DNA of 24,000 nt from Peptoniphilus sp. GNH (lineage in GTDB: Bacteria; Bacillota; Clostridia; Tissierellales; Peptoniphilaceae), in assembly GCA_021307325.1 (NCBI GenBank), contig CP089931.1:310979-334978 (forward strand), given 5' to 3'. Both the position numbers and the translations under genes were made by a program. Positions within the stretch are counted from its first letter, which is position 1. Each line of letters begins with the position of its first letter. Under the pieces are notes generated by a model. It ran no database searches and was not told where the DNA came from. It saw only the letters and a list, made by a program, of their open reading frames with translations. Below are positions 1 through 24,000 of this stretch, piece after piece.

Positions 1-91
1 AATTTTAGAAATCGAAGACGAAGATTATTTTAATGAGGTAGTTGCTGAGTTTTTGAGACTCTATGATGAAGAAGGAGAAGAGGAAGAATAA
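1..91 (+). CDS. 3' end of an unidentified upstream gene (partial, acidic C-terminus)
   Basis: Only frame 2 is open from the window edge to TAA at 89-91. It translates as ILEIEDEDYFNEVVAEFLRLYDEEGEEEE*. The other two forward frames hit stops within about 30 nt. Too short to assign a family. Confidence 0.35.
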   Translation, partial: ILEIEDEDYFNEVVAEFLRLYDEEGEEEE

Positions 92-95
92 TTCT

Positions 96-1010
96 ATGGT
101 GCCATACAGAGTTTATTCTGAATTTTTGAAAGACAAATTCGGAGAAAAGGTATATAAGTTGCCGGTAAACTTAAATGGCACCTGCCCAAATAGAGATGGA
201 AGTAAGGCTTATGGCGGCTGCATATTTTGCGGAGAAAGTGGCGGCTCTTTTGAAAATAAAGATGGCGACATAAGGCGGCAGTTGGAACTTTCAAAAATCA
301 CGATAGAAAAAAAGTACAAGGCCAAAAAATTCATAGCATATTTTCAAAATTATACTTCTACTTACGAAGATTTATATAAATTCAAATCATATGTAGAAGA
401 GGCTAAGATTGAAGGCGTTGTAGGTTTTTCATTCTCCACGAGGCCAGATTGTTTGGGCGATGATTTTCTTGATTATTTTCAAGACTTGTCAAAGGATTAT
501 TTTGTAACACTTGAAGTTGGGTTACAAACTGTAAATTATAAAAGTTTAAAGCTTTTGAATAGGGGACATGGTCTATCTGATTTTATAGACTCATCCATCA
601 GAGCAAAAAAGAGAAATTTGAGACTATGTGTTCACATGATTTTGGATCTGCCATGGGATGATATGGATGATGTCGTGGAAGGAGCCAGGGTTCTTAGTGC
701 ACTGTCTATTGATGAGGTTAAACTTCATTCGCTTTACGTTGTGAAAGGCACAAGGCTTGCTAGTCTTTACGATAAGGGTGAGGTTCAATTGCTGGATGTT
801 AAGACTTATAAGGAAAGAGTAATAAATTTTCTTTTAAATCTAGACCAGAATATAGTCGTTCAAAGACTGGTTGGAAGAGCTCCGCAAGAGGATACGATTA
901 TTGCGAACTATAATACAAGCTGGTGGAAGATAAGAGATGACATTATAAATGAGATGTATTTAAAAGGACTTAGCCAAGGTCAGTTAAGAAAGGGTGGTAA
1001 AAATGGTTAA
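96..1010 (+). CDS. Radical SAM protein, TIGR01212 (YtqA/YhcC-like) family, function unknown
   Basis: ORF track 63..1010. It carries the cluster motif CPNRDGSKAYGGCIFC typical of TIGR01212 radical SAM proteins, followed by core motifs FSTRPDC and LEVGLQT. I moved the start to ATG 96 (MVPYRVYSEF), which has GAGGAAG 9 nt upstream. ATG 63 has no SD and would overlap the upstream ORF ending at 91, but it remains possible. Confidence 0.85.
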   Translation: MVPYRVYSEFLKDKFGEKVYKLPVNLNGTCPNRDGSKAYGGCIFCGESGGSFENKDGDIRRQLELSKITIEKKYKAKKFIAYFQNYTSTYEDLYKFKSYVEEAKIEGVVGFSFSTRPDCLGDDFLDYFQDLSKDYFVTLEVGLQTVNYKSLKLLNRGHGLSDFIDSSIRAKKRNLRLCVHMILDLPWDDMDDVVEGARVLSALSIDEVKLHSLYVVKGTRLASLYDKGEVQLLDVKTYKERVINFLLNLDQNIVVQRLVGRAPQEDTIIANYNTSWWKIRDDIINEMYLKGLSQGQLRKGGKNG

Positions 1011-1428
1011 ATTTATCTTAGGAGCAAAGGGAGCAGGCAAAACAAAGTGGCTTATAGATGAGGCCAATAAAGAAATTGGCGAAGGAAATGGAAATATTGC
1101 CTTTGTTGAAGTTGATGATGATCATATTTTTTCATTGGACTATAATGTAAGACTTATAAATGCAACAGATTATAGACTTGCTAACATTGAAAGTCTTTAT
1201 GGATTCTTATGTGGCTTGATGGCTATGGATTATGACCTCAAAAAAATTTATGTTGACGGAATCTATAAAGTTATCAGATTAAATATTGAAGAAGTGGAAT
1301 TTTTGTGTAGCAAGCTTAGCAAGGTTCCAGAAATTGAAGGCAGAGAAGTATACATAAATGTAGACTTTATGTTGGACGATATGCCTGAATATTTCAAAAA
1401 TAATTGCTTGGAAGTTAAAGCACAATGA
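1003..1428 (+). CDS. Small P-loop NTPase-like protein (141 aa), function unknown
   Basis: Walker A GAKGAGKT lies near the N-terminus. IAFVEVDDDH is a candidate Walker B. AAGGGTGG SD sits just upstream of ATG 1003. The gene overlaps the radical SAM stop (1008-1010) by 8 nt. The ORF track's GTG 994 is the alternative start. Confidence 0.6.
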   Translation: MVKFILGAKGAGKTKWLIDEANKEIGEGNGNIAFVEVDDDHIFSLDYNVRLINATDYRLANIESLYGFLCGLMAMDYDLKKIYVDGIYKVIRLNIEEVEFLCSKLSKVPEIEGREVYINVDFMLDDMPEYFKNNCLEVKAQ

Positions 1429-1523
1429 AGGACAATAGATTGTTTGTTAGGGTAGTTGCAATAGCTTTGGTCGTGCTTATGGCTATACCTGTGGTTATGC
1501 AGCTTGTATCCTATCTTAGATAG
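1425..1523 (+). CDS. 32-aa single-pass small membrane protein (below the ORF-track length cutoff)
   Basis: ATG 1425 overlaps the TGA stop of the P-loop gene (ATGA). It translates as MKDNRLFVRVVAIALVVLMAIPVVMQLVSYLR*, with basic flanks around a hydrophobic core of about 20 aa. The TAG at 1521-1523 runs directly into the GAGGG SD of the next gene. Confidence 0.5.
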   Translation: MKDNRLFVRVVAIALVVLMAIPVVMQLVSYLR

Positions 1524-1534
1524 AGAGGGTTAAT

Positions 1535-2086
1535 TTGATTTTACCCATTAGAAGAGGTTTGTTTGAAAATTTTTTTGAACATAGATCTTATCTAATAATG
1601 AAGTACAGTAATAAGGATATTAGCAAGAGGGAATTTATTGAGATGAATTTCAATTATTTCAATAACCCAAATGCAAGACCCTTTTTGAAAGTGGATAGCT
1701 TTGAAAAGGGCATGTATAATTATCAATACTACAATGGTTTAGCCAAGTATTATCGCATGCTAGCAAAAGAATTGAGGTATGACAGGGACAACAAAAGGGC
1801 CTACAATGATTATTTGAATCTCAGCAATAAGTATTATGCAGAGAAGGATCAAGCTTCACTTAGCTTGTTAAAACTGCAAAATTTTTGTGATTGTGAAGCT
1901 TATTTTATAAAAACCCAAGCAAAAGGCTTAAAAAATAGACTTTATGAGATAGTTCTTTTAAACAAAAAAGAGGCTATTTTACATTCAAAGTCCGTATGGC
2001 TTCTTAATATATTAAAAGATGAGAATGTTTTTATTGATGGACTTAAGTCGTCTCTGATAGATGAATATATAAATGAGAGATACTAA
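1535..2086 (+). CDS. Hypothetical protein (183 aa), Tyr/Asn-rich, no family recognised
   Basis: ORF track. TTG start at 1535 has GAGGG (1525-1529) 5 nt upstream. The next in-frame ATG (1598) has no SD. Followed immediately by a terminator. Confidence 0.6.
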   Translation: MILPIRRGLFENFFEHRSYLIMKYSNKDISKREFIEMNFNYFNNPNARPFLKVDSFEKGMYNYQYYNGLAKYYRMLAKELRYDRDNKRAYNDYLNLSNKYYAEKDQASLSLLKLQNFCDCEAYFIKTQAKGLKNRLYEIVLLNKKEAILHSKSVWLLNILKDENVFIDGLKSSLIDEYINERY

Positions 2087-2120
2087 AAACTCTTACAGAA
2101 AATTTCTGTAAGAGTTTTTT
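2085..2120. terminator. Bidirectional rho-independent terminator between convergent genes
   Basis: Stem CTCTTACAGA (2090-2099) pairs with TCTGTAAGAG (2105-2114) around loop AAATT. An A5 run precedes it and a T6 run follows, so it gives a hairpin plus U-tract on both strands. Confidence 0.85.
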
Positions 2121-3274
2121 CATAGAATTTCTTTTATTTTTTTAATAAAGACATCCAAAATTTTTACAAGTTCAATTGTTTTACAATTGCCTTGCACTTG
2201 CACCATATTTCCAGAGCATGTGATGTCAAATTGTTTGGATAAATCATCAACTATAGACTTCAAATTTAGGCTTATAAGATTTTTAGATCTTGCTAACATA
2301 AATGAAGAAGTTGGACCGTTGGGCATACCATAAATTTGAATATAATTGTCCATGTCAATTATTTTTTGGGAAGTGAATTTCAATTCCTTGAAGTTTGGAG
2401 AGTTTATAATCTTATATATTATACTGTAATCTTTGTAAGTTAAGGCCTTGGACTTGAGTTCATTTACAGTTTCAAGGTTCAATTCTTTCTCCATCTTTTT
2501 ATTTTCTTTTACAAGAGAATCAAATTTCATTTTTAAACTTCTGGAAGCAGTTAGAATGTCTCTGCTGTCGTTAAGTTTATAAAGGGATTTCAAATTTTCA
2601 ACTAAATCAAATTTTTCTTGATAATCATCAAAGGCTTTTTTCCCAACCAAGAAAGACAACTCAATATTTCCGTCATTATTTTTCGTTATTTTGTTTATTT
2701 TAAAGATTCCCAATTCGCCACTTCTAGATAAAAGTGGACCAAATGATTGAAATTTACCCAATCCTTTTATTTCTGCAATATAATTGATTTTGTCGAAACT
2801 GCTATCAACTCTATTTATAATTAGGTTAGCTTGAATCAGATAATTTATGTATTTTTCAATTTCTTTGATTCTTGTGTAGCTTATATCCTTGGCAGATATA
2901 GTAAGAGATGAATTCTCAAGAATAGTAGATGAGATAATTTCAGCTCCATAATTTCTCATTAGAACTTTTTTTAAAATAGATAAGCAAAGGGCATTTTGCA
3001 TATTAGTCAATCTGTATTCCCAGTCGATTTCGAATTTTGCCTCCAGAATGTCTGTAGGCTTTTCATAGACAATTTCTTTTCCATCAAAGTAAAATGATAA
3101 GTCCTTACCGTCATATGTAAGTCTATCCATGGGGAAAGAGTCATTTTCAAAAACAGCTATATTCTTATCTGCAGTATATTTAATTTTTCCCGTATCATCT
3201 TCAAATGGAATAAATTTAGCCCTTACAGATTTCATATAAGGATTTTCTAAAAACTTAAAATTAATAATTCTCAC
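2120..3274 (-). CDS. AlaX-L-like protein (alanyl-tRNA editing / tRNA-SAD-type domain plus C-terminal DHHA1-like region) with degenerate metal-binding motifs
   Basis: ORF track, 384 aa. IDWEYRLTNMQNALCLSIL resembles the AlaX/AlaRS editing motif (DWxRR..MQxHxxxHLL). FGPLLSRSGELGIFKINKI resembles CGGTHVxxTGEIGxFKI. The His/Cys positions are substituted. GTG start at 3274 abuts AGAGAG, so the start is uncertain. Assignment is from remembered motifs only. Confidence 0.5.
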   Translation of the reverse strand: MRIINFKFLENPYMKSVRAKFIPFEDDTGKIKYTADKNIAVFENDSFPMDRLTYDGKDLSFYFDGKEIVYEKPTDILEAKFEIDWEYRLTNMQNALCLSILKKVLMRNYGAEIISSTILENSSLTISAKDISYTRIKEIEKYINYLIQANLIINRVDSSFDKINYIAEIKGLGKFQSFGPLLSRSGELGIFKINKITKNNDGNIELSFLVGKKAFDDYQEKFDLVENLKSLYKLNDSRDILTASRSLKMKFDSLVKENKKMEKELNLETVNELKSKALTYKDYSIIYKIINSPNFKELKFTSQKIIDMDNYIQIYGMPNGPTSSFMLARSKNLISLNLKSIVDDLSKQFDITCSGNMVQVQGNCKTIELVKILDVFIKKIKEIL

Positions 3275-3335
3275 CTCTCTATTAACTATTCTACCATTTT
3301 TAGTCCGCTATTGTATAATATAATTTGGTGGTTAT

Positions 3336-5642
3336 ATGTATTTTGTTGCAAGTTATATAGCGGGAATCTTAACTTATAATTATTTCACTAAAGCTAGCTT
3401 AACAGTGATTCTCGCCCTGGCATTTCTCGTAAGTTCATATTTTTATTTTAAATCAAACAAGAAAAAGTTTTTGATTTATTATATTTTATTTTTATTTGGG
3501 CTTGTAAATTTTGGAATAAGGACAGAGACGCCAATTTTGGGCGAGCATAGTATAAAAGCCAAAGTTGTCAAAGTTTTGGACAAGGGTTTTGTCTTAAAGG
3601 TGAATAAATTTCCCTTATCTAAAAAAGTTTTGATAAAGTCTTATGAAGATCTTGATATTGAAAAGGGAGATTTTGTATCTCTTAGTGGAGACTTTGAAAA
3701 GGCGGAAGATGCTTATAATTTCAAATCTTTTTCATATAAAAAGTATTTGTTGGGACAGGGCATCTTGTCTATATGCCGAAAGCCTAAAATAGAATACATA
3801 AAAAGACAAGGCTCTTTTGTAGGCGCTATGCCACTTAGGATAAAAAACACGCTTTTTGGTGATTATAATCGCTATATGTCAACAAGTTCTGCAGAGATTT
3901 TAGAGGGCCTAATTCTATCTGAAAAGTCCTCAATAGAGAATTTAAATGCTTACAGACAAGTTGGTTTGGGACATATACTTTCTATTTCTGGATTTCATAT
4001 AGGAATTTTATATTTATTTTTGTTTGGCATTTTTAGGTTCATAGATTTGGACAAAAAAATTTGCAAGCTCATGGCGCTTATATTGGTGATTTTTTATTGT
4101 TGGATGATAGATTTTCCTCCAGGGGCACTTAGAGCTTGCCTGATGCTCATTTTCACAGATCTGGCATTTTTTGTTAAAGGACAATATTCAACAAGGGATG
4201 GACTCTTTATATCGCTATTTATCATATTAATTTTTGCGCCATACCAACTTTTTAATATTTCCTTATTACTTTCATATTTTGGTGTGGGAGGCATTATATA
4301 TCTGGGAAATAGGCTAGTAAACATTTATGGTGGAAGCTACATTAAAAATGCTTTTTTGATTTTACTTGGAGTAAATATAAGCATATTTCCAGTACAGGCA
4401 CTTTCCTTTGCAAGCTACAATATTTTTTCCATACCTATAAATTTGATTCTAACACCCCTATATAGTTTGGCAATAATTGTGGCCTATATAGCATCCTTAT
4501 TTTCTGTAATATCACTTCCAATAAGACCCTTGTACGAGTGTTTAGATTATTACTTGAGGATGTGCAATTTTCTAGTCAATGACTTAAATAATTATCTAAA
4601 TTTTAGTCTAAATCTTAGACAACTCGGAATTTTATCAATATTTGCCTATGTATTTTTGCTTATAAGTAGGCTTATAAAAATTCCAAATCTTAATAGAAAA
4701 ATATATGCTTGCATAATTATATATTTTGCCCTACTTATAGGCATATATTCTTTGGAAGCTTATAGGTCATATGGGGCTCTCAAGCTATCTTTTATATATG
4801 TTGGGCAAGGGGATGCCTGCTTGATAAATTATAGAGGCAAAAATTTTCTGGTAGATACTGGAGGATGCGAAGATGAAAATTATAATCCTGGTGAGATTTA
4901 CCTAAAAAAAGTGCTGGAAAGAGAAGGGGTAAGGACCATAGACGGTGTATTCATTTCGCACTTTGATGCGGACCATGTTGAAGGCATAAAAGACATATGG
5001 GATAGATTTAAGATAAAGAGAGTTTTTATGCATTCTTATCCGACAAAATCACCTTATCTTAAAAAAATTATAAAACGCGGTTTAAAAACAATAAGCTTAA
5101 AAGATGGCCAAGTCCTTAAAAGTGACGACTTAGAGTTCAAAGTCTTGTATGATGGCTCTAAGGCAAGTAATGAAAATGCCAGTTCTTTGATTTTGATGGC
5201 AAATCTAAATGGATTTAAAATACTATTTACAGGAGATTCAGATAAAGAGTCTGAGAAATTTTATAATGGGGAAGAGACAACTATTTTAAAAGTTGCTCAC
5301 CATGGCTCGAATACATCTACAAGTCAAGAATTCTTGGAAAAGGTAAGACCCAAGATAGCAGTCATATCATGTGGATATAAAAATTCTTATGGTCATCCCA
5401 GTGAACTTGTTTTAGAAAATTTAAAAAATGAAAATGTAAAGACTTTCGTAACAGCTTATGATGGAGAAATAAAGATGACTTATCAAAATGGAAGGCTAAG
5501 AATAGATAGAGCACTTCCTAAAAACAAAATTTCAATTTATGATTATTACAAAGATTTTTTAATAATGCTAGTTCTAACATCAATAGCAGCCTTTTTAGTT
5601 TTAGATTATAGGAGAAGAGATGAATTACAAAGAGATTTATAA
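3336..5642 (+). CDS. comEC: DNA internalization-related competence protein ComEC/Rec2
   Basis: 768 aa polytopic membrane protein. It has the competence-domain motif ILSISGFHIGILY and a C-terminal metallo-beta-lactamase domain (FISHFDADHVEG, KVAHHGS). GGTGG SD lies before ATG 3336. holA follows immediately, as in Bacillus. Confidence 0.92.
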   Translation: MYFVASYIAGILTYNYFTKASLTVILALAFLVSSYFYFKSNKKKFLIYYILFLFGLVNFGIRTETPILGEHSIKAKVVKVLDKGFVLKVNKFPLSKKVLIKSYEDLDIEKGDFVSLSGDFEKAEDAYNFKSFSYKKYLLGQGILSICRKPKIEYIKRQGSFVGAMPLRIKNTLFGDYNRYMSTSSAEILEGLILSEKSSIENLNAYRQVGLGHILSISGFHIGILYLFLFGIFRFIDLDKKICKLMALILVIFYCWMIDFPPGALRACLMLIFTDLAFFVKGQYSTRDGLFISLFIILIFAPYQLFNISLLLSYFGVGGIIYLGNRLVNIYGGSYIKNAFLILLGVNISIFPVQALSFASYNIFSIPINLILTPLYSLAIIVAYIASLFSVISLPIRPLYECLDYYLRMCNFLVNDLNNYLNFSLNLRQLGILSIFAYVFLLISRLIKIPNLNRKIYACIIIYFALLIGIYSLEAYRSYGALKLSFIYVGQGDACLINYRGKNFLVDTGGCEDENYNPGEIYLKKVLEREGVRTIDGVFISHFDADHVEGIKDIWDRFKIKRVFMHSYPTKSPYLKKIIKRGLKTISLKDGQVLKSDDLEFKVLYDGSKASNENASSLILMANLNGFKILFTGDSDKESEKFYNGEETTILKVAHHGSNTSTSQEFLEKVRPKIAVISCGYKNSYGHPSELVLENLKNENVKTFVTAYDGEIKMTYQNGRLRIDRALPKNKISIYDYYKDFLIMLVLTSIAAFLVLDYRRRDELQRDL

Positions 5643-6621
5643 AAAAGAATTATTTGGACCATATTTTTTTACAGGGGAGGAGGACCTTTTAAAAGACAAT
5701 GCCACAATATATTTAAAGTCGAAGATTGGCAATTTTCTCGATTTTAATTTTATAAAGCTTGATGGCAAATCGGCCTCTATTTCAGATTTAATAAATGCCT
5801 GTGAAAGATTGCCAATGATGAATGACAAAAAGATGATATTGATAAAAGATGCGGGGGATTTTATTTCTTCATTTGATTTCAAAAAAGATCTCGAAAAAAT
5901 TGTAGCTTCTTGTCCCAAAGATACGATTCTAATATTTCAAGAAGGTCTCAGTCTTATAAATAAAAACAACAGCTTTTATAAGTGGTTTAACAAGAAGAAT
6001 AGGATATTTGAATTTTCAACTTTAAATCCCTTGGATGCAGGCAAGTATATAAGTGGCTACTTAAAAAGAAAAAATATAGAAATACAATTTGAAGATGCTA
6101 AATACTTGGCTCAAAGACTAGGATACGGGTCTAAGAATTTGGATGCAAATCTATTTGACATAAAGAGTGAACTTGATAAGCTTGCTAATATGGGCTTTTA
6201 CTGTATAAAAAAAGAGGATATAGACCTTGTCGTAAAAGAAAACATAAACCTAAATATCTTCGACTTTTTAGAAGCCTTGGCAAATAGAAATATAAAAAAG
6301 TCTTTGGATATTCTAGAAAATCTATATAACTTAAATGAATCAGTCTCCAAAATTTTGGCAATGGTTACAAGACAAAATCATATGATTTTAGGAGTAAAAT
6401 TGGGCCTAAGTGACAGATCAACAGATGTGATGTCGATTCTTGGGATTGGCAATTACGAATATAAAAAATTTATAAATTATGCTAAAAATTTTTCTAAAGA
6501 AGAACTTATAGATATTTACAGAAATTTACAAGATGTAGATTATAAAATCAAGACATCTTCAGAAGAAGAGAAAATTTTACTTGAAAAAGAAATAGTAAAA
6601 ATTTGCAATAAAAAAGGTTAA
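5620..6621 (+). CDS. holA: DNA polymerase III delta subunit
   Basis: 333 aa. The N-terminus (PYFFTGEEDLLKD) is typical of HolA. The position directly after comEC is conserved. AGGAGAAGAG SD precedes the start. It overlaps the comEC end by 23 nt. Confidence 0.85.
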   Translation: MNYKEIYKKELFGPYFFTGEEDLLKDNATIYLKSKIGNFLDFNFIKLDGKSASISDLINACERLPMMNDKKMILIKDAGDFISSFDFKKDLEKIVASCPKDTILIFQEGLSLINKNNSFYKWFNKKNRIFEFSTLNPLDAGKYISGYLKRKNIEIQFEDAKYLAQRLGYGSKNLDANLFDIKSELDKLANMGFYCIKKEDIDLVVKENINLNIFDFLEALANRNIKKSLDILENLYNLNESVSKILAMVTRQNHMILGVKLGLSDRSTDVMSILGIGNYEYKKFINYAKNFSKEELIDIYRNLQDVDYKIKTSSEEEKILLEKEIVKICNKKG

Positions 6622-6648
6622 TAGGAACTTCATAAGAAGTTTCTATTA
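6611..6648. terminator. Shared hairpin terminator between convergent holA and rpsT (U-tract only on the rpsT side)
   Basis: Arms TAATAGGAACTTC (6619-6631) and GAAGTTTCTATTA (6636-6648) flank loop ATAA, giving 13 bp with one G-U or A-C position. The minus-strand transcript continues into CCTTTTT (plus 6611-6617). Both stop codons lie inside the stem. Confidence 0.6.
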
Positions 6649-6909
6649 ACCAGCTGCGTTGAGCTTCTTGGTTAGGCTAGAGATTTTCCTAGCAGCAGCA
6701 TTTTTATGAACTACATTTTTACATGCTGCTCTTTTTAATTTTTTATCAATAAGCTTAATTAGGCTTCTTGCTTCTTCAAGATTATTTACCATCAAAGCTT
6801 GTTCAAACTTCTTAATTGCATTCTTGATTTCAGACTTTCTAGCCTTATTGCGTAGAGTTGCCTTCTTTTGAGTTTCAATTCTTTTTATTGCAGATTTAAT
6901 ATTTGCCAT
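6646..6909 (-). CDS. rpsT: 30S ribosomal protein S20
   Basis: MANIKSAIKRIETQKKATLRNKARKS is a classic S20 N-terminus. I trimmed the start to ATG 6909 because GGAGGTG lies 7 nt upstream. The ORF-track start 6924 adds MEVNE. Confidence 0.95.
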   Translation of the reverse strand: MANIKSAIKRIETQKKATLRNKARKSEIKNAIKKFEQALMVNNLEEARSLIKLIDKKLKRAACKNVVHKNAAARKISSLTKKLNAAG

Positions 6910-6945
6910 TTCATTCACCTCCATAGCTTTTTTCGAACTCGTTAT

Positions 6946-6974
6946 ATGATACTATATTATAGCCATTTTTGCAA
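6946..6974 (-). promoter_or_regulatory. Candidate sigma-A promoter of rpsT
   Basis: On the minus strand the arrangement is TTGCAA (6974-6969), a 17-nt spacer, then TATCAT (6951-6946), about 35 nt upstream of the rpsT start. An alternative TATAAT at 6961-6956 has a poor -35. Confidence 0.4.
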
Positions 6975-7046
6975 GATTTATTTATAGGGTAAAATCTAGA
7001 ATCATAACAATATGGGCATATAAGTTATATTTTAAGATTATCAATA

Positions 7047-8192
7047 TCATTTAATAAAAATCAATTCAACTTGATTTGAAAGATCTCTTCCTTTGGAAGT
7101 CAAATATAAATTATTCGAATTGAGCTTACACCAGAAAAGAGAGACACTTTTTTCAATTTCGTCCTTATAGTAGCTTTTAAAATCAATCCCAAATTTTTTT
7201 TCGAATTTTTCAAAATCAACACCATCATTTAACCTAAGCCCCATCATGACAAATTCATTTATCCGATCTTTTATAGATAAGTTTTCGAAATTTTCAATAG
7301 GTTTTAAATTTTTATCGATTGAGTTGAAATAAGTTTCAAAGTCGCCATAATTCCAAAATCTTTTGTTTCCAATATTAGAGTGAGCAGATAAACCGAATGA
7401 AAGGTAGTCTTGCAAGAGCCAATATTTTAGATTGTGCCTGCATCTATATTTTGGCTTTGAAAAATTAGAAATTTCATACTGCTCAAAATTTAGATTCTTT
7501 AGCCTCCTACAAATATAGTGGTACATTTTTCTATCAAGATTTTCATCAGGAAAGTCATTTTTTGCTGTTTTATATTTATTAAAAAGTGGAGTGCCTTCTT
7601 CTAATATTAAGCTGTAGTAAGATATGTGTTTTGGATTTAGCTTTTCTATAAAATCAAAATTTTTATCTATATCATCAATGCTTTCACCAGGTAGGGCCAT
7701 CATGAAGTCAAGATTAAAGTTTTCTATATAAGATTCTTTAATGCAGTCTACTGCTTTTAATAAATCCATATTACCATGAATACGGCCTATTTTTTTTAAG
7801 ATGGTTTCATTTGTGGATTGGGCGCCGAGAGATATTCGATTTACGCCAAGCTTTTTGAAAGCTTGAATTTTTGAAAGATTTATAGAATTGGGATTGGCTT
7901 CTACTGTAAACTCTAAATTATTCGAGAACTTGAATTTTGAAAAGATATTTTCTAAGGAGCTTATTTGTTTAGGGGTCAAAATGGATGGAGTACCTCCACC
8001 GATAAAAATTGTGTCAATTGTCTTTTGACATAAAAAATCCTCCCAAAGACAAACTTCCTTTTCCAAATAAAGCAAATATTTGTTTATTATCTCATCATTT
8101 TCCACAGAAGAATTAAAATCACAATAATAGCATTTGGACTCACAAAAGGGGATATGAATATATATCCCCAAATCATTATGCTTCTTCATCAT
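7047..8192 (-). CDS. hemW: Radical SAM heme chaperone HemW (HemN-like, oxygen-independent coproporphyrinogen oxidase family)
   Basis: It has the radical SAM motif [16 protein letters not shown], and the HemW-type RHNLKYW motif. Its position immediately downstream of lepA is conserved. It overlaps the lepA end by 17 nt. Confidence 0.9.
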
Positions 8193-9987
8193 ATTTTAAA
8201 ACTGTTAAGAAGGCCTCTTGAGGAACTTCAACACTTCCTATTTGTCTCATCCTCTTTTTTCCCTCTTTTTGCTTTTCAAGTAGTTTTCTCTTTCTGGAGA
8301 TATCCCCACCATAGCATTTAGCAAGGACATCTTTTCTAAGAGCTCTTATTGTTTCTCTTGCGATTATTTTAGTACCTATTGCAGCCTGAATAGGAACTGC
8401 AAATTGGTGTCTTGGAATGACATCTGTCAGTCTTTCACAAATACGTCTACCTCTTTCATAAGCTGAGTCCTTATGAACAATTATTGAAAAGGCGTCTACA
8501 AGTTCTTCGTTTATCAAAATATCAAGCTTTACAAGCTCAGATGGTTCATATCCTATTATTTCATAATCATATGAAGCATAGCCTTTTGTTTTAGATTTTA
8601 GAGCATCAAAGAAATCATATATAACTTCATTCAAAGGAAGATTATAGGTTATCATGACCCTAGTTTCTTCAAGATAATCCATTGAAAGGTAGGTGCCTCT
8701 TCTAGCTTGGCAAAGCTCCATTATTGCTCCTATATAAGCAGTTGGACACATTATCTCAGCCTTTACTATGGGTTCTTCCATATAATCTATTTCTGTTGGA
8801 TCGGGGAGATTTGTAGGATTTTGAATTTCTAACATAGTCCCATCTTTTTTATGAACTTTGTATATAACAGACGGAGCAGTTGTAACAAGGTTTAAGTCAA
8901 ATTCTCTTTCGAGTCTTTCTTGAATAATTTCCATGTGCAAAAGTCCTAAAAATCCACACCTAAAACCAAATCCCAAGGCGGCAGAAGTCTCTGCTTCAAA
9001 ATCCAAGGCAGCATCATTTACCTTAAGCTTTTCCAAAGCCTCTCTGACTTCCTGATAAGATTCTCCCTCTGCAGGATAAATTCCACAAAAAACCATCGGC
9101 ATAACTTTTTTGTACCCAGGGAGGGCTTGCTCGGTCATATTTTTTGCTAAGGTTATGGTATCACCGACATTAGCTTCTTTTACTTCCTTGATGCTTGCCG
9201 CTATATATCCAACATCACCTGCACTTAGAGAGTCAAGAGCTACATAGGTGCTAGTTCTCACACCGACTTCAACGACTTCAAACTCAGCTCCAGTTGACAT
9301 CATCTTTATGATGTCTCCCTTTTTGACTTTACCGTCAAAAACTCTTATAAAACATATTACACCCTTATATGAGTCATAATATGAGTCGAAAATGAGAGCC
9401 TTTAAGGGCTTATCTTCAGATCCGGATGGAGCAGGTATATCTTCTACTATTGCATCTAGGACCTTGTCTATATTAATACCATTTTTGGCTGATATTTCCG
9501 GCGCATTTGTAGCTTCTATTCCAATAATATCTTCGATTTCTTTTTTTACCTCCTCAGGTCTTGCACCAGGAAGGTCGATTTTATTTAAAATTGGAACCAA
9601 CTCTAAATTTTGATCGGCTGCCAAATATACATTAGCTAGGGTTTGCGCTTCTACACCTTGAGAAGCATCGACTACTACAAGAGCTCCCTCACAAGCAGCT
9701 AGAGACCTTGAGACCTCATAATTGAAATCCACATGTCCAGGGGTGTCGATTAAGTTGAGAATATATTCTTTTCCATCTTGGTGCTTGTGAATTAATCTGA
9801 CGGCCTTAAGTTTTATAGTAATGCCTCTTTCTCTTTCCAAGTCCATGGAATCTAAAACTTGCGAGCTCATTTCTCTTTGGGTTAACATTCCAGTCATTTC
9901 AATAAGCCTGTCAGCAAGAGTGGACTTTCCATGGTCAATATGCGCTATTATAGAAAAATTTCTTATATGTTCTTGTCTGTTGGACAT
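8176..9987 (-). CDS. lepA: Translation elongation factor 4 (LepA)
   Basis: 603 aa. It has [29 protein letters not shown] and NKIDLP GTPase motifs and the LepA-specific C-terminal domain. AAGGAGGA SD precedes ATG 9987. Confidence 0.97.
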
Positions 9988-10037
9988 GAATCCTCCTTGT
10001 ATATCTTAAAAGAATTTATATTTCCTAATAATGAAGA

Positions 10038-10046
10038 TATTATCAC
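10038..10046 (-). promoter_or_regulatory. Candidate extended -10 element for lepA-hemW
   Basis: The minus strand reads TGtGATAAT about 50 nt upstream of the lepA start. The -35 region is poor (TATTTA). Confidence 0.3.
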
Positions 10047-10113
10047 ATAAAGACCAACAAATAAATAATCGCAGAAAGTGATTGCAATTAAAAAAATATT
10101 TTTTTAAAAAAAC

Positions 10114-10142
10114 TTGACACAAATGGGAAAGCATAGTATATT
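10114..10142 (+). promoter_or_regulatory. Sigma-A promoter of the hrcA-grpE-dnaK-dnaJ operon
   Basis: TTGACA (10114-10119), an exact 17-nt spacer, then TATATT (10137-10142). CIRCE begins 9 nt downstream, which is the classical arrangement. Confidence 0.75.
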
Positions 10143-10150
10143 ATTAATAG

Positions 10151-10177
10151 TTAGCACTCGATGTTAATGAGTGCTAA
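10151..10177 (+). promoter_or_regulatory. CIRCE operator (HrcA binding site)
   Basis: TTAGCACTC-N9-GAGTGCTAA is a perfect match to the CIRCE consensus. It lies between the promoter and the hrcA start. Confidence 0.97.
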
Positions 10178-10194
10178 TAAAAGGGTGATAAAAT

Positions 10195-11202
10195 ATGGAT
10201 GAAAGAAAGATGCGTGTTTTAGATGCTATTATTAATTCCTACATCCACACTAACCAGCCTGTTGGATCCAGGACTATTTCAAAAGAGTACGATCTTGGAG
10301 TTTCAAGTGCTACTATAAGAAATGAAATGGCCGATTTAGAGGATTTAGGTTATCTTATAAAGCCTCATACATCTGCCGGCAGGATACCATCAGACAAGGC
10401 TTTCAGGTATTATGTTGATGAGATTATAAATAATAGATCTAGGAATGCAAAGCTTGATTTTCCTGTTGACTGGTCATTTGTCAAAGAGGCTAGGACTCCT
10501 AAAGAGACTTATAGGAGAGCGGCTAGACTCTTGGCTGATACTACTAAACTGACATCTTATGTTATAAGCCCTAGGAAACAGGATAAAAAAATAAAGTTTA
10601 TAGAGATTCTGTCTTTGGCAGAAAGAATTTATCTACTCTTGATAATAGGCAACAAGGGCGAAGTTTCAAAGACTATAATAAAGGCCAAGCAGTCCATTTG
10701 CCAAAAGGATTTATCTATGATATCAAACTTTTTAAATAAAGAGTTTGAAAATGCGAGTGCTGGAGATTTGCAATCTAGAAAGTTTATTCTATTTGATGAA
10801 ATTGCAGAGTATAAAAATTTCATAGGAGAAGCTATAAAGGCTATAAGAAGATTTTATGAAGATTTGAATTCAGTTGAGGTATTTTTCGATGGAATTACTA
10901 ATATACTAACATATGATGAATACCGAGATTTAAACAAGGCAAAAGAATTTATGAAATTCTTTGATGATAGAGAAAATCTCCTAGATATAGTCATAGACTC
11001 TATAAATGATGACTACGAGATTTTGATAGGCTCTGAAAACAATCATGAGATTATGAAATCGTCCACTCTTATCAACTTTAGTTTTGGAAGTCCTATGGGG
11101 CAGATTGGAATAGTTGGGCCTGTAAGACTTGATTATCCCAAATTGATTAAAATTGTTTCGGGATTCGCTCAGGTTCTAACAGATATAATCGATGATATTT
11201 AG
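10195..11202 (+). CDS. hrcA: Heat-inducible transcription repressor HrcA
   Basis: 335 aa. The N-terminal winged-helix region (RKMRVLDAIINSYIHTNQPVGSRTISK ... SSATIRNEMADLEDLGYL) is typical. It is the first gene of the dnaK operon, directly behind CIRCE. Confidence 0.95.
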   Translation: MDERKMRVLDAIINSYIHTNQPVGSRTISKEYDLGVSSATIRNEMADLEDLGYLIKPHTSAGRIPSDKAFRYYVDEIINNRSRNAKLDFPVDWSFVKEARTPKETYRRAARLLADTTKLTSYVISPRKQDKKIKFIEILSLAERIYLLLIIGNKGEVSKTIIKAKQSICQKDLSMISNFLNKEFENASAGDLQSRKFILFDEIAEYKNFIGEAIKAIRRFYEDLNSVEVFFDGITNILTYDEYRDLNKAKEFMKFFDDRENLLDIVIDSINDDYEILIGSENNHEIMKSSTLINFSFGSPMGQIGIVGPVRLDYPKLIKIVSGFAQVLTDIIDDI

Positions 11203-11213
11203 TGAGGTGTGAA

Positions 11214-11747
11214 ATGGAAAATAAAGAAAATTTAGATGATATTGTAGAAGAAATTTCTAATGCACAAGAAGATATTGTCGACGCAGAAATAGTAGATGAT
11301 TTAGAAAATCAAGTGCAAGAAGAAAGCGAAAAGTACAAGGATTTAAATGATAGATTTATTCGCCTACAAGCAGATTTTGCTAATTATAAAAGGCGAAGTG
11401 AAAATGAAAGATCGGGCGCTTTTGCAATGGGTGTTGAAAAAATTGCAGGTGGGCTTTTGCCCATATTAGATAATTTTGAGAGGGCTCTTTGTCAAGAAGG
11501 GGCTGCTGAGGATTCGTTTTTTTCAGGAGTGGAGCTTATATATAAGCAATTTTTGACACTACTTGAAAAAAATGGAATAGAAGAAATAGTGGCGCTTAAT
11601 CAAAAATTTGATCCCAATCTTCACCATGCTGTAATGGTAGAAGAAAGGGATGACATTGAAAAGGAAACAGTTGTAGAAGTTCTACAAAAAGGATATAAAC
11701 TTGGAGACAGAGTGCTTAGACCATCAATGGTAAAAGTATCTAAATAA
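11214..11747 (+). CDS. grpE: Nucleotide exchange factor GrpE
   Basis: It has GrpE motifs [24 protein letters not shown] and HHAV. I placed the start at ATG 11214 (GAGGTG SD upstream). The ORF-track GTG 11202 overlaps the hrcA stop. Confidence 0.93.
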
Positions 11748-11760
11748 GGAGGAAATTAGA

Positions 11761-13584
11761 ATGAGTAAAATTATAGGAATTGACTTAGGAACAACAAATA
11801 GTGCGGTAGCAGTTATGGAAGGTGGAGATGCAATAATAATACCTAATATAGAAGGTAATAGAACAACTCCATCAGTAGTTGCATTTACAAAAGACGGAGA
11901 AAGGTTAGTTGGAGAAACTGCCAAAAGGCAAGCAATAACAAACCCAGAAAGAACCATATCATCAATTAAAAGACATATGGGAACTGATTATTCAGTTAAT
12001 ATTGATGGAAAGAAGTATTCTCCTCAAGAAATTTCTGCAATGATTTTACAAAAATTGAAATCAGATGCTGAATCTTACTTGGGAGAAAAAGTGACAAATG
12101 CAGTAATTACTGTACCTGCTTATTTCACAGACGCTCAAAGACAAGCTACAAAAGATGCAGGAAAAATTGCAGGATTAAATGTAAAGAGAATTGTAAATGA
12201 ACCTACAGCAGCAGCTCTTGCTTATGGCGAAGACAAGGACAAGGATTCTCAAACTGTAATGGTTTATGACCTTGGGGGCGGAACATTTGATGTTTCTGTA
12301 TTGGAACTTTCAGATGGAGTTTTCGAAGTTCATGCAACTAGAGGAAACAACAAGCTTGGTGGAGATGATTTTGATAACAGATTAATTGATTATATAGCTG
12401 AGGATTTCAAGACTGCTCATGGAATAGATCTTAGAATTGACAAGATGAGCCATCAAAGACTAAAAGAAGCTGCTGAAAAGGCTAAAAAAGAATTGTCATC
12501 TACAATGACTACAAATATAAATCTACCATTTATAACAGCAACAGCAGAAGGTCCACTTCACTTAAATATGGACATTACTCGTGCTAAGTTTGATGAGCTT
12601 ACGAAGGATATAGTAAAGCAAACAGAACAACCGGTTTTAGACGCTTTAAAAGATGCTGGTTTGTCCGCAAGCCAAATTGACAAAGTTCTTTTGGTAGGAG
12701 GTTCTACAAGAATTCCTGCTGTGCAAGAATCAATCAAAAAATTAATAGGAAAAGAAGCCCAAAAAGATATAAATCCAGATGAATGTGTAGCTTTAGGCGC
12801 AGCTATCCAAGGTGGAGTTTTATCTGGAGATGTAAAAGACCTGCTTCTTCTAGATGTAACACCACTTTCACTAGGAATCGAAACAATGGGCGAAGTTACG
12901 ACAAGACTCATTGAAAGAAATACAACAATTCCAACGAAAAAGTCACAAATATTTACAACAGCTGCTGACAATCAAACATCTGTTGATATCCATGTGCTTC
13001 AAGGTGAAAGACAAATGGCAAAAGATAACACTTCTCTTGGAAGATTCCAACTTGATGGAATTGCACCTGCAAGAAGGGGTGTACCACAAATAGAAGTTAC
13101 TTTTGATATAGACGCCAATGGTATAGTGAATGTTTCTGCTAAAGACCTTGGAACTGGAAAAGAACAACATATAACAATCACATCATCAACTAATTTGTCA
13201 GATGAAGAAATTGAAAAGAAAGTCAAAGAAGCTGAAATGTATGCTCAAGAAGATAAGAAACAAAAAGAACTTATTGAAATTAGAAATAATGCAGATTCTA
13301 TGATTTACCAATCTGAAAACACTTTAAAAGAAGTTGAAGGCAAGATTGATGCAAGTGAAAAAGAAGAAATCGAAAAAGCCATCAATGAATTAAAAGAAGT
13401 AAAAGACACAGATCAAGTTGAAAAAATAAAGGAAAAGACAGAAGCGTTAACTCAAGCTTTCTACAAAATATCAGAAAAAATCTACAAACAAAATCAAGAA
13501 CAAACTGGAAAAGAACAATCAAAAGATGAAGATGTTGTTGATGCAGACTATGAAGTTGTAGATGACGAAGAAGAAAACAAGTAA
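11761..13584 (+). CDS. dnaK: Molecular chaperone DnaK (Hsp70)
   Basis: 607 aa. It has [20 protein letters not shown] and [11 protein letters not shown] signatures. AAGGAGGA SD precedes the start. Confidence 0.99.
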
Positions 13585-13603
13585 GCTTAATGACAAAAAT
13601 TTT

Positions 13604-13634
13604 GAGCAGTTTTTTGACTGCTCTTAATTTTTTT
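13604..13634 (+). terminator. Intra-operon rho-independent terminator/attenuator between dnaK and dnaJ
   Basis: Stem GAGCAGT (13604-13610) pairs with ACTGCTC (13617-13623) around loop TTTTTG, followed by TTAATTTTTTTG. Confidence 0.7.
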
Positions 13635-13680
13635 GTTTAAAATTTTTTTAAATAGGTTAAAATATCCTTTGGTGGTGAAT

Positions 13681-14802
13681 ATGAGAGATTTTTATGAAAT
13701 TTTGGATATAGAAAGAAGTGCTGGTGAAACAGAGATAAAAACGGCTTATAGAAAAATGGCTAAAAAGTATCATCCGGATCTAAATCCTGGAGATAAAGAA
13801 GCTGAAGTAAAATTCAAAGAAGTTCAAGCGGCCTATGAGGTTTTAAGCGATAGTCAAAAAAGACAAATATATGATACCTACGGAGAAGAAGGTTTAAATG
13901 GTCAGGCTCAAAGCAGTGGATTTGGTGGATTTGGAGATATATTCTCTGATATATTCGATATATTCGGAGGAGGAAGCGCTTATTCTTCAAGGTCTGGTAG
14001 AAATCCTAATAGTCCTAAGAAGGGTACTGACCTAAGATATGACATCCAAATAGAATTTAAAGAAGCCTATACGGGTGTAGAAAAAGAAATAAGCATTAGC
14101 CATAGAGTAAAATGCAGCCACTGCCATGGAGAAAAGTGTGAACCTGGAACAGATAAAAAAACTTGCGATAAATGCCATGGAACAGGAGAGGTATCTCATA
14201 GAGTATCAACACCATTAGGTCAATTTGTTCAAGTAGGGACATGCGACAAATGTGGTGGCAGCGGACAGATCATTGAAACTAAGTGCAAGGTGTGTAAGGG
14301 ACAAGGAAGCGTAAAAGAAAACAAAAAAATAAAACTCAATATTCCAGCAGGTGTCGACAACAACAATATAATGACAATTGAAGGGATGGGAGATGCTGGA
14401 GAAAATGGAGGACCAGCTGGTGATTTGTATGTATACATTCATGTAAAAGAGGATGAGTTTTTCAAGAGAGTAAATGGTGATCTTTATATAGAAATGCCTA
14501 TAACTTATACAGATGCTGTTTTAGGTGGAAAAATAAAAGTTCCCACAATGGAAGGCATTGAAGATTTTGATTTACCAAGGGCAACTGAAGCAGGCAAGAG
14601 GTTTAAAATAGCCAAAAAAGGAATGCCTATTTTAAATAGGAAGACTAAAGGTGACCTTTATTTCGATGTAGAAATTATCATACCTAAAAATCCAAGCGAG
14701 CGAGAAATTGAATTGCTAAAGGAATTAAAAAAAGTAAGGCCAAGCGCAGAAAAAGAAAAGAAGAACTTCTTTAAACGATTTAAAGAATTTTTTGAACAAT
14801 AA
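13681..14802 (+). CDS. dnaJ: Co-chaperone DnaJ (Hsp40)
   Basis: It has a J-domain (DFYEILDI ... YHPDLNPGD), a G/F-rich region and four CxxCxGxG-type zinc-finger repeats. I trimmed the start to ATG 13681 (GGTGGTG SD). The ORF-track start 13633 lies inside the terminator T-run. Confidence 0.95.
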
Positions 14803-14825
14803 AATTAAAATATATAGTAAAATTA

Positions 14826-14855
14826 AGACAAGATCCAATGGACTTGTCTTTTTTA
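14826..14855 (+). terminator. Rho-independent terminator after dnaJ
   Basis: Stem AGACAAG (14826-14832) pairs with CTTGTCT (14843-14849), followed by TTTTTT. Confidence 0.75.
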
Positions 14856-14900
14856 TATGTTATTATAAGTCCTTAATCTAAATTAAATATGGAGTTTAAT

Positions 14901-15797
14901 ATGAAATATACTGAAATAAAATTTACCTGTCCTGATGAAAGGGCGGAAGAAATTGAAAACTTTTTATATATGTTGGATATATATGATTTTTCTTCTAAAT
15001 CTTTGAAATTATTAAATGATATAAAGACCACACCATGGGCTTACAATTTAGTCGATGAAGAGGTGCTAAGCCTTCCTAAGGACACATCTGTATATCAAGT
15101 TTTTTTTAATGAAGACGAGTCTGAGATGTTTTGTGATGTTTATAAAAAACTTGAAGGACTTGGAGTTGATAACTTATTGGTAGAAACTAGAGATGATTGT
15201 GAGTGGAAAGACAAGTGGAAGGATTATTTTCACACCTTAAAATTTAATAAAATAAAGATAATACCATCATGGGAAAATGAAAAGATGGACAAATATTCCA
15301 TACTAATGGATCCAGGGATGGCATTTGGCTCGGGAACACATGAAACAACGAGATTATCAATAAAAATGCTTGAAAAATTTGTAAAAAATGAGGATAAAGT
15401 CCTGGATATAGGATCAGGGAGTGGGATTTTGGCTTTGGCAGCTAAAAAACTTGGAGCAGATAAGGTTGTAGGTATTGATATAGATCCAGATTCAGTTCGA
15501 GTGGCAAGAGAAAACGCCTCTATAAATGGAGAAGATATTGAGTTTATAACTGGAGATTTAGCTGAGGATATAAACGAAAAATACAATGTGATTGTTTCTA
15601 ATATAATAGCAGAAATAATTGTCGATCTTATAGAGGATTTACCAAGGATACTGGAAAAAGGCGGTCTCTTTTTATGCTCTGGGATTCTTTTTGAAAAAGA
15701 AGATATGCTAAAAAATGAATTAAAGAAAGCTGGATTTGAAATCATCCACATTAGACGAGAAGGAGATTGGCTGGGCATAGGTGCAAGATATGTATAA
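14901..15797 (+). CDS. prmA: Ribosomal protein L11 methyltransferase
   Basis: It has the SAM-binding motif VLDIGSGSGILA plus PGMAFGSGTHETT. Its position after dnaJ is conserved. I preferred ATG 14901 (GGAG 6 nt upstream). ATG 14889 is the ORF-track alternative. Confidence 0.92.
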   Translation: MKYTEIKFTCPDERAEEIENFLYMLDIYDFSSKSLKLLNDIKTTPWAYNLVDEEVLSLPKDTSVYQVFFNEDESEMFCDVYKKLEGLGVDNLLVETRDDCEWKDKWKDYFHTLKFNKIKIIPSWENEKMDKYSILMDPGMAFGSGTHETTRLSIKMLEKFVKNEDKVLDIGSGSGILALAAKKLGADKVVGIDIDPDSVRVARENASINGEDIEFITGDLAEDINEKYNVIVSNIIAEIIVDLIEDLPRILEKGGLFLCSGILFEKEDMLKNELKKAGFEIIHIRREGDWLGIGARYV

Positions 15798-16491
15798 ATT
15801 CTTTGAAGATAACAAACAGGATGCTTATATTTTTCTTAGTGAATCTAATTTAAAACATATTAAAGTTTTAAGAATAGAAAAAAATGAACAATTTGAAGTC
15901 GTCACACCTTTTGGAAAATTCCTTTGCACTTTAGAAGAAAAAAAAGCTAGAATTTTGCAAGAAGTGACAAAATCAACCGAAAGTCCTATAAATCTAAAGC
16001 TTTTTATGGGCATATGTAAATCTGATAAAATGGAAGTGATCCTAAAAGCTTGCACTGAAATTGGAATAAGAGATTTTTATCCAGTTGAAATGAAAAGATC
16101 TATTTCTAGCTACAAGGGCAAAGAAATAAAAAAGATAAAAAGACTAGAAGAAATAGCTTTGTCGGCAGCCAAACAGTCGAAAAGAGATATTGTTCCAAGT
16201 GTACACGAGCCAATAAGAATAGAAGATATCAAGGACTACTATGATGGAAAGTTGATAATAGCTTATGAACTAGAAAATAAGAATTTTTTAGAAAATATTA
16301 TGCCTGAAAGAAATGTTTCTTTGGTCATTGGCCCAGAAGGCGGATTTGACCAGGAAGAACTGGACATTTTAGCTAAACTTAATCCAAGCTATATAAGCTT
16401 GGGCGATAGGATATTAAGAGCTCAAACGGCTGCAATTGCGGCTAGTTTTTTAATAATACAAAATTGGGAGAGAAAATTTGAGGAGATTTAA
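15790..16491 (+). CDS. rsmE: 16S rRNA (uracil1498-N3)-methyltransferase RsmE
   Basis: It has SPOUT-type C-terminal motifs (VIGPEGGF...EE, LGDRILRAQTA). The prmA-rsmE order is conserved. ATG 15790 (MYKFF) has AGGTG 6 nt upstream and overlaps the prmA end by 8 nt. Confidence 0.88.
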   Translation: MYKFFEDNKQDAYIFLSESNLKHIKVLRIEKNEQFEVVTPFGKFLCTLEEKKARILQEVTKSTESPINLKLFMGICKSDKMEVILKACTEIGIRDFYPVEMKRSISSYKGKEIKKIKRLEEIALSAAKQSKRDIVPSVHEPIRIEDIKDYYDGKLIIAYELENKNFLENIMPERNVSLVIGPEGGFDQEELDILAKLNPSYISLGDRILRAQTAAIAASFLIIQNWERKFEEI

Positions 16492-17776
16492 CCTACTAAC
16501 TCTTGGATGTAAAGTAAATCACTACGAGGGTCAATACATGAGTGAAAATTTCATAAAAAGAGGTTATTGCCGAGTTGAAGAAAATGAAGTAGCGGATATT
16601 TATATCATAAATACATGCACAGTTACAAATCTTTCAGATAGAAAGTCTCGTCAGTATATAAGAAGAGCCAAAAGATTAAATTCTAACTCGATAATTGCCG
16701 TTGTGGGTTGCTATGCTCAGGTGAGCCCCGAAGAAGTAGCTGCTATGAAAGATGTCGACATAGTCATAGGGACAACGGAAAGAAACAAAATAGTGGACCT
16801 CTGTGAAGAATTTTGGGAAACTAGACAGCAGATTAACATAGTTAGAGATATATCTGATGACAAAAATTTCCAAGATATAAAAATAAATGAGATTGATTCA
16901 ATGTCGAGAGCCTACATAAAGGTTCAAGATGGCTGTAATATGTTTTGCTCATATTGCATAATCCCATACGCAAGAGGAAATATAAGATCAAGATCAATAG
17001 ATGATTGTGTAAGAGAAGTTCAAAGTTTATCTGAAAAAGGATACAAAGAGGTAGTCCTCACAGGAATCCATATAGCTAGTTATGGTTATGATTTAGGCAA
17101 AGATAGATTGGTAGATTTGATAGAAGAAATTGCCAAGACAGATATAAAAAGAATAAGATTGTCGTCAGTAGATCCAAGAATTGTGACAGATGATTTTATT
17201 AAAAGAATAAATAGTACAAATAAGGTATGTGACCACTTTCATTTGTCTTTGCAAAATGGAAGCGACAGAATTTTAAAACTCATGAACAGGAGATATGATA
17301 CAGAAGAATTTTATAGAAAAGCTCAAATAATAAAGACTTATTATCCAGATGCCGGGCTTACTACGGACATAATAGTAGGTTTTCCTACTGAAAATGATGA
17401 GGATTTTGAAAAAACTCTCAAATTTGTTGAGAAAATTGGATTTTCGAGAATTCATGTATTCAAATACTCCCCGAGAAGAGGGACTCCGGCTGCTGAAATG
17501 AAGGGTCAAGTAGATGGAAATATCAAACATCTGAGGTCTGGAAAATTAATTGAAAAATCCAGGAGACTTAGTGAAATATTTGCAAATAAGCTTATTGGTA
17601 AAAGCTTTGAGGTTCTATTTGAAGAAGAAAATGAGGATTATTTTTTCGGCTATACAAGCAACTATATAAGGGTGAAGGCAAAAAAAGACGGAAGAGATCT
17701 AACCAATAAGATATTTAATGTTATAATTAAAACAGATGAAGAACCTTGTGAAGTTGAATTAAGAGAGGAGATTTAA
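16478..17776 (+). CDS. mtaB: tRNA (N6-threonylcarbamoyladenosine37) methylthiotransferase MtaB
   Basis: It has an N-terminal MTTase domain (TLGCKVNHYE), the radical SAM motif CNMFCSYCIIP and a TRAM-like C-terminus. TTG start at 16478 has GGGAG 7 nt upstream. The position after rsmE is conserved. Confidence 0.9.
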   Translation: MRRFNLLTLGCKVNHYEGQYMSENFIKRGYCRVEENEVADIYIINTCTVTNLSDRKSRQYIRRAKRLNSNSIIAVVGCYAQVSPEEVAAMKDVDIVIGTTERNKIVDLCEEFWETRQQINIVRDISDDKNFQDIKINEIDSMSRAYIKVQDGCNMFCSYCIIPYARGNIRSRSIDDCVREVQSLSEKGYKEVVLTGIHIASYGYDLGKDRLVDLIEEIAKTDIKRIRLSSVDPRIVTDDFIKRINSTNKVCDHFHLSLQNGSDRILKLMNRRYDTEEFYRKAQIIKTYYPDAGLTTDIIVGFPTENDEDFEKTLKFVEKIGFSRIHVFKYSPRRGTPAAEMKGQVDGNIKHLRSGKLIEKSRRLSEIFANKLIGKSFEVLFEEENEDYFFGYTSNYIRVKAKKDGRDLTNKIFNVIIKTDEEPCEVELREEI

Positions 17777-18117
17777 TGGACTGTTTATTTTGTAAAATAA
17801 TAAATAAAGAAATACCATCGGATAAATTATATGAAGATGATTTAGTCTATGCTTTTAAAGATATAGATCCAAAAGCGCCGGTTCATTTTTTAATAGTACC
17901 TAAAAAACACATAGATTCTTGTGACAGCTTAGAAAGCGAAGATAAGGATTTGATTGGACATATATTTTTAGTTGCTAAGAAAATTTGTCGAGATTTGGGT
18001 GTGGATGAAAGTGGATACAGAATAGTTAATAATTGTAAAGAGGATGGCGGACAAAGCGTAAACCATTTGCATTTTCATGTTTTAGGTGGGAGATCTCTTC
18101 AGTGGCCACCGGGTTGA
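17776..18117 (+). CDS. Histidine triad (HIT/HinT) nucleotide-binding protein
   Basis: 113 aa with the HIT motif HLHFHVLGG. The TAATG junction overlaps the mtaB stop by 1 nt. AGAGAGGAG SD precedes the start. Confidence 0.9.
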   Translation: MDCLFCKIINKEIPSDKLYEDDLVYAFKDIDPKAPVHFLIVPKKHIDSCDSLESEDKDLIGHIFLVAKKICRDLGVDESGYRIVNNCKEDGGQSVNHLHFHVLGGRSLQWPPG

Positions 18118-18133
18118 TATGAGGTAAATTTAA

Positions 18134-18688
18134 ATGGAAATAAATAAAAATGTAGTTGAATTTGCAAAAAAAATGGAACTTGTAAAATTGCCAAGATGGG
18201 AAGATTTGCCCAATATAGATTATTATAATTTTCAAATTTGTGAATTCATAAAGCAGCATTTATTTTTCATGAATGAAGTCTTTGGAGATAATTATCTGAC
18301 ACCAACAATGGTCAATAATTATGTAAAAAACGGAATCATAGATAAACCTAAGAATAAAAAATATAGTAAGGCAGCAATAGCCAAACTAATTGTAGTATCT
18401 TGCCTAAAACAAGTGCTAGAAATTTCTGACATTGGTAATGGAATAGACCTGCTTATAAATTTAGTAGGACTAGAAAAAGCTTATGAAATCTTTATTAAAT
18501 CTTTAAATGACGCATTTAAAAGCATATTCGGTTCAGTATCTAAAGGAGTTTATCCGTTGAATTTAGAGATAAAAAATTTGGATTCATCTGATATAAATGT
18601 ATCTTTAGCTTGCCTGGCCTTAGCATCCAAAGTTCTAATAAAAAAATTAATCTTGGAAGATGGTTTTGTAGTCAGAAAAAACATTTAA
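18134..18688 (+). CDS. DUF1836-like protein (possible MerR-like HTH), function unknown
   Basis: 184 aa. The segment YLTPTMVNNYVKNGIIDKPKNKKYSKAAIAKLIVVSCLKQVL matches my memory of the DUF1836 core. GAGGT SD precedes the start. Confidence 0.6.
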   Translation: MEINKNVVEFAKKMELVKLPRWEDLPNIDYYNFQICEFIKQHLFFMNEVFGDNYLTPTMVNNYVKNGIIDKPKNKKYSKAAIAKLIVVSCLKQVLEISDIGNGIDLLINLVGLEKAYEIFIKSLNDAFKSIFGSVSKGVYPLNLEIKNLDSSDINVSLACLALASKVLIKKLILEDGFVVRKNI

Positions 18689-18736
18689 TGCCTATGTTAG
18701 AATCAAATTAAAAAGGATATATATAGATTAGGTTAG

Positions 18737-18765
18737 TTGACACTCAATTTGAGCTATGATATTAT
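18737..18765 (+). promoter_or_regulatory. Strong sigma-A promoter with extended -10 for the ACAD-fusion/FDP operon
   Basis: TTGACA (18737-18742), a 17-nt spacer ending in TGa (18757-18759), then TATTAT (18760-18765). Confidence 0.75.
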
Positions 18766-18783
18766 ACTTATAACGTATAGTTT

Positions 18784-18814
18784 AAAAAAGAAATTTGATT
18801 TTCAAATTTTTTTT
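18784..18814 (+). promoter_or_regulatory. A/T palindrome in the 5' leader (candidate operator or weak attenuator hairpin)
   Basis: AAATTTGA (18791-18798), TTT, then TCAAATTT (18802-18809), flanked by an A6 run upstream and a T-run downstream. It lies about +15 to +40 from the predicted TSS. Confidence 0.3.
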
Positions 18815-18855
18815 GAACTAAAAGAAACGTTTTCTAGTCGCAAAGGGGTGGTGAT

Positions 18856-20937
18856 ATGTCTTTTTTCAAAAAAAAGAAGTCTTCTGGCAAAAAGAAGGCT
18901 TTTGAAGAAAAGAAAGAAACTGTAACCGAAAAAGTTGAAAAGGTTTCTGCGACAAAAGAAGTGGAAACAGAAAGTAAATCAAAAGAGGGTGGAGGTAAAA
19001 GTATGTATAGACCAAACGAAGCACAAGAAGCATTGCGTAGAAAAGTAAGAGAGTTTGCTGAAGCTGAAGTAAAGCCCATAGCTTTTTCACTGGACCAAAA
19101 CAATGAATATCCAGATGAAATTGTCGCTAAAATGGCAGAACTAGGCATAATGGGATTGCCTTATGAAAAGAAATATGGTGGAAGCGAAGAAGGTGCTGTT
19201 GCTTATGCAATAGCAGTTGAAGAACTATCAAGAGTAGATGGTGGTGTTGGTGTTATTTTGTCGGCCCATACATCTTTAGGATCATATCCTATTGAAGCTT
19301 TTGGAAATGAAGCTCAAAAAGAAAAATATTTAGTGCCTCTAGCTAAGGGTGAAAAAGTAGGGGCATTTGGACTTACAGAACCAGAAGCTGGATCTGATGC
19401 AAGTGGTACTCAAACAACCGCTGAATTGGATGGCGACTATTACATTTTAAATGGAAATAAGATATTTATAACAAATGCTCCTAAGGCAGATACATATGTT
19501 GTATTTGCAGTTACAACTCCAGGCATAGGCACTCATGGAATTTCAGCTTTCATAGTTGAAAAAGGATGGGAAGGATTCACATTTGGAGATCACTATGACA
19601 AATTGGGTATCAGATCTTCAACTACCGCAGAATTAATTTTCAACAATGTAAAAGTCCCAAAAGAAAATTTATTAGGTCAAGAAGGTCAAGGATTTAGAAT
19701 TGCAATGCAAACTCTTGACGGTGGCAGAATAGGTATAGCAGCTCAAGCGCTTGGAATTGCACAAGGAGCATATGAAGCAGCTTTAGCTTATGCAAAGGAA
19801 AGAATTCAATTTGGAAGACCTATAGCTCAACAACAAGCTATATCATTCAAGCTTGCAGATATGGCAACTAAACTTAGAGCAGCTAGACTTATGATATATT
19901 CAGCAGCTGAAATGAAACAAAATCATGAAAACTTTGGTATGGAAGCTGCCATGGCAAAGATGTATGCATCTGATGTAGCTATGGAAATTACGAATGACGC
20001 ACTTCAAATCCATGGAGGAAATGGCTATTTGAAGGGAATGGAAGTTGAAAGACACTACAGAGATGCTAAGATTACGCAAATCTATGAAGGAACAAATGAG
20101 ATTCAAAGAGTTGTAATTGCATCAAATATTATTGGAAGATTGCCAAAACGTGGAGGTTCAAAGGGTGGGCCAGCTCCTGCAGCAAAACAAGGCCCCATTA
20201 CAGGCGAAAGAAAAAGAGAAATAATAAAGGCTGATACTGCACAAGAAGCGGTGGATAAATTAGTCGCAAGCTTAAAAAAGGACGGATATGATTTTTCCGT
20301 AGGAATTGATATAGATACACCTATTTCAGATGCTGAAAGAGTAGTAAGTGTTGGTAAAGGTATAGGCTCAGCAGAAAATCTTGAAAAAGCAAAGGTTTTG
20401 GCTCATGCAGCTGGAGCAGCTTTAGGATCTTCAAGACCAGTAGCTGAAAACATGAAATTACTTCCACTTGAAAGATATGTTGGTATGTCTGGTCAAAAAT
20501 TCAGAGGAAATCTTTATATAGCACTTGGCATATCTGGAGCATCTCAACATTTAAAAGGTATAAAAGATGCATCGACGATAGTTGCAATAAATAAAAATGC
20601 CGGAGCTCCTATATTTAAAAATGCTGACTATGGAATAGTTGGAGATATGAATGAAATCATGCCATTGTTGGCTAAAGCCTTGGGAACTGGAGAAAAAAAA
20701 CCGGCACCACCAATGAAAAAAGTAAGAAGATCAAAACCAAGAAAGCTAGCACCAAACTATGACGTTCACGTTTGCGTTGGCTGCGGATATGAATATGATC
20801 CAAATGTAGGAGACCCAGAAGCTGAAATAAGCCCAGGAACAATGTTCGAAAAATTGCCAGAAGATTGGGTATGCCCAAATTGCCAAGAAGAAAAATCTGG
20901 ATTTATAGTAGAAAACTATCCAGCTGACAGAAAATAA
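18856..20937 (+). CDS. Tri-domain fusion of acyl-CoA dehydrogenase, ETF-alpha C-terminal FAD-binding domain and rubredoxin, with a Lys/Glu-rich N-terminal extension
   Basis: The ACAD domain spans about 19003-20140 (GLTEPEAGSDA; catalytic-base context IYEGTNEIQ, Glu codon 20086-20088). The ETF-alpha FAD domain spans about 20341-20685 (VVSVGKGIGS, SSRPVAE, YIALGISGASQHLKGI, IVAINKNAGAPIF, ADYGIVGD). The rubredoxin spans about 20758-20910 (CVGCG at 20773-20787, CPNC at 20872-20883). An alternative internal start is ATG 19003, with GGAGG 7 nt upstream. Confidence 0.85.
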   Translation: MSFFKKKKSSGKKKAFEEKKETVTEKVEKVSATKEVETESKSKEGGGKSMYRPNEAQEALRRKVREFAEAEVKPIAFSLDQNNEYPDEIVAKMAELGIMGLPYEKKYGGSEEGAVAYAIAVEELSRVDGGVGVILSAHTSLGSYPIEAFGNEAQKEKYLVPLAKGEKVGAFGLTEPEAGSDASGTQTTAELDGDYYILNGNKIFITNAPKADTYVVFAVTTPGIGTHGISAFIVEKGWEGFTFGDHYDKLGIRSSTTAELIFNNVKVPKENLLGQEGQGFRIAMQTLDGGRIGIAAQALGIAQGAYEAALAYAKERIQFGRPIAQQQAISFKLADMATKLRAARLMIYSAAEMKQNHENFGMEAAMAKMYASDVAMEITNDALQIHGGNGYLKGMEVERHYRDAKITQIYEGTNEIQRVVIASNIIGRLPKRGGSKGGPAPAAKQGPITGERKREIIKADTAQEAVDKLVASLKKDGYDFSVGIDIDTPISDAERVVSVGKGIGSAENLEKAKVLAHAAGAALGSSRPVAENMKLLPLERYVGMSGQKFRGNLYIALGISGASQHLKGIKDASTIVAINKNAGAPIFKNADYGIVGDMNEIMPLLAKALGTGEKKPAPPMKKVRRSKPRKLAPNYDVHVCVGCGYEYDPNVGDPEAEISPGTMFEKLPEDWVCPNCQEEKSGFIVENYPADRK

Positions 20938-20948
20938 GGGAGGAAATC

Positions 20949-22193
20949 ATGTATAATATCAGAAAAGTAGCAGAAGATTTATATTTTGTGGGAGGAAACG
21001 ACAAAAGAATTGAACTGTTTGAAAACATGTTTCCAATCCCAGATGGAGTTTCTTACAACTCATATTTATTGATGGACGAAAAAACTGTTTTAGTAGATTC
21101 AGTTGACTGGTCAATAGCAAGGGACTATATAAGAAAAGTTGAAATAGTTCTTGATGGAAGAGACCTTGACTATCTTTTAATTCATCATATGGAGCCAGAT
21201 CACTGCGGAGCAATTGAAGAAATTTGCATAAGATATCCAAACGTTCAAATTATATCTAGTGAACAAGCTTTCCAATTTATGAGACAAATGGGCTACCACA
21301 TCCCAGAAGATCAATTAGTTATAGTAAAAGAAGGCGACACTATGAGCTTCGGAAAGCACACTTTAGCATTTTTGGAAGCTCCAATGGTTCACTGGCCTGA
21401 AGTTTTAATGTCTCTTGATACTTATAATGGAGTTTTGTTCTCAGCGGACGGATTTGGTTCATTCAAATCAATGGACGGAAAACTTTTTGCAGACGAAGTA
21501 GATTGGGAAAGAGACTGGCTTGATGAAGCTAGAAGATACCTCACAAATATAGTTGGAAAATATGGACCATTTATCCAAGATATCTTGAGAAAAGCTGGAC
21601 CACTTCTGCCAAAGGTAAAATATATTTGCCCTCTACACGGACTTGTTTGGAGAGATAATTTAGGCTTCTTTATAGAAAAATATGACAAGTGGTCAAAGTA
21701 TGAACCAGAAGAAGAAGGAGTTCTTATAGTTTATGCCTCAATGTATGGCAATACAGCAAATGCAGCACAAGAGTTGGCAAACAATTTGGTAATGAAGGGT
21801 GTAAAGAAGGTAGAAGTGTATGACGTATCCAAGACAGATATATCATACTTGATTGCCAAGACTTTCCAATATTCACATCTAGTACTTGCATCTGTAACTT
21901 ACAACTTGGGAATCTATCCTAAGATGAAGAATTTCCTTCATGATTTAGCAGCTCTTAATGTTCAAAATAGGACAGTTGGTATAATTGAAAATGGAACTTG
22001 GGCTTGTACAGTTGGTGACAAGATGGAAGAATTCATAAATGAAAACTTGAAACTTTTCGATGTACTTTCTGAAAGAGTTACAATTAATACTTCTTTAAAT
22101 GTTGCAAATAAAAACGACATGAACTCTCTTGAAGATTCAATAGTTGAATCAATGAAAAATATAAGAGAATTAAAAGAAAAACAAGCTAAATAA
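20949..22193 (+). CDS. Class-A flavodiiron protein (FprA / rubredoxin:oxygen oxidoreductase type; O2/NO reductase)
   Basis: 414 aa. The metallo-beta-lactamase-like domain has the diiron ligand motifs HMEPDH (21186-21203), VHWPE, FSADGFG and CPLHG. The flavodoxin-like domain contains VLIVYASMYGNTANAA. GGGAGG SD precedes the start, 11 nt after the upstream stop. Confidence 0.9.
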   Translation: MYNIRKVAEDLYFVGGNDKRIELFENMFPIPDGVSYNSYLLMDEKTVLVDSVDWSIARDYIRKVEIVLDGRDLDYLLIHHMEPDHCGAIEEICIRYPNVQIISSEQAFQFMRQMGYHIPEDQLVIVKEGDTMSFGKHTLAFLEAPMVHWPEVLMSLDTYNGVLFSADGFGSFKSMDGKLFADEVDWERDWLDEARRYLTNIVGKYGPFIQDILRKAGPLLPKVKYICPLHGLVWRDNLGFFIEKYDKWSKYEPEEEGVLIVYASMYGNTANAAQELANNLVMKGVKKVEVYDVSKTDISYLIAKTFQYSHLVLASVTYNLGIYPKMKNFLHDLAALNVQNRTVGIIENGTWACTVGDKMEEFINENLKLFDVLSERVTINTSLNVANKNDMNSLEDSIVESMKNIRELKEKQAK

Positions 22194-22250
22194 AAATATA
22201 AAATCTAAAATAGACTCATTAGTTAAAGTCTGATTTATAAATAATATTGT

Positions 22251-22297
22251 GTATCAACCTAAATCCTTTTATAAGGGTGAAGGTTGATACATTTTTT
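22251..22297 (+). terminator. Rho-independent terminator of the ACAD-fusion/FDP operon
   Basis: A 10-bp stem pairs GTATCAACCT (22251-22260) with AGGTTGATAC (22281-22290). An inner CCTT/AAGG pairing lies within the loop. ATTTTTT follows. Confidence 0.85.
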
Positions 22298-22576
22298 ATG
22301 TACAAAATTTGCCTGCTTTTATTGAAATTTATTTCGGTCTAAATTTAAATTTTATTAAAGTTTTAGACTACTTTAAGCTGTATTTTATGCTAAATATCTG
22401 TATGGATTTTGGAAAAAATATATAAGCATTTAATTTAAGTGTTTGTATAATTATTAGATTCAATTTGAAAACTAAAAGATTTTTAGAACTTAATTGAAGT
22501 CCTTCAATATTTCTATTTAATACTTTTCAAATAATATCTTGATATTTTCAATTGCATTTGTTAACTATTTTTGGCA

Positions 22577-22613
22577 TAAAAAACCTCCTGATTGGTTTTG
22601 ATTCAATCAGGAG
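22577..22613 (-). terminator. Rho-independent terminator of the minus-strand GNAT-MaoC pair
   Basis: Plus-strand CTCCTGATTG (22585-22594) pairs with CAATCAGGAG (22604-22613). On the minus-strand transcript the hairpin is followed by GTTTTTTATG (plus A6 at 22578-22583). It lies 64 nt past the MaoC stop. Confidence 0.8.
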
Positions 22614-22677
22614 ATTTACATCGAATTAAAAATTTAAAAAATTATTTAAAATAAATATTACATGTTAACATAAAAAC

Positions 22678-23118
22678 TTATTTTCTTTTCTGGCTCATCC
22701 ATTTTACTTTTGCTTGTAAAACTAATTCATCTTTTTGATTGTAAGTCTTAAACTGAATTTTTATTGTTCCTACATTTCTTGGGGCTAAATCAACAAGCTC
22801 AATTACTTCAAGAGTTGATCTTAAAGTGTCGCCGGCATATACGGGTTTAATCCAGGACAAATCGTCTATTCCCATGCCTGCAACTATGGCTGAATCATCT
22901 TTAATCATTTCGACATATTTTCCCCAAGCAAAAGAAAGTGTAAATAGGCCAGATGCGAAGATGGATTTGAACTGAGTTTTTGATGCTGCTTTTTCGTCTA
23001 AGTGCATAGGCCTTGGGTCATATAATTTAGCAAAATTAATCATCTCATCTGCTTCTATCAAGTGTGGAGGTATTTCTACAATCTCATTTAATTTATAGTC
23101 TTCAAAATAAATTTTCAT
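22678..23118 (-). CDS. MaoC-like (R)-specific enoyl-CoA hydratase / hot-dog-fold dehydratase
   Basis: 146 aa. FAKLYDPRPMHLDEKAA and FKSIFASGLFTLSF match the MaoC dehydratase hot-dog signature. The ATGA junction overlaps the upstream GNAT stop. Confidence 0.8.
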   Translation of the reverse strand: MKIYFEDYKLNEIVEIPPHLIEADEMINFAKLYDPRPMHLDEKAASKTQFKSIFASGLFTLSFAWGKYVEMIKDDSAIVAGMGIDDLSWIKPVYAGDTLRSTLEVIELVDLAPRNVGTIKIQFKTYNQKDELVLQAKVKWMSQKRK

Positions 23119-23387
23119 AAGGCTTGTATATCCTTATATTTGCCTGTTTCTAATTTTTTAACAACATATGAGCAAGTAGCTTTTATTTTTAAATTATTTT
23201 CCTTAGCGTAGGATATAAGTCTATCAAATAATTTGCCAGCTATACCTTGTCCCTGAAGACTTTCGTCTACGATTGTGTGGTTTACATTAATGATTCCATT
23301 TCCTAAATCTTCCCAAGTGATTTTTGCAATTGCGTTTTCTTCTGAATCACCAAGATAGATTATCTTATTACCAATATTAAAATTCAT
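23115..23387 (-). CDS. Small GNAT-family N-acetyltransferase (YjdJ-like, single-domain)
   Basis: 90 aa. LQGQGIAGKLFDRLISYAKENNLKIKATCSYV is the Q/RxxGxG/A acetyl-CoA-binding motif in a YjdJ-type context. I placed the start at ATG 23387 (GGAG 8 nt upstream). The ORF-track GTG 23396 is the alternative. Confidence 0.8.
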   Translation of the reverse strand: MNFNIGNKIIYLGDSEENAIAKITWEDLGNGIINVNHTIVDESLQGQGIAGKLFDRLISYAKENNLKIKATCSYVVKKLETGKYKDIQAL

Positions 23388-23654
23388 TCTAATCACTCCT
23401 TATATCAATTTACCCACTAATCAAAAAATTATTTATCATTTCTAAATATAACAGCTATGTGTAAAGCAAAATAAGATTGAACAGTTTAAATAAAAAGTAC
23501 TTAATTAGGTATTTTATTTAGGAAACGTATGCAAAACTTTAATATACCAGATAAGAAAGTTTAAAAAACTTAGTGAAAATAGGCGCTAATCCTTTTAAAA
23601 ATCCTGTAATGGCTTAAATATATTTAAATATAGTAAATATTATGCGTGAATCTG

Positions 23655-23663
23655 TGATATAAT
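23655..23663 (+). promoter_or_regulatory. Extended -10 promoter element upstream of the EF-G-like gene
   Basis: TGaTATAAT, with TG at 23655-23656 and TATAAT at 23658-23663, lies 33 nt upstream of ATG 23696. There is no convincing -35. Confidence 0.5.
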
Positions 23664-23695
23664 CATTATAAAGAAAACGTTAACAGGAGGAATTT

Positions 23696-24000
23696 ATGAA
23701 GGTTTATAAAACGGAACAGATAAGAAATTTAGCCCTTGTAGGTCACAGTGGAAGCGGAAAGACTAATCTTACTGAGGCCATGCTTTTCCAAAGTGGTGTT
23801 ACTAAGAAACTGGGTAACGTGTCTGAAAAAAATACTTTATCAGACTTCACAAAAGAAGAAATGGAAAGAGGTTCTTCAATAGGCACTTCTATAATACCGA
23901 TTGAGTGGCGTAATTATAAGATAAATATAATAGACACGCCCGGATATATGGACTTTATAGGCGAAGCTTACAGTGCTCTCAGGGCATCAGAAGCTGCTCT
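23696..24000 (+). CDS. EF-G family GTPase paralogue (EF-G2-like), 5' part only (runs off the window)
   Basis: AGGAGG SD lies 6 nt before ATG 23696. The frame stays open to the window end. The translation is MKVYKTEQIRNLALVGHSGSGKTNLTEAML...ERGSSI...IIDTPGYMDF, giving G1, G2 and G3 motifs of translational GTPases with non-canonical G1 GHSGSGKT. Confidence 0.8.
   Translation, partial: MKVYKTEQIRNLALVGHSGSGKTNLTEAMLFQSGVTKKLGNVSEKNTLSDFTKEEMERGSSIGTSIIPIEWRNYKINIIDTPGYMDFIGEAYSALRASEAA

What the first reader, a model, noticed from the sequence alone, without database searches (positions are those of the whole stretch)
18737..22297. Hard-wired acyl-CoA dehydrogenase / ETF-alpha FAD domain / rubredoxin fusion in a two-gene operon with a flavodiiron O2/NO reductase
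**Seen in the sequence.** One uninterrupted ORF joins three modules.
- A complete acyl-CoA dehydrogenase at about 19003-20140, with the catalytic Glu in IYEGTNEIQ.
- Only the C-terminal FAD-binding domain of ETF-alpha at about 20341-20685. There is no ETF-alpha N-domain and no ETF-beta gene in the window.
- A rubredoxin at about 20758-20910 (CVGCG...CPNC), reached through a basic linker.
Eleven nt downstream lies a class-A flavodiiron protein with every diiron ligand motif and a flavodoxin domain. A near-consensus extended -10 promoter and a 10-bp-stem terminator bracket exactly these two genes.

**Established knowledge.** Rubredoxin is the direct reductant of FDPs (Desulfovibrio ROO; clostridial and Moorella FprA). 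It is normally supplied by NADH through NROR, or through the flavin-reductase-rubredoxin fusion Hrb encoded beside fprA. In Bcd-Etf complexes the ETF-alpha FAD domain swings onto the dehydrogenase FAD.

**Inference.** Here the NADH input module is replaced by an ACAD plus a captive ETF-like FAD. The predicted intramolecular wire is acyl-CoA -> FAD -> FAD -> Fe(Cys)4 -> FMN -> Fe-Fe -> O2 or NO. This would act as a water-forming acyl-CoA oxidase or NO scavenger for a fermentative anaerobe. Running in reverse, it would be a rubredoxin-driven enoyl-CoA reductase. I do not know of a biochemical characterisation of this architecture, and I cannot check the literature from here.
Basis: partly seen in the sequence, partly recalled or inferred. 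Interest (0 to 1): 0.8.

Follow-up and report, generated by a model that had tools for sequence, protein, structure and literature searches.

The report
Known butyryl-CoA:oxygen oxidoreductase (BOOR) operon

Summary
One ORF (18856/19003-20937) joins a complete short-chain acyl-CoA dehydrogenase, the FAD-binding C-terminal domain of EtfA and a Cys4 rubredoxin. Eleven nt downstream lies a class-A flavodiiron protein (20949-22193). An extended -10 promoter and a strong terminator bracket the two genes.

The architecture is not new. It is BOOR, the butyryl-CoA:oxygen oxidoreductase of Fusobacterium nucleatum (FN1423-FN1424; Bystrom & Wolthers 2024). [quoted passage not shown]

The window's proteins are 70% (BCR) and 61% (FDP) identical, over full length, to the pair in F. 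vincentii. At least 455 species genomes encode the EtfA-C+rubredoxin module. In 80 of 80 loci examined the ACAD is fused in frame and an FDP follows directly.

Its NO-scavenger and reverse-reaction alternatives are not, and its novelty premise fails.

The only unreported detail is a 49-aa Lys/Glu-rich in-frame N-terminal extension. It has its own Shine-Dalgarno and a conserved MSFFKKKK start, and occurs in a few Peptoniphilaceae.

The parts
18737..18765 (+). Sigma-70-type promoter with extended -10 (TTGACA, 17 nt, TGaTATTAT)
   Evidence: 11 of 12 matches plus TG, the best site in the 4.7-kb scan. Sequence read.
18856..19002 (+). In-frame Lys/Glu-rich 49-aa N-terminal extension (MSFFKKKKSSGKKK...) with its own SD (GGGGTGGTGAT). 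It may give a long isoform and is not in NCBI's gene model.
   Evidence: Homologous extensions of 49-108 aa with a conserved start motif occur in L001, L002/P0004, L017/P0034, L029, P0005 and P0027. The reading frame has 0 stops against 1-23 in the other forward frames. AF2 pLDDT is below 35.
19003..20937 (+). BCR gene as annotated by NCBI (644 aa plus stop): ACAD, EtfA C-terminal domain and rubredoxin fused in one protein
   Evidence: P0001 100% identical, 644 aa; GGAGG 7 nt upstream; 70% identity over 639 aa to F. vincentii BCR.
19015..20130 (+). Short-chain acyl-CoA dehydrogenase (Bcd-like) domain; catalytic Glu codon at 20086-20088
   Evidence: Pfam Acyl-CoA_dh_N/M/1. Best PDB match is C. 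difficile Bcd 5OL2_C, E 3.8e-141. E411 is invariant.
20200..20697 (+). EtfA C-terminal (domain II) FAD-binding module, preceded by a low-confidence linker (aa 431-445)
   Evidence: PF00766 at 2.6e-25. NCBIfam FixB/EtfA positions 194-311 of 313. 5OL2_A residues 205-329. Invariant S526-R527, S560-G561, Q564-H565 and D597. pLDDT 85-94.
20698..20766 (+). Basic Pro/Lys/Arg-rich tether (KKPAPPMKKVRRSKPRKLAPNYD)
   Evidence: Sequence. Partly conserved (K614, A617, P618, P628 and P633 invariant). Lower pLDDT of 56-61.
20767..20904 (+). Rubredoxin domain; Cys codons at 20773, 20782, 20872 and 20881
   Evidence: PF00301 at 5.8e-19. Best PDB match is D. gigas rubredoxin 1E8J, 5.8e-16. C640, C643, C673 and C676 are invariant.
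20949..22193 (+). Class-A flavodiiron protein (BOOR FDP subunit), 414 aa, SD GGGAGG. Diiron ligands H80, E82, D84, H85, H148, D167, H230. Flavodoxin domain aa ~258-383 with SMYGNT FMN loop.
   Evidence: Pfam ODP/Lactamase_B plus Flavodoxin_1. Alignment to NorV 6ETB/4D02 and Moorella FprA 1YCF. 61% identity to F. vincentii FDP. An FDP lies directly downstream in 80/80 loci.
22249..22297 (+). Intrinsic terminator: 12-bp outer stem, 6-bp inner stem, then a T-run
   Evidence: dG -24.9 kcal/mol, z -6.73, 0 of 200 shuffles fold as well.

Best explanation
The locus is the Peptoniphilus orthologue of BOOR, the butyryl-CoA:oxygen oxidoreductase.

Proposed path, step by step:
- The ACAD domain of the fusion protein (BCR) oxidises a short-chain acyl-CoA, most likely butyryl-CoA, to the enoyl-CoA and reduces its own FAD.
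- Electrons pass to a second FAD held in the tethered EtfA domain-II module.
- They move on, one at a time, to the C-terminal rubredoxin Fe(Cys)4 centre.
- From there they reach the FMN of the partner flavodiiron protein and finally its diiron site, where O2 is reduced to water.

The two proteins are co-transcribed from one promoter to one terminator. They are expected to assemble as an ACAD-tetramer-based alpha4beta4 complex.

Physiologically this detoxifies O2 in a butyrate-forming anaerobe using a weak reductant instead of NAD(P)H. It also regenerates crotonyl-CoA for the bifurcating Bcd-EtfAB/Rnf energy-conserving route.

Shown here: domain content, cofactor-ligand conservation, operon structure, strict gene linkage, and full-length orthology to a Fusobacterium pair. 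Taken from the literature on the orthologue: cofactors, complex, activity, and lack of NO reduction. Inferred: that the Peptoniphilus enzyme has the same substrate and stoichiometry.
For: [quoted passage not shown]

BCR is 70% identical over 639 aa and FDP 61% over 403 aa to the adjacent pair in F. vincentii.

Published biochemistry of FN1423-FN1424 covers two FAD plus a rubredoxin iron centre, an alpha4beta4 complex, butyryl-CoA -> crotonyl-CoA coupled to O2 -> H2O, and no NO reductase.

The catalytic Glu, the EtfA FAD-site residues, the four rubredoxin Cys and the seven diiron ligands are all conserved.

The closest solved ACAD is the butyryl-CoA dehydrogenase of the C. difficile Bcd-EtfAB complex.

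In 80/80 related loci the ACAD is fused in frame and an FDP follows within 15-149 nt on the same strand. At least 455 species genomes carry the module. The whole three-module family collapses into one representative at 50% identity.

The promoter and terminator bracket exactly the two genes.
Against: No experiment exists for the Peptoniphilus enzyme.

Substrate specificity is inferred only. The best NCBIfam model is acryloyl-CoA reductase AcrC, and it scores below its cut-off (483 against 640 bits).

The comparison was with F. vincentii, not the exact F. nucleatum ATCC 25586 proteins that were assayed.

The AF2 monomer model has pTM 0.58, so inter-domain geometry is not resolved.

The proposed partner pathway (Bcd-EtfAB, Rnf) is not in the window.
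Confidence: 0.85

Rival explanations
1. Same machine, different physiological substrate. In this amino-acid-fermenting Peptoniphilus the ACAD mainly oxidises another short acyl-CoA (propionyl-, valeryl-, isovaleryl-, 2-methylbutyryl- or caproyl-CoA) rather than butyryl-CoA.
For: The best NCBIfam hit is acryloyl-CoA reductase AcrC, and no equivalog cut-off is reached. Substrate range cannot be read from sequence.
Against: The closest solved structures are butyryl-CoA dehydrogenases (5OL2_C, 4L1F, 1BUC). There is 70% identity to the Fusobacterium BCR, whose orthologue uses butyryl-CoA.
Confidence: 0.15
2. The pair is chiefly an NO reductase (nitrosative-stress defence) fed by acyl-CoA.
For: The FDP's best NCBIfam and PDB matches are NorV-type NO reductases and Moorella FprA. 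Many FDPs are bifunctional.
Against: Those matches are far below the equivalog cut-offs (214 against 635 bits). The F. nucleatum BCR-FDP complex had no NO reductase activity.
Confidence: 0.07
3. The system runs in reverse as a rubredoxin-driven enoyl-CoA reductase.
For: The published name 'butyryl-CoA reductase', and the fact that clostridial Bcd normally works reductively.
Against: No reductant input module is encoded in the operon. The strictly linked partner in 80/80 loci is an O2-reducing FDP, which is an electron sink. The published activity is in the oxidative direction.
Confidence: 0.03
4. The fusion is an assembly or frameshift artefact joining separate genes.
For: None found. Some metagenome-derived homologs (P0002, P0003, P0021, P0059) do contain internal duplications that look like misassemblies.
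Against: The fusion is in frame in 80/80 genomes from many families, plus Fusobacterium and a Vescimonas plasmid. NCBI holds the identical 644-aa protein.
Confidence: 0.01

Closest known systems
BOOR, butyryl-CoA:oxygen oxidoreductase of Fusobacterium nucleatum (BCR and FDP encoded by the FN1423-FN1424 pair; FN1423 is the FDP); Bystrom & Wolthers 2024, Biochemistry 63:2352
   Same: Identical three-module BCR, an adjacent co-directional class-A FDP, and a dicistronic layout. Identity to a Fusobacterium (F. vincentii) pair is 70% and 61% over full length. All catalytic and cofactor residues are conserved.
   Different: The host is Peptoniphilus (Tissierellia). The enzyme is untested. There is an optional 49-aa Lys/Glu-rich N-terminal extension absent from the Fusobacterium gene. 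No adjacent Rrf2 regulator is present, unlike many gut Clostridia.
Bifurcating Bcd-EtfAB complex (C. difficile 5OL2; Acidaminococcus 4KPU/4L1F)
   Same: The ACAD domain is its closest solved relative (E 3.8e-141). The EtfA piece corresponds to the mobile FAD-carrying domain II that docks on Bcd.
   Different: There is no EtfA N-terminal domain, no EtfB, and so no bifurcating FAD or NADH site. Domain II is covalently tethered, and the electrons leave through rubredoxin to an FDP.
NAD(P)H-fed rubredoxin-to-FDP chains (Desulfovibrio NRO-Rd-ROO; Moorella Hrb-FprA; E. coli NorW-NorV)
   Same: A rubredoxin centre hands single electrons to the FMN/diiron core of an FDP (established knowledge; PDB relatives 1E5D, 1YCF and 4D02).
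   Different: The input module is an acyl-CoA dehydrogenase plus an EtfA FAD domain rather than a pyridine-nucleotide oxidoreductase. The rubredoxin is fused to the donor, not to the FDP.
ACAD+ETF_alpha fusions without rubredoxin (P0136, P0239)
   Same: The same ACAD-EtfA domain II fusion, at 37-42% identity.
   Different: They lack the rubredoxin module. Their partners and function were not examined.

Membership tests
BOOR (BCR + FDP) | BCR N-terminal butyryl-CoA-dehydrogenase-type ACAD domain with a catalytic Glu | tested here: met
   Pfam N/M/C domains; 5OL2_C at E 3.8e-141; E411 in YEGT invariant.
BOOR (BCR + FDP) | Middle module is the C-terminal FAD-binding part of EtfA only | tested here: met
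   PF00766. It aligns only to EtfA residues 205-329. FAD-site residues are invariant. No other ETF domains were found in the window.
BOOR (BCR + FDP) | C-terminal rubredoxin with a Cys4 iron site | tested here: met
   PF00301 at 5.8e-19. CxxC...CxxC is invariant.
BOOR (BCR + FDP) | Class-A FDP gene immediately adjacent, same strand, dicistronic | tested here: met
   An 11-nt gap. One promoter and one terminator. 80/80 loci show the same linkage. Co-transcription itself was not measured.
BOOR (BCR + FDP) | Full-length sequence orthology to the Fusobacterium proteins | tested here: met
   70% over 639 aa and 61% over 403 aa against the F. vincentii SB055 pair. The exact FN1423/FN1424 sequences could not be retrieved.
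BOOR (BCR + FDP) | Cofactor content (2 FAD + Fe in BCR; FMN + Fe-Fe in FDP) and alpha4beta4 assembly | not testable with these tools
   Only ligand and binding-site conservation could be checked. The AF2 monomer has pTM 0.58.
BOOR (BCR + FDP) | Butyryl-CoA-dependent four-electron reduction of O2 to H2O; no NO reductase activity | not testable with these tools
   Known only for the F. nucleatum enzyme.
Bifurcating Bcd-EtfAB | Separate EtfA with N-terminal domain, plus EtfB carrying the bifurcating FAD and NADH site | tested here: not met
   Only EtfA domain II is present and it is fused. No ETF (PF01012) or EtfB ORF was found in the window.
Class-B FDP (flavorubredoxin NorV) | Rubredoxin fused to the C-terminus of the FDP | tested here: not met
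   The FDP is 414 aa with only MBL and flavodoxin domains. It scores far below the NorV cut-off, 214 against 635 bits.
Hrb/NROR-type donors to FDP | NAD(P)H:flavin or NADH:rubredoxin oxidoreductase input domain | tested here: not met
   No such domain was found in either protein.

The most novel reading that the evidence does not exclude
In a Peptoniphilaceae sub-clade, including this window, BCR is made as two isoforms from tandem in-frame starts, each with its own Shine-Dalgarno sequence. The long form carries a disordered Lys/Glu-rich tail of 49-108 aa. That tail begins with a conserved hydrophobic-polybasic motif (MSFFKKKK or MSxLSIFKRKK). It could tether BOOR to the anionic membrane surface where O2 enters, or modulate assembly. 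This feature is absent from the characterised Fusobacterium enzyme and from NCBI's gene model.
Probability: 0.25. Interest if true: 0.35.

Novelty: already known. Interest (0 to 1): 0.2.

Why it matters
BOOR lets strict anaerobes burn off O2 with butyryl-CoA instead of NAD(P)H, and it may link O2 exposure to lower butyrate output. That matters for oral and gut ecology.

The system is published. It is already noted as widespread in butyrogenic Firmicutes, and is already being picked up in microbiome association studies.

This window adds only three things:
- A confirmed Peptoniphilus member.
- A quantitative census: at least 455 species, 80/80 strict linkage, and one cluster at 50% identity.
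- A small unannotated N-terminal extension.

For annotation, 'acyl-CoA dehydrogenase family protein' and 'FprA family A-type flavoprotein' could be renamed as BOOR subunits.

Tried and rejected
- The primary paper (doi 10.1021/acs.biochem.4c00279) is not held. Its content was taken from four open papers that summarise it.
- No BOOR or BCR structure exists in the PDB copy.
- Rfam (gathering thresholds) and tRNA scans of the window found nothing, so there is no riboswitch in the long leader.
- The leader palindrome AAATTTGAtttTCAAATTT (18791-18809) was tested as a candidate operator. It is absent from 79 related upstream regions, and 21% of shuffles match at up to 2 mismatches. I rejected it as a conserved element.
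- The neighbouring MaoC dehydratase, GNAT, DUF1836, HIT and MtaB genes were tested for conserved linkage to BOOR. MaoC, DUF1836, HIT and MtaB have no homolog in any of the 80 loci. Weak GNAT homologs (34-60% identity) occur in 5 Peptoniphilus loci, but upstream of BCR rather than downstream as in the window.
- The simple terminator scan reported 0 sites. Direct folding showed the terminator.
- The genome-contig scan returned only the best 80 loci, none from Fusobacterium. A Fusobacterium locus was obtained by chance from a chromosome mislabelled as a plasmid in PLSDB.
- AlphaFold gave confident domains but no confident inter-domain arrangement. No fold search was run, because the sequence search had already identified each domain's relatives.


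Full report
**1. Observation**

The window holds an uninterrupted + strand ORF at 18856..20937 (693 aa), followed after 11 nt by a 414-aa ORF at 20949..22193.

Pfam places three modules in the first protein:
- A complete acyl-CoA dehydrogenase (Acyl-CoA_dh_N/M/1, aa 54-425).
- ETF_alpha PF00766 (aa 490-570, E 2.6e-25).
- Rubredoxin (aa 638-683, E 5.8e-19).

NCBIfam aligns the middle module only to positions about 190-311 of full-length EtfA/FixB models. The PDB search aligns it only to residues 205-329 of C. difficile EtfA, chain 5OL2_A. So only the FAD-binding domain II is present.

The second protein is ODP/Lactamase_B plus Flavodoxin_1, a class-A flavodiiron protein. Its H80-x-E82-x-D84-H85, H148, D167 and H230 align with the seven diiron ligands of E. 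coli NorV.

The best promoter-like site in the region is TTGACA-17-TGaTATTAT at 18737-18765. A two-tier hairpin at 22249-22292 followed by a T-run folds at -24.9 kcal/mol, z -6.7. The simple terminator scanner missed it because of the long loop.

None of the window's other ORFs of 110 aa or more, nor the 92-aa GNAT ORF, contains an ETF domain.

**2. Start codon**

NCBI's identical protein (P0001, Peptoniphilus sp. GNH) is 644 aa. That puts its start at ATG 19003, which has GGAGG 7 nt upstream. About 74 of 80 relatives start there, with a stop a few codons upstream.

**3. The fusion is real and very common**

All 120 listed hits of the homology search carry the same Pfam set and are about 634-646 aa. 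They come from Peptoniphilus, other Tissierellia, Peptoanaerobacter, Clostridium, Oscillospiraceae and Lachnospiraceae.

In the best 80 loci the ACAD is fused in frame upstream in 80/80, and an FDP lies 15-149 nt downstream on the same strand in 80/80, at 55-89% identity. Those loci include Faecalibacterium, Butyricicoccus, Eubacterium, Acidaminococcus, Erysipelotrichaceae and Synergistaceae.

In a library of 1.84 billion representatives at 50% identity, only one full-length three-module representative appears (P0121, 72% identical). The family is therefore tight. The remaining listed hits are ordinary or tandem ACADs, fragments of the fusion, an ACAD-glyoxalase fusion, or two more distant ACAD+ETF_alpha proteins without rubredoxin (P0136, P0239).

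**4. It is already characterised**

A full-text search found that F. nucleatum FN1423 (FDP) is bicistronic with a Bcd-EtfA(C-terminal)-rubredoxin fusion named BCR. The two proteins form an alpha4beta4 complex, BOOR, which couples butyryl-CoA -> crotonyl-CoA to O2 -> H2O and has no NO reductase activity (PMC12288474). The primary paper is Bystrom & Wolthers 2024, Biochemistry 63:2352, which is not held.

An independent JBC paper restates the cofactors: FAD in the Bcd domain, a second FAD in the Etf-alpha domain, and an iron centre in the rubredoxin-like domain (PMC12528894). A 2026 preprint lists the BOOR Pfam architectures, which are the ones found here. It notes the pair in gut Clostridia, often beside an Rrf2 regulator (PMC13404960).

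**5. Direct membership test**

PLSDB contains a 2.1-Mb F. vincentii 'plasmid' that is evidently a chromosome. It carries a 636-aa BCR, a 24-nt gap and a 405-aa FDP.

The window's BCR is 70% identical over 639 aa, and its FDP 61% over 403 aa. The following are invariant in a 45-sequence family alignment:
- The catalytic Glu (E411).
- The EtfA FAD-site residues (S526-R527, S560-G561, Q564-H565, D597).
- All four rubredoxin cysteines.

The diiron and FMN-loop motifs are conserved in the Fusobacterium FDP. The sequence-testable defining features are all met. Cofactor content, assembly and activity cannot be tested here.

**6. Mechanism**

The best-supported reading is the published one: acyl-CoA -> ACAD FAD -> tethered EtfA-domain FAD -> rubredoxin iron -> FDP FMN -> diiron -> O2 to water.

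The AlphaFold model shows three confident domains joined by low-confidence linkers at aa 431-445 and about 621-636. With pTM 0.58, this is consistent with mobile tethered modules but does not fix the geometry.

Substrate identity in Peptoniphilus is inferred. The closest solved ACADs are butyryl-CoA dehydrogenases, but no NCBIfam equivalog cut-off is reached.

**7. Context**

The pair sits after hrcA-grpE-dnaK-dnaJ-prmA-rsmE-mtaB-HIT-DUF1836 and before a convergent MaoC-dehydratase/GNAT unit.

MaoC, DUF1836, HIT and MtaB have no homolog in any of the 80 loci. Weak GNAT homologs occur in five Peptoniphilus loci, on the other side of the pair, so there is no conserved linkage. The module is thus a self-contained cassette in varying contexts. 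It also occurs on a 142-kb Vescimonas plasmid, with an Rrf2 gene directly upstream.

An Rrf2 regulator lies upstream in 16-17 of 80 loci, but not in the window. A palindrome in the leader (18791-18809) is not conserved and is not statistically unusual.

**8. The one unreported detail**

Upstream of the annotated start, the frame stays open for 49 codons from ATG 18856, which has the SD GGGGTGGTGAT. This stretch encodes MSFFKKKKSSGKKKAFEEKKE....

Homologous extensions of 49-108 aa occur in a few Peptoniphilus and Anaerosphaera genomes and metagenome proteins (L001, L002/P0004, L017/P0034, L029, P0005, P0027). Their features:
- They begin with MSFFKKKK, AFFKKKQK or SxLSIFKRKK.
- They are preceded by an SD.
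- They end in (E/K)GGKSM, which encodes the internal SD.
- They have different lengths yet all stay in frame.
- They have 0 stops, against 1-23 in the other forward frames.

In A. multitolerans (L044) the same start is frameshifted relative to the ACAD, while the short form is intact. AF2 predicts the extension to be disordered. It is probably translated in some strains and dispensable. Its function is unknown.

**9. Verdict**

The NO and reverse-reaction alternatives are not supported. The system is already known, so interest is low.

Noticed in passing
window 18856-19002 (also L001, L002, L017, L029; proteins P0004, P0005, P0027, P0034): An in-frame Lys/Glu-rich N-terminal extension of BCR with its own SD and a conserved MSFFKKKK-type start. 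An internal SD and Met are retained, so two isoforms are possible. It is not in NCBI's gene model and is absent from about 74 of 80 relatives and from Fusobacterium.
   Followed up: yes
L044 3445-3725 (Anaerosphaera multitolerans): The same MSFFKKKK start is present but lies 278 nt from the ACAD ATG, so it is out of frame. This is either a sequencing error in an A-rich tract or decay of the extension.
   Followed up: partly
window 18791-18809: A perfect palindrome AAATTTGA-ttt-TCAAATTT lies about 25 nt downstream of the -10 box. It is not found upstream of BCR in 79 related loci, and similar matches arise in 21% of shuffles. It is probably not a conserved operator.
   Followed up: yes
window 10151-10177: A perfect CIRCE operator (TTAGCACTC-N9-GAGTGCTAA) lies 18 nt upstream of hrcA, at the head of the hrcA-grpE-dnaK-dnaJ operon. 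This is ordinary heat-shock regulation.
   Followed up: partly
window 22298-22677: A 380-nt AT-rich, ORF-free spacer separates the convergent units. It contains a minus-strand terminator hairpin (about 22579-22617, dG -18.3, z -4.1) for the MaoC/GNAT genes. There is no Rfam match.
   Followed up: partly
L082 2258-5857 (Vescimonas fastidiosa plasmid pMM35_02) and 16-17 of 80 loci: An Rrf2-family regulator is encoded directly upstream of BCR-FDP, as reported for gut Clostridia. In Vescimonas the whole Rrf2-BCR-FDP-nitroreductase set is on a 142-kb plasmid. The window has no such regulator.
   Followed up: partly
L081 (NZ_CP084075.1): The PLSDB record 'Fusobacterium vincentii plasmid pSB055A' is 2.1 Mb, carries core genes (BOOR, PFOR) and has one annotated feature. 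It is evidently a chromosome filed as a plasmid.
   Followed up: no
proteins P0002, P0003, P0021, P0059: These metagenome-derived BCR homologs of 684-791 aa are long because of internal tandem duplications of ACAD segments. Assembly artefacts are the most likely cause.
   Followed up: partly
proteins P0136, P0239: These are more distant (37-42% identical) ACAD+ETF_alpha fusions that lack the rubredoxin module. Their partners and function were not examined.
   Followed up: no
window 994-1428 and 2120-3274(-): These are two ORFs without a convincing family assignment. One is 144 aa with no Pfam hit. The other is 384 aa with only a weak DUF2092 match.
   Followed up: no
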